DNA of 64,000 bases. Source: an uncultured virus (IMG/VR IMGVR_UViG_2519103125_000002). Lineage: Duplodnaviria > Heunggongvirae > Uroviricota > Caudoviricetes. The position numbers and the translations under genes are program-made. Location of the stretch: the IMG/VR virus record IMGVR_UViG_2519103125_000002, positions 1 to 64,000 of that record. One strand, written 5' to 3'. The notes below the pieces were generated by a model that was given only the letters and a program-made list of their open reading frames with translations, was not told where the DNA came from and made no database searches. Shown here in pieces: positions 1 through 64,000 of this stretch (positions are counted from its first letter, which is position 1; each line of letters starts with the position of its first letter).

Positions 1-140
1 GAAGAAAAAGCTAAACAAGAAGAACAGCAACGTCAAGAAGCTGAGACGCAACGACAGGCTGAAGAAAAAGCTAAACAAGAAGAACAGCAACGTCAAGAAG
101 CTGAGACGCAACGACAGGCTGAAGAAAAAGCGAAGCAAGA
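1..140 (+). repeat. 60-bp coding tandem repeat (2 perfect copies plus a partial third)
   Basis: Bases 1-60 are identical to 61-120. Confidence 0.95.
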
Positions 141-402
141 ACAACAACGTCAAAAGCAGGAACAAGTGCAAAAACAAAGAGAAGTAAATCAAAAGAAGAC
201 AGAGAAAGAAGCACGTGAGGAACAAGAAAGTTTAGAGTATGCAAAAAGGAGAGCTCAATCATTTGAGGATAAAGAACGAGAAAAAATGAGTTGTGATGAA
301 GCGAAAAATGTTCTTGAACAATTAAAGAATGGCGAACAGAATCCAGCAACAAAAGAGCATATTATTAAGTATCAAGAAAAAGTAAATATGTGTAGCAAGT
401 AA
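1..402 (+). CDS. C-terminal part of a Q/E/K-rich coiled-coil repeat protein (5' end outside window)
   Basis: Frame is open from base 1 (EEKAKQEEQQRQEAETQRQA repeats) into the 166..402 ORF; resembles the linker of lipoprotein 61248..61847. Confidence 0.75.
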   Translation, partial: EEKAKQEEQQRQEAETQRQAEEKAKQEEQQRQEAETQRQAEEKAKQEQQRQKQEQVQKQREVNQKKTEKEAREEQESLEYAKRRAQSFEDKEREKMSCDEAKNVLEQLKNGEQNPATKEHIIKYQEKVNMCSK

Positions 403-430
403 CAAAATAACTTAACATAGTAAAACACCA

Positions 431-504
431 TTTGGATGGGCGTCCAATACATATTATTAAAATTAAAGTGGTTCAAGTCGGAAGGCACCTTAGGGTGTCT
501 TTTC
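431..504 (+). repeat. Multicopy ~80-nt intergenic element (putative sRNA ending in a terminator), copy A
   Basis: TTGGATGGGCGTCCAATACATATTATTAAAATTAAAGTGGTTCAAGTCGGAAGGCACCTTAGGGTGTCTTTT; near-identical copies at 1260, 58969 and 63742, partial at 5771. Confidence 0.85.
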
Positions 505-587
505 TTTATGAATAAGAGATAGATAGGAAAAATAAATTATAGGACAGTGATATAGTCTAAAACTTCTAAACTATCTTTTTATTTCCT

Positions 588-631
588 TTCGACATAATAT
601 GACAATATAAAGATATTTAATTTGTTATTAT
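588..631 (+). promoter_or_regulatory. Tandem Spo0A-box-like motif plus extended -10 promoter
   Basis: TTCGACA-taa-TATGACA, then 21 nt to (TG)n-TATTAT; same motif at 56869, 59050, 61160, 61890. Confidence 0.65.
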
Positions 632-673
632 TAACGTGGCAATCTTACATTTTACATAATTGGAGGAACAAAC

Positions 674-1192
674 GTGGGAAAAATATTTAAGTTTGGATGC
701 CTAGGCATTATAGCTTTATTTGTAATCGGAATAATTGCTATGGTTGCTGGTGGTGGAGATTCAACAGAAAAAACTTCAACAGACACTAAAGCGGTATCAA
801 AAGAAGGTGTATCTTCTGATGTGAAAATCTCTGTAGGATCTATGGAAACAGTAGATTCTGTGGGTAATGAATACTCAAAAGAACAAGCACAAGGTGTCTT
901 TAAAATTTTAGAAGTTACACTTACTAATAATCAAAAAGACGCTATCACTGTTGATACTAACAGCTTTAAATTGGTAGATAACAAAGGTCGTGAATTCACA
1001 TCTTCAGTACAAGGTCAAACATCTTTTGACTTAGCTAACGGTGGAAAAACTGACTTCTTCTTAAAACAATTAAATCCTGGTCTAACACAGACAGGGAAAA
1101 TTGTATTTGATATACCAAAAGATGCTGAAGGACTTTTCTTAAAAGCTAGTGGCGGTATGACAGGTAAAGAAATTAATTTAAAAGTAGAATAG
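674..1192 (+). CDS. DUF4352-family membrane-anchored protein
   Basis: N-terminal TM segment; motifs FKLVDNKGREF and LNPGLTQTGKIVFDIP; GGAGG RBS. Confidence 0.8.
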   Translation: MGKIFKFGCLGIIALFVIGIIAMVAGGGDSTEKTSTDTKAVSKEGVSSDVKISVGSMETVDSVGNEYSKEQAQGVFKILEVTLTNNQKDAITVDTNSFKLVDNKGREFTSSVQGQTSFDLANGGKTDFFLKQLNPGLTQTGKIVFDIPKDAEGLFLKASGGMTGKEINLKVE

Positions 1193-1259
1193 GAAAAAGG
1201 TACTCGAAAGAGTGCCTTTTTTCTTCACAACTGGTATTACTTAATGTAGTAAAATAATA

Positions 1260-1339
1260 TTTGGATAGGAGTCCAATACATATTATTAAAATTAAAGTGG
1301 TTCAAGTCGGAGGAAGGCGCCTTAGGGTGTCTTTTTTTT
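1260..1339 (+). repeat. Multicopy ~80-nt element, copy B
   Basis: Near-identical to 431..504 and 63742..63817; preceded by TAAAAT -10-like box. Confidence 0.85.
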
Positions 1340-1489
1340 ATAAAAAAGGACTCTAAAACGCCTTAAATTAGTAAACTTCAATATTACTCTTTTTTATTAT
1401 TCTGTTCTAACTTAATATATTAATATTAAGTTAGAAAATGTTATAATTAGTAAATAATTATATTAATTAGATGGAGAGGATACAATATT

Positions 1490-2050
1490 ATGGGTTATAA
1501 ATTTCGTAGAATTATCCAGTTTTCTCCGGGTGTGAAAATTAACTTTACATACACAGGTATGGGAGGGAACTCTATTTCACCTGAATCAAGAACAACAACT
1601 TATGTACCTGGAACTGGAATCTCGTATACACCACGAATAGCTGAGTCAAACAATTATTATATACAACGAGGATATCAAGGACCAAACACTTCCTATCCCA
1701 CTATGGATGAACAAGATTGCAATACGGTAAATGTATTTGAGCCAGTAAAAGAAACCCAAACTTACCTTGTTACTGCTTTTCGTAAAAAGGATAATCAAGT
1801 AAACTCCGTAGGTAGAAAACTAATGAAACCACTTTCCATAATTACAGGCGTTTTTGCGGGCCTATTCTTAATTATGATGCTTATTATACCTGCTCTAATC
1901 ATGGCATTCTTTTCTTTCCTATGCTATAAAAATATAAAAACACCATTTGCAGTTGTATGCCCAGAATGTGATGCTGAGAATTTATTCATTTTTGAGGAAG
2001 AGAAGATTACTTGTCGTAAATGTGAAAGTACTCTTATAATCCAAAAATAA
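1490..2050 (+). CDS. DUF4236-like membrane protein with C-terminal zinc ribbon
   Basis: N-terminal MGYKFRR..PGVKINF...VPGTGISY; TM segment; CPEC..CRKC. Confidence 0.7.
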   Translation: MGYKFRRIIQFSPGVKINFTYTGMGGNSISPESRTTTYVPGTGISYTPRIAESNNYYIQRGYQGPNTSYPTMDEQDCNTVNVFEPVKETQTYLVTAFRKKDNQVNSVGRKLMKPLSIITGVFAGLFLIMMLIIPALIMAFFSFLCYKNIKTPFAVVCPECDAENLFIFEEEKITCRKCESTLIIQK

Positions 2051-2132
2051 ATAGTTCTCAAATTAAAGGCTTTTTTAGTAGACAAAACAGTGTAAATCTA
2101 ATTATAAATATAAACAGATAATAGAGAGGCAA

Positions 2133-2342
2133 GTGAATATCATCATTAATTTTGAAGCGTTTAATCCAACTATAAACGACTTAGCTATTAAACTTGCTAT
2201 GGTACTGTTTATACCGTTATTCTTAGCATTGATTGTCAAAGTGATACTTATGAAATTTATGAAAGAATCGATTGCTGGCAGACTAGCAAGTCTATCTTTG
2301 TTATTTTTTATGTACTATGTATTTAAATTTGTTACAGCTTAA
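2133..2342 (+). CDS. Small two-TM membrane protein
   Basis: Hydrophobic 69-aa ORF with GAGG RBS and downstream terminator. Confidence 0.65.
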   Translation: MNIIINFEAFNPTINDLAIKLAMVLFIPLFLALIVKVILMKFMKESIAGRLASLSLLFFMYYVFKFVTA

Positions 2343-2507
2343 AAGGCACCTTATGGTGTTTTTTTATGTATTAAAAGACCTACCTATTTCCCTAGGTAGG
2401 CCTTTTGTGACTTTGTATTTACAAACGATGATATTATGACAAAACCCCATAATCCTCAAACTCTCTAATCGTTCTTCTTCAATACACTTAAACTGGTTCT
2501 ATGTATA

Positions 2508-2924
2508 CTAGTCTAAAGTACGAGCAGCTGCATAGAATGATCCAGAACCACCATTTCTGTGAGTAACTTTAAGCTTATATTTACCTTTTGGAAGAGTATT
2601 GTACGTATTTGTAAAACCCTTTCCTGCTGCTAACGATCCAGAACCAATAACATTACCTTTTGAGTCTTTTAAAGACCAATCAAGTGTACCTTTAGTATTG
2701 TTTGTCATATGAACTCTCATATCTGCTTTTTTTACATGCTCGAAAGGTACTTCTCTTTCACCATTCATCAGACTGAAATCATCTCTAAGTATTTGGGTAC
2801 GTTGGACAATTGGTGCAGAATTTTTAGTATTATCTACACCTTCTGTACTTGCTGATGCTGCTCCAATCCCTCCAGTTAATGCGATACCAGTTGCTAATGC
2901 TCCAACTACTAATTTCTTAAACAT
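2508..2924 (-). CDS. Secreted protein, MFKKLVVGALA signal-peptide family (paralog 1)
   Basis: Sec signal peptide ending ASA, shared with 5884..6231 and 13423..13857. Confidence 0.8.
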   Translation of the reverse strand: MFKKLVVGALATGIALTGGIGAASASTEGVDNTKNSAPIVQRTQILRDDFSLMNGEREVPFEHVKKADMRVHMTNNTKGTLDWSLKDSKGNVIGSGSLAAGKGFTNTYNTLPKGKYKLKVTHRNGGSGSFYAAARTLD

Positions 2925-3327
2925 AATAAATCCCCCTTAAATATTTTTTATAACTTGCACCTTAAATGTATCACTTTTGTAACTTTTGTAAATATTTTCA
3001 ATTTATATAAATATTTATTTAATTATTAACAATATTGGGATTGCATTTTATCAAATAGAAAATAAAGGGATTTGAAGAGGTATGTAAAAATGCATAATAA
3101 ATCAAGCAAATATCATGATATACTCTCAAAGAGCTGATACAAAATTTCTTTAGATTGGAAAACTAAAGTCTTATCTACCTAAAAGGAAGGCGCCCTATGG
3201 CGTCTTTTTTCCATTTTCAAATGGACATGCTCAATTAATTCTTAAAAACATAAGGTAAAGTGAACCCATTAAAATCCATGGAATGAACCCTAGTTTTACC
3301 CTCTAATCTAAAGGAGGCACCATTGTT

Positions 3328-3438
3328 ATGGGATATGGTGGTAGTTGCGGCGAAGGCTGCGGTTTCGCTGGAGGATTCGCTTTATTAGTTGTATTGTTTA
3401 TTTTATTAATCATTATCGGATGCAGTTGCTTCTGCTAA
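3328..3438 (+). CDS. YjcZ/SscA-family small sporulation protein (36 aa; not in ORF track)
   Basis: MGYGGSCGEGCGFAGGFALLVVLFILLIIIGCSCFC; AAGGAGG RBS; family motif FALLVVLFILLII. Confidence 0.9.
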   Translation: MGYGGSCGEGCGFAGGFALLVVLFILLIIIGCSCFC

Positions 3439-3572
3439 AAAAACTATTGGAAAAGACACTCATATATGGGTGTCTTTTTGTATTTATAACCTTTTTTAGG
3501 AATTTTTTGAAATATCATACAAAATAATATATCATTATATTGTAATTATATTAATGTTTAGGGGGATTTTTA

Positions 3573-4049
3573 ATGAAATTAGGAAAATTAGTACTAGTCG
3601 GAGCTTTAGCTTTAGGTGGATTTACAGGGTTAGCAACATTGAACGCAAAGCCAGCGGCAGCAGCAGAAAATGTACAGAAAGCACCAGCGGTTGACAACTG
3701 GCCTTTCAAAACCCTCTATGAATTAGCAAAAGGTACAACTGCATTACCAGATTTTTGGATTAATCAGTTCAAACCTGCTTATTACACAGGTGATACATTA
3801 ACATTTAGTACGAATTGGGGAGACCAAGCATCTGGGAACGCATTAAAAATTTATCGTGTATTAGATGATAAGGAATTGACGTTAGCTCGCTATCAAACAC
3901 TTTATCCTAACAAAGATTGGAATGGAACTGAGTGGAGAGCTGCATATAGAACACCTATCACTTCTGTTTACGAGAATGGTAGCTATATTGCAGTTTTAGA
4001 TGTTGATGGCACTTACTATCGTAGCCAGGTCTTCACAATCAATCAATAG
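3573..4049 (+). CDS. Secreted protein, probably DUF5065 family
   Basis: Signal peptide MKLGKLVLVGALALGGF; paralog of 4282..4725. Confidence 0.7.
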   Translation: MKLGKLVLVGALALGGFTGLATLNAKPAAAAENVQKAPAVDNWPFKTLYELAKGTTALPDFWINQFKPAYYTGDTLTFSTNWGDQASGNALKIYRVLDDKELTLARYQTLYPNKDWNGTEWRAAYRTPITSVYENGSYIAVLDVDGTYYRSQVFTINQ

Positions 4050-4281
4050 TAATACCGTCCTAAGCAAGACGGTATAAACTGCTTACCTTCATCTTAGATA
4101 CTACAGTGATGATTTCATACATAAAATACAATTATCAATTCGGAGGAAGGCACTGTTTGGGTGCCTTTTTATTTATGGATTTTTAAGGAAAATATTTGAA
4201 ATATAATACATCTAATTATATTATTATGTGTGTATGATTTCTGTTTTTAAAAATTACAAAAATTAATAGGGGGAAACCATA

Positions 4282-4725
4282 ATGAAGTTAGGAAAATTAG
4301 CATTAATTGGTGCGTTAACTTTTAGCGGTTTTACTGCAATAGAAATGAGTAAGCCTACCTCACAAGCAGCTGCAGCTTACTCAGATCCACTTAATGATGA
4401 TTGGGGATTTAAAACCATTGTGGATTTACAAAATTCAGAGGAAAGTACATATCAACCAGATTGGAAGATTAAGAATTTAATAACTGGTGATACATTTTAC
4501 TTAACACAGCACTTTGGTAGAGAACATTTTGGTGCGCAAATGAAAATTTTTAAAATCCACACAAATGGTACCCTAGAACGATTCCAAACAATAGAACCAG
4601 AATTTATTCCTGGAACAGAAATTTGGCAAACCCCTATCACAGATAGCTATACAAGCGGTACTTATGTCGCTGCAATTAAATATCGTGGTGAATTCACGTA
4701 TTCAAATCAATTTACAATCAATTAA
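4282..4725 (+). CDS. Secreted protein, probably DUF5065 family (paralog)
   Basis: Shares signal peptide, W.FKT, TGDT, TPIT..Y..G.Y.A and FTIN motifs with 3573..4049. Confidence 0.7.
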   Translation: MKLGKLALIGALTFSGFTAIEMSKPTSQAAAAYSDPLNDDWGFKTIVDLQNSEESTYQPDWKIKNLITGDTFYLTQHFGREHFGAQMKIFKIHTNGTLERFQTIEPEFIPGTEIWQTPITDSYTSGTYVAAIKYRGEFTYSNQFTIN

Positions 4726-4927
4726 GGCTGTAATAAATTGAAAAAAGGCACCTTTGCGTATCTTTTCTTTTGTACATTATATCTATTACGTGCTCATTGA
4801 TTTTTTACGTACGTTTGATATAATTACTGTAGTAGTATTACAGTAATAGCTTGTGTATATAATAAAAGAAGAGATGCGCTAACATCTCTTCTAATAACTG
4901 CTACCGTCAGGGTGGTGGTTATATCAT

Positions 4928-5083
4928 TTATTTTTTACGAAACCCACCCTTTTGCTTTGGACGGCGACGAGGAGTGGGTTTTTTGTTATCTTTTTCTAAA
5001 ATTTGTTTCCTAAAAACATACGCAGAAACTTCACGTACAATGGCTTTCACAAATTCTTTTAGAAGCTCAAACAAAAACTCCAT
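4928..5083 (-). CDS. Small amphipathic/basic peptide (51 aa), putative type I toxin
   Basis: MEFLFELLKEFVKAIVREVSAYVFRK plus K/R-rich tail; AAGGGGGTGA RBS inside a leader hairpin; convergent promoter and hairpins at 4810-4925. Confidence 0.6.
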   Translation of the reverse strand: MEFLFELLKEFVKAIVREVSAYVFRKQILEKDNKKPTPRRRPKQKGGFRKK

Positions 5084-5770
5084 AGGTATATCACCCCCTT
5101 TCCTTCCAAATGGAAAGAAGGGATAACCAATCACCCTCACAATATACAGTTAATCCTATTCTATCATACTAGTACAATCTCACCAATATAAAAAAGACCA
5201 CCATTACTGGCAGCCCTTTTTGGGTAGTTTTAGAAATTAAATTATAACATATTAATATATAAATTATAAATATGTTTTTTTTCAAAGATACTATAAGTTT
5301 TTATAATTCTTGATTTCTAAATTTTCATTACATGATAAATTTCCCTATATGGATTAACAAATAACATTAAAATTATCAATCGATTAGATTATTAGAAAAA
5401 ACTGGTTATCTGTATAAATATTTGGTAAAATATAGATATAATTTAAGAAGGTAAAGTTAGTATAGATTAACTAAGTAATGCTAAGAAAATATTTTATTGC
5501 ATAAAAAAAGGCTCCATTGCTGGAGCAATCAAAATAAACAAACGAATTAAAACAAGAAACAGACAATATAACTATATAGATGAAATATAAATAAATCTAT
5601 ATATATGTAAAAATACATATAAAAACTCTATTTATTGATGCTATAATAAACTTACTCGATGATTGTTATATTTTTTTATGGTTTTTAAGCAATACAATAC
5701 CTTCTTAACACCAAGTGTACAAGTAAAAGAAGACATCTTAATCGATGTCTTCTTTTCTTATATAATAACA

Positions 5771-5825
5771 ACATAATAAAATTAAGATGGCTCAAGCCGG
5801 AGGAAGGCACCTTAGGGTGTCTTTT
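5771..5825 (+). repeat. Multicopy element, 5'-truncated copy C
   Basis: TAAAATTAAGATGGCTCAAGCCGGAGGAAGGCACCTTAGGGTGTCTTTT. Confidence 0.8.
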
Positions 5826-5883
5826 CTTTATGATTTTACACAAATAAAAAAGCCTCGGTATTCGAGGCTTTTTAGTAAAATTT

Positions 5884-6231
5884 TTAGTTTGCACTTCTAC
5901 CTTCATAATGTCCATAGAAACCGCCACCCTTGTCGCTTGTAACACTACGCCCCTTATAGTACCAATTTATTCCTGAATCATAAAAAGAATTGGCAAAAAC
6001 GCCATCTTTCTTAAAGAAATTATTTGTATAAAATTTATCAGTACTAGCGTCGTAGCGGTAATCGAAACCGTATTTAGCTGACGTGCCGCCTGACTTGACA
6101 CCTAAAACGAGCTCTTGTGCGGATTTTTTAGTATTGTCTACACTTACTCCTTCTGTACTTGCTGACGCAGCCGCTCCTCCTGTTAATGCAATACCAGCCG
6201 CTAAAGCTCCAACCACTAATTTCTTGAACAT
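5884..6231 (-). CDS. Secreted LCI-fold antimicrobial-peptide-like protein (signal-peptide family paralog 2)
   Basis: C-terminal DGVFANSFYDSGINWYYKG..GFYGHYE aligns by eye with B. subtilis LCI (NGNFAASFVLDGTKWIFKS..YWVGIYE). Confidence 0.7.
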   Translation of the reverse strand: MFKKLVVGALAAGIALTGGAAASASTEGVSVDNTKKSAQELVLGVKSGGTSAKYGFDYRYDASTDKFYTNNFFKKDGVFANSFYDSGINWYYKGRSVTSDKGGGFYGHYEGRSAN

Positions 6232-6632
6232 AAAAATTCCCCCTTAATAGTTTTTTATAACTTGCACCTTAAACGTATCACTTTTATGATTTTTGTAAAT
6301 ATTTTGAATTTGTAGAAATATTTATTTAAATATTGATAATATTGGTAATATACTTTATCAAATGGAAAATAGAGGAATTTATGATGATATGTAATAATGC
6401 ATGTTCATTCAGCAAAAAATCGTGATAAAATCTAAGCACCTGATCTATTTTTTTCAATTAAAATGGAAACCTTACTTCTTATTTACCCAAATGGGAGGCG
6501 CTTTATAGCGTCTTTTTTTTATTTTCAAAAGACCATGCTCATTTAATCCATAAAAACATAAAGTAATTTGAATCCATTAAAATACATGAGTGACTCCTTA
6601 TTTTTCTCCTACTATTTAAAGGAGGAATTATT

Positions 6633-6743
6633 ATGGGCTTTGGTGGTAGTTGCGGTGGCGGCTGTGGCTTTGCAGGAGGATTTGCTTTATTAGTTGTATT
6701 ATTTATTTTATTAATTATTGTTGGAGCTTCTTGCTTCTGCTAA
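6633..6743 (+). CDS. YjcZ/SscA-family small sporulation protein, second copy (36 aa; not in ORF track)
   Basis: MGFGGSCGGGCGFAGGFALLVVLFILLIIVGASCFC; AAGGAGG RBS. Confidence 0.9.
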   Translation: MGFGGSCGGGCGFAGGFALLVVLFILLIIVGASCFC

Positions 6744-6980
6744 AAAACCATTAGAAAAGGCACCCTTATATGGGCGCCTTTTCTTTATGTATATTATTTA
6801 TTATCCAATTCATTGGTTTTATTATAAACACATTTTATTTCTCCAAAATTTCACTATTACTGATAGTCTTTTTAGGTAAATTTAGAGATATTAATTATAT
6901 TATAAAAATATTAGGATAAATAAATTGTTATTATTCTCTTGTAATCTTTATCATCCACCATTTAAAGTTTCTTTAAACTA

Positions 6981-7142
6981 TTACATAACATATGTTTTTT
7001 TGTACCATGCTTTGTTAATGCATTTAACCTTCTTAGATATTGAGGGTTTAGAATTATCCCTTGGTATAGCTATATCATTAGAACATCCTGCGATATTTAA
7101 ACAAAATGTAGCCAATAAAGACAATAATATTAATTTATTCAA
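6981..7142 (-). pseudogene. Truncated lipoprotein gene remnant
   Basis: TTG start, MNKLILLSLLATFCLNIAG|C lipobox, stop after 53 aa. Confidence 0.45.
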
Positions 7143-7296
7143 ATAATCACTTCTAACTCTTTTTTAATTAACATTTTGATATAAAATAAACGTCTCACTA
7201 ATTTTACATTAGATTAAAAGTTGAAAACTATTCTTATAATCATAAAATGTTAAATTTTTGTCCAATGAGATAGTAATACCCCTCCTAAAAACCTGC

Positions 7297-7968
7297 TTAT
7301 TTCCCTAGGTCGGTCTTCTTAAATTCTTCAGCATCATGAAATCCTAAATCGAACGAATACAACGTTTCTAATGTCTCTGAAGCTCCAATATATTTCAAAA
7401 TACTCTCTATATCTTTGTATGATTGAAAATATAAAATTTTTGCTTTTGGTATTTTTCCGTCAGTTTGTAATTTTTTCTTCTTAATACCTAATTCTTCAAA
7501 CATAAAATTATTTAAATGCTCCAAGATATCTTCAGACCCATGAATACGAAAGCGTGGTCTAACATAAATTTTATTTTCAGATCGTTTAACTTTTATCGTG
7601 CCAAGTTCATGCCTCAATAAAACATATTTTTTAATGAATATTTTTTTATTAAACTCACCTTTAGGAAATAACCTAGATTTTCCTCGTATCGGTGTCCAAC
7701 CAAATTCTTTTACCTTTGTAATAAATGGATGGTCACTATTCATAGACATATACCATTCCACATACCCTTTATCTTCACAATATCTTGATCTTGTTTCTTT
7801 CCCAAAGAAATCAGCAAACTTTTTTACTATCACTTGTGACTTATGAGTGAATTGAAAATAATCTCCTGATTCATAACCATTACGCCATACCATACCTAAA
7901 GCCTCTGAAAATACATCTGTTTTAATAAAATCATCTATCCAATTCTTCTCTATAAGATTATTAGTCAT
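7297..7968 (-). CDS. Degenerate two-domain LAGLIDADG-like protein (catalytic acidic residues apparently lost)
   Basis: Helix 1 ALGMVWRNG, GWTPIRGKSRLFP linker, helix 2 FIKKYVLLRHELG, then RPRFRIHGSEDILEHL: LAGLIDADG topology without DADG/DGDG. Confidence 0.55.
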   Translation of the reverse strand: MTNNLIEKNWIDDFIKTDVFSEALGMVWRNGYESGDYFQFTHKSQVIVKKFADFFGKETRSRYCEDKGYVEWYMSMNSDHPFITKVKEFGWTPIRGKSRLFPKGEFNKKIFIKKYVLLRHELGTIKVKRSENKIYVRPRFRIHGSEDILEHLNNFMFEELGIKKKKLQTDGKIPKAKILYFQSYKDIESILKYIGASETLETLYSFDLGFHDAEEFKKTDLGK

Positions 7969-8199
7969 AAAATATTCCCCTTAAATTTTATCCTTCTAAT
8001 CAATTGTAAAATAATACTTTATTTCTATAAACAAGAAATTAACCTTATAAATTTCACGTACTATATCCGATGTGTAAAACCAAATCTTGCAATAAAACCT
8101 ATTCTACCATCCGTCCCCTTATCCTCTAACCAAAAAAGTAGTAAATCCTCTATTTATTCCTCTATCTTAGTGATTCATTCCCCCATGAGTTAAACACTC

Positions 8200-8843
8200 T
8201 CATATTTTTCTGCTTTTCTTCGTAATTAAGCTTGACTGAAGGTCTTGAGGGCTTTTATCATGTGGGAACGATTATGGAATACGGCTGGAAGACAGATTTA
8301 TCCCCTACTTTGAAAGATCACAAAAAAGTAATCGATCAAAATAGATGGATAAGCGTCTTGTTTTCGCCATGCGGTCACTTATAAGGTATCCGTATGTATA
8401 GACCCTGTTCACTCAGCGATTTTCACCGCATACATCCTTTTCCTATGGCTTGTCCTTGTAATATCGTCCCTACACGACAAACTGAATGTACTCCCTAGCA
8501 CCGTAATGCTAACGATAACCACCCGAACCTTTTAGGGATTCGTCCCTAGGCAAGTTCTCGCCCTCCCTCACCAGAAGAACAGGATTCCAATGAGGGGTGC
8601 TGTTTTTGTAGGCGCATACTCTGTACCCCCTGCACGACCAACAGCTAGCCACGCACGTAACACGTTCCTCCTATATGTATAGCAGCACGGAATTACGGCT
8701 TATCAGTTTTTATTTACGTGGTATCAGGCAATTCCACGCGAACAAAAAAACAAAAAGGCATCTCCAATTCCTAAATGGCCTGTAGATCCACAAGACTTCT
8801 AGGTTTAGAGATGCCCGCTATATATCTTTTGACTACAAAAAAT
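8200..8843 (-). ncRNA. Putative large structured non-coding RNA (candidate replication RNA)
   Basis: ORF-free, GC-richer than flanks, about ten stem-loops; extended -10 TGcTAGAAT (TAGAAT at 8847-8852); terminator-like hairpin near 5' end. Confidence 0.5.
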
Positions 8844-8898
8844 ACAATTCTAGCATTTACTAGTTGAATTTTAGTCAAACAATAGATAAAATGGGTAT

Positions 8899-9075
8899 AT
8901 CAAAGAAGCCTCGTGAAAAGGCATAGTTGTTTAAGGTTAGTGGTGGTACACTTCTTAAACGTTAACACTGTGGTTGAATACAGCTAATTTCTAGTCAAGT
9001 GGTGGTACACTTGCTAGAGCAAGTCATTCCCGCTAAAGGTTGGTAGCCGTTAGCATATGGGAGTGGCTTTTTGTT
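8899..9075 (+). ncRNA. Putative multi-hairpin sRNA with repeated (G)UGGUA loops
   Basis: TTGAAT(8864)-17-TAAAAT(8887) promoter; AGTGGTGGTACACT hairpin twice; ends in long stem plus T-tract. Confidence 0.65.
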
Positions 9076-9231
9076 TTGTGTTCATATTCAATTGTTTTTA
9101 ATTATCTCGTTCAATCTTCATGATCTTCGTTTATGTAAAATATCAAATTATGTTTTGTTTTGTAGAATGTTGCTTGTTGTGTACTACGTTACAACAAGCT
9201 TTTTTGTTTGTAAACAGCGAAATGACAACTC

Positions 9232-9650
9232 AAAACTACGCATAAGTGTAAATGTATACCTACGAAAAAGTAGAAATGTATACTTTTCTACCATACTTTT
9301 AAATTTGGTATACTATTTCTAACTTACGCATAAGTAGAAATGTATACTTATAACCTCATATTTATAATTGATTCCTTCTTAAAAATTGAAATTAACCCTT
9401 TATTAACGGTATATGGTGAACTAATCTCTAAACTACGCATAGGTGTAAAAGTATACTTTTACACCTTGGAAATTACCCATTCTCTAAACTACGTATGAGT
9501 AGAAAAGTAGAAAAGTATACTAAAAAATCTTACGCTTAAGTATACTTTTCTACTCTTTCGATAAATTTGTTGAAAAAATATAAACTTTTCTTTGGTATAC
9601 TGTTGCGAATATTGTATGTAGATGTTACATTTTACTCAAAGGTATACTTA
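9232..9650. repeat. Centromere (parS)-like or iteron repeat cluster upstream of parA
   Basis: Multiple copies of (C/T)TACGCATAAGTRNAAA(T/A)GTATACTT, including the palindrome GGTGTAAAAGTATACTTTTACACC. Confidence 0.75.
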
Positions 9651-9678
9651 TTCGGAGTTTTATGGAGGAATGTCGAAA

Positions 9679-10509
9679 ATGACTAGACAAGCAACTACAT
9701 ACGTAATCGGTAACTTTAAAGGCGGAGTTGGAAAAACTAAAACAGCTACAATGTTAGCTTATGAAGCAGCTACTGTATTTAATGAGAAGTGTCTGTTAGT
9801 GGATATGGATCCTCAGGGTAATGCTACCAGAGTCCTTGCTAAAACAGGTGACATTGAACAAATAGACAAGTCTATTACAGATGCATTTTTAAATCAAAAT
9901 TTAGAGAATGAGATTATCCCAGTTATCGAGAATTTGGATATCGTTCCATCTAATACTTCATTTAGAAAACTTTCAAAAATCCTCTTTGATATGTTCCCAG
10001 AGGATGAGCTTGCACAAATTACATATTTAAAGAAGTTACTAGAACCATTAAAAGATAAATATGATCGTATCTACATTGATGTACCACCAACAATCAGTGA
10101 CTACTCAGATAATGCTATGATAGCAGCTGATTATTGTATCATCGTTTTACAGACACAAGAGTTATCTCTAGAAGGTGCTCAAACATACATCGCTTATATG
10201 CAATTCTTAGCAGAAACATATGATGCAGACCTACAAGTTTTAGGTATTATCCCAATGATGTTACACCAGGGAAAACGAGTGGATAATAAAGTATTACAAC
10301 AAGCTCAGGAAATGTATGGCGGAAACGTTCTAGATACAATCGTGAGATATCAAGAACGCCTAAAAGTGTATGATATCGAAGGGATTCATAAAAACGTTAA
10401 CGTTAGCGGTAACATTGATATGTGGGATGAAAAAGCACATCAGCTATTCATTGATGTTCTTAGCGAACTTAATGAACATGAAAACTATTTTGCTACTATT
10501 AACGCTTAA
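9679..10509 (+). CDS. parA: ParA/Soj-family partition ATPase (type Ib)
   Basis: Deviant Walker A KGGVGKT, DMDPQGNAT, IDVPP; GGAGG RBS favours start at 9679. Confidence 0.95.
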   Translation: MTRQATTYVIGNFKGGVGKTKTATMLAYEAATVFNEKCLLVDMDPQGNATRVLAKTGDIEQIDKSITDAFLNQNLENEIIPVIENLDIVPSNTSFRKLSKILFDMFPEDELAQITYLKKLLEPLKDKYDRIYIDVPPTISDYSDNAMIAADYCIIVLQTQELSLEGAQTYIAYMQFLAETYDADLQVLGIIPMMLHQGKRVDNKVLQQAQEMYGGNVLDTIVRYQERLKVYDIEGIHKNVNVSGNIDMWDEKAHQLFIDVLSELNEHENYFATINA

Positions 10510-10523
10510 GGAGGAAGTTCAGA

Positions 10524-10925
10524 ATGTCTAAAACACCATTTCAGCCTATAGTCACAAAACCTGGAAACACTTTAAATGACAAAGGTGTACAGATAAAAGG
10601 AACTAACGATTTTGGTCGTAATAGTGAGCCTGTAAAAAAACAAGTTATTAAGCCTATTATCAATAAAGGGAAAGTAACAGCTCCTGAGAAGCCTGATCAA
10701 CGTTTAGTTCCATCTAAAACGGCTAAAATTTCACCTGCTGTTTTATTAAAGCTAAATACACTTAAGCCATTTATAAAAGAACAAGAAAGCATGGATAAAG
10801 CATCAATTAATAGTATTATTGATATGCTTCTTGAAAGTTATGTAAATACTAAACTAACAACAAGACAATCTGAAGGTTATAAAGGTATGTACAAGCACCT
10901 TTATGAAATGCTGGAAAAGAAATAA
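10524..10925 (+). CDS. Putative small partition adaptor (centromere-binding protein)
   Basis: Directly after parA; disordered N-terminus and RHH-like C-terminus (TAKISPAVLLKLNTLK..SIIDMLLESY). Confidence 0.6.
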   Translation: MSKTPFQPIVTKPGNTLNDKGVQIKGTNDFGRNSEPVKKQVIKPIINKGKVTAPEKPDQRLVPSKTAKISPAVLLKLNTLKPFIKEQESMDKASINSIIDMLLESYVNTKLTTRQSEGYKGMYKHLYEMLEKK

Positions 10926-10956
10926 CACGTGAAAAGTTTAAATAGGAGTGGTACCT

Positions 10957-11241
10957 GTGGAAAATAAAAATAATTCATATGTAGTAACAGTTACGCCTAT
11001 TACCGACAACTTAGATTTAAGCACAGACAAGAAATTACAGGCGCCCGAGAAAAAGAAGTTTAAAAACCAACAAGGAAGTATTAAGGTTTCTAATGAATCG
11101 AAAGTAGAACTTGAAGCACTAATGAAAATTACCAACAAGAAATTCGCTCATGAAATCATCAATCTACTTATAGATAATTATGTAGAAAAAGAATTAACTG
11201 CAGAGCAGAAAATGAAATTCAAATTATTGACTGGAATATAA
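10957..11241 (+). CDS. Second putative small partition adaptor (paralogous fold)
   Basis: SIKVSNESKVELEALMK..EIINLLIDNYV resembles preceding protein; terminator at 11241-11282. Confidence 0.6.
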   Translation: MENKNNSYVVTVTPITDNLDLSTDKKLQAPEKKKFKNQQGSIKVSNESKVELEALMKITNKKFAHEIINLLIDNYVEKELTAEQKMKFKLLTGI

Positions 11242-11474
11242 AAAGAAGTATCCCTGAATCTAATTAGGGATACTTCTTTTTTATGAGGTACCTTCAGTAT
11301 TTCAGAAAAAAACAACGCTAAGAGTATACATAAATTTATACAATTTTTCGAGTAATCCAGTAACAAACGAGAACCCGAAAACCGCACCATGATAGGAATG
11401 TATAAAAAATTGTATAGATCCATAGAACAAAAAAGGCGGATTCCCTTTGAAAGTAAGGGGCTGCCTTTTTCCCT

Positions 11475-11503
11475 GCTACCGATAATGAGACGTTATGTTA
11501 ACC
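11475..11503 (+). other. dif-like XerC/D (CodV/RipX) site, 7-bp spacer
   Basis: GCTACCGATAA-TGAGACG-TTATGTTAACC compared with B. subtilis dif ACTTCCTAGAA-TATATA-TTATGTAAACT. Confidence 0.6.
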
Positions 11504-11651
11504 GAGTATGTATATGGTATACAAGAAAAACTTCTTTACTAACGCATTATTTAGATGGTAAAATTTAGAAAAAGAGGCAAGGGTGAGTTCAGTGGACAAT
11601 TTATTTTTAATTTAAAATCTTTTATTTTGTCATAGAAAGGTGTAGATTTTT

Positions 11652-12503
11652 TTGAATACAAAATTAATCATAGTAGAAGGGCTTCCTGGCTTTGGGAAAT
11701 CCACCACTGCAAGCTTGCTTTACGATATTCTAATTGAAAAAAATATTGACGTTGAGTTATTTCTTGAAGGGAATCCAGACCACCCTGCTGATTATGATGG
11801 GGTATCTTGTTTTGATAAAAGTGAATTCGAAAGTTTGTTAGTGAATAGTGGTGATTTTAGGGAAGTAATTAGTGATAGAGTCACGAAACGAGGAAATAAT
11901 TATTTATTGCCATATAAAAAAATTGAAAATGAATACAGCTCTAATTTCCCTGAAAGTTTATTAAATACCATTTTCAAAAATGATATATATGAATTACCGC
12001 TAGAGAGGAATATTGAATTAATAACTGAAAAATGGAGGGATTTTGTTGAAATAGCCAACAACGAAAATAAAACTTATATTTTTGAATGTTGCTTCATACA
12101 AAATCCATTAACAATCGGAATGGTTAAATATGGTGAAGAAAAAGAGAAAGTTATAAGTTATATTAATGAATTAGCGAAAATCATAGAGAAATTAAATCCA
12201 GTATTGTTTTATATAGAACAAGATGATTTGGAATTCTCATTCAGAAAGGTATTTAATGAAAGAGCAAAAGAATGGTCTGCTGGATTTATTGAGTATTATA
12301 CAAATCAAGGGTATGGGAAAATGAAAGGCTATCACGGTATAGACGGAACAATTAAAGTTTTAGAAGCAAGAAGAGATATTGAAAGAGAAATATTTGATAT
12401 GTTAAATATGAAAAAGACAAAAATTGATAATTCACAGTATGAAGCCATCAAATATAAGTCAATGATAATTGAAAAATTGAAATCACTTGAATTTCTAGAT
12501 TAA
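11652..12503 (+). CDS. P-loop nucleoside/nucleotide-kinase-like protein
   Basis: N-terminal LIIVEGLPGFGKST; TTG start with AAAGGTG RBS. Confidence 0.75.
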   Translation: MNTKLIIVEGLPGFGKSTTASLLYDILIEKNIDVELFLEGNPDHPADYDGVSCFDKSEFESLLVNSGDFREVISDRVTKRGNNYLLPYKKIENEYSSNFPESLLNTIFKNDIYELPLERNIELITEKWRDFVEIANNENKTYIFECCFIQNPLTIGMVKYGEEKEKVISYINELAKIIEKLNPVLFYIEQDDLEFSFRKVFNERAKEWSAGFIEYYTNQGYGKMKGYHGIDGTIKVLEARRDIEREIFDMLNMKKTKIDNSQYEAIKYKSMIIEKLKSLEFLD

Positions 12504-12541
12504 TGTAGTGCTTTAATTAAGCAAGAAACTAAGAATTTTTA

Positions 12542-12569
12542 ACTTCCAATAACGATAATTATGTAAATA
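12542..12569 (+). other. dif-like XerC/D site, 6-bp spacer
   Basis: ACTTCCAATAA-CGATAA-TTATGTAAATA, very close to Bacillus dif. Confidence 0.75.
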
Positions 12570-12672
12570 AGCTGCCTATATGGACAGCTTATTTTTTGCT
12601 TAGCGTTGTTTTTCCGAAATGCTGACGATACCCATTTATGTTAAAAATATAATAATAAATACATCTTCCAAC

Positions 12673-12718
12673 AAAGTAGAAAAGTAGAAATGTATACTTT
12701 TCTACTTTTGCGTAGTTT
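12673..12718. repeat. Distal copy of the parS-like palindrome
   Basis: AAAAGTAGAAATGTATACTTTTCTACTTTTGCGTAGTTT matches repeats at 9232-9650. Confidence 0.75.
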
Positions 12719-12730
12719 ATTCTAAATCCT

Positions 12731-13321
12731 TTACCAGAACTTCCACCACGGCTTTTTCTTCTCTTTCGCCGCAGCAACCTCATCTCGAAATTCCTGCATC
12801 ATTCTCTTCGTTTCCTGCATCTCACGTAGCGTCTTCATAAGTGTCTCATCTCGCGCTTCCAATCGTTTTTCCACTCGCTCGTTATGCGATTCTATACTCG
12901 CTTTGATTTCCTCGTTACTTTGCTTGGCCTGCTCACTCAGTCGCTTCTCCATGGCTAACATACTCTGATTCATTTCTTGCGCCATAACGCTGTACTGTTC
13001 CTGTAGTTGCTGTTTAATGTGGAATGGCACTAAATCCGTTTCCTCAGCCACTTCTTGAATCAGATCCGGATTAACTTTTTCTATTTGCTGCGCAATCATC
13101 TTGGCTGCCTTTTCTAACGTCATACCGTCATGCTTACTCAATTCAATTAACTTCTCAATCACCATAATGTCATTGTCTGTGTATTGGCGTCTGCCACGAT
13201 TATCTTTCTTTACTGCGAATCCCTCGCGCGATAATACTTCCATGTACTTTCTAAGGGTGCTATCGGATATTCCTAGTCGCTTGTATACGTCGCTAGCAGA
13301 ATACACAATTTCGTCCGTCAT
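12731..13321 (-). CDS. MerR-like HTH plus coiled-coil plasmid protein (DUF3967-like)
   Basis: YSASDVYKRLGISDSTLRKY HTH; C-terminal KKPWWKFW. Confidence 0.75.
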   Translation of the reverse strand: MTDEIVYSASDVYKRLGISDSTLRKYMEVLSREGFAVKKDNRGRRQYTDNDIMVIEKLIELSKHDGMTLEKAAKMIAQQIEKVNPDLIQEVAEETDLVPFHIKQQLQEQYSVMAQEMNQSMLAMEKRLSEQAKQSNEEIKASIESHNERVEKRLEARDETLMKTLREMQETKRMMQEFRDEVAAAKEKKKPWWKFW

Positions 13322-13422
13322 AACGTCACAACACCTCCTAGTGACAGTATTCCATGACGGTTAAGAAATTCCTGCAAGTAAAAAAAGGAATCCAATAGGA
13401 CCCCTTTTTACTCTAATAAACC

Positions 13423-13857
13423 TTAAAACTTAATTGTTGCTTGTCCAGCCCGATACCATTTTCCATCATTTGCTTTAGCAAAACCATAAACTGTTCCTCC
13501 ATTAGAACCAATTTTTTGCTTAACATTATTTAATGATTCATATCCATAAGCTGAATAACCATTACCACTTTGAGGAATCGCTACAGCTAATGTATTGTAA
13601 TTATTTGGTTCCTCATAACTGTTTGTCCAAGCGATTCTGTCATAAAACGTAGAAGTAAATGGATTCTCCAGACCTTTTACAGCAAATTCAACAGTGCTCC
13701 CATAAACATTTACAGTAGTATACGCCGTACTTAAAGCTTGCAAATCTGTAACTTCTGTTTTAATTGCAGATGGTGTGTTTTCTGCTGCCATCACACCGCC
13801 AGCTCCAGACAACATAATCCCAGTTGCTAATGATCCAATTGCCAGTTTCTTTAACAT
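13423..13857 (-). CDS. Secreted protein (signal-peptide family paralog 3)
   Basis: MLKKLAIGSLATGIMLSG signal; upstream CTTGCACC motif shared with paralogs 1 and 2. Confidence 0.75.
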   Translation of the reverse strand: MLKKLAIGSLATGIMLSGAGGVMAAENTPSAIKTEVTDLQALSTAYTTVNVYGSTVEFAVKGLENPFTSTFYDRIAWTNSYEEPNNYNTLAVAIPQSGNGYSAYGYESLNNVKQKIGSNGGTVYGFAKANDGKWYRAGQATIKF

Positions 13858-14042
13858 AAAAAAGCCCCCTTTAATAGTTTTATAGCTTGCACCCTCATCA
13901 TACTTTCGATTTTTATTTATGTAAATATATTACAATTTTAGAAACATAAAACTATTAATTGCAAATGTTTAGTTAAGATATGTTGTCTGATAATAACGAT
14001 AGATGGTTATTATTATATGAAAAAGTCCTACATTAAGTAGGA

Positions 14043-14531
14043 CTAAATAGCCTTAGCAATTTCAACAAGCAATCGCATAAACAATGGAATCATTTGAACA
14101 ACTATATAGCCGATCCCTGCTCTTGAAATTAAGCTAAATCCTCGTTCCTGGCTACCAACCATAATGAACAACCCACCGCATAACGCTACAACGGATGCAA
14201 TCGGATAGGATACTGCTTTAATCAAGAAAATAACCGGTTCGAATGCATTTACAATACGATTGTATAACTGGCCATCTATATAATTCTTTATTGCCCCATC
14301 GTTGGATTGCACATCTTTAAATACTTCATTCACATCCGGATTATTCCCATCAGCAAAAACATGAGGAATATCTATAATTTGACTGAATATAATAGCACTA
14401 CCGATCACAATACTTATTCGCGCCGCCACGGGTGCGTATTTTTTTGCTTTCTTTTTGAACAAGCTCCACTTTTTCTTCGCTCCATAGTTACCATCCATAA
14501 AATCTTTGATGCTCATTGTCTCAGTTGCCAT
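14043..14531 (-). CDS. Membrane protein with TrbC/VirB2 pilin-like hydrophobic hairpin
   Basis: Start MATETMS after AGGGGG RBS; signal-like segment ending VFA and two C-terminal TMs. Confidence 0.6.
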   Translation of the reverse strand: MATETMSIKDFMDGNYGAKKKWSLFKKKAKKYAPVAARISIVIGSAIIFSQIIDIPHVFADGNNPDVNEVFKDVQSNDGAIKNYIDGQLYNRIVNAFEPVIFLIKAVSYPIASVVALCGGLFIMVGSQERGFSLISRAGIGYIVVQMIPLFMRLLVEIAKAI

Positions 14532-14550
14532 ATGGACCATCCCCCTGTTT

Positions 14551-15147
14551 TTAATGGAAATCAGTAACCGTAAATATGTTACAATCCAATCCCTCACAAA
14601 GCTTTTGGAGTTGTTTTCTGCGATATTCCGTCGTGGTGTACCAAATAAACTTAGGTGTCTTTTCAAACACTTTGCATTCAATTAATTTACGATACTTCTG
14701 CATCTTGATACGATTCGCGCTCATCTTTTGCTCATGATCCACCTCTACAATGTGATAACGGCCATTATCCGTGAATAGTGCATCTGCAATTATGGAAACG
14801 ATACCCTTCACATTCATCTTAACTTCCTGTTTCCACGTTTTCGGGCATTCGTAAGCGATGTAGATGTCATTCCTCATAATGTAATGGCGAAATTGATTCG
14901 AACGCTTGAGTATCTTCTTACTTCCGATACGTTCACGCCCTTCCTTGTTAAGATAATAAACTTTCTCTCCGTCCCTAAAGCTAGATACATATTCTTCAAT
15001 TCCTTTCATAACACGCGATGCATTCCTGTCACCACCAAGATCATGAAGTACCTGGATTTGCTTCCTACTTAAAAATCCCAACTTCTTCAAGCTCAAGAGT
15101 ATGGACTCGGTTCTCGCTTCCTTTAGTGCTAGTTTTTGCATCTTCAT
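14551..15147 (-). CDS. Replication-relaxation (Replic_Relax) family protein
   Basis: N-terminal wHTH, HYIMRND, ADALF..IVEVD..KM motif; follows FtsK-like gene as in Bacillus phages. Confidence 0.75.
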   Translation of the reverse strand: MKMQKLALKEARTESILLSLKKLGFLSRKQIQVLHDLGGDRNASRVMKGIEEYVSSFRDGEKVYYLNKEGRERIGSKKILKRSNQFRHYIMRNDIYIAYECPKTWKQEVKMNVKGIVSIIADALFTDNGRYHIVEVDHEQKMSANRIKMQKYRKLIECKVFEKTPKFIWYTTTEYRRKQLQKLCEGLDCNIFTVTDFH

Positions 15148-16363
15148 GCTCCTTCCTCGCTCTAATGTTGATGTGTGGCTTTATGATGTTATCAATCTGC
15201 TTATTATCGATATAAACCGTCTGAAGGACCTTTTTCTCGTTTGTTTGGTATATAGCCCTTCCCTTTATATTTGGAAGACCCTCTGCGCCGCCCTCATCTA
15301 ATACGGCACGGCTCCCTGCCTCTGTTTGTAATCTAAAGCAAACACGAGCACCAATATTTTGACGCAGTTGTGACGGCATAGCGCTATTCGTCGGATATTG
15401 GGTTGCATATATTAAACGGAATCCAGCCGCCCTGCCACGACGACCAATATCAACAATAATGTCCTGGCACTCCTGATATGGCGCTATATCGGCTGCTTCA
15501 TCTACGATTACAAAATACCGTACTGGATCCCCGGCTTCTTTTATATCTTCGTATCCTTTTTCTAGTAAGTATTCGTTTCTAGCATTCAGTTTATCTTGCA
15601 ATTCCCTTAGAGTCTCAATGGCTTCCTCTGGGTTCTTCGCAATTGATTCGACTTGATTTAGGAATCTGTATCGGTTGAAAGAGAGACCACCCTTCAAATC
15701 TATAAGGAATAGCTTTATATTTTCTGATTGGTTGCGCACTAGCGAAGTAATAATAAGCTTTAATACATTCGATTTCCCCATATCCGTCATGCCGGCAGAG
15801 ATCATATGTGATAGCTGGTCAAAGTCGTGTTTTATCAATCCATCTCTTGTATAACCAATAGGGACTTCCCATCCCCTACATTGCTTCATCATCTCTTCTT
15901 CAAATTTCACGAAAACAGGAATTCCTTTCTCATAAACTCGTATTTTAAGTAACCCATCGTAAGACAGCTCAATTTCCTTTCTAACGAGTCTTTTCTTGCT
16001 TATGATGTTTTGTATTTGTTTTAAGATATCTTTTCGCAGTCGAAGAGATTTGAAGTCTTGTAGTTTAAAATCATAAACTTTGCTCTTGTGGTTTAATCCA
16101 TCTTCTAAATGTTGTATCTTTTGTTTAAAATCGGAGAAGCTAAGACCAAGCGGAATCCTATACGCATATTCAACTCCCCACTCATTCCTCGTCTTACGGA
16201 GTAGCTGTATAGTTCTGGTCTCTTTTCCTTCTTTTACTTTTAAACCGCAATTAGCACAAATCCTTTGAATCTTAGAGGCATCATTCGTTGCTCCTTTTTG
16301 ATGCATTTTTGATAGAAAGACTACACCACCAACTGCAGCTGAACTTACTAACTCAAATATCAC
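15065..16363 (-). CDS. FtsK/SpoIIIE-domain ATPase
   Basis: HMISAGMTDMGKS Walker A, LIDLKGG, VIVDEAA, GRAAG..ATQYP. Confidence 0.9.
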   Translation of the reverse strand: MIFELVSSAAVGGVVFLSKMHQKGATNDASKIQRICANCGLKVKEGKETRTIQLLRKTRNEWGVEYAYRIPLGLSFSDFKQKIQHLEDGLNHKSKVYDFKLQDFKSLRLRKDILKQIQNIISKKRLVRKEIELSYDGLLKIRVYEKGIPVFVKFEEEMMKQCRGWEVPIGYTRDGLIKHDFDQLSHMISAGMTDMGKSNVLKLIITSLVRNQSENIKLFLIDLKGGLSFNRYRFLNQVESIAKNPEEAIETLRELQDKLNARNEYLLEKGYEDIKEAGDPVRYFVIVDEAADIAPYQECQDIIVDIGRRGRAAGFRLIYATQYPTNSAMPSQLRQNIGARVCFRLQTEAGSRAVLDEGGAEGLPNIKGRAIYQTNEKKVLQTVYIDNKQIDNIIKPHINIRARKEHEDAKTSTKGSENRVHTLELEEVGIFK

Positions 16364-16675
16364 AAACCTGCACCACCCCTCATGTATGTTTTAGCAAAAA
16401 CAGTTCCTGCTAATTAGAAGAGAGAATAATAGCTATGAATCATTGAAAATACTAATCTTTCAATGTCTGAAGCAGTATTCTGCAAACGAATTCTATTCAG
16501 AATAGGTGAAACGAAGTTTTAAGAGGCTATTAATTTGGAACTAGGAATCGTAATTTGTTTGGTATGGTAAAAGGTATTCTATACAGCTTGCTCAATATTC
16601 ACCATTTTTAGGGGTTTATTTTTAGTGAAACTAGGACATTACTGAAGACAACAGATAACTAAAGGAGTGAATGTT

Positions 16676-16900
16676 GTGTGGGGTCTTGGAAAAAAACGCA
16701 CAAAGTTTGGGAAGTATTTAGATAAGCATGGCATTGAGCAAGAATGGTTAATTAGAAAATCCGGCCTCGGAAGAAATACAGTAGGTGATTTAGCTAATAA
16801 TCCTGACAGATCGCCAACAAGGAAGACCATGCAAAAGATATTAAAGGTTCTCCGCGAATTAGATCCAAGGATTAAAGCTGATGATTTCTGGGATATGTAA
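16676..16900 (+). CDS. Small XRE-like HTH regulator
   Basis: GIEQEWLIRKSGLGRNTVGDL; divergent from FtsK gene. Confidence 0.75.
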   Translation: MWGLGKKRTKFGKYLDKHGIEQEWLIRKSGLGRNTVGDLANNPDRSPTRKTMQKILKVLRELDPRIKADDFWDM

Positions 16901-16933
16901 AACAATATTGTAATTTAGTAAAAAAGGAGCTGT

Positions 16934-17173
16934 ATGGGTATGGAGAGAAAGTCTGTTGAATATTTCATAGAAATAATGAATGAACGCATTCAATTCTTAA
17001 CAGATAGCATTAATGATTTTGAAAATGAAATAAAAGCTGCTGATGGATATGCAAAAGGTCATTTTAAAGGATATAATGCCGCTCGCCGAAGCGAAATTGA
17101 ATTTATCCAACGACGAATAGAATTTTTAAATAAGATATTAGAGGAGAACAACGAGTCAGAAAAAGCAATTTAA
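16934..17173 (+). CDS. Hypothetical coiled-coil protein
   Basis: ORF with AAGGAG RBS. Confidence 0.6.
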   Translation: MGMERKSVEYFIEIMNERIQFLTDSINDFENEIKAADGYAKGHFKGYNAARRSEIEFIQRRIEFLNKILEENNESEKAI

Positions 17174-17175
17174 AA

Positions 17176-17189
17176 AGAACGCATGTTCG
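17176..17189. promoter_or_regulatory. SOS (LexA/DinR) box
   Basis: AGAACGCATGTTCG matches CGAAC-N4-GTTCG; adjacent to TGTATAAT -10 upstream of yolD-like gene. Confidence 0.85.
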
Positions 17190-17228
17190 TGTATAATTAA
17201 CATAAATTACACGAATCGGGGGATCATC

Positions 17229-17582
17229 ATGGAAAATCAGAACTGGGGAACACCTAAATTACGCGGGAGGGGCATGGTAAAATGGCAGCCGTTTGCCAGT
17301 ATGCCGGAACAGTTCGCGGGAATTAGAGAAATACTTAATGACCTAAGTAAAATACCAAAACCAATAATTTCTGAAGATATGCAGGAGCAGATTGAACGAA
17401 GTCTTATTCATTCGATGCAAAGTAAAGAGGAAAGATCTATTTCATACTATCGTGATGGAATAGTGCACAACATGTACATAAATGTATTACATATTGAACC
17501 GATGTTAAAAACCGTGTATTGTACGGATGCATTTGGTTTGAATACTGAGTTTAAGTTTGATGAGCTAGTGAGTATAAATTAA
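17229..17582 (+). CDS. YolD-like protein
   Basis: RGMVKWQPFASMPEQF..PKP.ISED signature; SOS box upstream. Confidence 0.9.
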   Translation: MENQNWGTPKLRGRGMVKWQPFASMPEQFAGIREILNDLSKIPKPIISEDMQEQIERSLIHSMQSKEERSISYYRDGIVHNMYINVLHIEPMLKTVYCTDAFGLNTEFKFDELVSIN

Positions 17583-17624
17583 AAAAGCCGCCCAATAGGC
17601 GGCTCTTGTTTTTGTTCATTAAAA

Positions 17625-18380
17625 CTATTCTTTTGTATAGAAGTACTTAAGACCTCTAGCATCTAACCATGCTGTTGCTCGATCTAGTTCATTTCCTTGA
17701 CGGTAATCTGTCTCAAATCGAACCAAACCTTGTTTATTACCTATAGAAACAATACGAGATTCATATCCTAATGCATCCATCATTTGCACAACAGTAGGCA
17801 CTAACGCTGTCCCAAATTCATACGTAACAACTTTATTAAATTTATTCACTATAATTTCCACCTTTCCTGTATCTTGTAATTTATTTAAATTCTTAATGCT
17901 AGATGATCTATTTTCACATTGATTTTTAAACCACTGAACACGTCCTTCATCTAACATTCGGTGTGGACAGTACTTACCATTTCTCTCTTGATGAGTCTTA
18001 ACTTTACTAATTGGTATATCAAACTGAATCATTAATTGAGCAATAACTTCAACTGCGTTCAATTCAGCTTTACGATATCTTTCTCCACCGGACATAGAAT
18101 AGCAAATTTCAACCCCAATACTATTACGATTCCCTCTTCCATTAGCACCATCACCAGCATGCCATGCGTTTCTGTTAAAAGGAATTAACTGAATAGCTTC
18201 TTTGTCATCCACAGCGATATGAAAAGATGTTCCAGTACTATTATTAGCAACGTTATTTCGCTCATTTATAGCTGGAGCATCGTTATACGTATTGTGGAAT
18301 GTAATCTCGGTTGGATTCATTTCATACGGGCATAGGGCATCGTATCGACTTTTTGGTACTAACATTTGTTTGATCTCCAT
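17625..18380 (-). CDS. Endolysin, N-acetylmuramoyl-L-alanine amidase (Amidase_2 plus PlyG-like cell-wall-binding domain)
   Basis: ITFHNT, SFHIAVDD, AWHAGDG, SIGVEIC, KYCP. Confidence 0.95.
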   Translation of the reverse strand: MEIKQMLVPKSRYDALCPYEMNPTEITFHNTYNDAPAINERNNVANNSTGTSFHIAVDDKEAIQLIPFNRNAWHAGDGANGRGNRNSIGVEICYSMSGGERYRKAELNAVEVIAQLMIQFDIPISKVKTHQERNGKYCPHRMLDEGRVQWFKNQCENRSSSIKNLNKLQDTGKVEIIVNKFNKVVTYEFGTALVPTVVQMMDALGYESRIVSIGNKQGLVRFETDYRQGNELDRATAWLDARGLKYFYTKE

Positions 18381-18805
18381 TACTTTACCTCTCCTTTTTT
18401 CTCTTCTTGTTTTTGTTTGCTACCTAAAATTTCAACTGCATTTGTTAATGGTTGTGGGAGTGGGATACCCATTCGTCCAGCGTTTTCTAAAAGTGAAAGC
18501 AATTCATTCCCCATGAAAAAGAAGATTGTCGCTTCACGAATTGCATTGTTACTTCCAAGTACTGTATCGAGCTGGGCGGCCGCACCGACCAAAATAAAAA
18601 GCACCACCTTTTTGGCGATGCCTTTGAAACCAACTTTGCTTTTTAATTCTCCGTTATAACCTGCTGCAATCATGCCAGTTAAATAATCAATAACCGCCAT
18701 CGTCACTAAGACTTTCAATGTTGCATCCCATCCTCCCAAGAAATACCCACAGAAGCCACCAAACGTAGCTATAAATGTTTTCAGTAATACATCAATACGA
18801 TCCAT
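18380..18805 (-). CDS. Holin (toxin secretion/phage lysis holin family)
   Basis: DYLTGMIAA..LKSKVGFKGIAKK..NELLSLLENAGRMG. Confidence 0.95.
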   Translation of the reverse strand: MDRIDVLLKTFIATFGGFCGYFLGGWDATLKVLVTMAVIDYLTGMIAAGYNGELKSKVGFKGIAKKVVLFILVGAAAQLDTVLGSNNAIREATIFFFMGNELLSLLENAGRMGIPLPQPLTNAVEILGSKQKQEEKKGEVK

Positions 18806-18896
18806 CTTTTCACTCCTTTTCTAAAAATAAAAAGCCTGCTTCTGCACGCTTTGGTTTGTTGTAAAAGTCGTATTTTATACAAAATAAAAAAACAGC

Positions 18897-21800
18897 TTAT
18901 GGCTGCTCTGGTTTCTCATTTATTAATTGTTGTACTAATACCTTTAATTCATCAATTTCAGCTTTCATTGAAACTTTCTCAAGTTTTTCTGCTTCAAGTT
19001 GTTCTTTAAGAGTGTCAACTTCCTGCTTCAACATACCGTGGTCAAATTGAAGATTTTTAACTTTAAAGTCTTCTTCTTGTATTGCTTGAATAGAAATTGC
19101 AACCGAGCTATAAAGTGTTACAGCGTCTTTCTCTGGTGTGGTGAATACATCGTCAGAGTCCTCCGCAATCATACCGTAATTAATTGGAAGTATAATAGAC
19201 TCCCCTGACTCGAAGCGTTCAACATCTCTTATAAAGTGATACTGTTTGATGTTTACAGAGTTGATTTTATCTAAAGCAGAGAATGGAAGGTCTTCTATGT
19301 CCGTTTTAAGCGTACGAGAAGAATTAGGGATAAATTCTTGCGCCCACATACGCCCTGTAGCAGATATATTTTCTTTAGCTCGTAGTGTTCTTAATTCTAT
19401 ATCTTTCCATCCCTGACCCATCATATCTTTAATCTGCAAGCCATTGTTATAACCTTGCACAATGCTTGATCTTATCATTGCATTCCCTAGGATTAAATCA
19501 TGATCGTTGGCGCCGTTTACGAAATGTATTTTATAGTCACTGCCTTTTCTTTTGAAAGTAAACTGCCCCCAGTTATTTGTAAAAACATGCGGTTCAGTTG
19601 TAGTTACAAAAAAATAACCCGCTCCTGGAGCCCATCCTTCAGATTCGAAGATAATATCATTCAAGTTTTTAAAACGAAATTGCCCATCTGCATATGCGCT
19701 CAGATGACCACCATCATTTTGCATATTAATATATGATGACCATCTATTAGTACCTTCTGCAGTTTCTCCTTTTGAAACTCCAAATGTTGCCCACGCTTTA
19801 GAAGGTTGTTCGACTCCATTAATTCGTGGCAGGACTTGATAAATATAAAACGATCCTGTACCAGCAAACTTCCTATTATCAGAACCAAGAACAAGTGAAG
19901 GCTGAATACTGCCATCAGTTGTTTCCATAAATCCCATATAGCCACGTGGTCTATCTAAGTCGAAAATCTTCATGTCTTGCTTATTTATTTCAACAAATCT
20001 ATTTCCACTCGTTTTAAGTGTTACACCTTCTAAAACTTGTCCTTTAATATGATTTGCTGTAATAAAACCTACTAAGTTAATCCTGTTCGCATTCAAAGTA
20101 ATGTTTTCTTTACTCATATTAAATGCTGCAATTACATCATTTTCTTTTACAGATATACTAACGCCCTTTTCAGTTAACTGAAGACGGGTTTCCATATCTC
20201 TTACATAAGAATCTTTTGCAAATTGTCCATTTGCTTGCTCTATTGTATATACCTCTGTCTTTTTTGCTGCAGCATTGATACCCAGTTCATTGATAGTGAA
20301 ACGGTTATCAATTAAAGTCATCTTCTGGTTAAATTGTTCAGTTGCAAGTTTGTTAGCTAGTTCGCCCAACAAATCTTGTTTATTCTGATTAACTGTTTGC
20401 TTCAACTCTGGAATCTTAAATCCAGCAACATAATCTTCTACTTGTTTAAGTTCAACTTTACCTTCAAGTGCTTTCGCAGTATTTTCCCATCCAGCTTTCG
20501 CCTCTTGTAATTGTCTTCCTTGTTCTGTCTGCGTATTTTGTATTAAAGAGACATTTTGTTTAATGGTAGTTGCATCTTTTTCTACAGTAGCAACACGCTT
20601 ATCAAATCCACTTTGATTGTTTTCTACTCTTGTAATTGTTTCTTTAATTCCATCCACGCTTTTTGCAATTTCAGTTGTTTTCTGAGTAAACTCATCCGTA
20701 GTTACCTGTTCTTCAGGCGGCGCTGTCCAATCTTGCGGCTTATTCCCTTTATACAAGGCAACCCATTCCACAATAGATTTCGTAGTACCACTCGGATAGT
20801 TATATAAGCTTAACTTTCGTTCATTTCCACTTGTAGTTGCAACTGCTTTGAAGGTTACATACGTTATTCCATTCGCGTAAACACTTGTTGCATATCCAAC
20901 ATTGCTAGACCCACCATTCTGCCAAATTCCAAATTTCTGCCCTTGTGGGACATTCCCTTTAATTACAAAGGTATATTCCTCACCTGCAAAGAAATTTTCA
21001 GTTAGAGAATATTGATTGATTAGATAGTCTGTTTTTTCATATTTAACATTTGATTTTAATAAAAGGTTACGTCCACCAGCTTTATCACTATTAACCTTTG
21101 TTTCTACACTCGTCAACTTCTCACTGATTTTCCCGGCTTTTTCTTCTATTTCAGTAGTTGTTTTTTTAAGCTCACTTGTTGTTTGCTGTACTTCCGAAAT
21201 AGTCTTCTTTGTACCTTCTACAGTTTGCTCAACTGTATTTAATTTATTGCTGATATCATTATCTTTTTTTGTTAACGATTCAATAGAAGTTTTAAATCCA
21301 CTAGAATCTTGTTCAAACTTAGTTACTTTCTTATCGATTTCACCTTGTTTATTTTCGATATTAGAAATTGTACGACTGACACCCTGTAACCCTTCCTGTA
21401 CTTCGTTGAATTGTTCTGTAGCTTGATTTTGTGCTTCTTGAACCTTTTGATTTAACTCCATTTTGGTGGACTCAATATCTTTATTCACCTGATCAAGTGT
21501 TTCTTTCTTAACTGATTCCACATCAGGAACAACCGATTCCCAAGCTGCACCTGTCCATATTTTTAAAATACCAGGCTTTCCATTACTAATATCACGCCAA
21601 AGTGTTTTATAAGGTTTAAGTCCTGTTGTCGGTGGATTCTTAGCTTCAATGATGTCTACCGTGTTATTTTTAAGATTCTCTTGCACTTTTTCAGCCAATG
21701 TTTTCGCTGCTTCGGATTCTTTCTTAGCATCACTAGCTGTTTCATTTGCATCTTTCACTAATTTATCTAACTGATCTATCAGTTCTTGCTTACTTCCTAG

Positions 21801-22925
21801 TGAACTAAGAATACGATTATATATTTTTCGTAGTTCTTCATTTGGATCAGTAATTTCGCGATAATCACCAAACACATATTTATCTTGTGCAGGATCCGTA
21901 AAAGATTCATCACCAGCAATTACACGTGCTTCAAGGTATAACTTAGGTGTGAATCCTGTATCTTTGATTCGGATCGTATCGCCTTCGTTAATTAGTTCAT
22001 GTGCTAGTCCGAAAATACGTCCAATCGATTGTGCTTCTACTTCATAAGACACGGAAGTATTGACACGCTTCTTTAATTCCGTCTTCATCAAAGTCAGTAA
22101 TCGTTGTGATGTCATATTTTGGTCTTCTGTTTCTGGAGTGTAGAAACCAAATTTATGTTTACCATGCGCATTCCAGCGTTGAAAGGCATCACTATCTGTA
22201 ATATAAAGAAGTCCGTTATTGATGCTCTCAATTGTGATAAGTTTATCACCTTCGCCCCGTACAAATCCGACTAAGGCCGTACAAATATCTCTGGAATGTT
22301 CAATACGTCTAACGCCTACTAAGTCTTTTCCCAGAGTTACTTCCTTCCCTGTTTCTCTTCCTCGTTTCTTTATCATATCAACGTACCATCCAGTAATTTG
22401 AGAACCAGATACTTCAACGCGATATTGTATTTCCAACTCAAACAAAGCCGCAATTTTCTTTAAAAAAGTGAGGGGATCGATGAATTCATCAATAGTCATC
22501 GTGTGGAATGAAGAATAATCCGTTATTCCACGTTGCCATTTTGAATCGGCAAGAGCGATATCGATAAACGTATTAACTGTTTCGCTCTCTATACGTTGAG
22601 GTTTAATAATCCCATCTTTGGCTATTTGAACCCAGGCACCAGAAGCATGTACAGTGAGCGATCTATCATCAGATTCTTTTTCTACTTCATTATTGATAAC
22701 ATATGGAACAATGCGACCATCACGCACTTCCTTTAAAACTAAGTTCTGCTGCTGTAATGTAACTGCATGTGGAGTGCCGTCAAAAGTTTTGAATTCTAAA
22801 GTATCAATATTATTTTTGATTTCCCAATGACGATTATCAGCCCAGTAGTCCTTTGGTTGAATAGCTGATATAATCTGATCTGTTTTGAAATCAACAACAT
22901 GAAGTATTCCGCTTGGTGTTCTCAT
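18897..22925 (-). CDS. Tail tip/spike protein (Tal-type) with C-terminal intramolecular chaperone (peptidase S74)
   Basis: 1342 aa after Dit; coiled coils; SSRTLKTDI..YGMIAED chaperone motif. Confidence 0.9.
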   Translation of the reverse strand: MRTPSGILHVVDFKTDQIISAIQPKDYWADNRHWEIKNNIDTLEFKTFDGTPHAVTLQQQNLVLKEVRDGRIVPYVINNEVEKESDDRSLTVHASGAWVQIAKDGIIKPQRIESETVNTFIDIALADSKWQRGITDYSSFHTMTIDEFIDPLTFLKKIAALFELEIQYRVEVSGSQITGWYVDMIKKRGRETGKEVTLGKDLVGVRRIEHSRDICTALVGFVRGEGDKLITIESINNGLLYITDSDAFQRWNAHGKHKFGFYTPETEDQNMTSQRLLTLMKTELKKRVNTSVSYEVEAQSIGRIFGLAHELINEGDTIRIKDTGFTPKLYLEARVIAGDESFTDPAQDKYVFGDYREITDPNEELRKIYNRILSSLGSKQELIDQLDKLVKDANETASDAKKESEAAKTLAEKVQENLKNNTVDIIEAKNPPTTGLKPYKTLWRDISNGKPGILKIWTGAAWESVVPDVESVKKETLDQVNKDIESTKMELNQKVQEAQNQATEQFNEVQEGLQGVSRTISNIENKQGEIDKKVTKFEQDSSGFKTSIESLTKKDNDISNKLNTVEQTVEGTKKTISEVQQTTSELKKTTTEIEEKAGKISEKLTSVETKVNSDKAGGRNLLLKSNVKYEKTDYLINQYSLTENFFAGEEYTFVIKGNVPQGQKFGIWQNGGSSNVGYATSVYANGITYVTFKAVATTSGNERKLSLYNYPSGTTKSIVEWVALYKGNKPQDWTAPPEEQVTTDEFTQKTTEIAKSVDGIKETITRVENNQSGFDKRVATVEKDATTIKQNVSLIQNTQTEQGRQLQEAKAGWENTAKALEGKVELKQVEDYVAGFKIPELKQTVNQNKQDLLGELANKLATEQFNQKMTLIDNRFTINELGINAAAKKTEVYTIEQANGQFAKDSYVRDMETRLQLTEKGVSISVKENDVIAAFNMSKENITLNANRINLVGFITANHIKGQVLEGVTLKTSGNRFVEINKQDMKIFDLDRPRGYMGFMETTDGSIQPSLVLGSDNRKFAGTGSFYIYQVLPRINGVEQPSKAWATFGVSKGETAEGTNRWSSYINMQNDGGHLSAYADGQFRFKNLNDIIFESEGWAPGAGYFFVTTTEPHVFTNNWGQFTFKRKGSDYKIHFVNGANDHDLILGNAMIRSSIVQGYNNGLQIKDMMGQGWKDIELRTLRAKENISATGRMWAQEFIPNSSRTLKTDIEDLPFSALDKINSVNIKQYHFIRDVERFESGESIILPINYGMIAEDSDDVFTTPEKDAVTLYSSVAISIQAIQEEDFKVKNLQFDHGMLKQEVDTLKEQLEAEKLEKVSMKAEIDELKVLVQQLINEKPEQP

Positions 22926-24403
22926 CTGAATCGCTCCCTATATTTGACCCTTGCTGTCCCGATATCAGAAGGCATGATCTCAAGTTTATTAGTGCCTCTA
23001 TTGATAACAGGGAAATTACTGAAAATGTCCTTAATGTTAATCGCATTCTTTCCTTCAATTGTTACATGACTATTTTCTGTGTCGATCACGACTTTATCAC
23101 CAACATCTACTATATAAGGCGGTGTGTTTTTTGTATTTAAATTCACTTTCCAAAACTTCAAATCACTAACTGACATTGCTTCTACTGGTGGAACGTCTTG
23201 AAACTGCATGATGCTAATCTGAATTTGTGCTGCTTTTTCCATATGATAGTTTTTTTCATCCGTCCAATGTGCAAATCGTTCTGAATCATCTTTTTCTGTA
23301 CCTGGAAGGAATTTTGAAATATACGCTTCCCATACATTTCCTGTCCTAGCTATCCACAATCGGCCAAAATACTGATTCCATGTATTCGGATAATCGCCAC
23401 TCTCATAAATTAAACCTGTTTTCCCTGGCTTATTGTCATATCCAATTACCATTGTCCCGAAATTTTGTTCAGCTTGCCAAAAGAGATCATTCATAGCAAT
23501 TTTTGAAAGTACCTTGCTATTTTCATCCAGTATCGCTATCTCAACTCGTCCCATTTCATTAATTTTATTACTCTTACATGTAACGTAGGCTTGCATAATA
23601 AAGTCTTGTACTGGACCGCCAGGGATACTCTTTTTAACAGCTGCTCCGTGCCACCCTTTAACCGCAGTACCAAAATCAGAACAATAGAATTGGTATTTAT
23701 CTGACTTCATTTCACCAATTGGATTGCCATCTTCCATTGAACTGACTTTACTCCACCCTACAGTGGTAGCCATTTCATCCCATATAAGCCTTTGATTTCT
23801 TTCTACAGGTGTTTCCACAGTTTTTAACGGCATACCGATACGAAAATAATCTCGATCACTTAAAGATACCCCGCCGAACCATACATCTAAAAAAGTATTT
23901 GGCTTTGTAATATCAATTTCAATGATAGGATTAGAATGAACAGTTCCTTTATTTTGGACATTAGCAATTAACCCACTAACGTCTTTTTTAAAGTCAACCG
24001 TTTGCTCTTTTCCTAACTTATATGGCATTGGACAAATGAAAGTTAAAGTACCTTCACCTAGATCAACTAACTGGTCTAAATCTAAAGTTTCATCTACGAC
24101 AGCTAAAAACGTACGATCCTTTTCATCATCAAAAATAAGCTCGCACGGTTGATCCGTAACGAGCCAATCTGCTATTTCTTCTTTTAGTTTTTCAGCTTCT
24201 TCAGCTGAATCATATAATAGTGCAATAGGAACTAAAATCTTTCTCATTTTAGTTTGTGTGCGTAGTAATCTCCCTCCTGGATAATGCGGGACTTCAAGAA
24301 ACATACGATCCAAAGGAGCCCATGCAGGGCGCTTTTTACCCTGCAGTGGAATTACATTTGGATTCCTTTTCCCGTTAAAACTAAAGAAACTAATTCCAGT
24401 CAT
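22922..24403 (-). CDS. Distal tail protein (evolved Dit)
   Basis: Follows tape measure gene; FSFNG start, LIFDDEKDR, GTLTFICPMPY. Confidence 0.9.
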   Translation of the reverse strand: MTGISFFSFNGKRNPNVIPLQGKKRPAWAPLDRMFLEVPHYPGGRLLRTQTKMRKILVPIALLYDSAEEAEKLKEEIADWLVTDQPCELIFDDEKDRTFLAVVDETLDLDQLVDLGEGTLTFICPMPYKLGKEQTVDFKKDVSGLIANVQNKGTVHSNPIIEIDITKPNTFLDVWFGGVSLSDRDYFRIGMPLKTVETPVERNQRLIWDEMATTVGWSKVSSMEDGNPIGEMKSDKYQFYCSDFGTAVKGWHGAAVKKSIPGGPVQDFIMQAYVTCKSNKINEMGRVEIAILDENSKVLSKIAMNDLFWQAEQNFGTMVIGYDNKPGKTGLIYESGDYPNTWNQYFGRLWIARTGNVWEAYISKFLPGTEKDDSERFAHWTDEKNYHMEKAAQIQISIMQFQDVPPVEAMSVSDLKFWKVNLNTKNTPPYIVDVGDKVVIDTENSHVTIEGKNAINIKDIFSNFPVINRGTNKLEIMPSDIGTARVKYRERFR

Positions 24404-24415
24404 ATCATCACCTAC

Positions 24416-27346
24416 CTAAAAAACTTTCAATCTTTCTTTCTCGTTTTCTTGAAACTTGCTAACATCTGAGTAGATTTCCTTGGCTATTTCTCTGCCGTTT
24501 AAATTAACTTGCAAAATAGTCGGGCCTTGTGATGCATATTGTTGTGCTCCAGCTTGTTGAGTAAATGGTAGCGACCCTATTATTCCGTTAGCAATCGTGT
24601 CAAACGTTTGTTTGCGTAAAGGTAAAACTGTTTCGTCATATCCTCTCGCGTCACCTACACCAATTAATGTAGGGTTACCAGGTTTAATTAAAGCGCCGTT
24701 TGCAGCCCACTTAACATCAAAAGATGGTAGGCCTTCGCTCGCCCAATTAACAGGGTTTAACGAACCGTTCACACTAATTTTCGGAACAGGTATATGCACA
24801 CCGCTAAACATATTCGATACGCCTTTTCTGATTTTATCAATCCACTCCATAACACCTTCCCAAGCGTTTTTAAATGGGGTTGCGATTGCATCTTTCACTT
24901 TTCCGAATACTTCTTTTATCACTGTAAGGGTGTCTCCTGAGCTTTTAAAAATACCCTCGAACATGTCAGAAAATACTTTCTTTACACCTTCCCAAGCTTC
25001 TCCAAACAGTCCCTTCATTTTGCTGCCTATTTTGCCAATGATGCCAAGTACCTTTCCAACTCCCCATATTTGAATGAAATTCCAAATGAATTCCCATGCT
25101 CCTGATAAAATCTGTTTAACGGCATCCCATACGCCGGTCCAATCGCCAGTCAGCAAGGAAGAAAATAGTTTAATTGTCCCTAAGATGATATCTAAGGCCC
25201 CATTTATAACGCCTTTTATGTTTCCCCATACATCTTCAATTATGAATAGAACAACAGGCATTACAAATTCAATAATGCCCTTTATAAGATCAAATGCATT
25301 TTTTACAGCTTGGACAATCTGATCCCCGTTTTCTTTCCAAAACGCCGTAATCTTTTCTATAATCCCGTTCACAAATGACATTACATCTGTTAATAAAGGC
25401 ATTAAGTAAGGAGCTATTGTATTAAATACACCTTTAATAAAATCCCAAGTAGCGCCGATTATTCCCATAATTACTGGTGCTTGCGCTGCTATCAAGGATT
25501 GTACATTTTCTATAAAACTACTTAATTGGGCATGTACATCCTGAACGAACATGATAATATCCGCTTTTTGTTCTGGAGAAAACCCTAACTTATCCAATAA
25601 ATTACTAGCAGCCCCCCAATCACCAGATACTAGTGCTTTCATAGTTTCTATCCCATACTGCACAGCAGCTACAGTATCTTGCACAAACTGGATAGCGTTA
25701 GCTGAGAATCCTAGTTTAGTAAGTATGTCATAACCATCAACCAACGCGTTCCTATCACCAGCAGCGGCTAACCAAAAGTCCTGAAGTGCTTTTCCCATAT
25801 TTTGAATAGGCGTAATAACCATATCGGATATTGATTGCCACTTCTTCTCTTTTTCTTGCGCTGCATTGATAGCTTTTTCTCGATTTTTGTATATCAACTC
25901 AGATTCTTCAAGAATTTTATTCGCTTCTTCTTGTTTCAACTTTCCAGCTTCTACATCAGCAGCTAATTCTTGTTCTTTTGTTGCTAACATTCCCTTAGCT
26001 GTTAAATTCTCAGATAAAAGTTTGCTAGAGTCCTCTATTCTTTTGTTACGCTCTGTTTCAGAGATAGCTCCTTTTTCATACATCATTTGAGCAACGGCTT
26101 CTACTTGTGCATGACGAGTTCTTTCTGTAGCCAATGCTTTTGTTGCCTCAACAGCTTGTCCTGTTGGATCTAGCATTCTAGAAATACCATCTATAAGACC
26201 CGTAGTTCCGTTTGTAGCTGACATAAGACCAGGGTTAATCTTATCGAACAAAACAAGCCCTAAATTACTTAAAGATGATGTCATGTTTTTTGTAGCGCCT
26301 TCTAAGTTATTCGACATAACTTTAGCCATACGATCAGCCGCGCCACTAGAATTGTCCATTAACATTTTCAATTCATCGAAACCTTTACCACCAGCATCGA
26401 TTACAGGTAACCACGCCGAAAAGGCTTCTTGTCCAAAAATAGATTGTGCTGCAGCGATTTTTTGGGATTGAGATAGATTTCCAAACTTAACATGCATATC
26501 CTCTACAATGTCACGAATCTTTCTCATAGAACCATCTGCATTTGTAGTCGAAATACCAAGTCCATCTAGTGCTTTAGCAGCATCTTTAGGAGGTTTCGCT
26601 AAACGTGATAAACCTGCGCGTAACGCTGTACCAGCCATAGAACCTTTCGTACCAGCGTTAGCGAATTCACCAAGGACGACGTTTGTTTCCGCTAAATCCA
26701 TACCGAATGCGTGAGCTACTGGTGCGACATATTTCATCGCTTCCCCTAATTGACTGATATTTGTATTTGTACTAGCTTGGATAACTGCAAATTGGTCAGC
26801 TGCTTTACCAGCTTCATTAGCACCCATAGCAAAGCCTTGCATCGTATCCGTTACAATATCGGTTGCGCGGCCAAGATCCATATTTCCGGCTGTAGCCATA
26901 GAAAGCAATGGACCGATGGCAGCAATCTGCTGATTAGCATTCCAGCCGGCTAATGCCATGTACTCCATTCCCTCAGCAACCTCAGTGGCAGAATAACGTG
27001 TACTTGCCCCTAATTCGCGAGCTTTTCCTGTTAAATCTCCCATTGCAACAGAAGATGAACCAGTAAGAGCTTCAACTTTACTCATTTGCTTCTCGAATCC
27101 CATTCCTTCTTTAATAGTTCCCGAGAACGCAGCGCCTACACCAATAGCTAAACCAGCTATTCCTCCAAGAGCCAAAGCAGCACCGCCTACAGAAGAACCT
27201 AATCCAGTTGCGGCTTGTCCAGCTAGACCAAATCCACGACCTAAGATACCTGTGGTCCTTTGCCCGCTTCTTTCTGCATTAGCCAATCCTCTTTGTAACT
27301 GATCATCCTTTAAGAAAATTGACCCAAACATCTTAAATAATTCCAT
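24416..27346 (-). CDS. Tail tape measure protein (TP901-family core)
   Basis: FEKQMSKV..ARELGASTRYSATEVAEGMEYMALAGW; W/F periodic repeats. Confidence 0.95.
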   Translation of the reverse strand: MELFKMFGSIFLKDDQLQRGLANAERSGQRTTGILGRGFGLAGQAATGLGSSVGGAALALGGIAGLAIGVGAAFSGTIKEGMGFEKQMSKVEALTGSSSVAMGDLTGKARELGASTRYSATEVAEGMEYMALAGWNANQQIAAIGPLLSMATAGNMDLGRATDIVTDTMQGFAMGANEAGKAADQFAVIQASTNTNISQLGEAMKYVAPVAHAFGMDLAETNVVLGEFANAGTKGSMAGTALRAGLSRLAKPPKDAAKALDGLGISTTNADGSMRKIRDIVEDMHVKFGNLSQSQKIAAAQSIFGQEAFSAWLPVIDAGGKGFDELKMLMDNSSGAADRMAKVMSNNLEGATKNMTSSLSNLGLVLFDKINPGLMSATNGTTGLIDGISRMLDPTGQAVEATKALATERTRHAQVEAVAQMMYEKGAISETERNKRIEDSSKLLSENLTAKGMLATKEQELAADVEAGKLKQEEANKILEESELIYKNREKAINAAQEKEKKWQSISDMVITPIQNMGKALQDFWLAAAGDRNALVDGYDILTKLGFSANAIQFVQDTVAAVQYGIETMKALVSGDWGAASNLLDKLGFSPEQKADIIMFVQDVHAQLSSFIENVQSLIAAQAPVIMGIIGATWDFIKGVFNTIAPYLMPLLTDVMSFVNGIIEKITAFWKENGDQIVQAVKNAFDLIKGIIEFVMPVVLFIIEDVWGNIKGVINGALDIILGTIKLFSSLLTGDWTGVWDAVKQILSGAWEFIWNFIQIWGVGKVLGIIGKIGSKMKGLFGEAWEGVKKVFSDMFEGIFKSSGDTLTVIKEVFGKVKDAIATPFKNAWEGVMEWIDKIRKGVSNMFSGVHIPVPKISVNGSLNPVNWASEGLPSFDVKWAANGALIKPGNPTLIGVGDARGYDETVLPLRKQTFDTIANGIIGSLPFTQQAGAQQYASQGPTILQVNLNGREIAKEIYSDVSKFQENEKERLKVF

Positions 27347-27622
27347 TTATTCACCCGCCTTTCCGCGGATTTTAGCAACACGAGCAAACACTTCTTCTTT
27401 TGTGAGTTTCTGTTTTGGCGTTTGTTCAATTGAATCGTTGTATTGTTTTACCTGTTCTTGCGTTGGATTTTCGCGCTTATGTTTAAATTGAGGGAATGTT
27501 TCATCGCAGTACGGTTGTAAGGCACACCATTCCTCCCATAACATGCGGTCCATTTCTTTTTTCTTTGCGGTGAGATACAGATTAATAACTATCTCAGCGT
27601 CCAAACTGCGTATGTACTCCAT
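27347..27622 (-). CDS. Tail assembly chaperone, frameshift extension (gpT-like)
   Basis: Frame stays open upstream to the CTTTTTTC run in 27658..28086. Confidence 0.7.
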   Translation of the reverse strand: MEYIRSLDAEIVINLYLTAKKKEMDRMLWEEWCALQPYCDETFPQFKHKRENPTQEQVKQYNDSIEQTPKQKLTKEEVFARVAKIRGKAGE

Positions 27623-27657
27623 ATTTGGATAGCGAGAAGCTAATGTATCAATAAAAT

Positions 27658-28086
27658 CTATTTCATTAATTTCACCGCATTGGAAAAAAGCTTAACCAGC
27701 CCAACTTCTGAATCTTTAATTGCAATAAATAATCGAACCAACTCTTCTAGATTTAAAGTTCGAATCGTTTCCCAACCTGGTGATGTTTTTTTGCCACCTT
27801 CCTCTTCATGAACTAAAAGTCCGGCTACAAACTCGAAAAATTCCTGTTCTGCTTCTTCTAATCCGAAGATAAACTTCATGATAATGTCATACCCGAAAGT
27901 CTCTTGTGCAGCTAATACATCAGCTTGAGTTGCGCCTTCTTTATTTCGTACGCCCGTCATTAAATCTTTAAGTAAGTTAATATCAACCTTAAATTTCGAT
28001 TTCTTCAAAATACGAACTACAGAAAATAAATCTCCGCCATGAATTTGTCTCACTTTGTATTCTTTTTCTTTAATTGCAATAGTCAC
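27658..28086 (-). CDS. Tail assembly chaperone (gpG-like)
   Basis: Position between major tail and tape measure genes. Confidence 0.75.
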   Translation of the reverse strand: MTIAIKEKEYKVRQIHGGDLFSVVRILKKSKFKVDINLLKDLMTGVRNKEGATQADVLAAQETFGYDIIMKFIFGLEEAEQEFFEFVAGLLVHEEEGGKKTSPGWETIRTLNLEELVRLFIAIKDSEVGLVKLFSNAVKLMK

Positions 28087-28132
28087 ATTTATTCCTCCTT
28101 AAAATAAAAAGAGTAGGGATTTCCCCTACTCT

Positions 28133-28726
28133 TTAACCTGCTGGTATTAATTTAGCTGCTTCTGTCGCTGTTAAAATACGTTTTTTCCATGGTACTTTTC
28201 GAATGTTTTCTGGATCACGATGTCCTGTGAATGTCACTTCTGGAACAACTTCACTTTCGTTTTCAAATCCTAGTTCTAATGAACCGTCAGATAATGCGTT
28301 ATATACGATAATTTCAACGATATCTCCACCTAAAGTTTCGCCAACCCATGCTACGTTTTTAAGATAGCTATCTTTTGTTAGACGTTCTGTAGCTTCAATC
28401 ACGTCGTACTTAATTGTTTTTCCGTCTTTTGTAACAGTCTCTTCCGATACTTTTAAACCAGCAATAAAGTTTTTGATTTTTTCTTTATCCAAAAATTCAA
28501 GTGTCTTAAAACTAATTTGAGTTTTTGATTTTGTAATACGTTTCATCCCCATAGTGTCACCTGGAGAACCATCATATTCAATTTCTTTAAACTCTGGTTC
28601 GTATTTAAATGAGCCACCGCCTTGTGTAGCGCCTACAGGAAGTTCGTCTTTTTCTCCATAATTAAAGAAGAATGCACCCCAATCTCCGAAGAGGACATTC
28701 TCTGGTTTTGGTTGTGGAGCTGCCAT
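28133..28726 (-). CDS. Major tail tube protein
   Basis: Position; VGATQGGGSF..IEYDG motif. Confidence 0.8.
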   Translation of the reverse strand: MAAPQPKPENVLFGDWGAFFFNYGEKDELPVGATQGGGSFKYEPEFKEIEYDGSPGDTMGMKRITKSKTQISFKTLEFLDKEKIKNFIAGLKVSEETVTKDGKTIKYDVIEATERLTKDSYLKNVAWVGETLGGDIVEIIVYNALSDGSLELGFENESEVVPEVTFTGHRDPENIRKVPWKKRILTATEAAKLIPAG

Positions 28727-28740
28727 ATAATCAACCCTTT

Positions 28741-29103
28741 CTATTGTTTAAAATAAGTTCGTAAAATGAATCGCACTTCTTTACGTCTAATATTCGGGTC
28801 TGGATCAGGTACTTTCTGACTCGAAAGATAAGAAATAGCAGCACCAAATTCAGCGCTGCTTAACCTTTTTCTATGAAGATTGTTTTCTAGCTTCATAATC
28901 AGTTCATCTATTTTACTAAGATGAGCGGAAGTGCCGTAAATATCAATTGTAAGCATGATATTCTTTCGTCCCCATGGTTCTTTGTCATCATTTACCGTGT
29001 ATACCAGATAAGGCATTTCAGACGTTGTTTTAGCAAGTTCATAGTACGTGTCTTTATGAATCTTTTTCAATTCACTGTGTAATGTATTTATAAAGTCATT
29101 CAT
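28741..29103 (-). CDS. Tail terminator/completion protein
   Basis: Position; MPYLVY..TIDIY. Confidence 0.7.
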   Translation of the reverse strand: MNDFINTLHSELKKIHKDTYYELAKTTSEMPYLVYTVNDDKEPWGRKNIMLTIDIYGTSAHLSKIDELIMKLENNLHRKRLSSAEFGAAISYLSSQKVPDPDPNIRRKEVRFILRTYFKQ

Positions 29104-29108
29104 GGTAT

Positions 29109-29516
29109 CTACCTCATTAATGACGAATAGGTTCGTGTTGCAGCTTGCGTAATCATCGGTTTATTATTCTCCGCTGCAGGTCTAAGGAATGGTTGAGCAT
29201 GCTGTCCTTGCGTTTTAACCATTTTCCCTGTTTTTGGGTCTCTGTACATCCATGGAGTTTTTCTTCCGTCGCCATCAACAGCATAGATTCCTGTGCCCTT
29301 CTCGACGTATATTCCATAATCGGCGTTTGTACCAATAACAACTTTTTCTAGTTCTGCTTTAGAACTAATACTGTTCCTTAAATTACTAGTATCGACAGGA
29401 GCTAGTAATTTAGCTTTAGAACTAACAAATTGACCGACAGCAGTATGTGCCGCTTTCTTTGCAGCTAAATGCCTTGCCATTACTGCGGCTCTATTTGATT
29501 GGAATTTCATGCTCAT
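29109..29516 (-). CDS. HK97 gp10-family tail component
   Basis: APVDTSNLRNSI..YVEKGTG..AQPFLRPA. Confidence 0.9.
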   Translation of the reverse strand: MSMKFQSNRAAVMARHLAAKKAAHTAVGQFVSSKAKLLAPVDTSNLRNSISSKAELEKVVIGTNADYGIYVEKGTGIYAVDGDGRKTPWMYRDPKTGKMVKTQGQHAQPFLRPAAENNKPMITQAATRTYSSLMR

Positions 29517-29835
29517 AAGGCAACATCTCCAATTCTATTTGAAAAAATCTACCTGCATTCATTGGATCACCGGGATAAGTAACACTGTATACCTTCTTAT
29601 CAATAACTAATCTATCTTGAATAGTTACATCGAATGGTAAGCAATAAAAGAAATGCGTGCTTTTCTCCTCTACTTTCTTATTACGGGCGTCCTTTGTTCC
29701 TTGAATGGCATCTAGTACACCTTTTACAGTGTTTATTACTCTCCATTCTTCTGTAGGATATGGTCCATCATCAGAACCATCATTACGAAGTACTGCAGCA
29801 TCTTTACCAAACTTACGAATCATTGATTGAATCAT
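29491..29835 (-). CDS. Head closure/stopper protein
   Basis: Position; STHFFY..DRLVI..Y.V..DPM. Confidence 0.7.
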   Translation of the reverse strand: MIQSMIRKFGKDAAVLRNDGSDDGPYPTEEWRVINTVKGVLDAIQGTKDARNKKVEEKSTHFFYCLPFDVTIQDRLVIDKKVYSVTYPGDPMNAGRFFQIELEMLPYEHEIPIK

Positions 29836-30140
29836 AAGACACGTAACCTCACTTTCAGCCCTTTCGTAATACTTGCAGGGTAATCTCCAATATCATCATA
29901 AGTAACAGAGTAGGTACCTAACGATTCACTTTTCTTCCCTTCTCTCTCCTGTTCCTTATACTGATGAATCACCATTTTGGAAATAATACCAGGATAAGCA
30001 GGAGGAAACTCAGGTATTTTTCTATTCGTATACTCAGCAACCATAAGCATTGTATCTTCAATATCCACTAATAGATTTTCAGGTTTTTCATTAGGCAGCT
30101 TTATTTGTACACGCTTTAAAATTTCTATTTTCATATCCAT
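29832..30140 (-). CDS. Head-tail connector protein
   Basis: EGKKSESLGTYSVTY motif; follows capsid gene. Confidence 0.8.
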   Translation of the reverse strand: MDMKIEILKRVQIKLPNEKPENLLVDIEDTMLMVAEYTNRKIPEFPPAYPGIISKMVIHQYKEQEREGKKSESLGTYSVTYDDIGDYPASITKGLKVRLRVL

Positions 30141-30183
30141 TTCATCACCTACTTACGTAAAAGAAAAAAATGGAGAAGGCTTA

Positions 30184-31029
30184 TTAAGCCCCTCCACCTG
30201 GTTTTTCCGGAGTAATTGGTGTAACTGTAGCTGTGAGTACTGCTATTGACTCTTGACGAAGGATATCTCCACCATAAACCATAAGACCACGAATACCATC
30301 TGCAAAGGAATTTTGCAGACGTTGTGCCTCTGTTTCAGTTAACTGTGTCCCGTATCCAATGGCAGACTTATGAAGACCTAAAATTTTATACTTACCACCA
30401 GTACCGTGAATTTCTTCTGACACAACGATTTGTGATCCATTAATAATCTGTCCTTCAACAATACCATTTTCTAAAACAACAGGTTGCTTAGTAAAGCGAT
30501 CATCTTTAGATAATAAACCTAAAACCTGAGAATTGATGATTGTGAATCGTTCAGTTTTAGGAACCTTTTTAATATTTAAAATCGTATTTAAGTCTACAAT
30601 GTAATCATATGCATTTTTAGGTGATAACTCAATTGGACTAGAGTCACTCCCAATTGTATGAGTTTTATGAGCGCCTTTATAAAGCCCTAATACAAATGTA
30701 TCAACGGTTTCCTGAAGTACCGCTCCTGCCTCTTGTGTATGTGGGTCGATTAAATCTCCAGCAGCCTGAACTGCATCTACATCATCAACTTTGAAAGCAA
30801 AATACTTTTGTTGATCCATATTAATTTCTACTTTAGAAGGGTTGGTATCATCCCATTCGATTGTACCATTATAATCTTTTACATTTACTGCGCCTACACG
30901 ATTAAAGATAATCTTATTACCTTCGATTTTCGTTGGCGTTGTTGTAATTAAATCCGCAATAGAACGCTTGTGAAAGTTCGCCATCAAGCGCGCTTCCCAA
31001 ATTGTTGGAATAAAAGTTGATACTGACAT
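30184..31029 (-). CDS. Major capsid protein
   Basis: FIPTIWEARL..IN.DQQKYFAF.VDDVD; follows scaffold gene. Confidence 0.9.
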   Translation of the reverse strand: MSVSTFIPTIWEARLMANFHKRSIADLITTTPTKIEGNKIIFNRVGAVNVKDYNGTIEWDDTNPSKVEINMDQQKYFAFKVDDVDAVQAAGDLIDPHTQEAGAVLQETVDTFVLGLYKGAHKTHTIGSDSSPIELSPKNAYDYIVDLNTILNIKKVPKTERFTIINSQVLGLLSKDDRFTKQPVVLENGIVEGQIINGSQIVVSEEIHGTGGKYKILGLHKSAIGYGTQLTETEAQRLQNSFADGIRGLMVYGGDILRQESIAVLTATVTPITPEKPGGGA

Positions 31030-31146
31030 ATATTAATTCCTCCTTAATGTTTTTCCATAACAAAAGAGATCACTAAAATAGCAATCTCTTTTGTTCGTTT
31101 TATATTTTTTTGACTGTACCATTCAAATCACTTAACTTTCCTAGTG

Positions 31147-31878
31147 CTACTTACCCCAATTGCGCATATCCTTCTGAATTTGTGCCCAGTTCGCATTAAT
31201 TTCGGCTTGACTCATTGAATTTACTTGTTCTCTCGTAAATCCCCCTCCAGTTCCGCCACTAACATGGATTTCTCGGCCAGCAGCTTTAAACTTTTCAGCC
31301 ACTTTTACTTCTAATGCAGTAGAGAATAAATCATTAAACTTTGACACCCTAACTTTTGTATCTTCTACATCTGAACCAATAACAAAATCTACAAATTTAA
31401 GATCCAATCCAACCGCTGATAAACCATCTGATGCAACACTCTGCATTTCTTTCTGATGAAGTACTCTTTCTCGCTCTTCTAGTTGTTCCTGAAGTTGCTT
31501 CATCTCATATTCAGCTTTCTCTTGTGCAGTCATAGAAGCGGTTTTATAGTTCTCTAATTCCTTTTTTGTTGCATTCAGTTCTTTCGAATATTTAGAGCGC
31601 ACTCTATCTTCCGCTGATTGTACCATCTTCTCAATAAATGTTTTTGTTGCATCATCTAATTTCGGTTCTTTTTGTTCACCAACTGGCGGTTCTTTTTGCT
31701 CTTCAACTAGTGAATCTTTTATATCATCCGCAGGTGATGTTTGTTCATTCTGTAGTGTCTCATCTGCAGGTATTGCAGGATCAGAAAAGAATTGCAGATT
31801 TGATAAACGAAACGGTAACCTTGTTAGTTCTCTTTCTTTTAAAAACTGTACTTCCGCTTGCTTTTGTAATTGTTTCAT
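31147..31878 (-). CDS. Capsid scaffolding protein (DUF4355-like)
   Basis: NLQFFS motif, acidic linker, MTAQEKAEYE coiled coil. Confidence 0.85.
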   Translation of the reverse strand: MKQLQKQAEVQFLKERELTRLPFRLSNLQFFSDPAIPADETLQNEQTSPADDIKDSLVEEQKEPPVGEQKEPKLDDATKTFIEKMVQSAEDRVRSKYSKELNATKKELENYKTASMTAQEKAEYEMKQLQEQLEERERVLHQKEMQSVASDGLSAVGLDLKFVDFVIGSDVEDTKVRVSKFNDLFSTALEVKVAEKFKAAGREIHVSGGTGGGFTREQVNSMSQAEINANWAQIQKDMRNWGK

Positions 31879-31950
31879 TATTATTCCTCCTCTGAGTTCC
31901 TATGAATACACCCTATTTAGTTCGTATTTTATAAGCCCTCGTGTGTTTTA

Positions 31951-32868
31951 TTATTCAAGAGAGTCTTTCCATTCCTCGTAACTAACTGCGCTAATCACCT
32001 CATTCTTACCTGTAGTTGGGTTTCTGGCCCTTCTCTCAATGAATGAGCTAACATCCGCTACCTCAGTAATGAAAGTACAGCGGCATCGTACAACTTCTTT
32101 AGCAGGTAAATTACTATCATGTGGATATTCGCAACTATAACCACCGACTTTAAATAATCCTTTAAACGGTACTTTTTGATGATCTGCTGCTTGGTGAGTA
32201 GGACGCGTACGTTTATCTAATGTAGAAATCCAAATCTTCTTCATTGATACACCTTCATCAAAAGCGTGAGAAGCACTGTCATAAGTACCTAAGTTTTGCA
32301 CCCTAGCACTTTCTGTCCAAGCGACCATTTGGGCTTTCTTCGCATCACCATCAAGTATCGGCTTAATCCGATTTGCCATTGTTGCATATCCTTCGCCTTT
32401 TCTAAGACCGATAGATAACTCTCTGCGTATTCGGTTAACTATCTGTACTCGATGTGTACTTAACCTTTGATTGAGTGTCATTTTATCGATTGGCATTTGT
32501 ATCGCTCGTTTAATGACGTTCGGGTCAAGAAGACCATACGAAAGAGCCACGCCGACTTCTTTCTCGATAAGATAACTCGTATAATAAAAAGACTCTCCAT
32601 ACTGATTGGAGAGCGTTTCATTGAGAGTTTTCTTTTTCTCATATGTTATTTCATTAATAACGTGTTGCAGTTCACTTTGCATGCTCTTATATCGATTGAA
32701 TCAGCGCATTTCCTGCATACTCAACTGCTCATTTACGGCATATTTGGCATAATAAAAAGCCAGTATTCCTCTGACTTCTTCTAAAGCATGTTTATACAGG
32801 TAGAGAATTGCCTTTTCCAGTTTGTCCTCTATCTTTTGGAGGTGTTTCTGCTTCTTGTCCCATTCCAT
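31951..32868 (-). pseudogene. Minor head protein (SPP1 gp7/Mu gpF family) interrupted by in-frame TGA at 32701-32703
   Basis: ATG at 32868 (MEWDKKQKHL...MQEMR*FNRYKSMQSE) is in frame with ORF 31951..32682; WISTLDKRTRPTH..CRC motifs. Confidence 0.85.
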
Positions 32869-34219
32869 TAGGCTCACCTACCTTGTCGAGATTCATGGAA
32901 TCAGCCTCTTCTTCCTGCATCTTCTGTATCTCCGCTTTCGGATCAGAAACAACAGATAACATAGATAATCGTGTTTCTTCGCTTACTAAACCTTGGAGTT
33001 TAGACTGCACATCAGCTTCATCAGCTAAGTTAGCTGGAAGGTTTCGCGTGAATTGGAACGTCATACAAAGGTAGTCTAGCTCTCCTTTATTTGAGCGTAA
33101 GTTCCAAGCGTCAAACAATAACTTGAATTGTTGGCGCAGTGACTTAGTAAACTTCATTTCTAGCGTTCCTGATTTCGTTTCTAAAGCTAATAATTTATAA
33201 CGAATAGCAACACCAGTAAGGTTACCACCAAATGATTCATCAGAAAGGTTCACATGCTTTGTGAAACGGCATATATTCTTTTCTAATCTGTCGAGATGGT
33301 GTTCTAAGATGTTGTCATTAAGGTCCTTAGTTAAAAAAGAAGCCTCACCATTTTCACCTACATCAAGAGCTCCTGTTTGTTTTAGCTTCTCGATAGTATC
33401 ATCATCTATATCAACGCCTTTAAAGATCATATAAGCCAGACGAAACTGTTCAATTTCACTGTTTACATCGGAAAACGAACGGTCGTAACCTTCAATAAGT
33501 GATATAGCTTTATCTACATCTCCTTGTAATTCTTCATTATTAGGAAACCCAATAAGTGGCACACCTTTAAATAAGTTTGGAATACGGTCAGTCTCTGTTA
33601 ACTTATCTAAACCTTCACCAATGTACTCAATAATGTTTGTTTCATTGTAAAACTCTACTTTGTAACCATCCTTGAAATCATCACCATCAATTACTTTGAT
33701 TGGATAGCAGCGTATAGCGTATTTAGGTTCTGCAATACTTGAATTCGTAAGAAATATAGCTTCGTAAGGTTTGATATTCATAACCTTTTCGATACCTTCT
33801 TTATCGTGATACAGTAGTCTCGCTCCGTATCCACAAATAGAAGCGAACTTCCCTGTTTCTGCGTCAGCATCCTCAGTATGATTCGCTTTTAAAAAGTCCT
33901 GAATACGTTTCAATACTTCATCATCTTCATGATCTAAGCTGTATGAGATAGGCAACCCAAACATATAACCGATTTTTGTATCGATAATTTCAGAAAAGAA
34001 GTCATTGTTTAGCTTATTGTTAACCTTATCTTTATTACCATCACCTTTAAACTCGCGAGTAAAGATAGGCACACCCTTTTCACTTGCTTTGTATCGCTCG
34101 TACCTGTTAATCATGCGTTGTTTTAATGGTTCAAACTCATCAATAATTTTTTTTAGTAACTTTGATGTAGGCTCGCCATTTTGTTCATCAAGCAACGGAA
34201 TATAGTGTTCAAACATCAT
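32792..34219 (-). CDS. Portal protein, SPP1 gp6 type
   Basis: NNKL..IIDTK.GY..G.PI; GGNLTGVAIRYKL; FTRNLP. Confidence 0.95.
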   Translation of the reverse strand: MMFEHYIPLLDEQNGEPTSKLLKKIIDEFEPLKQRMINRYERYKASEKGVPIFTREFKGDGNKDKVNNKLNNDFFSEIIDTKIGYMFGLPISYSLDHEDDEVLKRIQDFLKANHTEDADAETGKFASICGYGARLLYHDKEGIEKVMNIKPYEAIFLTNSSIAEPKYAIRCYPIKVIDGDDFKDGYKVEFYNETNIIEYIGEGLDKLTETDRIPNLFKGVPLIGFPNNEELQGDVDKAISLIEGYDRSFSDVNSEIEQFRLAYMIFKGVDIDDDTIEKLKQTGALDVGENGEASFLTKDLNDNILEHHLDRLEKNICRFTKHVNLSDESFGGNLTGVAIRYKLLALETKSGTLEMKFTKSLRQQFKLLFDAWNLRSNKGELDYLCMTFQFTRNLPANLADEADVQSKLQGLVSEETRLSMLSVVSDPKAEIQKMQEEEADSMNLDKVGEPNGMGQEAETPPKDRGQTGKGNSLPV

Positions 34220-34228
34220 CTCACCTCC

Positions 34229-35503
34229 TTAATAGATTGACTTAACAGCCTTAGCTTTGTTATTAGTTACAACAACTGTATTTACAAAGTAACGATCACC
34301 ATCCATTTGGTGGTCATTCTCTTTATTTGGTTTATCTTCACCACGAGCTGTAGCTTTTTCATCCCAAGTATAAGAAGCGTATTCACGGAATGTTTCTTTA
34401 CAGCAGTCGTTGTATTTTATCTTCTCTTCATTAAGAAGTCGCGCTACATTTCTTATGCCATCTATAACTTCATTCTTAGCTTTAAGCACTTTGAATCGAT
34501 GCTTTTTCAATAAAGCAATAAATGAAGCTGCTGATGGGTCAACTATAATCCCGCGAATAGAAATATCTCCGATGAATTCTTTTAGGTCGTCAAGATACTC
34601 ATCATCTGTCTTTTGCCGTGAATTTTGACGACCATCATAATGGTACTCTTTTGTTTTGTACCATATACCTTTACACAATCCCCATAGTCCATATGTCATA
34701 GGGTTCTGTGTACCATAGTCACAAGATACATAATACTTCTCGTATTCTCTTTCTACTGTTTTTACAACATGCTTTTCTTTGTTAAACATGTCATATACAA
34801 TACCTTCTGCAAGCACCCATAAACCTAAAATGAAGCGTTGAAAGAAGACTCCACTATACATACGATAGTATCTTTGCTTCACTTTTTCAGATAAAGAAAG
34901 ATTATCGTCCATTGTAAAATGAATATGTAGCAGGTTCTTGTCTTCCTTATTATCTATCCATTCAAGTTTGAACCAATGATACGGGCCGGCAGGGTTACAG
35001 TTAAACCAATACTTTGAGCCTTCAATAGAACAACGTCCTGTCGCTTGGTTCACAAAGCTTTGTGGCATAAGAGCAACTTCATCAAAAAACATACCAGCTA
35101 ATGTAATACCTTGGATAAGTTCTTGTGATGATTCGTCCTTACCACCAAATATATAGAAATGATTCGTATGGCCATCTTTACTAATGGTAAGCATGTTCTC
35201 TGATAGATGGTCTTTCACTTTATATTTACGTGATTTTAACATCTTTTTTAATGGAGTAATTACGTTGCGTCGCAGTGATCCAATTGTTTTACCTGCCATA
35301 CCTAGGTTTTCACCATTAAATGTTTCAGTTCCCCACATAACATAAGAAAGAGCCATCGAAACAGTTTTGCCAGCACGAATAGAACCATCGCATATAATGC
35401 CGTCATGGTCCTTCACAGGTGAATCTTTTCTCCACCAAGTGAGTACTTGTAATTGTTTCTTTGAGAATGGTCTAAATTTAAAAGGGGCAGGTTTAAGTTT
35501 CAT
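34229..35503 (-). CDS. terL: Terminase large subunit, PBSX family
   Basis: DGSIRAGKT, FFDEVAL, NCNPAGP.HW, DYGTQNP, DHQMDGDRY. Confidence 0.95.
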   Translation of the reverse strand: MKLKPAPFKFRPFSKKQLQVLTWWRKDSPVKDHDGIICDGSIRAGKTVSMALSYVMWGTETFNGENLGMAGKTIGSLRRNVITPLKKMLKSRKYKVKDHLSENMLTISKDGHTNHFYIFGGKDESSQELIQGITLAGMFFDEVALMPQSFVNQATGRCSIEGSKYWFNCNPAGPYHWFKLEWIDNKEDKNLLHIHFTMDDNLSLSEKVKQRYYRMYSGVFFQRFILGLWVLAEGIVYDMFNKEKHVVKTVEREYEKYYVSCDYGTQNPMTYGLWGLCKGIWYKTKEYHYDGRQNSRQKTDDEYLDDLKEFIGDISIRGIIVDPSAASFIALLKKHRFKVLKAKNEVIDGIRNVARLLNEEKIKYNDCCKETFREYASYTWDEKATARGEDKPNKENDHQMDGDRYFVNTVVVTNNKAKAVKSIY

Positions 35504-36407
35504 CTTCCCACACCTCTGCTGTTTTACCTTCTAACGCATCGATGAAACCGTCATCTTCATACTCTTCACCTTCATCACCTTTAATACGAGAAGTATCTGC
35601 TTTAATTTTATCAATTTGAGCTTTCTGCACTTCCATCTGCATTTTGTGGCGTTCTTCTTCGATTTTACGTTTGAAATTATCAGGTACTAAGTCAAAGTAC
35701 TGAGATAGTTTGTCCAGTGCTTTCATCTTGTCAGCAAGTTTTACTGACACGCCATCTTTTCCGAGTTTTACTTCGGTTATTATAGAACCATCAACCATGC
35801 CAGCCTCGTGTAAATCTACATAATTTATGATACGAGTTATTTCTTTACCGGATTCATCTTTCATCGGGCCAAACATCCCCATTACAGGTACTTCCTTCTG
35901 TCCAAAGGTTACATAGTTAGTAATATCAGCAAAAGCAATCTTAATGTACTCTTTAAGCACATCCATCGCTTCCACAAATACATTCTCGATTAACTCACCT
36001 TTAAGCTCTTTTATATAGGAAGAAACTCGTTCACGTCTTAGCAATCGACTAGCCTGTACATGAGCGCCGTCTTTGGAGTATCCAGCCTTCAGTGCAGCTT
36101 GTGTACCATTGAAGTATTTCACATAATACAAACAAAAGAGCCTTTCCTTTTCGGTCAACTCTTCATCTTCTAAAATCTCTTTCAGTTTTTCTTTCGTTTT
36201 GGGATTTTTAACATTAGTAACGCTCCTTTTCGCAATAGTAACGTTACCATTCATTTGTTCATCCCATTTGTCTTGTGATTTCCACTTTCTGATTTGCGAA
36301 GGCTTAAGGTTTAACTCAGCAGCAATATCAATTAATGGCTTCTCACCTTTACTTACTTTATATATTTCAAATGCTTTATCTCTGTCCGGGCTACGTTGTC
36401 TAGCCAT
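35493..36407 (-). CDS. terS: Terminase small subunit with N-terminal HTH
   Basis: MARQRSPDRDKA..IRKWKSQDKW; LTEKERLFC..FNGTQAALKAGYS. Confidence 0.9.
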   Translation of the reverse strand: MARQRSPDRDKAFEIYKVSKGEKPLIDIAAELNLKPSQIRKWKSQDKWDEQMNGNVTIAKRSVTNVKNPKTKEKLKEILEDEELTEKERLFCLYYVKYFNGTQAALKAGYSKDGAHVQASRLLRRERVSSYIKELKGELIENVFVEAMDVLKEYIKIAFADITNYVTFGQKEVPVMGMFGPMKDESGKEITRIINYVDLHEAGMVDGSIITEVKLGKDGVSVKLADKMKALDKLSQYFDLVPDNFKRKIEEERHKMQMEVQKAQIDKIKADTSRIKGDEGEEYEDDGFIDALEGKTAEVWEDET

Positions 36408-36441
36408 AACCACCACCTCACGATAGGCTCTATTAGTTTTT

Positions 36442-36654
36442 TTAAGCTTTTAGAAATTCATTCATTGTTTTATCGAGCAAACTAACCATTGCTTCTCTCT
36501 TTTGCTTTGGTGTTGTGTTATCTTCTAACTCATTAAAGATTGGAATTACACTTTCTAATTTCTGTTTATCGATGCGCTCATTTACAAGGTCCTGTCCCAA
36601 CATCGAAATGAATGTACCAATTGCAACCGCTTGTTCTTGTTTAGTTAGTTTCAT
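36442..36654 (-). CDS. Hypothetical phage protein
   Basis: ORF with GGAGG RBS upstream of terS. Confidence 0.7.
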   Translation of the reverse strand: MKLTKQEQAVAIGTFISMLGQDLVNERIDKQKLESVIPIFNELEDNTTPKQKREAMVSLLDKTMNEFLKA

Positions 36655-36879
36655 TATTCATCATCCTCCAAAATCACTCTAATTTATTCTTGAAATTCTC
36701 TAAAACTCGATGTATTATATTTTTGTGTTTTTCTCAGTTCCCAAGCCGAGAATACATCATCACTTCTGAAAGGACCCGAACTCTAGCGGGTTCTTTCTCT
36801 TATTCCTCTCCTTGTAAATCTATTTATTTAAATGTAAAATTATAAATAAGTTCTAACATTTTGAATCGAGGTGAAAATC

Positions 36880-37077
36880 ATGAGAAGTTTTGGCTCATTA
36901 ATGGTCTCTACTGTCTGCTCAGTACTTCTTGTAATTTGGAATGCCTATGAATTCTATAACGGATTCACAACAGGGCGCACGTACTACTGGATTAATGGCA
37001 TCGGAGCTGTTATCTTCCTTCTATTCTTTATCCTCAACATGCGAGATTTCAAAAAGAAAAACTACAGAACCTCATAA
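36880..37077 (+). CDS. Small two-TM membrane protein (moron)
   Basis: GAGGTG RBS; two hydrophobic segments. Confidence 0.7.
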   Translation: MRSFGSLMVSTVCSVLLVIWNAYEFYNGFTTGRTYYWINGIGAVIFLLFFILNMRDFKKKNYRTS

Positions 37078-37095
37078 CAATAGGAGTTGATACAT

Positions 37096-37317
37096 ATGTG
37101 GAAAAAGATTAATAATTATAAGTTTCATCTAAAAGATTTGAAATTTATGACTTGGCTATTTCCAATTGTCGGTTTGTTATATGCCTATGAATTCTTTTCT
37201 GGGCTAATGTACCACCAGGAGGTTCGTTGGCTTAAGTTAATATGCATGGCAATAATGATTATAGGATTCATCGATATTAGAAAAAAGCTTAAAAACAAAG
37301 ATTATAGAGTGGCTTAA
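37096..37317 (+). CDS. Small two-TM membrane protein (moron; paralog of previous gene)
   Basis: Shares AYEF..G...W and C-terminal KxKxYR with 36880..37077. Confidence 0.7.
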   Translation: MWKKINNYKFHLKDLKFMTWLFPIVGLLYAYEFFSGLMYHQEVRWLKLICMAIMIIGFIDIRKKLKNKDYRVA

Positions 37318-37508
37318 ATCACCAAACACTCTTGAACTCATTTTCGAATCATTGTATTATATTTTCGGGTCTTACTTCATAAATCATTATCAGGAGAATC
37401 TGCAGGTTTGCAGGTTCTTTTTTTATAAAATAAAAAAGCAGCGGATTCGCTACTTTAACTGATTACTTATATTTCAAAATTCCTGCCGTAGCTGTTCATA
37501 TTCCTCCA

Positions 37509-38084
37509 TCATAATCCCTCCTCTTTTAATTCTTTCGCTTTAGCATAAAGAGTAGAACGCGGAACTCCCGTCATTTTTGAAATATCATTTACACTCAAAC
37601 CATTCTCTTTCCTATTAAAGAATAAGTTCATAGCCTGCTTCACCTGTTTTTCATCCTGCCCCTTACGCCCCATATGTTTGCCCATTGCTTTAGCTCTTTC
37701 TCTTCCTTCAGCTGTTCTTTCGTTAATTAAATCCCTTTCAAACTCAGCAATAGCCCCTAGCATAGTAAACATCAATTTACCTGCAGGCGTTGAAAAATCA
37801 ATTTGTTCTTTAAGAAACACCACCGCTATTCCTCGATCAGCTAATTGATTTACAATCTTATGCAAATCAAATATTGATCTGGCTAAACGATCTATTTTAC
37901 AAACAACAAATTTATCCCCTTCTCTCATATACTCTAATGCCTTTTGCAATTCTTCCCGATCACTATTAGCTCCACTGTACTTTTCAGAATATATCTTTTC
38001 ACATCCATATTCTGTTAACCTTTCAATTTGTGCATCTAAGTTTTGATCTTTTGTACTCACCCTTGCATAACCAACGATAGCCAT
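37509..38084 (-). CDS. Serine recombinase (resolvase/invertase)
   Basis: GYARVST.DQNLD.Q, DRLARS, AEFERDLI.ERT..G, C-terminal HTH. Confidence 0.95.
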   Translation of the reverse strand: MAIVGYARVSTKDQNLDAQIERLTEYGCEKIYSEKYSGANSDREELQKALEYMREGDKFVVCKIDRLARSIFDLHKIVNQLADRGIAVVFLKEQIDFSTPAGKLMFTMLGAIAEFERDLINERTAEGRERAKAMGKHMGRKGQDEKQVKQAMNLFFNRKENGLSVNDISKMTGVPRSTLYAKAKELKEEGL

Positions 38085-38099
38085 CCAAATCACCTCAAA

Positions 38100-38226
38100 A
38101 TAGTCTAAAAGTCTTAAGAATTATATACTTTCATTTTAGACTATCTTTTAGACATTAACAACTATCTGTTTACAAAGTTTTTACCCTATACATTTCAACT
38201 GTACAAAAGGGTCAACTTTTAGACAG
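38100..38226. promoter_or_regulatory. Putative res site
   Basis: Inverted repeats ATAGTCTAAAA...TTTTAGACTAT and TGTACAAAAG...CTTTTAGACA just upstream of the resolvase. Confidence 0.6.
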
Positions 38227-38375
38227 GTACGCAGGACATTTCTTTTCGTTCGTTGTGTTCGCTTGTTTTGTAAAATGTTAAATCCAATTGAAACTGCGTC
38301 CTTCGGGTTAATAAGTACTAATTAAAAACATAACAAAAAAGAGTGCGTTTTTTCATCGCACTCTTTCAAAAGGCT

Positions 38376-38582
38376 TTACCAATCTCGATGCTCACCATGT
38401 TCATGCTCACGATCGCGGTCATGATTACGTCTACGACGACACTCATCACAATCGCAGTCACGTCTACAATGACAGTCGTTAAAATCGTTTCTTCTTCGTC
38501 TACGGCCGCAACCGCAAAATACTAAATCATCCCAAAATCTATTACAATCTCTAGAATGTCCAAAATTATTATCCCATCCCAT
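38376..38582 (-). CDS. Small Cys/Arg/His-rich protein, spore-coat-like
   Basis: FCGCGRRRRR..CHCRRDCDCDEC; GAGGAGG RBS; CATAGAATA sporulation-type -10. Confidence 0.65.
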   Translation of the reverse strand: MGWDNNFGHSRDCNRFWDDLVFCGCGRRRRRNDFNDCHCRRDCDCDECRRRRNHDRDREHEHGEHRDW

Positions 38583-38800
38583 AGATATGATTCCCTCCTC
38601 TAAAAATAGAATTCATCATATTCTATGATTAAAAGGTAAAAATAGTTTGTTTACTAGTCTATGTTTCAAACTAATAATATTTCAATTTGCAAGTCTATCT
38701 CACGTCTTATCTTTCCTTAACAACAAACAAGACGCCACCCAGATCACGGTAGCGCCTACGATAATTGTTATAAACTTAATCAAATTTATTTATCCTCACA

Positions 38801-38992
38801 TTATTTATTTCTTTGTTTCCATACCCCATTCTCTTTACGATAAGTATTCTTGCCATCCATGAATTCAGCTGTCTTACCCGGAATGTTATATTTCTTATTC
38901 TTTTTCTTAGCCTTCTTCTTCAGCCTTTTCTCTTCTTGAACAGCTTGCAAATCCGCCTTCCATTGTTTCAACAAATCCTTTTCACGTCGCAT
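38801..38992 (-). CDS. Small basic hypothetical protein
   Basis: 63-aa Lys-rich ORF with AAGGGG RBS. Confidence 0.6.
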   Translation of the reverse strand: MRREKDLLKQWKADLQAVQEEKRLKKKAKKKNKKYNIPGKTAEFMDGKNTYRKENGVWKQRNK

Positions 38993-39176
38993 CGAATTTG
39001 TACCCCTTGGATTAAAATGTGAACCAAATAATTAGATTCTACCTATTTATGTAGAATCCTTTAATCCGAATGTATATTTTTTCCATACTCTCGTTTAGCA
39101 TGTACCAATTTCTGTTTTTTCTTCTATATAGACCGACGATATATTATAATCCTCTATATACCCAAGGAGGTTTACC

Positions 39177-39275
39177 ATGCTTAAATTTCATAAAACATTC
39201 CCCATCTTAGGATTCTTTTGGTTTTTATACGGTTTCATCGGTCTCGTCTTTTTATTACTATTCCTTAACGTGTAG
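39177..39275 (+). CDS. 32-aa single-TM peptide (not in ORF track)
   Basis: MLKFHKTFPILGFFWFLYGFIGLVFLLLFLNV; AAGGAGG RBS; TATAAT at 39145. Confidence 0.6.
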   Translation: MLKFHKTFPILGFFWFLYGFIGLVFLLLFLNV

Positions 39276-39357
39276 TAACCATGCATGTAAACATATCTTT
39301 AATGTGTAATTTCTATATAACAAAGAAAAAAGCACCCGTTATGGATGCTTTACTTGT

Positions 39358-39696
39358 TTATTCAGTTGTAGCTTTATCTAAATCTTTCCAATCAGTAATT
39401 AATATTTTTCCAGACACATTTTTTGATTGGATAATTAGTATTTGTTCTTCTTCTAATTCATTTACAAATGTATTACCTGCATCCCATATCCATTTGTATA
39501 TAGATGCTTCTTCTTCTGATTGCAGGATAAATACTCGTCCTAACGCAACAGTCAATCCTAGTCTAAGGATACGTTTTGAATTCTTATAAAAGTCTACATA
39601 GTAACCTACAGAGTCATAAGGAAAACCCTCTCCAAAAGTACCTATCTTTCCTTTTATGTCTTCATTTTCATAGCTCCATTTATTAACCCCTATCAT
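39358..39696 (-). CDS. Hypothetical moron protein
   Basis: GAGGTG RBS; own terminator at ~39330-39350; 0A-box TGTCGAA in leader. Confidence 0.65.
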   Translation of the reverse strand: MIGVNKWSYENEDIKGKIGTFGEGFPYDSVGYYVDFYKNSKRILRLGLTVALGRVFILQSEEEASIYKWIWDAGNTFVNELEEEQILIIQSKNVSGKILITDWKDLDKATTE

Positions 39697-39756
39697 TTTC
39701 TCACCTCTCTTCCTTCATTCTATCTATTCGACAGAATAAAAGAATATCCTACAAAA

Positions 39757-40555
39757 TAAAAAGCTATCACCGAAGTGACAGCTTTCAAGGGGATGGGAGA
39801 AAAGAGAGAAAACAAATGGCAAAAGTTTCTCTTAGATCAAGGCTGATACTCTCAACCTTCTCCAAGCCACCGCATCATATAATTTTTTAGCCCTTATTAG
39901 CTACGCGCCTTACGTTCGGTGGCTAGGAGAAGACTAAGAATCTTCTCGTTTATACTCCGTAGAGCTGATCAATACATCGGCTGTCACAGGCTCTTAGCTG
40001 ACCAATATCGAATTATAAAGGATTTATATCCAAGACGTACATATTTCTTCCGACGCCTTGTTTGAACCAATACACTAGAGGTACGGAAGGGGAATGTTTC
40101 CGCTGTATTGGCTCAAACAAAGAGTGGAACTCTTTGCCCTCGTTTTGGTCATTAATAAGAATCATGGTTAATTACTAATGTACGAGATACGTATACTTTT
40201 TAGCTTTTAGAATGCAAGTGTCACTCAATCATGAGCAACCACCCCCATTCCATTTTCAAGAACCGACATATTAGAGGGAAATAGACTTATATTTATTATC
40301 AACCCAGAGGACGCATTCCGAGCTGATTGATAAATACAATAGAAACAGCATGACAAATGCGAGTTATCTCACACCCGCCATACTGAAATATGTCATTGTT
40401 ATACATTCATTGGTCTTTTCGTCTTAACGCGGGTTCGTACCGCCTTGCCCGCCCTACTATGCGGTATACGTTACCGTGACATTCTCGCATAAGAACGTTT
40501 CACTTATAGGTGTACTAATCCTCTTCGATATGCGGTTGTCAAAGGGCTTGTACAT
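39757..40555 (-). ncRNA. Putative ~800-nt structured late-leader RNA
   Basis: ORF-free, several long stems, ends in AAAGCTGTCACTTCGGTGATAGCTTTTT terminator; downstream of arpU. Confidence 0.5.
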
Positions 40556-40754
40556 TAAGAATACCGTTGATTTCATTATCAAAATTCCCCCTATTTAGTC
40601 CCCATTTTTGTCGGTATTTTGTCGAAGTTTTTAAAAACATAAACATTCCAATTTATTATATTTTTTCTTTTTTTGATAATATATGTATCCAGTTCAGGTA
40701 ATAATATCATATAATTAAGCTATTATAATTTTATAAAAGCAAGGATGGTTAGAC

Positions 40755-41093
40755 ATGACGGTACAACAAGAAAAAGTAACAAAGCGCGTGGTTTGTAGGA
40801 AATGCAAATCAGATCAAATAGTCGGTAATAAGCGTGGTTATAATTTCAAAAGGGCGTTTTTTATTCTGTTTCTTCTGTTAGGTACACTTATAACTATTGG
40901 AATAGTTTCTAATTTTTTATATGTTATAGTTCCTGAAAATTCTATGGATGGAGTTGTTGGACTTTCTGCAATTGTTGGTCTTCTTATTGTACTTCTAGGA
41001 CCACCGATAATTTTATTCAGTGGATTTGTTGGTAGAAAAAATATTGTTAATGGTTGCATGAATTGCGGACATACATGGATGCCTAAAAAATAA
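40755..41093 (+). CDS. Membrane protein with split zinc ribbon (moron)
   Basis: CRKC..two TMs..CMNCGHTW. Confidence 0.75.
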   Translation: MTVQQEKVTKRVVCRKCKSDQIVGNKRGYNFKRAFFILFLLLGTLITIGIVSNFLYVIVPENSMDGVVGLSAIVGLLIVLLGPPIILFSGFVGRKNIVNGCMNCGHTWMPKK

Positions 41094-41152
41094 AACATAA
41101 AAAGCCAAATGGATAGTTAATTAAAAACTGTTAATTTGGCTTTTTTGTATTA

Positions 41153-41539
41153 TTAAATCATCCCTAAAGATGTAGCGATCAATCGAATCGCACTTTTCTT
41201 CTTATAATAGAAGTGATCTTTCTTCATCGATAATTCAGTGTAAATAAAGCTGTCTTTCGGCTTATCTGCATTTAAGTATTTCCTCTTGATAATCTCAGCC
41301 TCGTCATAATCCAAAACATACTGTAAAGCCTTATCGATCTGCTTGAACTTGATATTGCTAATATGTCTCGTGTTTCTAATCTCAGGGAACAAACTGATTC
41401 CTTCGTGTTTTAACTCCACTTCATTTTCAAAACGCGTTTTCAATGCGCGGTATTCCTTTAGTATTTTCACTACTTCTTTCTGAACCTGTTTTTCTGTCTC
41501 TCTATCAATAGTCGGTAATAATGTTAATTGTCTCTCCAT
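41153..41539 (-). CDS. ArpU-family late/packaging transcriptional activator
   Basis: ALQYVLD.DEAEIIKRKYL..FYYKKKSAI..IATSLGMI. Confidence 0.9.
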   Translation of the reverse strand: MERQLTLLPTIDRETEKQVQKEVVKILKEYRALKTRFENEVELKHEGISLFPEIRNTRHISNIKFKQIDKALQYVLDYDEAEIIKRKYLNADKPKDSFIYTELSMKKDHFYYKKKSAIRLIATSLGMI

Positions 41540-41677
41540 GAAGGAATCCCCCTATTTCTGAATTTGTCTTTTTACATTCACATCAGGTACGTGAAATTTT
41601 ACTATCTCTTTGTTGAATAAGGGAAACATGCATAGCGAATAGTCCCCACCATCCACCTTGCAAGGTTCCGTTATCCA

Positions 41678-42307
41678 TTAAACCCTTAATAATTTACATT
41701 TCTTGTTGGCCATCTTCTCTTTTGCTGCTTCAATATTATTCGCTACCTTTTGATAGTCCTGATCAAATTGAATCATTCCATCAAACATGACTGGTGCTAC
41801 TATTTCGTCAACATATTGCAAGTAATCAATCGGCGCTCGTTCTGTCTGTTCTACTAAATACCCATAAATATCAAAGTCTGCTCTTGGTATAGACTTCTTG
41901 CCCTTCGGTTGATGAGACATCCTTACATAAGATTGAATGACTGATAGTGGCACTGCGAATACTGACCTATCCTTACTGAATTCTATAAGGAAGAAGCATA
42001 TCGCTCCCATCTTCTCCGCTTTCTCCAAGTAATCCAATTGATGCTGTGCAATGTTCTTTAAATCAAAACGTGTATCTTTCTCTGTAGACTTCGCTTCAAA
42101 TGCGATAGCTCGTCCCTTATATACACCGTCATAGTCTACTGTGCTCTTTGCTTCATAGAATCCATTTAGTACACGGCCACCTTTACTTTTTAACACCTTC
42201 ACAGGAGTCGGACGCTTGTTAATAAGCGCCACTCCTCCTCTTTGATACATTTCATTCGCTAGATTGATAAGCATTTCAAATGCCATCCCACGGTTTCCTA
42301 GTCCCAT
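41678..42307 (-). CDS. recU: Holliday junction resolvase RecU
   Basis: NRGMAFE, KRPTP, STVDYDGVYKG..FEAKST, HQ..YL. Confidence 0.95.
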   Translation of the reverse strand: MGLGNRGMAFEMLINLANEMYQRGGVALINKRPTPVKVLKSKGGRVLNGFYEAKSTVDYDGVYKGRAIAFEAKSTEKDTRFDLKNIAQHQLDYLEKAEKMGAICFFLIEFSKDRSVFAVPLSVIQSYVRMSHQPKGKKSIPRADFDIYGYLVEQTERAPIDYLQYVDEIVAPVMFDGMIQFDQDYQKVANNIEAAKEKMANKKCKLLRV

Positions 42308-42418
42308 TGTTATTCCTCACTTTCTATTAAAAAGATTATTTTGTTGAATTTTTTACTACCAATCACCAAAAATATCTTATAATCGTTATATGCAAACTTA
42401 TTTTTAGGAGTAGATAGA

Positions 42419-42607
42419 ATGCCAGTTACACTCGAACTTATTCTTTTCATTCTTATAGCAATTAGTGCTGTTGGCTATTTGATAAAAGAATCTCAAAAAA
42501 CTAAGAAAAGAACCCTTGGAATTTCACTAGAACTTTTAATTCTTTTCTGGTCAACGTGGAGAATATCGACTATCATAATCAAAATTTTAGAATATAATTT
42601 CTCGTGA
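42419..42607 (+). CDS. Small membrane protein (moron cassette)
   Basis: AGGAG RBS; TATAAT promoter; two TMs. Confidence 0.6.
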   Translation: MPVTLELILFILIAISAVGYLIKESQKTKKRTLGISLELLILFWSTWRISTIIIKILEYNFS

Positions 42608-42714
42608 ATAAAATTAAATATTCCGTCAATAATGTATATGACATCAGATTTTCTCCTTGTTCCCCCTTGGAGAACCGAGCAGTTAGCTTTTGCTAGCTGC
42701 TCTTTATTTGTAAG

Positions 42715-43605
42715 AAGCACTCAATTAACTGGACACACATATAATATTCTGAGTTCCTTTCTTTATAAAATAGTCGTTATAAAATGAGACTCGTCACGAG
42801 AGCACTTTACTAAGTGCTCTTTTTATATTCCAACCTAATACAAAATGAAGTTTTTATATAAAGTTTTCTCAAGATCTACACCCTGGAAATAAATTACCTT
42901 TTATGGTAACGTATTGGTAATCCCATAAAGTTCTATTGTTCCATTAAAAAGGACCCCTACCCCTTTTCCGGGTCCTTTTTCAACGTTTTCTACTAAAATA
43001 GCGTTTTTTATTCAAATTGATGCCCTGCTTATTTGGGCACATTTACCAGTGTTTTTACCAAAAAATTCATGATACTGTTAATTAGTCGAGTACGTCATTA
43101 CTTGACGATTACCCTTAGGGGCTCCCCAGACAAATGGGGCTCCTTTTATTCAAATAACTATTTTGTTTAAATTTCATTAACCTTATTGATTCCTTTACAT
43201 ACAGTATTATCACAAGAAATTCAATAAGTGCTCCGGTCTAGTTATCTTGAATTTCTTGCAAATCTTGTGGGAAGAATCCGTTTATAACAAACGGGTTCTT
43301 TTATTTATTCATCATAAAATAACTATTTTGTTCACTTTTTTGATACATTTACGAAACATTTATGTGTTATCTTCAGTAAGTTCTTTTCTTTTCATAAAAT
43401 TGTGTGAGTTATACCGACACAAGAAGCCCTAGATCCCTAAATCTAGGGCTCCTTCGTTTAAATAACTATTTTGTTCACTTTGTTGTATAGACGACTATAT
43501 ATTTAGATGTTAAAATATTATTGTGATTCCCACTTGGTTTCACATACGACTTTTTTTCTTCGATTATGGGGTTCTTACGTAATAGTAAGGACCATTTTTT
43601 TATTT
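42715..43605 (+). ncRNA. Array of about six promoter-sRNA-terminator cassettes separated by AAATAACTATTTTGTT-like repeats
   Basis: Repeats at ~42841, 42994, 43152, 43317, 43460; each unit has a -10-like box and a GC hairpin, usually with a T-tract. Confidence 0.6.
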
Positions 43606-43750
43606 AGTGCCCATAGCCAGTAAATCCGAGGCCCATATTTCTTTCTGATTCCAATAATCCCAACGTTTCTACTGACGCTATGACGCTTACTGGTGCCTCA
43701 TTCAATCAAATGAGTTTCTGCCCTTTAAATACGTCATAACGCTATGTCTC

Positions 43751-44014
43751 CTAATCCAAATTCATTATCTCTTCTAAGCTTCTATCAGAAATATACGTGG
43801 TGATAATCTGTATCTTTCCGTATTTCTTTTTAGCCATTCCTATAGCTTCGCTCTCGGACTTCGCCTCAAACCAACGAAGCTTCCACTTCTCGTCTTTGTC
43901 GTAAAACTCTACTGAGTACGTCATAACGCTATTACGCTTCAAGAATTTGTCCACGGTACTTGTTGCGGTATAATCAAAACTTCCGACTACATCCTCCAGT
44001 GTTAGTTGTTTCAT
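43751..44014 (-). CDS. Hypothetical phage protein
   Basis: Translationally coupled in early operon. Confidence 0.7.
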   Translation of the reverse strand: MKQLTLEDVVGSFDYTATSTVDKFLKRNSVMTYSVEFYDKDEKWKLRWFEAKSESEAIGMAKKKYGKIQIITTYISDRSLEEIMNLD

Positions 44015-44298
44015 GCCCCTAACCCCATTGGACGCGATTTGATTTTGTTCTTATCTGCCTGATCCATAATTAATGCGGCGATTTCTAGTTGATGCCTTCC
44101 TAGCTCTTTTGCTATTTCAAGAATATCTTTATCCTCATCCCACATTTCTCTTAATCGAATCACTTCGCTTTCATCAAACACTAAATCCAACTCTTCTAAA
44201 GCGATATATAAGTTACGACGCGACTTCTTCATATACTTCCCCTGCTGCAACGCCATTGTGTAATTCTCCTTTTCCAAATCCGTTCCAAGTCGTGGCAT
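44011..44298 (-). CDS. HTH-domain phage protein
   Basis: ILEIAKELGRHQLEI. Confidence 0.7.
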   Translation of the reverse strand: MPRLGTDLEKENYTMALQQGKYMKKSRRNLYIALEELDLVFDESEVIRLREMWDEDKDILEIAKELGRHQLEIAALIMDQADKNKIKSRPMGLGA

Positions 44299-44476
44299 CC
44301 CATTTCCCCTCCAGTTGTAATTGATGAATTTCTCTTAACTCCGCCATAACGGCATGACGTCTTCTATCGACTTCTTCAGGACTGCGATTCCCTGCTTCGC
44401 AAATACACGGTGCAAATTGATAGCAGCCATTCCCCATATCTTTGCTAATTACTCCCGCTCCTTCACATACACACAT
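44213..44476 (-). CDS. Cys-containing hypothetical phage protein
   Basis: MCVCEG..PCIC; follows helicase loader gene. Confidence 0.6.
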   Translation of the reverse strand: MCVCEGAGVISKDMGNGCYQFAPCICEAGNRSPEEVDRRRHAVMAELREIHQLQLEGKWDATTWNGFGKGELHNGVAAGEVYEEVAS

Positions 44477-45233
44477 CGTTTATTCCCCCTTTTAAAATTG
44501 CAATGCCTTTCTTCTGTAATCCTTTGTTTCTTTGAAAGTAATCGTTCTGAAATTATTGAGAATCCGTGATACAATCCGTTCATCGTATGCGTCGTCTAAA
44601 CGCTTCCCTGTAAGGTTTGTGGTGAAGATAGTAGATTTACCTTGCCTACCATCGAAAACATCGAATAACACCCTATTAATGAAGTTTGTTGCTTTTGTAT
44701 TTGCATCTAACGCGCCTAACTCTGCTCCTAAATCATCGACTATTAATACTTCTGCTTTTACTAGACTTCGAATGATTGCACCTTCAGTTAGTGTGGAGTC
44801 TTTGCTGAACGTACTTTTTATTTTCCGTAGCAATTCGCCAACTGTAACGAAGACAACTGACTTCCCTGCTCCTGCAAGCTGATCCGCTATAGCGTAAGCA
44901 AGATGTGTTTTCCCTGCCCCGCAATTTCCTGCCATAATCGTGTTAAATATCTTTCCGTTGAGATAATCCGTAGCGATGACCTTTGCGAGTTCAAGATTCT
45001 TCGCGCCTTCCTCGCTAGTAGGTTGGTAGTTATCAAAATTGGCTTTCTTAATGTTGCTATCGGCTATCATGCTTTGTTGGTGAAACATGAATTTCTTCTC
45101 GTTCGCTTTATCTGCATCGTATTTCGCTTGTTCCTGTTGCTGAAGCTTCTTACTATCGTTTTCAAGGAAACATCGAGGGCAAACAACTTGTCCACCGAAC
45201 TTCATCTTATTCATGCCATGCGTATCACACACA

Positions 45234-46145
<912 letters not shown>

Positions 46146-46367
46146 TTAGTCCACCTTCTTCATCCAACATTCATAGCTCACATTGTCTTCCATGCCAGTA
46201 AACCGAACCTTTTCTCTCCCCCTAAATTTACCTTCATGATAAAAAGTTCTTTCTGCCCTATATATTCGTTTAATTGGCGTTACATAGTCATAACCTCGTT
46301 TTTCTAAATCCCGAACTGCTGTTAACATCTCTTTCATCGATCCACGCCTTACAGGTATCTTAAACAT
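46146..46367 (-). CDS. Hypothetical phage protein
   Basis: Start MFKIPVRRG, coupled to upstream stop. Confidence 0.7.
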   Translation of the reverse strand: MFKIPVRRGSMKEMLTAVRDLEKRGYDYVTPIKRIYRAERTFYHEGKFRGREKVRFTGMEDNVSYECWMKKVD

Positions 46368-46543
46368 CACGCATTCGCCCTTTCGCATACCGCTATGTCG
46401 CCTTGAATTTTGATTATTTTATATCCTGGGTAGCGATCAGGGGTGATGTACTCAATCGCCTTTACTCTTGCTTCTTTTTCATTCCATGCGCCCTTCCACA
46501 CCCACTTCGGAAGGACGACTTTAGATTGATTTTTGTCTAACAT
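46367..46543 (-). CDS. Hypothetical phage protein (58 aa; not in ORF track)
   Basis: MLDKNQSKVVLPKWVWKG...; AAGGAG RBS. Confidence 0.7.
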   Translation of the reverse strand: MLDKNQSKVVLPKWVWKGAWNEKEARVKAIEYITPDRYPGYKIIKIQGDIAVCERANA

Positions 46544-46558
46544 AGGTTTAGCATCTCC

Positions 46559-47191
46559 TTAGTTTGTTTGTTCTATTTTTTCTACTTGTTCTTGCTCTTC
46601 AGTTTCAGAAGTTTCTTTTTCAGCCTGTTTAACCCACTTTGTTAATTTCTTAAGTACTTCTCCAGCTTGTTTTAATGTCAATTCGCCAACCTCTTTAATA
46701 CCTAAGTATCCTTTAATCGTGTCTTCATCCACTTTTCGAAGGGTAGCTAATTTTTTTATGTTTAATTTAATTGCACCAACTTGTTGAGCAGTAATCATTT
46801 CCTCCTGGATCTCTGGTAAATCTTCACCTGCATAGATGTACAATCCTAATCCGTGAAGTGCAATTGCCTTTACTAAGCAACGTTGGATACTTGTGTTAAT
46901 GTCAAAGCTGTTAGGCTCTGCAATCGGCTTGTTCTGATTGTTAAGTATCGGGTGAATCTGACTTAGTGATATTCCTTGTACAGTTACTTCAACTTCTACA
47001 AAGTAACCACAATCTGTTTTGAGGTAAGGCACTCCATCAAATCGTTTTACTTCCCATGTAGCTGTTGGATCTACTTCACGAAGCTTTTTAACTGCCCATG
47101 CCCACGATAAGTAATTAAAACGCCCTTTCTTCTCAACATGTCCCGAACAATCTATTTGAGCCAATTTAGAAAAGTAATTTTCAGTTATCAT
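46559..47191 (-). CDS. Sak-like single-strand annealing protein (DUF1071)
   Basis: YLSWAWA, DINTSIQRCLVKAIALHGLGLYIYAGEDLP. Confidence 0.9.
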   Translation of the reverse strand: MITENYFSKLAQIDCSGHVEKKGRFNYLSWAWAVKKLREVDPTATWEVKRFDGVPYLKTDCGYFVEVEVTVQGISLSQIHPILNNQNKPIAEPNSFDINTSIQRCLVKAIALHGLGLYIYAGEDLPEIQEEMITAQQVGAIKLNIKKLATLRKVDEDTIKGYLGIKEVGELTLKQAGEVLKKLTKWVKQAEKETSETEEQEQVEKIEQTN

Positions 47192-47208
47192 ATGAATCTC
47201 CCCTTCTT

Positions 47209-47394
47209 TTAAAATGGTGCTATTTCCGTTTGTTTACTAGCTTCATACACTTCCATAAGTGCTTGTAATCCATATTCGTAAGCTACAACCATTGATGCAG
47301 CGTTAGGCTCTTTACTTTGCTTGTATCGTTCAACTAGACTCTTCATAATTTGAATTTCAGCTTCAATTTTGTTTTGTAGGACCACCTTATTCAC
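47209..47394 (-). CDS. Hypothetical phage protein
   Basis: Coupled ORF in early operon. Confidence 0.65.
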   Translation of the reverse strand: MNKVVLQNKIEAEIQIMKSLVERYKQSKEPNAASMVVAYEYGLQALMEVYEASKQTEIAPF

Positions 47395-47587
47395 CTGCTA
47401 CTTTCTTCATCGAATGTTCTTCAACGTACTGTTTGATACATTTGGATTCGGTATGGATTGGATCACCACTAAAATCAAGGTACCCTTCTCCGTAGAAGAT
47501 TTCTCCACCACACCCTTGGCAATAATCCATAAAGTCTCTTGCTGATGAATCGTGATGATTTCCGTAAGTAATTGGATTTTCAATCAT
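47387..47587 (-). CDS. Small zinc-finger-like phage protein
   Basis: CQGCGGEI..H...CI; AAGGAGG RBS. Confidence 0.7.
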   Translation of the reverse strand: MIENPITYGNHHDSSARDFMDYCQGCGGEIFYGEGYLDFSGDPIHTESKCIKQYVEEHSMKKVAGE

Positions 47588-47936
47588 TTTTTGAATTCCT
47601 CCTTATTTACTGAGAGAAAACTTATGGTATAATATAGGTAGCTAATTTTAGGGAATGTTTTCTCTACATCGCTCGTTGCTATCGAGCGTTTTTTATTTTT
47701 TAATAGCTAACTTTCTGAAAGTTTGTTAAAATTTAGTTACCGATATGTGTAACAACTGGCCTGTGCTTCTGTACGGGCTTTTTTGATGCTTTCACGCATC
47801 AAAATATCCAGGAATCCTTTTACTAGATGGGGAACACCATTAAATTCCTGAATATTACGACAAGCGAACGCGCGTCTTATCCTTGTAGAATTTTCCTCCT
47901 TTTTGTCGAATTAATCAGACGGAAGGAGGTGTTTTT

Positions 47937-48185
47937 ATGAAACCAACTACTATAAATATTCGTGTTGACTTAGATGATATTTTCAAACTATCTCATCATG
48001 AAATTGTTGACGGTGTTTTAAAATACGTCCATGAACAATCGCATCAGTATAATGATTTAACTCCAGAGAGCAGTCTAGAAATGGTTATAAAAGAAGCGAC
48101 AAAAGCTTATGAAGATAACTTAAGAAAACGTATGCATGAACGATATAGTGCTACTATTTCTGGTCAAGTTGAAGTACAACGTTAG
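47937..48185 (+). CDS. Hypothetical moron protein
   Basis: AAGGAGGTG RBS; TGTAGAAT -10; 0A box TGTCGAA in leader. Confidence 0.7.
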   Translation: MKPTTINIRVDLDDIFKLSHHEIVDGVLKYVHEQSHQYNDLTPESSLEMVIKEATKAYEDNLRKRMHERYSATISGQVEVQR

Positions 48186-48447
48186 ATTCACAAATTTGCT
48201 TATTATTTAATAGAATTTTTACTTCTACAACAGCCTCTTTTACCGCAGGGGCTTGATTCTTGTTTTCTTCCACATAAATCACTCCTTTTATCAAATTTTA
48301 TTGTGTTCATAAATCTGTAAAATCTTTATATAAAAATTTAATGAACTATGTGTTAAACTTATTACATTCCAAGAAGTCCTTTACTTTTAGAATCGACAAT
48401 TCTTCAATACCCTTAGTCTTGCCCTGCATCCCCTTGCAGGGCTTTTA

Positions 48448-48588
48448 TCATTTAGCTAGAGTGATATACCTCTTGTATGTTTCCTCAACCTTATCTGCGC
48501 TGTTATGTACACCCTTTGCTCTTAAATCCTTTATAATCCACAAGATTTTCTTTCGTTCATATTCATCACGTTGCTGTTTATTTATCAT
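48448..48588 (-). CDS. Small hypothetical protein (46 aa; not in ORF track)
   Basis: MINKQQRDEYERKKILWII... Confidence 0.55.
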   Translation of the reverse strand: MINKQQRDEYERKKILWIIKDLRAKGVHNSADKVEETYKRYITLAK

Positions 48589-48755
48589 CTTGTGACCATC
48601 CTGTCTTTTTATCCCAGACATCAATTCTGTGTACTAGGTATGTTAATAGACATATAGCCGCTGATACAATCGCCAATGATAATGTACTTTCCTCCATCAT
48701 TTACATCGCCTCCCTATCCATTTCTGGAATAATTCCGCGTTTCGTTAGAAGTTCG

Positions 48756-49292
48756 TTACACATGCTTCCAAGTCTCATTTCTTACAACCTTCCCTATAGT
48801 TGAATGTGATGTTCCGAATGTTCTAGCCATTGCTCTAGCTCCATATTTAGAGTGGCCTGGTTTGTAGTGTTTTCTTATCCATTCAATTTGTTCTTCAGTA
48901 AAAACAGCTGTATGAATCTGTTCACCTTTTGCGTTTAAATCATTTTTAATTGCATGTTTTTTATTTTCCTTATCTGTCACAAATTCCAAATTGCTTAATC
49001 TGTTATTAGTCTTATCTCCATCAATATGATTAACTTGCATCTTCTCTTCTTGGCACTTATTAAAAGATTCAATAACTAATCTGTGTATATAAAATCTCCT
49101 TTGTATTCCTTTTTCGTCAGTTAATCCTATTCTTAAATAACCTTTTTTGGTAACAACAGGTGTTAAGATTCTGCCTTTTACGCTATTCCCTCTTTTTATA
49201 ACTGTTTTAACTCTACCTAGATTGCTAATCACATATATCCCTTCATAACCTATTAAATCTACCCATATCTCATTTTGTTCTTTTGATTCCAC
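48756..49292 (-). CDS. NUMOD4-HNH homing endonuclease
   Basis: EIWVDLIGYEGIYVISNLGRVK; HRLV..VNHIDGDKTNNRLSNLE. Confidence 0.95.
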   Translation of the reverse strand: MESKEQNEIWVDLIGYEGIYVISNLGRVKTVIKRGNSVKGRILTPVVTKKGYLRIGLTDEKGIQRRFYIHRLVIESFNKCQEEKMQVNHIDGDKTNNRLSNLEFVTDKENKKHAIKNDLNAKGEQIHTAVFTEEQIEWIRKHYKPGHSKYGARAMARTFGTSHSTIGKVVRNETWKHV

Positions 49293-49294
49293 AG

Positions 49295-49495
49295 TTCATT
49301 TCCTCCAAACGATTAATTATGTACACCTGTCCTTTTGGAGTGACTCGCATTGTGATTCAAGTTAATGCTCATTTTGATGTTTCAAAATAACCACAATCAA
49401 TATATTTTTGTAATGGCTCATTTTTCTTCTCAAAAACTAGTTACCGTTCGAACTTTACCGAACTCTTCATTGTTGAAAACCTGTAATTGATTCAT
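49295..49495 (-). pseudogene. Internally deleted antirepressor (BRO-N start fused to ANT/KilAC remnant)
   Basis: MNQLQVFNNEEFGKVRTV then stop; downstream NEPLQKYIDCGYFE..MRVTPKGQVYIINRL with internal stops. Confidence 0.75.
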
Positions 49496-49736
49496 TTTCT
49501 TTCTCCTCCGGCCTTCCGGTTGTCATTATGACAACTTTTTGAGTAAAAAAAAGTTCATCTATTGATACTCCAAGTGCATTTGCTAAAATAGGTATCTTTT
49601 CAGCATCTAATCTTCTCTTGCCATTTTCTATAAAAGAAATAGCTGAAGCGTGACTAAAACCAAGACTCTTAGCCAGTTTTGATTGTGTTATATCTTTTTG
49701 TTTGCGAATATCTCTAACTCTGTTTCCAAATGTCAT
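49467..49736 (-). CDS. Cro-like XRE HTH protein
   Basis: ITQSKLAKSLG..ISFIENGKR; divergent from CI-like gene. Confidence 0.85.
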   Translation of the reverse strand: MTFGNRVRDIRKQKDITQSKLAKSLGFSHASAISFIENGKRRLDAEKIPILANALGVSIDELFFTQKVVIMTTGRPEEKENESITGFQQ

Positions 49737-49755
49737 ATCCGCCTCACCTCCTATA

Positions 49756-49875
49756 GTTGTCATTTCGACAACAACTTAATTTCATTATAAGTTGTCATTT
49801 CGTAAATGTAAACCCCTGTTTTGTCACTTTGTTTTAATTTTTTTTACAAATAGTGAAAAGTTGTCAAAAAGTATA
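49756..49875. promoter_or_regulatory. Lysis-lysogeny switch operators (GTTGTC-N5-GACAAC)
   Basis: GTTGTCATTTCGACAAC at 49756; degenerate copies at 49791, 49820, 49860; GTTGTCATTATGACAAC at 49519 inside cro. Confidence 0.75.
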
Positions 49876-49940
49876 TATACTGTAATTAAAGAATAATACT
49901 TCGCAATGGGATCTTATTTATAAAGGGGAATAATAAAATT

Positions 49941-50285
49941 ATGAACTTAAACGAAAGATTGAAAGCGTGCCGCGAAAAGAAGGGGTACACACAGACTTTC
50001 ATCTCAGAAAAATTAGACGTAAACAAAGCCACTTTATCTAGTTACGAATCAGGAAGACGTAAACCTGACTACGAAACATTAACTAAACTAGCAGACATAT
50101 ACGAAGTTTCTATTGATTACTTATTAGGAAGAGCGATGCATCAAAAGTTAACAGTTAAAGAAACAGAAGAGATAAGTAAAGAAACTAACGAATGGATGAC
50201 ACTGATTAATCAACTATCAGAGGACAACAAAGAGTTGTTTAAATCAACAATTCAAAGCTTTATATCTAAAAACAAAACTCCGTAA
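49941..50285 (+). CDS. CI-like XRE repressor (no peptidase domain)
   Basis: RLKACREKKGYTQ..TLSSYESGRRKPD..VSIDYLLGR. Confidence 0.9.
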   Translation: MNLNERLKACREKKGYTQTFISEKLDVNKATLSSYESGRRKPDYETLTKLADIYEVSIDYLLGRAMHQKLTVKETEEISKETNEWMTLINQLSEDNKELFKSTIQSFISKNKTP

Positions 50286-50313
50286 GACTAATTACTGTCT
50301 ACGGAGTTTTGTT

Positions 50314-50421
50314 TTACTCTTTTCCTTCGTTTGATAATTCTAGTAGCATTTCACGGAGATGTTCAATATTTACCCCTTCGACCGTCTCCATTATCAATAA
50401 CTCTGTAACTAAATTCTCCAT
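50314..50421 (-). CDS. 35-aa ORF in the aimX position, convergent on the repressor (not in ORF track)
   Basis: MENLVTELLIMETVEGVNIEHLREMLLELSNEGKE; AGGGGG RBS; TGTGAA-N3-TTCACA palindrome upstream. Confidence 0.6.
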   Translation of the reverse strand: MENLVTELLIMETVEGVNIEHLREMLLELSNEGKE

Positions 50422-50518
50422 GTTCATTCCCCCTGCATCCTCTATATAATTTGTGAACAATTCACATTCGTTAATTATTTATTTTTTTTGAAAAATAGTT
50501 AACATTCCCTAAAACGAC

Positions 50519-50552
50519 GAATGACATCTTCTAAAAAAAGAAGATGTCATTC
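50519..50552. terminator. Inverted repeat downstream of aimP
   Basis: GAATGACATCTTCT-N6-AGAAGATGTCATTC. Confidence 0.75.
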
Positions 50553-50566
50553 ATTAAATATATAAT

Positions 50567-50722
50567 TTAAACGCCCGTCCCTGGATCAGACATTTTTAAT
50601 GTAATTGTAAGTTGAGTATCCTTAGCTAACTGCTGAGGTTGCTTTTTTTGGCTATCAGAAGGAGCGAATAAAAATCCACCTGACAACGCTAAAATAGTAA
50701 TAAGCGATAAAACCTTATTCAT
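50567..50722 (-). CDS. aimP: Arbitrium signalling pro-peptide AimP (51 aa; not in ORF track)
   Basis: Signal peptide MNKVLSLITILALSGGFLFA; C-terminal KMSDPGTGV (DPG-type); directly after aimR; GAGGTG RBS. Confidence 0.9.
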   Translation of the reverse strand: MNKVLSLITILALSGGFLFAPSDSQKKQPQQLAKDTQLTITLKMSDPGTGV

Positions 50723-50761
50723 TTATGTATCACCTCACTCTCATAAATTATAACATTTTTT

Positions 50762-51910
50762 CTATATAATCCCTAGAGATTTCTTAGGTAATTGAGCATA
50801 AAAAATATTCCCTAATCGCTCAAACATATCTAGTGATTTCAATAACAGTTCTTTGTCATTTTTCGCTAGGCCTAAATAGTAAATTTGAAATGCGCTCAGT
50901 TCCCCGTTCTCTTCTTTCAACTTCATTAAAATTTTAATTGCATGTTCATTATTACCCTTTTGTATTTCTAAATATGCTTGTTCAGCAGCATGTAATGGTT
51001 TAATATTTTCTAAATCAACTTTATGATGTATTTTTAGAAACTCAATAGTATTAGCTATCATTGTTCTTCTCATTTCCATTTGATTACTCGACTCTTTCTC
51101 TAAAATGCTCAATGCTTTTTTCAGATAAAATATCGATTTGTCAAAGGATTCATCACATAGCATAAACGATTCTCCCAATACACCATATACTGTTGCTTCT
51201 ACAACAGGAAAACGATTATTGATAGGTATACTTTGTATCACTTCTTCGCATATTTCTCTTAGTTTTTCTAGTTCGTATGCGGTTAAATGACCATGAATTG
51301 CACATTCCTTTATCTTATAAAAAAACGATTCTTTTAGATAAGGATCTTTAATATCATTTAGTTTCTCCATTAAAAAATCGGATTTGTTAACCATTAACTT
51401 AAAGTTACCTTGATCGTAAGCTGATAGCATTTCTATTTCTTCGGATAAAATCTCTAATTCTTTACTTTTTAATTTGAGGTATTTCTTTCTCTTATTTAAT
51501 TCCAAAAGTAATTTTTCGCCTTTTATGTGTCCTTTATATCTTTTATAAATCAGTTCATACAAGCTTGCCCATTCGCGATTTTCTTTATTTGCTGAAGTCA
51601 TTTCTTGGTCTACTAGTCGTTTTAAAAGTTCCAACTCTCCATGAGCCATTAAATAATTCATCGCAATTTTTTTATTAAGATGTCTTTTAGTATTAGTAAA
51701 GTATTTAGCGCAAAGATCTCGACGTAACTCTACATCATTAGGATAAGCGATTTTTAAAAGTTCTCCGTACTTGTCGAATCTAATTCCATCTTTCTCCTTA
51801 AAAAATTTAGAAACCGTCACGTTGCTTAAACTGATTTGTTTTGAAATATTTCTATCGCTTATTCCTTTAGCGTACAAATCATTTTGCAACTTCACTATTG
51901 AACTTTGCAC
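50762..51910 (-). CDS. aimR: AimR-family lysis-lysogeny peptide receptor (HTH plus TPR, RRNPP)
   Basis: 382 aa; N-terminal HTH, NREWASLYEL motif, C-terminal FERLGNIFYAQLPK; followed by peptide gene. Confidence 0.92.
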   Translation of the reverse strand: MQSSIVKLQNDLYAKGISDRNISKQISLSNVTVSKFFKEKDGIRFDKYGELLKIAYPNDVELRRDLCAKYFTNTKRHLNKKIAMNYLMAHGELELLKRLVDQEMTSANKENREWASLYELIYKRYKGHIKGEKLLLELNKRKKYLKLKSKELEILSEEIEMLSAYDQGNFKLMVNKSDFLMEKLNDIKDPYLKESFFYKIKECAIHGHLTAYELEKLREICEEVIQSIPINNRFPVVEATVYGVLGESFMLCDESFDKSIFYLKKALSILEKESSNQMEMRRTMIANTIEFLKIHHKVDLENIKPLHAAEQAYLEIQKGNNEHAIKILMKLKEENGELSAFQIYYLGLAKNDKELLLKSLDMFERLGNIFYAQLPKKSLGII

Positions 51911-52011
51911 AATCTTTGTCCTCCTTGTTGGACAAAAAAGACACGTTACCCTAGATTTCTTACATTTAAGGAAAACGCGTCACTATATCTAGGATGTGTG
52001 TTATAATTATG

Positions 52012-52105
52012 TACGAGACTTATGACAAGTGTTCCCCTAGGCACATTAGGGCGGACCGTGGAAGAGTGTTACCAGCACTACTTGCACAGCCATGAGTCTT
52101 TTTTA
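52012..52105 (+). ncRNA. Putative sRNA divergent from aimR
   Basis: TG-TATAAT at 52002; closing stem AGACTTATG...CATGAGTCT plus T-tract enclosing two hairpins. Confidence 0.55.
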
Positions 52106-52345
52106 CGTCCGTTTATTTTATTATTTTCATAATATCATATTTTTGCCAAAATTCAGTCGTGGGGTTATCAGAAAAATGTTGAGAAAGTTTGAAAATAGCT
52201 GTATATCAATGGTTTCTCATACTTATGGATAAGGATATGCAATAGTACATCTTTTTTTAAGCTTATATACAATGCTTATACTAAAGTTTGGTACAATTGT
52301 ATTGTATATTTTGGGTGGTAATTTATAAGAAATGGGGCGAGGTAG

Positions 52346-53842
52346 TTGGGAGTAAAAATAGCAATATTAATTGGTGTAAGCGAATATAAAAATATTAGTA
52401 ATTTAGATGCATGCTTATGTGATATTGAGGTAATGCATGAACTACTTAAGCAAACAAATGAATATAGTGAAATTTTATTTATTAACAAGAATTTGAATAG
52501 TAATCAAGTAAAAGACCAAGTTGTAGAGTTTGTAAAAAAATATGAAAATCCTGAGGAAGAAATCGATCAGGTATTTTTCTATTTTACTGGACATGGTAAG
52601 ACAAACTCATCTGATGTTCATTTCTTGTTATCAGATTATGAATCCACAAAGTTAAAGGCTACTTCTTTACAAAATTCAGAGGTAGATAGTTATTTACGAT
52701 TGTTAAGTCCTAAATTAGCTGTAAAGGTCATTGACGCATGCTATTCAGGTGCTACATATATTAAAGACGATGAACAACTTGTAGAAAAAACTTTAAGGGA
52801 ATCTGCAAGGAAAAAAGAATTGAGAGACTGTTATTTTATGTTTTCGTCTCAAAATAATGAACCTTCTCTTGCACAAAGGTTAAGTTATTTTACAGAAAGT
52901 TTTGTCCAAGCAGTTCTTGATCAAGATGCTGGAACTACAATTAGATTTAAGAATATTACAGACAGAATATCTGATACATTTAGTTCAATATATAAAGACG
53001 AACAAACTCCTAAGTTTGTTTTTCAAGCTAATCTTACAGAGGATTTTTGTTCAGTAACAACTGAGTTAAAAGAACAAGTTGAAAAAAAATTAGAGGATAT
53101 CGGGGCAGTTACTTCAGAAGCCTTAGTAGAAGAAAAAGAAGAATTTTCCTTAATCGAAATGGTTAAAAAAGAAGCAGAAGATTACTGTACAGATTTTTCG
53201 GAAATCATAAATGCTGTTGATATAATAGGGGATAAGTTTGAAAAGTTTACACTACCAAATCACATAGCTGACCTCTATGAGTTATCAGTTAATAAAGGTT
53301 GTATAAATAGAGGGATTCCTTTAAGTAATATTGATAAACATAAAGCTGTACTTAATTTACTTAAAGAAAAACAAAATGATTATTTTGTTAATGTAATATA
53401 TGAAGAGGAAGAAGAATCTACAAATCCTTATAGCCTTGCTTCACTATATCCCTCATTTGGAAGGAAAAAAGAAAAGAAACCTATAGATTTAGAAGTGCTA
53501 TCTGGGGATATTCCCTTTGATTATATCTCTATTGAAATTAAGGCGAAGTATCCTAGTCTTAAATCTTATAAATTTTCGTTAATAATTTTCCTGTCACGTA
53601 TGAATTTCCTGATTATGAATTCTGTTGCGCCATATAAGGAAATTGCATGGAATCAATTTGCAACAGAAGAAGAAGAAATGAAATGGGTATACAGGGAAAT
53701 TAAAATTAAAGACACTCCACATTTGACAATCACTACTGAAAAAATCTTAAGTCAGTGTACGAATATCATACTTGATGAACTAGGAACAAAATTTGAAATG
53801 CAAGGTAAAGACAAAAATGGTAATTTGATTAAAACACCATAA
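52346..53842 (+). CDS. Caspase-family (peptidase C14) protein with unknown C-terminal domain
   Basis: AILIGVSEY, FYFTGHG and IDACYSG His/Cys dyad, EQTP. Confidence 0.9.
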   Translation: MGVKIAILIGVSEYKNISNLDACLCDIEVMHELLKQTNEYSEILFINKNLNSNQVKDQVVEFVKKYENPEEEIDQVFFYFTGHGKTNSSDVHFLLSDYESTKLKATSLQNSEVDSYLRLLSPKLAVKVIDACYSGATYIKDDEQLVEKTLRESARKKELRDCYFMFSSQNNEPSLAQRLSYFTESFVQAVLDQDAGTTIRFKNITDRISDTFSSIYKDEQTPKFVFQANLTEDFCSVTTELKEQVEKKLEDIGAVTSEALVEEKEEFSLIEMVKKEAEDYCTDFSEIINAVDIIGDKFEKFTLPNHIADLYELSVNKGCINRGIPLSNIDKHKAVLNLLKEKQNDYFVNVIYEEEEESTNPYSLASLYPSFGRKKEKKPIDLEVLSGDIPFDYISIEIKAKYPSLKSYKFSLIIFLSRMNFLIMNSVAPYKEIAWNQFATEEEEMKWVYREIKIKDTPHLTITTEKILSQCTNIILDELGTKFEMQGKDKNGNLIKTP

Positions 53843-54101
53843 TAAGATTCAGAAAAAGGAAATGTCTATAGCATAATTAATTATGCTTATACAAAAGGAA
53901 AATATACATTTTGGACACTCCCTTTCGCTCATAACATATTCAATAATTGAATTTCTAAACATATTACAAACTTGTGTATATTACCCAAAAAAGAACTTGT
54001 AGTAATTTCTACAAGTTCTTTTTTCTTTTCTAATTAATAATAAAAGAGATTTATACTATACGGATTCAAATAGAGTAATTGTCCTATTATTTTCAACTCT
54101 A

Positions 54102-56663
54102 TCATATAGATTGACACTGTATCATTCTATCTTCCCACCAATCAGGGTAAACAATAATTTCTTCTATATCCTTTTCATATAATGTTGTAATAAAATCGCT
54201 AAAATCCTTTAAAATTGAGAATGAGTATACCGATACCTCTTCAGAAGTTACTCCTTTCCAAAGGATTTTTACAAATTCTTCATTCTTTAATACTTCTCTT
54301 ACTTTTTCGGCATGTATATAAGAAGCATCAACGTTTAAGTGGTGATTGCATAAATACATATATGTAAGGAAATTCTCTCGGATTACAAGGTCTTCTTTTG
54401 CCATTTCTGCAAGATTGTCTAGTTTATTGTATATATCAGATTTATGGAATCGTGAATCTCTGAATAAATAATACTTTTCGAGAGAAAAATCTTTGTCACT
54501 CCAAATATTAAGTCCGTTTTTCAAACTAAACTTATCTAGTAAATTTCGAATATAAAATGGCTCAATAATTTTAAGTAAATTTATTTTATAGTCATTAAAC
54601 TGAAGGGACATTTTCTCATCAGGATACCATGGGTCTATAATTTCTAATAACTTTTCATTGTAATTATCCGCAAGTATTTCAGTTAACTCCTTAATTATTT
54701 TCTTTTCTCTATTTCTGTTATCAATATATATATATCTATAAAATTCCTCGTATCCATTCATATTAGTATTTATCCAAATCTTTAATTGTTTATAAAGTAA
54801 ATTAAAGATTTGAACTTGATATTCTGGTATGACTAGAGGTATTAATTCTTGAATATGATTATCTAAATCTACTAGTTCTTGCTGATAGTTCTTCGCTGTT
54901 ACATGATATTTAGTTACATGGATTTTACCAAAAAGCTCGTCCCGATGATTAAAGATATGTTCAATATATTGTGATTTTAAATTTCCATTTATTAAATCGT
55001 CAAATTTTGTGTTATCTAAACGCAATCTTTCATAGTTTGATTTATATTCCTTCCATGTTAATACACTTGAACTCTCAATAATTCTAAAGTACAGATCAAA
55101 ATTCTTATCCAATTTATTTATCTGTATTTGTAATCCCATAATAATATTTTTAGCTCTTTTCATATCTTTGGATTCCACGGGATATTTATTTAAAATTTCT
55201 TTTGCGTCATCCTCTGTAATTAGACTAGCCTTTTTCTTAGAAATATAGGAAGGTGAAAACATTCCCCTAACCTCTGAATCCCTTAATATTCCTTTATATA
55301 CATTTGGAAATTCTAGATTAAGTATTTGGACTAAGTATATAAAATTTAAGTTTATTTCATCGCTTTCAAATCGTTGAAGTATAGTTGCAAGTAAGTTCAT
55401 GTTTTGAAGATACCTTTTTAGGGTTCTTGGATTATTTGGTAAATAACTTTTAATATTATTAATAACCTTGGTATCAATTTGATTTTTGGGTTTATTCAAT
55501 TCTTTTTGTAATAAATCCATTCTTCCTTCCACTGATGGTTCATCAATTGTTATATGGTAATTTATAATTTTTTCTAAGAATAAGTTCCCACTTGTTAAAT
55601 TCATTTCTTTAGTAATTATTTTACTAACTGTCTCATCATCTATTGCGAGAACGTAAGAAATTTTATCAATATTAATAATTTCTTTCACTGTTTTTAATAT
55701 AGTTAAAATTCTCTTAGCATCATCCAAACGGTCTAAATCATCAATAAATACAATAATTTTTGCGTTTTGGGGTAAATTTATATTTAAGTAATTATTAATG
55801 GCTGCCTTAATTTCATTCTCTATAGGTGTTCCGGCATTTTTTATAAGTTCATCAATTAGCTTTCCAATTGGCAATTTAGAGGTTGAATGTTGAAAAATTC
55901 TCAATGAAAATGCTTTGATTGACCTAAATATAGGAAAATTAAGGACCCCCTTATCGTGCATAATTAATTCTTGTTCTATAGCCTCTCGAAAGCCAATCCA
56001 TAACTCCTTGTCGCTGTGGTATGTCCATGGATTAAACCAGCACACAATAAAATTCTCTTTCTTTTGTAATGATTCCTTAACTAAGTTCATTAGAGACGTC
56101 TTACCAGATCCCCACCTACCGTAAACACCTATCTTTAGGCTTTCATCTTGATGCTTTTCTAGCATTTCAGCTATCCTTTCTGCTGTATTAATTCTTCCTA
56201 ATGCATCCTCTGATGATGAATATATAGACTCGTCTGAATTATTATTGGTAGATTTAAGTTCCTTTATCTTGCATTTCATTCCTCTTTTATATAAATAATA
56301 ACTACTTACTAATAAAGATAAAAAAATGAGTTGAAGTGTAATAGTGTCATTTTTCCATATGAAAAGAAGACAGCAAATTACGATGCATACAAAACTAAGA
56401 ATATATAAAACTTGATATCTCTTCATTGCTTTAACGTAAAAAAAGATTTTAACTAATGAAAAGAATATTATTCCTAAAGTAATGAGCAATACAGTATTGA
56501 ATAAATGCAGATCAGATGCTTTAGCAACGAATTTTTCTATCATTACATTTATTTTATATGGTATTTTATGAGGTATTTCATAAATTCCTGAACCAATCAA
56601 TAGCACAGCTAATATTTTAAATACAGAATCAACATAAAACCTTTTTTTATTCACTTTTTTCAC
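54102..56663 (-). CDS. KAP-family P-loop NTPase with N-terminal TM helices
   Basis: DALGR, IGVYGRWGSGKTS, FNPW, FIDDLDRL, FLEKII, NPRTLKR. Confidence 0.92.
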   Translation of the reverse strand: MKKVNKKRFYVDSVFKILAVLLIGSGIYEIPHKIPYKINVMIEKFVAKASDLHLFNTVLLITLGIIFFSLVKIFFYVKAMKRYQVLYILSFVCIVICCLLFIWKNDTITLQLIFLSLLVSSYYLYKRGMKCKIKELKSTNNNSDESIYSSSEDALGRINTAERIAEMLEKHQDESLKIGVYGRWGSGKTSLMNLVKESLQKKENFIVCWFNPWTYHSDKELWIGFREAIEQELIMHDKGVLNFPIFRSIKAFSLRIFQHSTSKLPIGKLIDELIKNAGTPIENEIKAAINNYLNINLPQNAKIIVFIDDLDRLDDAKRILTILKTVKEIINIDKISYVLAIDDETVSKIITKEMNLTSGNLFLEKIINYHITIDEPSVEGRMDLLQKELNKPKNQIDTKVINNIKSYLPNNPRTLKRYLQNMNLLATILQRFESDEINLNFIYLVQILNLEFPNVYKGILRDSEVRGMFSPSYISKKKASLITEDDAKEILNKYPVESKDMKRAKNIIMGLQIQINKLDKNFDLYFRIIESSSVLTWKEYKSNYERLRLDNTKFDDLINGNLKSQYIEHIFNHRDELFGKIHVTKYHVTAKNYQQELVDLDNHIQELIPLVIPEYQVQIFNLLYKQLKIWINTNMNGYEEFYRYIYIDNRNREKKIIKELTEILADNYNEKLLEIIDPWYPDEKMSLQFNDYKINLLKIIEPFYIRNLLDKFSLKNGLNIWSDKDFSLEKYYLFRDSRFHKSDIYNKLDNLAEMAKEDLVIRENFLTYMYLCNHHLNVDASYIHAEKVREVLKNEEFVKILWKGVTSEEVSVYSFSILKDFSDFITTLYEKDIEEIIVYPDWWEDRMIQCQSI

Positions 56664-56868
56664 CGACCCAATTTATATATTTTAATTTATAAATCCCATA
56701 TTTGAGCATACCACTATTTTTATACTTAACAAGCATGTGAATATTTTTAAGAAGATTCAAACAAAATTTAAAATCTACACTGATATCAGATTATACAGCA
56801 GTATAGCAAATGCATTGAGGTGACAAAATGAATTCCATTGAGAGCCTCGGCTCTCTTTTTTATTTTCA

Positions 56869-56912
56869 TTCGACAAAATATGACAATATACAAATAACTT
56901 GTTTGCTACCAT
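56869..56912 (+). promoter_or_regulatory. Tandem 0A-box-like promoter
   Basis: TTCGACA-aaa-TATGACA-21 nt-TACCAT (TG at -15). Confidence 0.65.
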
Positions 56913-56951
56913 GAGATGAGAAATCTTACATTTTGGAGGCCGCTAATAATA

Positions 56952-58025
56952 ATGAGTAATAAAAACAAAGGGAAAAAACCAACCGAGTCACAACTTGCAA
57001 AAAAAGCGATAGCAAGTAAATATCAAACTTCGCCTATTATCGTAGAAACTAAGTTCAGTTCAACTGATCGTGGCTATGCTGCCATAGATAAAGATCATAT
57101 TCAATTATTTAAGTACAACAAAGAAACACAAAATGTTTCTAGTGTTGGCACATATAATTTCAATGAATACGACACTGTTACTATTGATAAATTCGCCGTG
57201 AAAGCGGTTATGGAATTTAAAGGAATGAATAAAACATTCGTATTTACACCAACACAGCAAACTAATGATATTGAACGCTTAATCCAAACAAATACTTCAA
57301 TTCAAATCAATAAAGTGGAGCGTAAATTACATAACAAGATACTCGGTTTCCGATCTAATACTAAATGGAAAATGGTTGTAGCTAGTGCTGTTTACCTATT
57401 TATTGTTATTGCTGCAATTAGTGGTTTCATGGATAAAAAAGAGAATAAAGTTGCTTCTAGCACCCCAAAACAAGAGGCCAAGATAGAAAGTCAATCTGAT
57501 ACGAAAAAAGAAACTAATTCTAAGCCTCAAGATACAGTTTTAAAAATGGACGATGGCCGTAATGTTAACATGGAGATTTACAACAAGTACGGTGTTAAAT
57601 ATCAGTCTCATGAGCCAACTACAAAGGATAAGGATGCAATGGAGCATTTTGAAAAAATGGCTGAGAAATATAACATGTCTGTTCCTGAGTACATTTCCAA
57701 AGAAGATGAAATTGTAGCTGCTAATGTTCAAAGGAAAAAAGAAGAAAAACAAAAAGCTGACGAAGAAAACAAACAACGTGCTGGATCTAGTAGACCAGGT
57801 TTAACAAAAGTGAAATTCGAAAACATTCAAAACGGTATGACATATGAACAAGTAAAAGAAATTATAGGTACCGATGGAGAATTAATATCTGAAGGTGGAG
57901 AGAAAGGAACTGAATTCTACACAGTTATGTATATGTGGGAAGGTGTAGGCTCACCGGGCGCTAATGCTAACTTTATGTTCCAAGGTGGAAAACTAAATAG
58001 TAAAGCACAATTTGGATTGAAATAA
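56952..58025 (+). CDS. Membrane protein with C-terminal DUF3862/BLIP-like domain
   Basis: KILGFRS..WKM TM motif; IQNGMTYEQVKEIIG..Y.W..ANANFMFQGGKL.SKAQFGL. Confidence 0.75.
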   Translation: MSNKNKGKKPTESQLAKKAIASKYQTSPIIVETKFSSTDRGYAAIDKDHIQLFKYNKETQNVSSVGTYNFNEYDTVTIDKFAVKAVMEFKGMNKTFVFTPTQQTNDIERLIQTNTSIQINKVERKLHNKILGFRSNTKWKMVVASAVYLFIVIAAISGFMDKKENKVASSTPKQEAKIESQSDTKKETNSKPQDTVLKMDDGRNVNMEIYNKYGVKYQSHEPTTKDKDAMEHFEKMAEKYNMSVPEYISKEDEIVAANVQRKKEEKQKADEENKQRAGSSRPGLTKVKFENIQNGMTYEQVKEIIGTDGELISEGGEKGTEFYTVMYMWEGVGSPGANANFMFQGGKLNSKAQFGLK

Positions 58026-58083
58026 AAATGCACTCGAAAGAGTGCTTTTAATTATGAATTCATACGCAAAAGGGGAGTAAACA

Positions 58084-58899
58084 GTGAAATTAACTTTATT
58101 TACAATATCTAACGAACAAATTAAAGAACAATTGAGCAAATTACAAACGAAGGTTGAGTCTTTGGAGACTGTAAAAGATGTACAAGATAAGATTATCTCC
58201 ACTAAAGACAGTCAAATTACATTCCTACAAGGGGAGATTTCTAATATAACTAGTTGGGTTACTTGGGGAGCCGCAGCCGTTATCACTCTCGCATCTGCGG
58301 CATTCATTTATATTAAGTTTTTAGAGCGTAAAGCTAAAAAGAAAATTGAAGAAGCGGAAAACACATTACAATTAGTTACTGAAAAGTTGGCAGAAGTTGA
58401 AAATTCAAGGCAACAAACCGAAAGTAACTTAACTGAATCAGATTCAAGAATAGAACAACTAGACATATTAATCGAAAAATCCAATAATATAGCAACTATT
58501 GCTCAAGAAAAGATTGATAAATTAGAAGAAAAACACAAAGATCTATATGATTTAACGACTGCTACAACCATAAACCAAAAAATTGATATGTCAATTAAAG
58601 AAATAGATATGTATTTAGATTTTTCTAAGAATATTATTGATAGAATTTATACCTATCATGAAAAAACAATTAAAATATCACAAAAACAAATGGAGAAATT
58701 AACTTATTTAAACAGCCAACATACATCATTTTTAAATGCTTATCGAAGATTATTTTCAATTTTTAGTGCTGATATAGCTGAAGGACGAAAAATCAATACT
58801 GATGATATGACTGAAGGTACTAACCACCTGAAAATGAACAGTATAAATTTATATAAAGAGTGCATAGAACTTGATGATAAGTTAGGATTACTATCCTGA
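58084..58899 (+). CDS. Single-TM coiled-coil protein
   Basis: TM WVTWGAAAVITLASAAFIYI; GGGGAG RBS. Confidence 0.7.
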   Translation: MKLTLFTISNEQIKEQLSKLQTKVESLETVKDVQDKIISTKDSQITFLQGEISNITSWVTWGAAAVITLASAAFIYIKFLERKAKKKIEEAENTLQLVTEKLAEVENSRQQTESNLTESDSRIEQLDILIEKSNNIATIAQEKIDKLEEKHKDLYDLTTATTINQKIDMSIKEIDMYLDFSKNIIDRIYTYHEKTIKISQKQMEKLTYLNSQHTSFLNAYRRLFSIFSADIAEGRKINTDDMTEGTNHLKMNSINLYKECIELDDKLGLLS

Positions 58900-58968
58900 C
58901 AACATAAATTATCAGATTCATATTTGTATTTTTTAATAAGCACTACATACAAACATGTAATAATTGTG

Positions 58969-59041
58969 TTCGATGGGAGTCCAAGACATAGTATTAAAAT
59001 TAAGATGGTTCAAGTCGGAAGGCACCTTTGGGTGTCTTTTT
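58969..59041 (+). repeat. Multicopy ~80-nt element, copy D
   Basis: GATGGGAGTCCAAGACATAGTATTAAAATTAAGATGGTTCAAGTCGGAAGGCACCTTTGGGTGTCTTTT. Confidence 0.85.
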
Positions 59042-59049
59042 CCTTACCT

Positions 59050-59093
59050 TTCGACAGAATATGACAAATTAAGAAGGTGTAATTTGCTATTAT
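59050..59093 (+). promoter_or_regulatory. Tandem 0A-box-like promoter
   Basis: TTCGACA-gaa-TATGACA-21 nt-TATTAT. Confidence 0.65.
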
Positions 59094-59135
59094 CATCTTA
59101 TTATCAATATAAACTGTTATAAAAAGGAGATATAC

Positions 59136-59606
59136 ATGCTAGAATTTAAAGGGCAACTAAGTACACTAGTAGTCACACCAACTAAAATTACTATTAAATA
59201 CTCTCGTTTGATCGGCAGGGGATCTAAAGAAATCCAAATCAAAAGTCTTACGGGTATACAATTCAAACCACCAGGCTTCCTTTCACATGGTTATATTCAA
59301 TTCGTTTTCCCTGGAAGCTCTGAAGTAAAAACTAAATCCACCTCTGACTTGGCAAAAGATGAAAATACTGTCATGTTTAATAAACACGAATATAACAATT
59401 TCTTAAAAGCAAAAGATTTAATAGAAGGGTACATGAACGAACAAGAAAAAAATACTTTCGCTTCTAATGACCATTCTTCTACAACAAATCCTGTAAATAC
59501 CTATTCTGTCGCTGACGAAATCACTAAACTAGCTGCATTGAAAGATCAAGGGATTCTAACAGAAGAAGAGTTTACAGCAAAAAAGAAACAACTATTAGGA
59601 ATATAA
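59136..59606 (+). CDS. DUF4429 plus SHOCT domain protein
   Basis: IQFKPPG..GYIQF..DENTVMF; C-terminal ADEITKLAALKDQGILTEEEFTAKKKQLL. Confidence 0.85.
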   Translation: MLEFKGQLSTLVVTPTKITIKYSRLIGRGSKEIQIKSLTGIQFKPPGFLSHGYIQFVFPGSSEVKTKSTSDLAKDENTVMFNKHEYNNFLKAKDLIEGYMNEQEKNTFASNDHSSTTNPVNTYSVADEITKLAALKDQGILTEEEFTAKKKQLLGI

Positions 59607-59712
59607 TAAGGGGGCTTCGGCTCTCTTTTTTTATTTATGATATTTCACCTCTAATATCTTTAAATTAATTTAAAGTGATATAATGATTATAATTACTTAT
59701 AGGAGGTATATT

Positions 59713-61086
59713 ATGAAAAAGAAATTTATGCTAATGATGCTTCTGTTTATATTGATGGTAGGATTACATCCTACTTCAATGACAAAAGCAGAAACTACAA
59801 GTGTACAAGGTGAACAATTTGAACAGGGGAAGTATGATTTAAAAGCTGAATCTCCATTTGGATATAACTGGAATAAAAACTCATCTCATGCGGGAACAGA
59901 AACAGGTGAGGTGAAATGGGAATACAAGCTTTATAAAAAGGATGGTGGTAATCAATTTTTCAGTGCTCCACCAGCAGTTGGAAGAGATGGGACGATTTAC
60001 GTCGGAAACTCCAATGAGAAATTGTATGCATTCAATCCTAACGGTTCCATTAAATGGATTAAAGATGATGTAGCTTATATGTATTGTACACCAGTTATAG
60101 CGGAAGATGGAACTATTTATGTTGTAAACAAAAAACTAACAGCTCTAAATCCCGATGGTTCCATTAAATGGGAAGATAAAAATGCAAATGCTTTCAGCAC
60201 ACCTATTATAGATAGTGAAGGTACAGTTTATATACATAATTCAAAATCAATAACTGCTTATAATTCGGATGGATCAAAGAAATGGGAATCAAGTCAGATG
60301 TTCGAAGGAGCTAATAGTGGTAAGAATACTATAGTCATGTCGAAAGATGGAACTATTTACACCTTACTTTCAAGTGGCGAAAATTATTTTATCTATGCCC
60401 ATAATAAGAATGGTAAAGAGTTATGGAAAAAACAGATTAGAGGAGGGTGGGGGCACCCAGGTTTTTCTTTAGGATTAGATAATGAATTATATATAAGTGC
60501 TGGCTCTGTTATCTTTGTTTTTGATAAAGATGGAAACCTAATAAAAGAGTGGAAGCCAGGGGCACAAGCTGCTGTTACAATCTCTTCCAAGGATGGAGCA
60601 ATTTATACGACTGGAGGTGGCACGGTAGCTGCTTATAATCGAGACTACACACTAAGGTGGAAATTCTTACCGGATGAAGGTGGGTTGAACTCACCGATAA
60701 TAGATAAAAATGGTGTAGTTTATGTTAATTCAAAAAAAACAGTATACGCAGTAAATCCAGATGGAACGCTAAAATGGAAGATGCCGTTTTCATCATTTGA
60801 TCCTGGTGCTCCAAATGATGCTATAACCATTGGTAGCGATGGAACTTTATACATGCTGGGATATGTTCCAGAACTAACTTACTTTGGTCCTGACAAAACG
60901 TATTTTTCAGTAGTAGCTATTGGCGACTCTTATACAGACACTGTATGTACCAAAGATAGTACATACATGCAAGTACTTAAATCACTTGAAGCAAAGAGTA
61001 AGACTGCTAAGTTAACAGATGAAGAGAAGAAAGAAGCACGTGATATTTTGAAGAAATTATCGGCTGATCTTGATAAAACAGAGTAG
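59713..61086 (+). CDS. Secreted PQQ-like beta-propeller repeat protein
   Basis: Signal peptide; repeated P.I..DGTIYV..LYA.NPDGS.KW. Confidence 0.9.
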   Translation: MKKKFMLMMLLFILMVGLHPTSMTKAETTSVQGEQFEQGKYDLKAESPFGYNWNKNSSHAGTETGEVKWEYKLYKKDGGNQFFSAPPAVGRDGTIYVGNSNEKLYAFNPNGSIKWIKDDVAYMYCTPVIAEDGTIYVVNKKLTALNPDGSIKWEDKNANAFSTPIIDSEGTVYIHNSKSITAYNSDGSKKWESSQMFEGANSGKNTIVMSKDGTIYTLLSSGENYFIYAHNKNGKELWKKQIRGGWGHPGFSLGLDNELYISAGSVIFVFDKDGNLIKEWKPGAQAAVTISSKDGAIYTTGGGTVAAYNRDYTLRWKFLPDEGGLNSPIIDKNGVVYVNSKKTVYAVNPDGTLKWKMPFSSFDPGAPNDAITIGSDGTLYMLGYVPELTYFGPDKTYFSVVAIGDSYTDTVCTKDSTYMQVLKSLEAKSKTAKLTDEEKKEARDILKKLSADLDKTE

Positions 61087-61159
61087 TAAACTTGGGCGGA
61101 TCATTACAGATATAGTAACTTTTGATGGAAGAGGGCTTCGGCTCTCTTTTTTATTTTCC

Positions 61160-61203
61160 TTCGACATAATATGACAATATAATAATGTTTGTTTTGATAA
61201 GAT
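61160..61203 (+). promoter_or_regulatory. Tandem 0A-box-like promoter
   Basis: TTCGACA-taa-TATGACA-21 nt-TAAGAT. Confidence 0.65.
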
Positions 61204-61247
61204 TGTCCAGAAATATTATATTTTATATATCTTGGAGGAATTAAATT

Positions 61248-61847
61248 ATGAGTAAAAAATTATTAATGGCTTTAGCATGCAGCGTGTTACTTATGGGATT
61301 GGCTGCTTGTGGTTCAAATGATAAAGCAAGTACATCAGAAGAACCAAAACAAGAAACTAAAAAAGAAGAGGAACAAAAGAAGTTAGATGAGCAAAAACAG
61401 GAAGAGGAACAAAAGAAAATAGAAGAACAGAAAAAGGCCGAAGAACAAAAGCAAGCTGAGGAACAAAAGAAGTTAGAAGAACAGAAAAAGGCTGAAGAGC
61501 AAAAGCAAGCTGAGGAACAAAAAAAGGCTGAAGAACAAAAGCGATTAGATGAACAACGCAAACAAGAAGAGGCTCAAAGACAACAGGAAGAACAAAAGAA
61601 ACAACAAGAAGCAGCTCGAGCAAAAGAACAGGAACAACAAAAAGCTGCAGCTAATACAGCACCTCAGCAACAAGCTGCACCTAAACAAGAGAAAGTTCAC
61701 TTTGCAAACTGTACAGATGCAAATAATGCTGGTTACTATGATATAACTTCAGATAGCCCAGCTTATGCTTCGCATTTAGATCGTGATGGCGATGGTGTAG
61801 CTTGTGAACGAAATAAAGGACATAAAAAATCTAGTAAAAAACATTAG
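61248..61847 (+). CDS. Lipoprotein with EEQK repeats and Excalibur Ca-binding domain
   Basis: Lipobox LAAC; FANCTDA..YASHLDRDGDGVACE. Confidence 0.92.
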   Translation: MSKKLLMALACSVLLMGLAACGSNDKASTSEEPKQETKKEEEQKKLDEQKQEEEQKKIEEQKKAEEQKQAEEQKKLEEQKKAEEQKQAEEQKKAEEQKRLDEQRKQEEAQRQQEEQKKQQEAARAKEQEQQKAAANTAPQQQAAPKQEKVHFANCTDANNAGYYDITSDSPAYASHLDRDGDGVACERNKGHKKSSKKH

Positions 61848-61889
61848 ATTTATAGATAAGCACTCTTATGAGTGCTTTTTTATTTTTCG

Positions 61890-61934
61890 TTCGACGAAAT
61901 ATGACAAAATAGTTGTAACCGTTTCTGTTATGAT
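61890..61934 (+). promoter_or_regulatory. Tandem 0A-box-like promoter
   Basis: TTCGACG-aaa-TATGACA-22 nt-TATGAT. Confidence 0.6.
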
Positions 61935-61976
61935 GGTTTCAGAAATCTTACATTTTACATAATTGGAGGAAACAAA

Positions 61977-62504
61977 ATGTATAAGAAATTGGGTACAATC
62001 GCTATAACTGGGGCACTTGCTTTTAGTTTAGCTGCATGTGGTGAAACTGAAGAAACTGCAAAAAAGGTATCAAATGATACTAAAACTGAACAACCAGCTG
62101 AAAAGAAAGAAGAGAAGAAAGAATTTAAAATTGGTGAAATGATTCAACTTGGAGACCACAAGTTAACTGTCACAAATATTGAAAAGTCTCAAGGTGGAGA
62201 ATTTGATAAACCTAAAGAGGGACATGAATTTTTAATCGCTAAGGTAACTATAGAAAATAGTGGGAAGGAAGAAATAAGTTATAATCCTTTCGATTTTAGC
62301 TTACAAAACAGTGAAGGGAATATTGTAGATCAAGCATTTACTACAGTTAACCAAGATACTGTGTTGAATTCCGGGAAACTTGCACCAAACGGCAAAATTT
62401 CTGGAACTATCGCTTTCGAATCAAAGCAAGGAGATCCTAAGCTTCAATTAATCTTCAAACCAAATTTCTTATCTAAAAAAGAAATTCGAGTAAATCTTCA
62501 ATAA
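61977..62504 (+). CDS. DUF4352-family lipoprotein
   Basis: Lipobox LAAC; FKIGE..YNPFDFSLQ..LAPNGKISG.IAFE. Confidence 0.88.
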   Translation: MYKKLGTIAITGALAFSLAACGETEETAKKVSNDTKTEQPAEKKEEKKEFKIGEMIQLGDHKLTVTNIEKSQGGEFDKPKEGHEFLIAKVTIENSGKEEISYNPFDFSLQNSEGNIVDQAFTTVNQDTVLNSGKLAPNGKISGTIAFESKQGDPKLQLIFKPNFLSKKEIRVNLQ

Positions 62505-62528
62505 CAAATTAGAAATGGAGTTATCACT

Positions 62529-62873
62529 ATGAAAAGAACAGCTGAATTTGTATTAGGGCTTATTGGTGGGATTTTTGGAATCCTATGTGCATTTATCGCA
62601 TTATTTATCGGTGGACTTGGATCTGCTTTAGAAGCTGATGGCGCAAACACTGTTATTGGCTTAGGATGGGGGGCTGTAGCTCTATCTATATTAGGAATCG
62701 TTGGATCTGTTATGGTAAGAAGTAAAGCGAAAGTTGGCGGTATCATGATGACTGTTGCTGCTATCGGAGGCTTTATCTGTATATCTCTGATTTACTTATT
62801 ACCAGGAGTATTATTATTAATCGGCGGATTAATGGGTATCTTCCGTAAAGATAAAGTTGTTGTATCTGCTTAA
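62529..62873 (+). CDS. DUF4064-family membrane protein
   Basis: MKRTAEFVLGLIGGIFG signature; four TMs. Confidence 0.85.
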   Translation: MKRTAEFVLGLIGGIFGILCAFIALFIGGLGSALEADGANTVIGLGWGAVALSILGIVGSVMVRSKAKVGGIMMTVAAIGGFICISLIYLLPGVLLLIGGLMGIFRKDKVVVSA

Positions 62874-62938
62874 AATGTGCACTCGAAAGAGTGCTTTTAT
62901 TTTACTCTCTGGCATAAATGAAATTAGGGGTGATGTGT

Positions 62939-63682
62939 TTGAAAAAACTATTACTTATTATTTCTGCTCTTGGAATACTAATGGTGGGTTGCGAAAATAA
63001 AACTGTTGAAAAAGAAGAAAAAACAAGTTCAAGTGAAACACCCTCTAGTAATACAAACAATAAGAAAGAAGTCTTAACCGATTCTGAATATAGAGCCAAA
63101 CTCGATCAATCGTTTAACGATATTGATCCATATACAACAGCATACTTAAAAATTGTAAACTCAGGATCTATACAGATGGATAATGAAGACTGGAGAAAAG
63201 AAGTAATTACTATTTTAAGAGGATTCGAAACAGTATCAAAGGATATGCTATCAATTAGCGCACCTAATAAGTACAGCAAACTACATAGTACGATGGTAGA
63301 AGCAATGCAAGGGTTCTCAGATGCATCTTTTATTATGAAAGACGCATTAGCAGCTAAAGATATAAATGGATTTCAAAAAGGTCATGAATTGATGCAAAAA
63401 TCAGCTAGAAAATATACGGAAATTTTCCCTTTGTTACGCGAAATTGATGGAAAACAAATTACTACACCAAATATCCCTAATCCAACACCAAAAACAACAC
63501 CAGTACCTAAAACAGAAGAGCCTGCTGTTCTTAAAGAACAAGTTCCACCATCTACTTATGATCCTAAGAAAGATTCGGCCGACTATGATAAACACGGAAA
63601 TTATAAACCAGTTGACCAAATGACTCCAGAAGAGATCAAAAAAGAAGCTGAAGAGTTCATGACAGATTATTTGAATCGATAA
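62939..63682 (+). CDS. Lipoprotein of unknown function
   Basis: Lipobox MVGC; helical core; Pro-rich tail. Confidence 0.8.
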   Translation: MKKLLLIISALGILMVGCENKTVEKEEKTSSSETPSSNTNNKKEVLTDSEYRAKLDQSFNDIDPYTTAYLKIVNSGSIQMDNEDWRKEVITILRGFETVSKDMLSISAPNKYSKLHSTMVEAMQGFSDASFIMKDALAAKDINGFQKGHELMQKSARKYTEIFPLLREIDGKQITTPNIPNPTPKTTPVPKTEEPAVLKEQVPPSTYDPKKDSADYDKHGNYKPVDQMTPEEIKKEAEEFMTDYLNR

Positions 63683-63741
63683 AATATAGATATAAACCAC
63701 ATTTCTCAATGAACAAAGGAATTTAACATGGTAAAATAATA

Positions 63742-63817
63742 TTTGGATTGGCGTCCAATACATATTATTAAAATTAAAGTGGTTCAAGTCAGAGGAAGGC
63801 GCCTTAGGGTGTCTTTT
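63742..63817 (+). repeat. Multicopy ~80-nt element, copy E
   Basis: Near-identical to copy B; preceded by TGGTAAAAT extended -10. Confidence 0.85.
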
Positions 63818-64000
63818 CTTTATTTCCAAAAAGGGTATCGAGGGACTAGCCTTTTCTAATTTGAAAGTAAACTTTTGAATATAAATTCAAAAAAAAAGTT
63901 TGAGTTCTATACTTCTTACCCCATAAATAATTTAGTTTTCTTCCAATCATTGACTTGAGATTCACTACTAATAGAACTAATTATTTTTAAATCTTTTCAT

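What the first reader, a model, noticed from the sequence alone, without database searches (positions are those of the whole stretch)
7297..9075. Candidate Rep-less, RNA-based plasmid replicon: ~650-nt structured RNA, divergent regulatory sRNA and degenerate LAGLIDADG protein next to parA
Seen: the element has parA, parS-like repeats, a resolvase and dif-like sites, but no integrase and no plasmid Rep in 64 kb. Where rep would normally sit there is an ORF-free, GC-enriched stretch (8200-8843). On the minus strand it has an extended -10 (TGcTAGAAT), a 5' terminator-like hairpin (GGCATCTC...GAGATGCC-TTTT) and a chain of stems (CGTGG/CCACG, GCTGTT/AACAGC, CCCTCA/TGAGGG, GGCGAG/CTTGCC, TAGGGA/TCCCTA, TAGCAT/GTGCTA, TTATCC..GGATAA) with G-runs. 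A LAGLIDADG-like ORF lacking catalytic residues follows on the same strand. Known: ColE1 uses a ~550-nt primer RNA under antisense control, B. subtilis pLS20 replicates without a Rep protein, and the ARRPOF RNA motif lies in a plasmid replication region. Inference: this is a primer RNA or RNP replicon for prophage maintenance.
Basis: partly seen in the sequence, partly recalled or inferred. Interest (0 to 1): 0.85.

Follow-up and report, generated by a model that had tools for sequence, protein, structure and literature searches.

The report
Large folded RNA, likely plasmid origin
Beside the partition genes of this Bacillus phage-plasmid lies a strongly expressed, intricately folded RNA of about 600 nt with its own small antisense RNA; tiny plasmids with no recognisable replication-protein gene share it, so it is probably what lets these elements copy themselves.

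Summary
Window 8232-8840 (minus strand) encodes a structured RNA. On 35 homologs, 109 pairs in 16 helices, two of them pseudoknots, are 97.9% paired. 57 pairs show compensatory change, against 25.6±2.8 in shuffles. G·U asymmetry fixes the strand. Stranded RNA-seq reads pile up on it. No Rfam family matches.

A ~178-nt sRNA (8900-9078, + strand) has a promoter conserved in 14 of 14 relatives. In 9 of 14 relatives the long RNA starts upstream of the sRNA gene, so the sRNA is a cis-antisense RNA, as in ColE1 RNA I/RNA II.

The locus occurs in 108 PLSDB plasmids. These include pALH1, pLVP1401, pE33L54 and pBWB404, which have no known minireplicon, and 6.8-14 kb plasmids with no recognisable Rep. 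Only this locus and a resolvase are shared with the four small plasmids compared.

Most likely (about 0.6) it is a Rep-independent, antisense-controlled RNA replicon. Its control module resembles that of a pHT1030-like plasmid, and its layout matches the RNA-based origins upstream of parA in mycobacteriophages.

The LAGLIDADG-fold ORF is real, but it is variable cargo (3 of 57 loci) and not a partner. The window also has a phage DnaD/DnaC replication module, so "no Rep" is overstated.

The parts
8232..8651 (-). Core of the long structured RNA (about 420 nt). It is closed by UGGCU (8651-8647) pairing with AGUCA (8237-8233). It contains helices 3-16, two pseudoknots (8584-8578 with 8410-8404; 8517-8513 with 8464-8460) and a GAAA-tetraloop hairpin (8429-8416).
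   Evidence: RNAalifold: 99 pairs, 46 with compensatory change. Counting: 109 pairs, 97.9% paired, 57 compensatory pairs against 25.6±2.8 in shuffles, slid controls 38-46% paired. Strand test: 97.9% against 81.8% paired, 621 G·U against 12 A·C cells. MFE z-score -4.38. Coordinates.
8350..8521 (-). The most abundant RNA-seq fragment: the pseudoknotted central domain of the core (helices 8-14).
   Evidence: Run X23: depth 1819 (first mate on +) against 53 (first mate on -) at 8337-8503, and 192 at 8504-8670. Adapter read-through marks molecule ends at 8491-8521. CM R1 built on 8397-8533.
8652..8699 (-). Variable insertion hairpin (GCCGUAAU.../...GUUACG), present in the large phage-plasmid type and absent from most small plasmids.
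   Evidence: Alignments; helix CCGTAAT/GTTACGG covaries in my scan.
8716..8738 (-). Conserved hairpin CGUGG...CCACG with loop AAUUGCCUGAUA.
   Evidence: Helix 2, 96.2% paired, 1 compensatory pair.
8740..8816 (-). Terminator-like long hairpin (8816-8757) and U-rich tract (8757-8740). It may be an attenuator. The tract is also the 3' strand of a helix with the 5' end of the leader.
   Evidence: Helix 1: 91.7% paired, 4 compensatory pairs. Closing helix with 9083-9067: 13 pairs, 92.2% paired, 3 compensatory pairs. Support is only modest: 27 of 500 and 33 of 500 shuffles reach the observed values. Seen in the MFE folds of the three leaders printed.
8847..8855 (-). Extended -10 (TGCTAGAAT) of a proximal promoter for the long RNA. 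It is present in the window and pALH1 type only.
   Evidence: My scan, (window and L001 only). Not called by the scan tool. An RNA-seq contig of run X8 ends at 8825.
8864..8892 (+). Promoter of the small RNA (TTGAAT-17-TAAAAT).
   Evidence: A promoter at the same alignment column in 14 of 14 diverse homologs.
8900..9078 (+). Small RNA of about 178 nt: stem-loops including two with the same GUGGUA loop, then a long terminator hairpin (9022-9069) and a U run.
   Evidence: The sRNA-sense fold is more stable than the opposite sense in 13 of 14 homologs. Terminator: 17 pairs, 98.3% paired in + sense against 86.1% in the other sense, 71 G·U against 5 A·C cells. RNA-seq contig 8904-9097 in run X8.
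9067..9106 (-). Probable distal start of the long RNA: a -10-like GATAAT (9106-9101) and the conserved 5' segment GAACACAAAACAAAAAG (9083-9067). Transcripts from here run antisense through the sRNA gene.
   Evidence: A homologous position carries TTGATT-17/18-TAAAAT in 9 of 14 relatives. In the window there is only a weak -10-like hexamer, with no -35 aligned. X23 reads over 8838-9171 have the same orientation as the core reads (depth 5-7), and there are none on that strand beyond 9172.
8146..8169 (-). Conserved downstream repeats (TAAGATAGAGGA-type; ACCACUA repeats in the small plasmids). Role unknown; possibly the site where DNA synthesis starts or a protein-binding site.
   Evidence: Alignment of downstream flanks of 13 homologs.
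7297..7968 (-). LAGLIDADG-fold ORF (223 aa, phrog_6640). Variable cargo, not part of the RNA system.
   Evidence: Present downstream of the RNA in 3 of 57 loci.

Best explanation
The locus (about 8140-9110) is a replication and copy-control module that needs no dedicated initiator protein. It would let the prophage, and the small plasmids that share it, replicate as plasmids.

A long non-coding RNA is transcribed leftward, away from parA. In most relatives it starts beyond the sRNA gene. Its first 120-200 nt are therefore complementary to a constitutively promoted small RNA, which would act as the copy-number sensor as RNA I does in ColE1.

The leader ends in a long hairpin plus U tract that also pairs with the RNA's own 5' end. 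Binding of the sRNA would change this fold. That would either terminate the transcript or misfold what follows.

Transcripts that escape form a 420-nt pseudoknotted core. This core, directly or by recruiting host enzymes (RNase H, Pol I, primosome), would provide the primer or opening for leading-strand synthesis just downstream, around 8230-8140.

Shown here: the RNA structure, its strand, its expression, the conserved sRNA promoter and terminator, the antisense layout in relatives, and the distribution.

Inferred: replication function, the attenuation or refolding switch, primer formation, and the start site of DNA synthesis.
For: 1. Real structured RNA. 109 pairs are 97.9% paired, with 57 compensatory pairs against 25.6±2.8 in shuffles (0 of 500), and both pseudoknots 100% paired. 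621 G·U against 12 A·C cells fix the minus strand.

2. Expressed. In run X23, 2583 reads were laid, 97% in one orientation, with depth up to 1819 on the core and none over parA or the ORF. Run X8 gave separate contigs at 8049-8825 (depth 113) and 8904-9097 (depth 9.2), with the promoter gap uncovered.

3. Copy-control design. The sRNA promoter is present in 14 of 14 homologs. The long-RNA promoter lies beyond the sRNA terminator in 9 of 14. The sRNA terminator is selected in the + sense.

4. The control region diverges faster than the core. Core identity exceeds sRNA-gene identity in 74 of 78 pairs (73.8% against 56.3%). Among plasmids co-resident in one B. wiedmannii strain, the sRNA genes are 48-54% identical and the cores 73-86%. 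That is what an incompatibility determinant would show.

5. Distribution.
- 108 plasmid records carry it.
- 30 of 105 species genomes of the family carry it.
- It is in pALH1, pLVP1401, pE33L54 and pBWB404, all listed 'no reported minireplicon' (PMC4219350 table).
- It is in 6.8-14 kb plasmids. 10 of the 11 records with this core whose typing I saw have no MOB-suite replicon.
- Between the window's genome and four small plasmids, only this locus and a serine recombinase are shared.
- No Rep family was found in the small plasmids' proteins.

6. Its control module is homologous to that of BTB_15p (52 nt at 92%, 185 nt at 69%). BTB_15p is a 15-kb B. thuringiensis plasmid that I recall as like pHT1030, whose roughly 1-kb minimal replicon was reported to have no ORF. 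[quoted passage not shown] The BTB_15p-type locus also sits in a 7.6-kb plasmid with no Rep annotated.

7. Experimental precedent for the layout. In parABS mycobacteriophages, a roughly 600-bp region immediately upstream of parA, expressing a non-coding RNA in the reverse direction, suffices for autonomous replication (PMC7157519, abstract and passages).

8. No DnaA box (one mismatch or fewer) in 14 of 14 loci.
Against: - No replication assay exists for this locus.
- The window has a phage DnaD-like initiator with a DnaC-like loader and a Replic_Relax protein that could maintain the plasmid state.
- BTB_15p, pCI-14 and one more plasmid have a 346-422-aa protein just upstream of the locus. The BTB_15p one has a weak, sub-threshold RepA_N/HTH_36 match (E 9e-4, 19.5 bits against a cut-off of 30).
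- Two small plasmids have a small HTH_36/DnaD_N-like protein (E about 1e-4). Unrecognised initiators in the small plasmids cannot be excluded.
- In the window itself the distal promoter is only a weak -10-like hexamer. The proximal extended -10 would give a transcript that does not overlap the sRNA.
- RNA-seq depth is higher downstream of the terminator-like hairpin than upstream, the opposite of simple attenuation.
- The closing helix has only modest statistical support.
- A core with two pseudoknots is more elaborate than any known primer RNA.
- Full-length copies also lie on large contigs in 2 genomes, at 1.45 Mb and 5.23 Mb.
- That BTB_15p is pHT1030 is recalled, not shown.
Confidence: 0.6

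Rival explanations
1. The long RNA is an antisense-regulated leader or regulatory RNA of a protein-dependent replicon, as in pT181, pIP501 and RepA_N plasmids. Replication is started by a protein: the phage DnaD/DnaC module or Replic_Relax in the phage-plasmids, and unrecognised small proteins in the small plasmids. The RNA only sets the expression or timing of neighbouring genes.
For: An antisense RNA followed by a terminator-like hairpin is the classical countertranscript attenuator layout. There is a weak RepA_N/HTH_36 match in the protein next to the locus in BTB_15p, with relatives in pCI-14 and L010. HTH_36/DnaD_N-like proteins lie downstream in L004 and L005. A gene on the same strand follows the RNA in 46 of 57 loci. 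The window has its own replication proteins.
Against: The gene after the RNA belongs to at least 33 unrelated families in 46 loci, including nucleases and a LAGLIDADG-fold protein. No protein family other than a resolvase is shared by the window's genome and the four small plasmids compared. A 420-nt core conserved at 74% mean identity with two pseudoknots is not needed for a leader. The RepA_N match is below the Pfam cut-off, and that gene lies upstream of the RNA, not downstream. The BTB-type locus occurs without that gene in a 7.6-kb plasmid.
Confidence: 0.15
2. It is a plasmid- and phage-borne structured non-coding RNA with a role other than replication, for example a stable RNA that binds a host or phage factor in the manner of OLE, ROOL or GOLLD, or a competition or exclusion determinant. 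The sRNA would only tune its level, and it travels with plasmids as cargo.
For: The tertiary architecture is elaborate: two pseudoknots, a GNRA loop and many invariant unpaired positions. A discrete fragment of about 170 nt is very abundant. The RNA borders a hot spot of variable cargo. Copies occur on large contigs, and decayed relics lie in chromosomes.
Against: It sits at the place where replicons sit, next to par or the resolvase, in otherwise unrelated plasmids of 6.8-90 kb. It is the only non-resolvase sequence the window's genome shares with the four small plasmids compared. Those small plasmids would then have no identifiable replicon at all. The fast-diverging antisense module fits copy control.
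Confidence: 0.15
3. The conserved stretch acts as DNA, for example as an origin with protein-binding repeats, and the apparent RNA structure is incidental.
For: There are conserved repeats downstream and inverted repeats in the DNA.
Against: 621 G·U against 12 A·C cells: the pairing works on one strand only. 57 pairs are compensatory. Expression is strong and strand-specific. No DnaA boxes were found.
Confidence: 0.03
4. It is an RNP of the structured RNA with the LAGLIDADG-fold protein, either a maturase-like partner or a group I intron with its homing endonuclease.
For: The ORF has a double LAGLIDADG fold, and maturases of that fold bind structured RNA. It lies 264 nt downstream on the same strand.
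Against: The ORF follows the RNA in 3 of 57 loci. pALH1 has an MmcB-family gene there instead. No intron family matched even at E 10. The RNA has its own promoters and no flanking exons.
Confidence: 0.02

Closest known systems
ColE1-type replicons (RNA II primer with RNA I antisense control)
   Same: A long untranslated RNA is transcribed toward the presumed start of DNA synthesis. A short, constitutively promoted, multi-stem-loop RNA is encoded on the opposite strand over the 5' part of the long RNA in most relatives. No initiator protein is evident. The RNA is G-rich.
   Different: No sequence or Rfam similarity. The host is Gram-positive. The core is a closed 420-nt domain with two pseudoknots and a GNRA loop, far more elaborate than RNA II. 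In the window the overlap of the two RNAs is uncertain. RNase H and Pol I dependence are untested.
RNA-based (non-RepA) prophage origins of parABS cluster A mycobacteriophages (Wetzel et al. 2020, PMC7157519; abstract and passages read)
   Same: An extrachromosomal prophage without an integrase. [quoted passage not shown] No repA.
   Different: The host phylum is Actinobacteria. Similarity of sequence or structure was not tested. There, autonomous replication was shown by experiment; here it is inferred. An antisense sRNA and pseudoknotted fold are documented here; I did not see them described in the passages I read.
pHT1030 replicon (ori1030 of the pHT304/pHT315 and pBS0E vectors; Lereclus & Arantes 1992; title seen in a reference list, content recalled)
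   Same: A B. thuringiensis plasmid replicon reported as a novel type whose minimal region has no ORF (recalled). The 15-kb plasmid BTB_15p, which I take to be pHT1030-like, shares the sRNA gene, both promoters, the terminator-like hairpin and the CGUGG hairpin with the window.
   Different: Downstream of the shared control module the BTB_15p core is not alignable, and the CM of the window's core does not match it. That BTB_15p is pHT1030 could not be checked here.
oripLS20 (class E theta replicon of B. subtilis pLS20; PMC8557374 and PMC4490491, passages read)
   Same: A roughly 1.1-kb replication module without a typical replication gene, next to the partition module of a Bacillus plasmid.
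   Different: oripLS20 is described as having DnaA-binding sites. None (one mismatch or fewer) occurs in 14 of 14 loci here. No pLS20-family record appeared among the plasmid hits listed (60 of 108 listed).
Countertranscript-driven attenuation of rep mRNA (pT181, pIP501/pAMβ1; from established knowledge, named from memory)
   Same: A cis-antisense RNA against a leader that is followed by a hairpin plus U tract.
   Different: There, the regulated product is a Rep protein. Here no conserved ORF follows.
Large structured bacterial ncRNAs often carried by phages or plasmids (ROOL, GOLLD, OLE, HEARO; Rfam)
   Same: Size class, GC-rich island in an AT-rich genome, complex conserved fold, carriage on mobile elements.
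   Different: No match to any of them. This RNA has a dedicated antisense RNA and a fixed place beside partition or resolution genes.

Membership tests
ColE1-type RNA II/RNA I replicon | Long untranslated RNA transcribed across the origin region | tested here: met
   Covariation and strand; RNA-seq. That it reaches an origin is inferred.
ColE1-type RNA II/RNA I replicon | Short RNA encoded antisense to the 5' part of the long RNA | tested here: inconclusive
   The layout holds in 9 of 14 relatives by promoter position. In the window there is only a weak -10-like hexamer at 9106-9101, plus low same-strand read depth over 8838-9171.
ColE1-type RNA II/RNA I replicon | Homology to RNA I/RNA II | tested here: not met
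   No Rfam match at gathering score across the whole window, nor at E up to 10 in 6900-9700.
ColE1-type RNA II/RNA I replicon | Replication without a plasmid initiator; RNase H and Pol I dependent priming | not testable with these tools
   Needs replication assays.
ori1030 (pHT1030) replicon family | Homology of the control region (sRNA, promoters, leader hairpins) to the pHT1030-like plasmid BTB_15p | tested here: met
   52 nt at 92% and 185 nt at 69%; promoters at the same alignment columns.
ori1030 (pHT1030) replicon family | Homology of the downstream core | tested here: not met
   Not alignable; CM R1 finds nothing in L007 at E up to 1.
ori1030 (pHT1030) replicon family | BTB_15p region is the experimentally defined ori1030 | not testable with these tools
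   No pHT1030 or vector sequence is held. The one supplement tried was unreadable.
RNA-based non-RepA prophage origin (mycobacteriophage type) | Non-coding RNA region of about 600 bp directly upstream of parA, transcribed away from it | tested here: met
   Long RNA from 9094 or 8840 down to about 8230 on the minus strand; parA at 9622-10509 on the plus strand. Description in PMC7157519.
RNA-based non-RepA prophage origin (mycobacteriophage type) | Region sufficient for autonomous replication | not testable with these tools
   Experiment needed.
RNA-based non-RepA prophage origin (mycobacteriophage type) | Sequence or structure homology to the mycobacteriophage RNAs | not tested
   No mycobacteriophage sequence was fetched.
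oripLS20 | DnaA-binding sites in the module | tested here: not met
   0 boxes with one mismatch or fewer in 14 of 14 loci.
Known Rfam RNA families (group I/II introns, ROOL, GOLLD, OLE, HEARO, Bacillus-plasmid, ARRPOF and others) | Covariance-model match | tested here: not met
   0 matches at gathering score in 64 kb. 11 chance-level matches at E up to 10 in 2.8 kb, none reaching its cut-off.
LAGLIDADG homing endonuclease/maturase fold (ORF 7297-7968) | Two αββαββα repeats | tested here: met
   Model pLDDT 89.1, pTM 0.83. 131 PDB chains at E up to 0.001; top hits I-Tsp061I, I-AniI, I-SmaMI, bI3 maturase, WhiA.
LAGLIDADG homing endonuclease/maturase fold (ORF 7297-7968) | Pfam family match and catalytic acidic residues at the ends of the two motif helices | tested here: inconclusive
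   The only Pfam hit is sub-threshold: LAGLIDADG_WhiA, E 0.051. By eye the helices end in W-R-x-G and R-H-(D/E)-x-G in the family consensus. I made no residue-level superposition.

The most novel reading that the evidence does not exclude
The 420-nt pseudoknotted core is itself the initiator: an 'RNA Rep'. It would fold into a defined tertiary structure that opens or invades the duplex, or docks host RNase H, Pol I or primosome proteins, or even processes its own 3' end. Different cores (this one and the unrelated BTB_15p/ori1030-type core) would be plugged behind one shared antisense control module. That would define a new class of large functional RNAs and a modular family of protein-free replicons in Bacillota. 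It would also explain how the widely used ori1030 vector origin works.
Probability: 0.25. Interest if true: 0.9.

Novelty: new variant of a known kind. Interest (0 to 1): 0.72.

Why it matters
If the reading is right, this locus is the missing replicon of a large family of B. cereus-group phage-plasmids and cryptic small plasmids. That family includes pALH1, pLVP1401, pE33L54 and pBWB404, all listed without a known minireplicon.

It would also extend RNA-based, initiator-free replication from ColE1 and mycobacteriophages to Bacillota.

The RNA is absent from Rfam 15, is well supported by covariation, and is much more elaborate than a simple primer. It therefore offers a direct handle on how an RNA can start DNA replication.

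Its shared control module with a pHT1030-like plasmid could explain a vector origin that has been used for 30 years without a known mechanism.

In practice it gives replicon typing a marker for plasmids that protein-based schemes leave untyped. It also suggests compatible, tunable origins for Bacillus genetics.

Tried and rejected
- Rfam: nothing at gathering score in the whole window, and only chance-level hits at E up to 10 in 6900-9700. The chromosomal relic loci also gave nothing.
- Group I intron with maturase: rejected. No model match, and the ORF is variable.
- DnaA-dependent origin of the pLS20 kind: no DnaA boxes.
- Whole-genome cumulative GC skew: dominated by gene orientation (minimum at 56.7 kb, maximum at 4.2 kb), so it says nothing about an origin at 8.5 kb.
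The viral scan gave mostly close relatives.
- Run X1 gave one flat contig over 6939-9221, which may be DNA or read-through and is uninformative. Run X21 had no reads on the locus.
Variants break it, and RNAalifold prefers other partners.
- A trans pairing between the sRNA loops (GUGGUA) and UACCAC in the CGUGG hairpin was seen by eye only and not tested.
- A simple attenuation model (more reads upstream of the hairpin than downstream) does not fit run X23.
- Literature: ten full-text searches found no description of this RNA or of the replicon of these plasmids. The 1992 pHT1030 paper is not in the library. The supplement that might have held ori1030 primers could not be read.
- Scan notebook look-ups by place and by sequence found nothing.
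Full report
**What the window is.**
- The window is 64,000 of the 65,743 bases of a viral record. The record has a 95-nt terminal direct repeat, so the assembly is a circle.
- Pfam and PHROGs show a siphovirus of the B. cereus group. It has small and large terminase, portal, capsid, tail, holin and amidase genes at 17.6-36.4 kb.
- Other genes found: an AimR arbitrium receptor, a Sak annealing protein, RecU, a serine resolvase, ParA with two small downstream proteins, an FtsK/Replic_Relax pair, and a DnaD-like replisome organizer with a DnaC-like loader.
- No integrase family was hit among the 62 ORFs scanned, including the three ORFs of the 1.7 kb outside the window.
- It is therefore a phage-plasmid of the kind catalogued by Piligrimova et al. 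(PMC8026635, passages). They list protein functions only and do not mention this non-coding region.

**The observation.**
- GC rises to 0.52 at 8500-8699 against 0.22-0.30 around it. Only two short ORFs of 47 and 50 aa lie there.
- The named extended -10, the 5' hairpin and most of the named stems are present.
- No Rfam 15 family matches at gathering score anywhere in the window. With relaxed filters in 6900-9700 there are only 11 sub-threshold hits, such as microRNA models on the palindromic repeats near 9500.

**Relatives.**
- The 2-kb region matches 105 PLSDB plasmids, all Bacillus. Only 13 cover the ORF as well.
- The 751-nt non-coding part matches 108 plasmids, 78 of them over at least 80% of its length. 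One each is from Peribacillus, Pseudalkalibacillus and Planococcus.
- One phage record (C30-2) has the core.
- By BLAST, 30 of 105 species-representative genomes of the family have a match. A covariance model of the central domain finds it in 3 of 151 genomes sampled across the order.
- Carriers include pALH1, pLVP1401, pE33L54 and pBWB404. Zheng et al. 2013 list all four as 'NA: no reported minireplicon' (PMC4219350, table).
- The core also occurs at 67-88% identity in plasmids of 6.8-14 kb: NZ_CP137771, NZ_CP009593, NZ_CP035983, NZ_CP128148, NZ_CP072773, pBwiPL1-4, pBwiPL1-5, pBAslCI14 and a Planococcus plasmid. In each it falls in a large unannotated gap.
- Of the 11 records with this core whose PLSDB typing I saw, 10 have no MOB-suite replicon. 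pALH1 has rep_cluster_1396.

**It is an RNA, on the minus strand.**
- A MAFFT alignment of 35 non-redundant homologs (A1) gives an RNAalifold consensus of 99 pairs, 46 with compensatory changes.
- I added two pseudoknots and the 5' hairpin, found in my own covariation scan. The counted structure then has 109 pairs in 16 helices:
  - 97.9% of 3774 cells are paired.
  - 57 pairs have changes on both sides, against 25.6±2.8 in shuffles (0 of 500 reach it).
  - The covariation score is 0.292 against 0.169.
  - Sliding the partners by 1-3 columns drops pairing to 38-46% and leaves 7-18 such pairs.
- Both pseudoknots are 100% paired. The loop of the CCCUCA hairpin pairs with GAACAGG 170 nt downstream, with G-C exchanged for A-U in 14 sequences. 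UAUCG pairs with CGAUA, with all five pairs changed in 6 sequences (probably one event).
- Read on the other strand, only 81.8% of cells would pair. There are 621 G·U cells against 12 A·C.
- The core alone folds with z = -4.38.
- The structure was partly derived from these sequences, so the slid controls flatter it somewhat. The compensatory counts do not depend on that.

**It is expressed.**
- Four RNA runs were laid on 6500-11500.
- Run X23 (raw, paired; a strain whose reads are 95-99% identical to the window) gave 2583 reads:
  - Depth with the first mate on + was 32 at 8170-8336, 1819 at 8337-8503, 192 at 8504-8670, 14 at 8671-8837 and 5-7 at 8838-9171.
  - With the first mate on -, depth was 53 or less throughout.
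  - No reads fell over 7001-8002, which covers the ORF. Over 9339-11500 there were none apart from depth 2.6 in one bin at 10675-10841. Those parts may simply differ in that strain.
  - With the usual library chemistry this orientation means minus-strand RNA.
  - Adapter read-through places many molecule ends at 8491-8521. A species of about 170 nt covering the pseudoknotted centre therefore accumulates.
- Run X8 (assembled contigs) gave one contig over 8049-8825 at depth 113 and a separate one over 8904-9097 at depth 9.2. Nothing covered the promoter region between them.
- Run X1 gave a flat contig over 6939-9221, which proves nothing. Run X21 had no reads on the locus.
- Contigs cannot show ends or strand. 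The fine boundaries are therefore tentative.

**The small RNA and the control region.**
- On the + strand, a TTGAAT-17-TAAAAT promoter (8864-8892) has a counterpart at the same alignment column in 14 of 14 diverse homologs.
- The transcript folds into stem-loops ending in a long terminator hairpin with a U run. The fold is more stable in this sense than in the opposite one in 13 of 14 homologs.
- The terminator's 17 pairs are 98.3% paired in this sense against 86.1% in the other, with 71 G·U and 5 A·C cells.
- In 9 of 14 homologs a good promoter in the long-RNA sense (TTGATT-17/18-TAAAAT) lies just beyond the sRNA terminator. One further homolog has one at another column. There, the long RNA must run antisense through the whole sRNA gene.
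- The window and pALH1 have only a GATAAT hexamer at that place, plus the extended -10 at 8855-8847.
- Three things suggest the distal start also works in the window:
  - Low read depth on the same strand over 8838-9171, stopping before 9172.
  - The right end of the X8 contig at 9097.
  - A possible helix between the conserved 5' segment (9083-9067) and the U-rich tract after the hairpin (8757-8740).
- That helix appears in the minimum-energy folds of the three leaders printed. On 32 sequences it is 92.2% paired with three compensatory pairs. The low-complexity A/U runs make the controls weak: 27 of 500 and 33 of 500 shuffles reach the observed values, and the slid registers are 48-75% paired. 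I count it as suggestive.
- The sRNA gene diverges much faster than the core: mean identity 56.3% against 73.8%, with the core higher in 74 of 78 pairs.
- For two plasmids co-resident in one B. wiedmannii strain, the sRNA genes are 53.6% identical and the cores 86.0%. Against the window, which stands in for a third resident plasmid that is 96.5% identical to it, the figures are 47.5-50.3% and 73.0-82.0%.
- This is the pattern expected of an antisense copy-control and incompatibility determinant.

**What travels with the RNA.**
- An all-against-all protein comparison covered the window's genome and four whole small plasmids. Only the serine recombinase, and spurious frames inside the RNA region, are shared with the window.
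- The four small plasmids share an HTH protein followed by a coiled-coil protein of about 210 aa, and a divergent 107-199-aa gene. None has a Pfam or NCBIfam replication family.
- Two have a 152-164-aa protein with weak HTH_36/DnaD_N matches (E about 1e-4).
- The gene that follows the RNA on the same strand is extremely variable. Of 57 loci with enough flank, 46 have an ORF within 1.3 kb. These fall into 33 similarity clusters, and the LAGLIDADG-like one has 3 members including the window (the loci were not de-duplicated).
- The ORF itself is real. It has 32 homologs, all in the B. cereus group, a confident model and a clear double LAGLIDADG fold.
- It is nevertheless cargo in a hot spot, not a partner of the RNA.

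**Link to known Rep-less replicons.**
- The 15-kb plasmid BTB_15p of B. thuringiensis Bt407 shares with the window the sRNA gene (52 nt at 92%), both promoters, the terminator-like hairpin and the CGUGG hairpin. After that it is unrelated, and the core model does not match it. Its own downstream part folds with z = -2.47.
- I recall that pHT1030 is a 15-kb B. thuringiensis plasmid whose roughly 1-kb minimal replicon has no ORF, and that it is the source of ori1030 in the pHT304/315 and pBS0E vectors.
- Here I could only see the paper's title and the use of ori1030 in vectors.
- Two cautions apply. The equivalence of BTB_15p and pHT1030 is unverified. And BTB_15p has, just upstream of the locus, a 346-aa protein with a sub-threshold RepA_N/HTH_36 match, with relatives in pCI-14 and one other plasmid.
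- The BTB_15p-type locus also occurs in about ten plasmids, one of them 7.6 kb with no such gene and no replicon type.
In the text I read, 105 of 110 parABS cluster A mycobacteriophages lack repA. They express a non-coding RNA immediately upstream of parA in the reverse direction, and the roughly 600-bp region suffices for autonomous replication even with stop codons in overlapping ORFs.
- That is the same layout as here, shown by experiment in another phylum.
- pLS20's 1.1-kb origin also lacks a replication gene, but it is described as having DnaA sites (PMC8557374). No DnaA box occurs in 14 of 14 loci here.

**Verdict.**
- The most likely function is a Rep-independent, antisense-controlled RNA replicon (0.6).
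- The rivals are an antisense-regulated leader of a protein-dependent replicon (0.15) and a structured RNA with a non-replicative role (0.15). A DNA-level element (0.03) and the LAGLIDADG RNP (0.02) are unlikely.
- Nothing here shows replication directly, and the window has phage replication proteins of its own.
- The RNA family is absent from Rfam 15, and my ten literature searches found no description of it.
- As a kind of system it is a new variant of RNA-based origins. The elaborate core leaves room for something more novel.

Noticed in passing
window 7969-8230 and the equivalent place in 57 related loci: The DNA directly downstream of the RNA core is a hot spot of variable genes. There are 33 unrelated families in 46 loci, including an MmcB-family nuclease, a LAGLIDADG-fold protein and proteins of 368-611 aa. 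This may be a cargo or defence island fixed beside the replicon.
   Followed up: partly
L279-L282 (chromosomal contigs of four B. cereus-group genomes, near 1.13-1.18 Mb); L279 1530-1668: A decayed copy of about 110-140 nt of the RNA's central domain sits right after the terminator of a yajQ-like gene at the same chromosomal place in several species (76-81% identity; CM 45 bits). It looks like a relic of an old integration.
   Followed up: partly
window 6590-6746: Run X21, which has no reads on the rest of the element, shows a sharply bounded block of reads here, on both orientations and with many molecules beginning and ending at 6590 and 6746. Runs X1 and X8 also have short high-depth contigs there. 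The reads may come from a conserved sequence elsewhere in those strains. Unexplained.
   Followed up: no
window 9230-9570: Several copies of a roughly 25-nt repeat (…ACTACGCATAAGT…GTATAC…), partly palindromic, lie between a + strand terminator (9172-9199) and parA. This is probably the partition site. It drew spurious microRNA-model hits.
   Followed up: no
window 10524-10925 and 10948-11241: Two consecutive small proteins after ParA both match phrog_9202, and the second weakly matches DUF5388. This may be a duplicated partition adaptor.
   Followed up: no
window 50762-51910; 52346-53842; 54102-56663: An AimR-type arbitrium receptor lies next to the cI/Cro-like HTH pair. Beside it are a caspase-like peptidase C14 protein and a KAP-family P-loop NTPase, which are candidate defence genes.
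   Followed up: no
window 14551-16363: An FtsK/SpoIIIE ATPase overlaps a Replic_Relax protein (phrog_2190, annotated 'replication initiation protein'). The pair could bear on plasmid-state replication or DNA transfer.
   Followed up: no
L003-L006, L012, L277 (small plasmids): The small plasmids share a conserved trio: a divergent 107-199-aa gene, a 92-aa HTH protein and a coiled-coil protein of about 210 aa. This may be a protein-only partition system, or an unrecognised replication factor.
   Followed up: partly
G058:C1 near 1.446 Mb (L273); G035:C1 near 5.226 Mb (L275): Full-length copies of the RNA locus (80-83% identity) lie on megabase-sized contigs. They could be integrated elements or assembly joins.
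   Followed up: no

What the first reader, a model, noticed from the sequence alone, without database searches (positions are those of the whole stretch)
42325..43610. Repeat-delimited array of small-RNA cassettes (CRISPR/integron-like architecture, each unit a complete mini transcription unit)
Seen: AAATAACTATTTTGTT occurs three times exactly (~43152, 43317, 43460), with degenerate AAAAT-N4-TTTT copies at ~42841, 42994 and 42329; the period is ~143-165 bp. Units are unrelated to each other and mostly ORF-free. Each has a plus-strand -10-like box (e.g. CATATAAT, CATACAGT, TGTTAAAAT), 60-100 nt of body that is often C/U-rich (TTCCTTTCTT, CCCCTACCCC, TTCTTTTCTTTTC), and a GC hairpin, mostly followed by a T-tract (GAGCAC/GTGCTC, AAGGACCC/GGGTCCTT, GGGGCTCC/GGGGCTCC, GAATCCGTTT/AAACGGGTTC, GCCCTAGAT/ATCTAGGGC, GGTTCTTAC/GTAAGGACC). 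One unit carries a small membrane ORF. All face against the lytic operon. Inference: an exchangeable array of lysogen-expressed sRNAs (anti-SD regulators or anti-phage RNAs) gained or lost at the repeat.
Basis: partly seen in the sequence, partly recalled or inferred. Interest (0 to 1): 0.8.

Follow-up and report, generated by a model that had tools for sequence, protein, structure and literature searches.

The report
Shuffled mini-gene array in Bacillus phage
A 1.3-kb stretch of a Bacillus cereus-group temperate phage is a row of tiny self-contained units, most of which look like small-RNA genes, and related phages swap these units at a shared 16-base junction sequence; the RNAs themselves have not yet been shown to be made.

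Summary
AAATAACTATTTTGTT occurs exactly three times in the phage, all in this array. There are three degenerate copies and seven plus-strand terminator hairpins.

The interval 42330-43610 holds eight modules. One encodes a 62-aa membrane protein (phrog_8028). The other seven are 105-165-nt units with no conserved ORF.

Each unit is a separate family found alone, in other orders or in other combinations. Unit matches were found in 66 of 70 scored genomes of the genus and in many phages. Homology breakpoints fall at the repeat: 26-42% of endpoints, against 5% for random positions.

The repeat is not special to these units. In relatives it also sits between ordinary minus-strand early genes, overlapping the stop codon of one gene and lying 21-24 nt before the next start codon. 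It is a general module-boundary linker of one hypervariable region. It is not a CRISPR repeat or an integron attC site.

Conserved G·U pairs show that the hairpins fold on the plus strand. A sigma-K-type promoter form, the same form as the mapped bclA promoter, is enriched on the array strand: 69 distinct matches against 6. Units C and F carry it.

Expression is unproven, because the RNA-seq evidence was too thin. The closest known analogue is the PeSL cassette of T4-type phages. This scan found the same architecture earlier on other DNA (e1-5348423).

The parts
41678..42307 (-). recU (Holliday-junction resolvase), left flank of the array; its ribosome-binding site is preceded on the minus strand by repeat copy M0
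   Evidence: Pfam RecU E 7e-46; sequence
42330..42345 (+). M0, degenerate copy of the boundary repeat (AAAAGATTATTTTGTT, 3 mismatches)
   Evidence: the same variant heads homologous units in L034, L087 and others (family 5)
42346..42607 (+). Unit A: TATAAT box at 42378-42383, SD AGGAG at 42406-42410, ORF 42419-42607 encoding a 62-aa protein with two hydrophobic segments
   Evidence: ORF list; phrog_8028 E 7e-33; no Pfam hit; hydrophobic segments and promoter box read from the sequence
42605..42709 (+). Unit B: conserved 5' box (42606-42640), hairpin with CCCCC loop (42651-42674), terminator 42677-42702
   Evidence: alignment of 30 copies A4; folds (z -6.8); stands alone in the gap between two minus-strand genes in phages BceA1 and 0105phi7-2
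42710..42842 (+). Unit C: sigma-K-form promoter AC(42719)-N17-CATATAATA(42738-42746), UUCCUUUCUU tract, terminator 42798-42821
   Evidence: (AC and CATATAAT invariant in 11 copies)
42843..42995 (+). Unit D, headed by the variant repeat AAATGAAGTTTTTATA (42843-42858): hairpin about 42899-42930, terminator 42946-42980 with ACCCCU in the loop
   Evidence: (8 copies)
42996..43151 (+). Unit E, headed by the variant repeat AAATAGCGTTTTTTAT (42996-43011): invariant core, 5' hairpin, terminator about 43116-43147
   Evidence: alignment of 26 copies A1
43152..43316 (+). Unit F, headed by an exact repeat (43152-43167): AC(43180)-N16-CATACAGTA(43198-43206), 12-bp 5' hairpin 43213-43258, terminator 43270-43302
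   Evidence: I20; pair 75-113: AU 8, GC 5
43317..43459 (+). Unit G, headed by an exact repeat (43317-43332): invariant TTGATA at 43339-43344, UUCUUUUCUUUUC tract, terminator 43425-43450
   Evidence: (14 copies, compensatory changes in the terminator stem)
43460..43610 (+). Unit H, headed by an exact repeat (43460-43475): TAGACG-N17-TAAAAT with TG (43488-43516), terminator 43570-43593
   Evidence: (7 copies)
43751..44014 (-). Right flank: 87-aa early gene (phrog_2521), followed by small ORFs and the dnaC-like gene 44492-45301
46559..47191 (-). Sak-like (Rad52-type) single-strand annealing protein, the candidate enzyme for exchange at short homologies
   Evidence: phrog_8492 and phrog_659, E 2e-74; its role here is inferred

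Best explanation
The interval is the hypervariable accessory region of a B. cereus-group temperate phage that carries an arbitrium-type regulator. It lies between the replication genes and recU.

It is built of small independent modules joined end to end. Seven of the eight modules here are plus-strand mini transcription units: a promoter-like box, a 60-95-nt body with a C/U-rich unpaired stretch, and an intrinsic terminator. They most likely make small non-coding RNAs, antisense in orientation to the early lytic operon. One module encodes a small membrane protein.

Promoter forms:
- Units C and F carry the promoter form used by sigma K, the late mother-cell sporulation sigma factor.
- Units G and H look sigma-A-like.

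The 16-nt repeat (consensus AAATAAC-N-ATTTTGTT) is the shared junction sequence of this region in the whole phage group. It separates modules of any kind, including ordinary minus-strand genes. Recombination between copies swaps, inserts or deletes modules; this probably depends on the phage's Sak-type annealing protein.

Shown: the modular structure, the breakpoints at the repeat, the plus-strand folding of the hairpins, and the enrichment of the sigma-K form.

Inferred: that the units are transcribed as discrete RNAs, when they are expressed, what they target, and which enzyme recombines them.
For: 1. Modules and boundaries.
- Phage BLAST hits cover single units only. No record holds 80% or more of the interval: 0 of 30 records and 0 of 51.
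- In a search of the genus, hits fall into discrete query ranges that equal units C, D, E, F, G and H. 66 of 70 scored genomes have matches.
- Units F and G are in swapped order in phBC6A52 and in genome G010.
- Of 1,036 unique HSP endpoints, 25.8% of left ends (n=493) and 41.8% of right ends (n=543) lie within -10..+25 nt of a repeat start. Random positions give 5.1%, with a maximum of 7.0% in 200 trials.
- Joints and loose ends of contigs and reads lie at 42329, 43152 and 43314-43318.

2. The repeat is a regional linker.
- In whole phage genomes it clusters on one strand within 1-3 kb: Fah 4 copies, phBC6A52 5, McSteamy 2, G002 5. The control pattern gives 0-1.
- Across 176 distinct instances, the upstream neighbour is a minus-gene start in 55, a plus-strand terminator in 61 and other sequence in 60. 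The downstream neighbour is a minus-gene stop in 79.

3. Plus-strand RNA.
- Six terminator-like sites on the plus strand and none on the minus strand.
- G·U cells against A·C cells in the consensus helices: 93 to 3 (unit E), 43 to 8 (B), 26 to 2 (F).
- Compensatory changes occur in units F and G.
- Fold z-scores range from -2.3 to -6.8.

4. No conserved ORF.
- Minus-strand micro-ORFs with an SD exist, but their frame is not kept. In family 1, 10 of 17 copies are in frame. Family B uses two different frames.

5. Sigma-K form.
- The B. thuringiensis bclA promoter is CAC-N16-CATATGTTA, with a mapped start site and sigK dependence (PMC4750369, passages read).
- In the window the form AC-N16/17-CATAnnnTA occurs twice on the plus strand, both times in the array.
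- In 67 oriented loci there are 69 distinct matches on the array strand against 6 on the opposite strand.
- The raw counts are 95 and 8; dinucleotide shuffles give 12.6 +/- 3.6.
- Of the 20 matches that lie within 60 nt after a repeat, 18 begin 10-12 nt after it.

6. Context.
- A Sak-like annealing protein and RecU are encoded nearby.
- The collagen-repeat protein BC_2569 is encoded next to the phBC6A52 array on the same strand. [quoted passage not shown]
Against: - No discrete transcript has been shown. In one search only 31 and 10 raw reads mapped. Both mate orientations occur, and 27 of the 31 X21 reads run on into unlike sequence, some of them across the repeat. Contigs in RNA-labelled runs cannot show strand or ends.
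- There is no Rfam match.
- Sigma-70-type promoter matches are not enriched.
- The sigma-K form is not kept in all copies of unit F: six of 14 have AATA instead of CATA, and three lack AC. Units B, D and E have no assignable promoter.
- The C/U-rich tracts read as strong Shine-Dalgarno sequences followed by start codons on the minus strand. A minus-strand role is therefore not excluded.
- No target stands out among 74 translation-initiation regions of the phage.
- Covariation is sparse because the copies are 83-85% alike.
- The loci were chosen for carrying the repeat and are related to one another, so the counts are not independent events.
Confidence: 0.55

Rival explanations
1. The functional strand is the minus (lytic) strand. 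On the early polycistronic mRNA each unit would provide an AU-rich junction (the repeat), a stabilising hairpin, a strong Shine-Dalgarno sequence and a micro-ORF. These would act as mRNA-stability or translational-coupling elements, or as micro-peptide genes. The plus-strand 'promoters' would then be by-products.
For: - SD plus start codon plus 6-16-codon ORFs are present on the minus strand of families B and 1, for example the ...HTITYACPI type.
- In BceA1 the unit B micro-ORF stops 13 nt before the SD of the next gene.
- The repeat sits 21-24 nt before start codons of ordinary minus-strand genes.
- The variable positions in family 1 include synonymous-looking Pro/Leu and Ile/Val codon changes.
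Against: - The frame is not conserved. In family 1, 10 of 17 copies are in frame. The SD-linked ATG is out of the conserved frame in L138 (2763), L121, L132 and L080, and L147 has no usable start. Family B reads the same conserved box in two frames.
- The Tyr, Ala and Cys codons never vary synonymously.
- The commonest pairs at several stem positions are G·U on the plus strand. On the minus strand these would be A·C mismatches.
- The T-tracts follow the hairpins only on the plus strand.
Confidence: 0.15
2. The units have no function of their own. They are terminator-rich filler and recombination scars that persist in a region tolerant of insertions, and they spread passively by exchange at the repeat.
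For: - No expression has been shown.
- No targets were found.
- There is no Rfam family.
- High similarity between copies could reflect recent spread rather than selection.
Against: - Each family keeps invariant cores and its helices over 7-30 distinct copies from many genomes, at 70-94% identity.
- The changes seen are G·U-compatible or compensatory.
- The sigma-K form is enriched on one strand, at a fixed distance from the repeat.
Confidence: 0.15
3. The units are decayed remnants of protein genes.
For: Annotators have called 'hypothetical protein' ORFs over some copies.
Against: - No ORF is conserved across copies on either strand.
- The units are 105-165 nt with sharp ends.
- In BceA1 and 0105phi7-2 the unit lies in the gap between two annotated genes, touching the flanking CDS by only one base.
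- The conserved parts are the hairpins and the promoter-like boxes.
Confidence: 0.03
4. It is an integron-like or CRISPR-like system with dedicated site-specific machinery acting at the repeat.
For: Repeat-delimited units of similar size; gain, loss and reordering at the repeat.
Against: - No integrase or cas family was found among the neighbours tested.
- The repeat is 16 nt, is not an imperfect inverted repeat, and is also found between ordinary genes.
- The units carry their own promoter-like boxes and terminators.
Confidence: 0.04

Closest known systems
PeSL (promoter-early stem-loop) cassettes of T4-type phages (Arbiol et al. 2010, PMC2839356; Comeau et al. 2014, PMC4122927; abstracts and outlines read)
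   Same: Short conserved sequences tied to a terminator and a promoter are concentrated in hyperplastic regions. They bound small non-essential modules and serve as points of homologous exchange that insert, delete and replace modules.
   Different: - Here the conserved part is a 16-nt AT-rich linker. The promoter and stem-loop themselves vary.
- The host is a Gram-positive spore former and the phage is temperate.
- Most modules in this array are ORF-free, lie antisense to the surrounding operon, and some carry a sporulation-type promoter form.
- Mini-circles were not tested.
Phage morons (independent promoter-gene-terminator insertions between phage genes; concept recalled from the HK97/HK022 literature, no paper read here)
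   Same: Self-contained transcription units inserted between genes of an operon. They can be expressed from the prophage independently of the lytic programme.
   Different: Here they are arrayed, most lack an ORF, and they sit at a defined junction sequence.
C-rich base-pairing sRNAs of Firmicutes (RsaE/RoxS type; recalled) and sporulation-controlled sRNAs of B. subtilis (recalled)
   Same: Size of 60-95 nt, intrinsic terminator, C/U-rich unpaired loop or linker able to pair with Shine-Dalgarno sequences.
   Different: No sequence or Rfam relationship. Expression and targets are unknown. These units are phage-borne and shuffled as cassettes.
Sigma-K-dependent exosporium gene promoters of the B. 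cereus group (bclA; PMC4750369, passages read)
   Same: Units C and F, and family 1 in relatives, match CAC/AC-N16-17-CATAnnnTA. Family 1 has exactly CATATGTTA.
   Different: Dependence on sigK is untested here. The downstream product is a short terminated RNA, not a spore protein.
Integron gene cassettes / CRISPR arrays
   Same: A repeat-delimited row of unrelated units.
   Different: No integrase, attC structure, cas genes or leader. The repeat length and unit content do not fit (see Membership tests).

Membership tests
CRISPR array | Direct repeats of about 23-55 nt separated by unique spacers of similar, short length | tested here: not met
   The repeat is 16 nt. The intervals are 143-165 nt and each contains a promoter-like box and a terminator.
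CRISPR array | Associated cas genes or leader | tested here: inconclusive
   No Cas family among the 32 window ORF queries scanned (10 Pfam, 10 PHROGs, 12 Pfam). The whole window was not scanned for cas.
Integron | Adjacent intI tyrosine recombinase with attI and Pc | tested here: not met
   The neighbours are RecU, a phrog_248 activator, DnaC-like and DnaD-like proteins and small ORFs. No recombinase was found next to the array.
Integron | Cassettes are promoterless ORFs ending in an attC imperfect inverted repeat | tested here: not met
   Seven of eight units lack an ORF and have their own boxes and terminators. The repeat is a 16-nt asymmetric AT-rich word.
PeSL-type mobile regulatory cassettes | Conserved terminator/promoter composite concentrated in a hyperplastic region between small genes | tested here: inconclusive
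   The repeat lies directly after plus-strand terminators (61 of 176 instances) and 10-12 nt before sigma-K-form boxes (18 of 20). However, only the 16-nt linker is conserved, not the promoter or the stem. Regional clustering is met.
PeSL-type mobile regulatory cassettes | Indels and replacements between related phages have their ends at the element | tested here: met
PeSL-type mobile regulatory cassettes | Mini-circles formed by exchange between neighbouring elements | not testable with these tools
   Needs PCR or sequencing of phage DNA preparations.
Trans-acting base-pairing sRNA gene | Intrinsic terminator on the coding strand and no conserved ORF | tested here: met
Trans-acting base-pairing sRNA gene | Own promoter and a discrete transcript | tested here: inconclusive
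   Boxes are present. RNA-seq gave only 31 and 10 raw reads, with no starts or ends called.
Trans-acting base-pairing sRNA gene | Identified target complementarity | tested here: not met
   Best duplexes with 74 phage translation-initiation regions are no better than shuffled controls; unit G is marginal at -33.6 against -28.5 +/- 2.2. Host targets were not tested.
Any Rfam family | Covariance-model match | tested here: not met
   0 matches at E up to 1 in 41000-45000
Sigma-K-dependent promoter | AC, 16-17 nt, CATAnnnTA (form of the mapped bclA promoter) | tested here: met
   Unit C at 42719-42746 and unit F at 43180-43206; reference form from PMC4750369. Not met for units B, D, E, G and H.
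Sigma-K-dependent promoter | Loss of transcription in a sigK mutant; mapped start site | not testable with these tools
   Needs an experiment.
Type I toxin-antitoxin (unit A) | Small hydrophobic toxin ORF with an overlapping antisense RNA | not tested
   The 62-aa ORF with two hydrophobic segments belongs to phrog_8028. No antisense unit was looked for.

The most novel reading that the evidence does not exclude
B. cereus-group temperate phages carry a shuffled library of small regulatory RNAs with C/U-rich anti-Shine-Dalgarno stretches. Some of these RNAs are switched on by sigma K in the mother cell late in sporulation, and others are expressed in the lysogen. Through them the prophage would tune host or rival-phage translation during spore formation. 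The 16-nt linker would serve both as the recombination point that lets phages trade these RNA genes and as an upstream promoter element.
Probability: 0.25. Interest if true: 0.85.

Novelty: new variant of a known kind. Interest (0 to 1): 0.62.

Why it matters
If the units are expressed, this is a large and widespread family set of phage-borne small RNAs. Copies were found in 66 of 70 scored genomes of the genus, often several per genome. No Rfam family, and none of the papers I found, describes them.

Part of the set appears wired to the late-sporulation sigma factor. That would give a concrete, testable route by which prophages act on sporulation in the B. cereus group, a link for which only phage-encoded sigma factors have been put forward in the papers found here.

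Independently of expression, the 16-nt linker is a clear case, in a Gram-positive temperate phage, of short conserved boundary sequences driving modular exchange. This supports the old 'linker' model of phage mosaicism and extends the PeSL idea beyond T4-type phages.

Tried and rejected
- **Rfam:** scan of 41000-45000 found nothing.
- **Sigma-70 promoter scan:** not enriched.
- **RNA-seq:**
  - No run held half of the words.
  - Contigs of RNA-labelled runs X3 and X7 hold parts of the array, but this does not show transcription.
  - Raw-read runs X21 and X23 gave 31 and 10 reads, with mixed orientation and no starts or ends called.
  - The result is inconclusive either way.
- **Target search:** against 74 phage translation-initiation regions, nothing beyond shuffled controls.
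- **Minus-strand micro-peptide reading:** followed up and kept only as a rival, because the frame is not conserved.
- **Repeat as a sigma-A promoter or operator on either strand:**
  - Reading the sequence, no -35/-10 pair sits at fixed distance.
  - The word is not dyad-symmetric beyond AAAT-N-ATTT.
  - The near-palindromic copy at 53370-53389 lies inside an ORF and looks like chance.
- **Repeat compared with recalled consensus sites (CodY, LexA, ComK, SpoIIID, GerE, UP element):**
  - No convincing match.
  - The UP-element position (-61 to -46) fits for sigma-K-form units only.
  - The SpoIIID-like GGACAAG seen in family 1 is a recalled motif. It was not found as text in PMC517825.
- **Sigma-E, sigma-G and ECF readings of the unit B box:** none fits by eye.
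- **Genome-contig scan for two repeats 120-150 nt apart:** 11 loci, only 2 of them Bacillus. It added little.
- **Relatives search from the virus record:** not available.
- **Earlier findings by place:** nothing.
Full report
**What is there**

The window is almost the whole of a 65,743-bp virus record with direct terminal repeats. Genes around the finding lie on the minus strand:
- a Sak-like annealing protein (46559-47191)
- a DnaD-like organiser (45234-46145)
- a DnaC-like loader (44492-45301)
- three small ORFs
- RecU (41678-42307)
- a phrog_248 transcriptional activator (41153-41539)

A divergent pair of HTH genes and an AimR-like gene lie further right. The plus strand is the strand of the cI-like gene 49941-50285.

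Between 42308 and 43750 there is no minus-strand gene.

**Check of the observation**

- AAATAACTATTTTGTT occurs exactly at 43152, 43317 and 43460 and nowhere else in the record.
- With up to three mismatches the word is not enriched over the window (10 matches against 5.84 expected). The signal is therefore the local exact copies.
- The copy at 42330 and the forms at 42843 and 42996 are the same variants that head homologous units in other phages.
- Six terminator-like sites lie on the plus strand and none on the minus strand, against 1.8 expected. A seventh, at 42946-42980, has a long loop and appears in the fold.
- The interval resolves into eight modules, A to H (see parts). Unit A encodes a 62-aa protein of phrog_8028. 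Units B to H have no conserved ORF.

**The units are separate, widespread families**

- No phage record holds most of the interval: 0 of 30 records and 0 of 51. The hits cover single units.
- phBC6A52 has A, B, another unit, D, E, another unit, then G before F. Its order of F and G is the reverse of the window's.
- I reached the genus through a Bacillus locus found. In that genus 66 of 70 scored genomes have matches (71 searched, one not scored). The matches fall into discrete query ranges that correspond to units C, D, E, F, G and H, often several per genome.
- Clustering 97 plus-strand units from 38 repeat-bearing loci gave 59 single-linkage groups. A few of these come from unrelated AT-rich contigs such as L008 and L046.
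- Many of the groups encode small hydrophobic proteins with a good SD. Others are ORF-free units of 115-165 nt.

**Breakpoints lie at the repeat**

- Of 1,036 unique HSP endpoints among these loci, 25.8% of left ends and 41.8% of right ends lie within -10..+25 nt of a repeat start. Random positions give 5.1%, with a maximum of 7.0% in 200 trials.
- Independent material gives the same places. Joints and loose ends of public contigs and reads lie at 42329, 43152 and 43314-43318.
- Caveat: the loci were selected for the repeat and are related, so these are not independent events.

**What the repeat is**

- The logo is T(A/C)AAATAAC(G/T)ATTTTGTT-N-AA, preceded by a C-rich stretch and a T-run.
- I classified 176 distinct instances.
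- Upstream neighbour: the start of a minus-strand gene in 55, a plus-strand terminator in 61, other sequence in 60. In 31 of the 55 gene starts, the start codon is 21-24 nt away.
- Downstream neighbour: the stop of a minus-strand gene in 79, other sequence in 97. In 45 of the 79, the stop codon overlaps the end of the word.
- The word therefore joins modules of every kind, and recU in the window has one before its ribosome-binding site.
- In whole genomes it is confined to one strand of a 1-3-kb region. The reversed control pattern gives 0-1.
- It is a regional boundary linker. It is not a CRISPR repeat or an attC site, and no integrase or cas family adjoins it.
- No paper in the library holds the word.

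**Which strand works**

The C/U-rich tracts of the units read, on the minus strand, as strong SD sequences followed by start codons and ORFs of 6-16 codons. I took this seriously as a rival.

Against it:
- In family 1 only 10 of 17 copies keep an SD-linked start in the frame of the conserved box. In several copies the conserved ATG is in another frame.
- Family B reads its conserved box in two frames.
- The Tyr, Ala and Cys codons of family 1 never vary synonymously.

For the plus strand:
- T-tracts follow the hairpins only on that strand.
- The consensus helices hold 93, 43 and 26 G·U cells against 3, 8 and 2 A·C cells in families E, B and F. Some positions have G·U as the commonest pair in most copies.
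- Compensatory changes occur in F (AU 8, GC 5; GC 12, UA 2) and in the terminator of G.
- Of 59 terminator hairpins, 37 are more stable as plus-strand RNA and 12 as minus-strand RNA. This set was chosen by its plus-strand fold, which biases the count.

**Promoters**

- The mapped, sigK-dependent bclA promoter of B. thuringiensis is CAC-N16-CATATGTTA (PMC4750369, passages read).
- In the window the form AC-N16/17-CATAnnnTA occurs twice on the plus strand, both in the array (units C and F). It occurs three times on the minus strand, elsewhere.
- Over 67 oriented loci (252 kb) there are 69 distinct matches on the array strand and 6 on the other. The raw counts are 95 and 8, and dinucleotide shuffles give 12.6 +/- 3.6.
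- Of the 20 matches that lie within 60 nt after a repeat, 18 start 10-12 nt after it. This puts the repeat at about -61 to -46. That fits an upstream promoter element (consensus recalled), but it could equally reflect shared ancestry.
- The form is invariant in the 11 copies of unit C. It is not invariant in unit F, where six of 14 copies have AATA and three lack AC.
- Units G and H look sigma-A-like: TTGATA is invariant in G, and H has TG-N-TAAAAT.
- Units B, D and E have conserved 5' boxes that I could not assign.

**Expression**

Unproven. One search found no run with half of the words. In one search, contigs cannot show strand or ends, and the two raw-read runs gave 31 and 10 reads. Both orientations occur, and most of the X21 reads run on into unlike sequence.

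**Function**

- The predicted RNAs are 59-94 nt and consist of one or two hairpins plus a terminator. Their z-scores range from -2.3 to -6.8.
- They carry unpaired C/U-rich stretches. The loop of unit B is UUGUUCCCCCUU in the window and varies in its relatives while the flanks stay constant.
- No phage target stands out. Host targets could not be searched.
- Next to the phBC6A52 array, on the same strand, lie collagen-repeat genes. [quoted passage not shown] This fits a region that supplies sporulation-time products.

**Comparison with known systems**

- The nearest known system is the PeSL cassette of T4-type phages: small terminator/promoter composites in hyperplastic regions that mediate modular shuffling (abstracts read).
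- This case differs in several ways. The conserved part is a bare 16-nt linker. The phage is a temperate Bacillus phage. The modules are mostly ORF-free, antisense to the operon, and partly carry a sporulation promoter form.
- An earlier agent of this scan reached a like reading on another genome (e1-5348423). I treat that as a lead, not as support.

**Verdict**

The modular, repeat-bounded, exchangeable architecture is well supported. The small-RNA reading is the best explanation but awaits transcript mapping. The CRISPR/integron analogy should be dropped in favour of linker-mediated homologous shuffling.

Noticed in passing
window 50762-51910 (-): An AimR-like regulator (Pfam PF22871, E 4e-57), so the phage probably carries an arbitrium-type lysis-lysogeny communication system. 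The aimP peptide gene expected next to it was not looked for.
   Followed up: no
window 52346-53842 (+) and 54102-56663 (-): A caspase-domain protein (Peptidase_C14) and an 853-aa KAP-family P-loop NTPase lie side by side beyond the lysogeny module. They are possibly prophage-borne defence genes.
   Followed up: no
window 45464-45739, inside the DnaD-like gene 45234-46145 (-): A long purine/pyrimidine run gives a KEKEKE...KKK low-complexity insert in the replisome organiser and open frames on both strands.
   Followed up: no
window 48756-49292 (-): An HNH endonuclease with a NUMOD4 motif sits in the early region next to the cro-like HTH gene.
   Followed up: no
window 40755-41093 (+): Another plus-strand insertion against the minus-strand genes: a 112-aa protein with CxxC pairs at both ends and hydrophobic segments in the middle (phrog_3845).
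   Followed up: no
window 42677-42702; G003 and G004: The terminator hairpin of unit B (stem CAGTTAGC...GCTAGCTG) recurs on its own at many loci of two Bacillus genomes; each genome gave 13 matches to the array, most of them to this hairpin. It seems to be a reused terminator module.
   Followed up: partly
loci L011, L003, L018, L038, L052, L071, L084 and others: On the strand opposite to family-1 units there is a recurrent SD-led micro-ORF ending ...H-T-I-T-Y-A-C-P/L-I/V. The frame is kept in 10 of 17 copies, so it is not consistently coding, but this is unexplained.
   Followed up: partly
window 53370-53389: A near-palindromic double copy of the repeat word (AACAAAATGATTATTTTGTT) lies inside the caspase-like ORF; probably chance.
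   Followed up: partly
L001 3483-5258 (phBC6A52) and L003 651-866 (McSteamy): Protein genes on the array strand near the arrays of relatives are spore-related by annotation: collagen triple-helix repeat proteins and a 'spore germination protein'. In Fah there is a cupin annotated as mannose-6-phosphate isomerase.
   Followed up: partly
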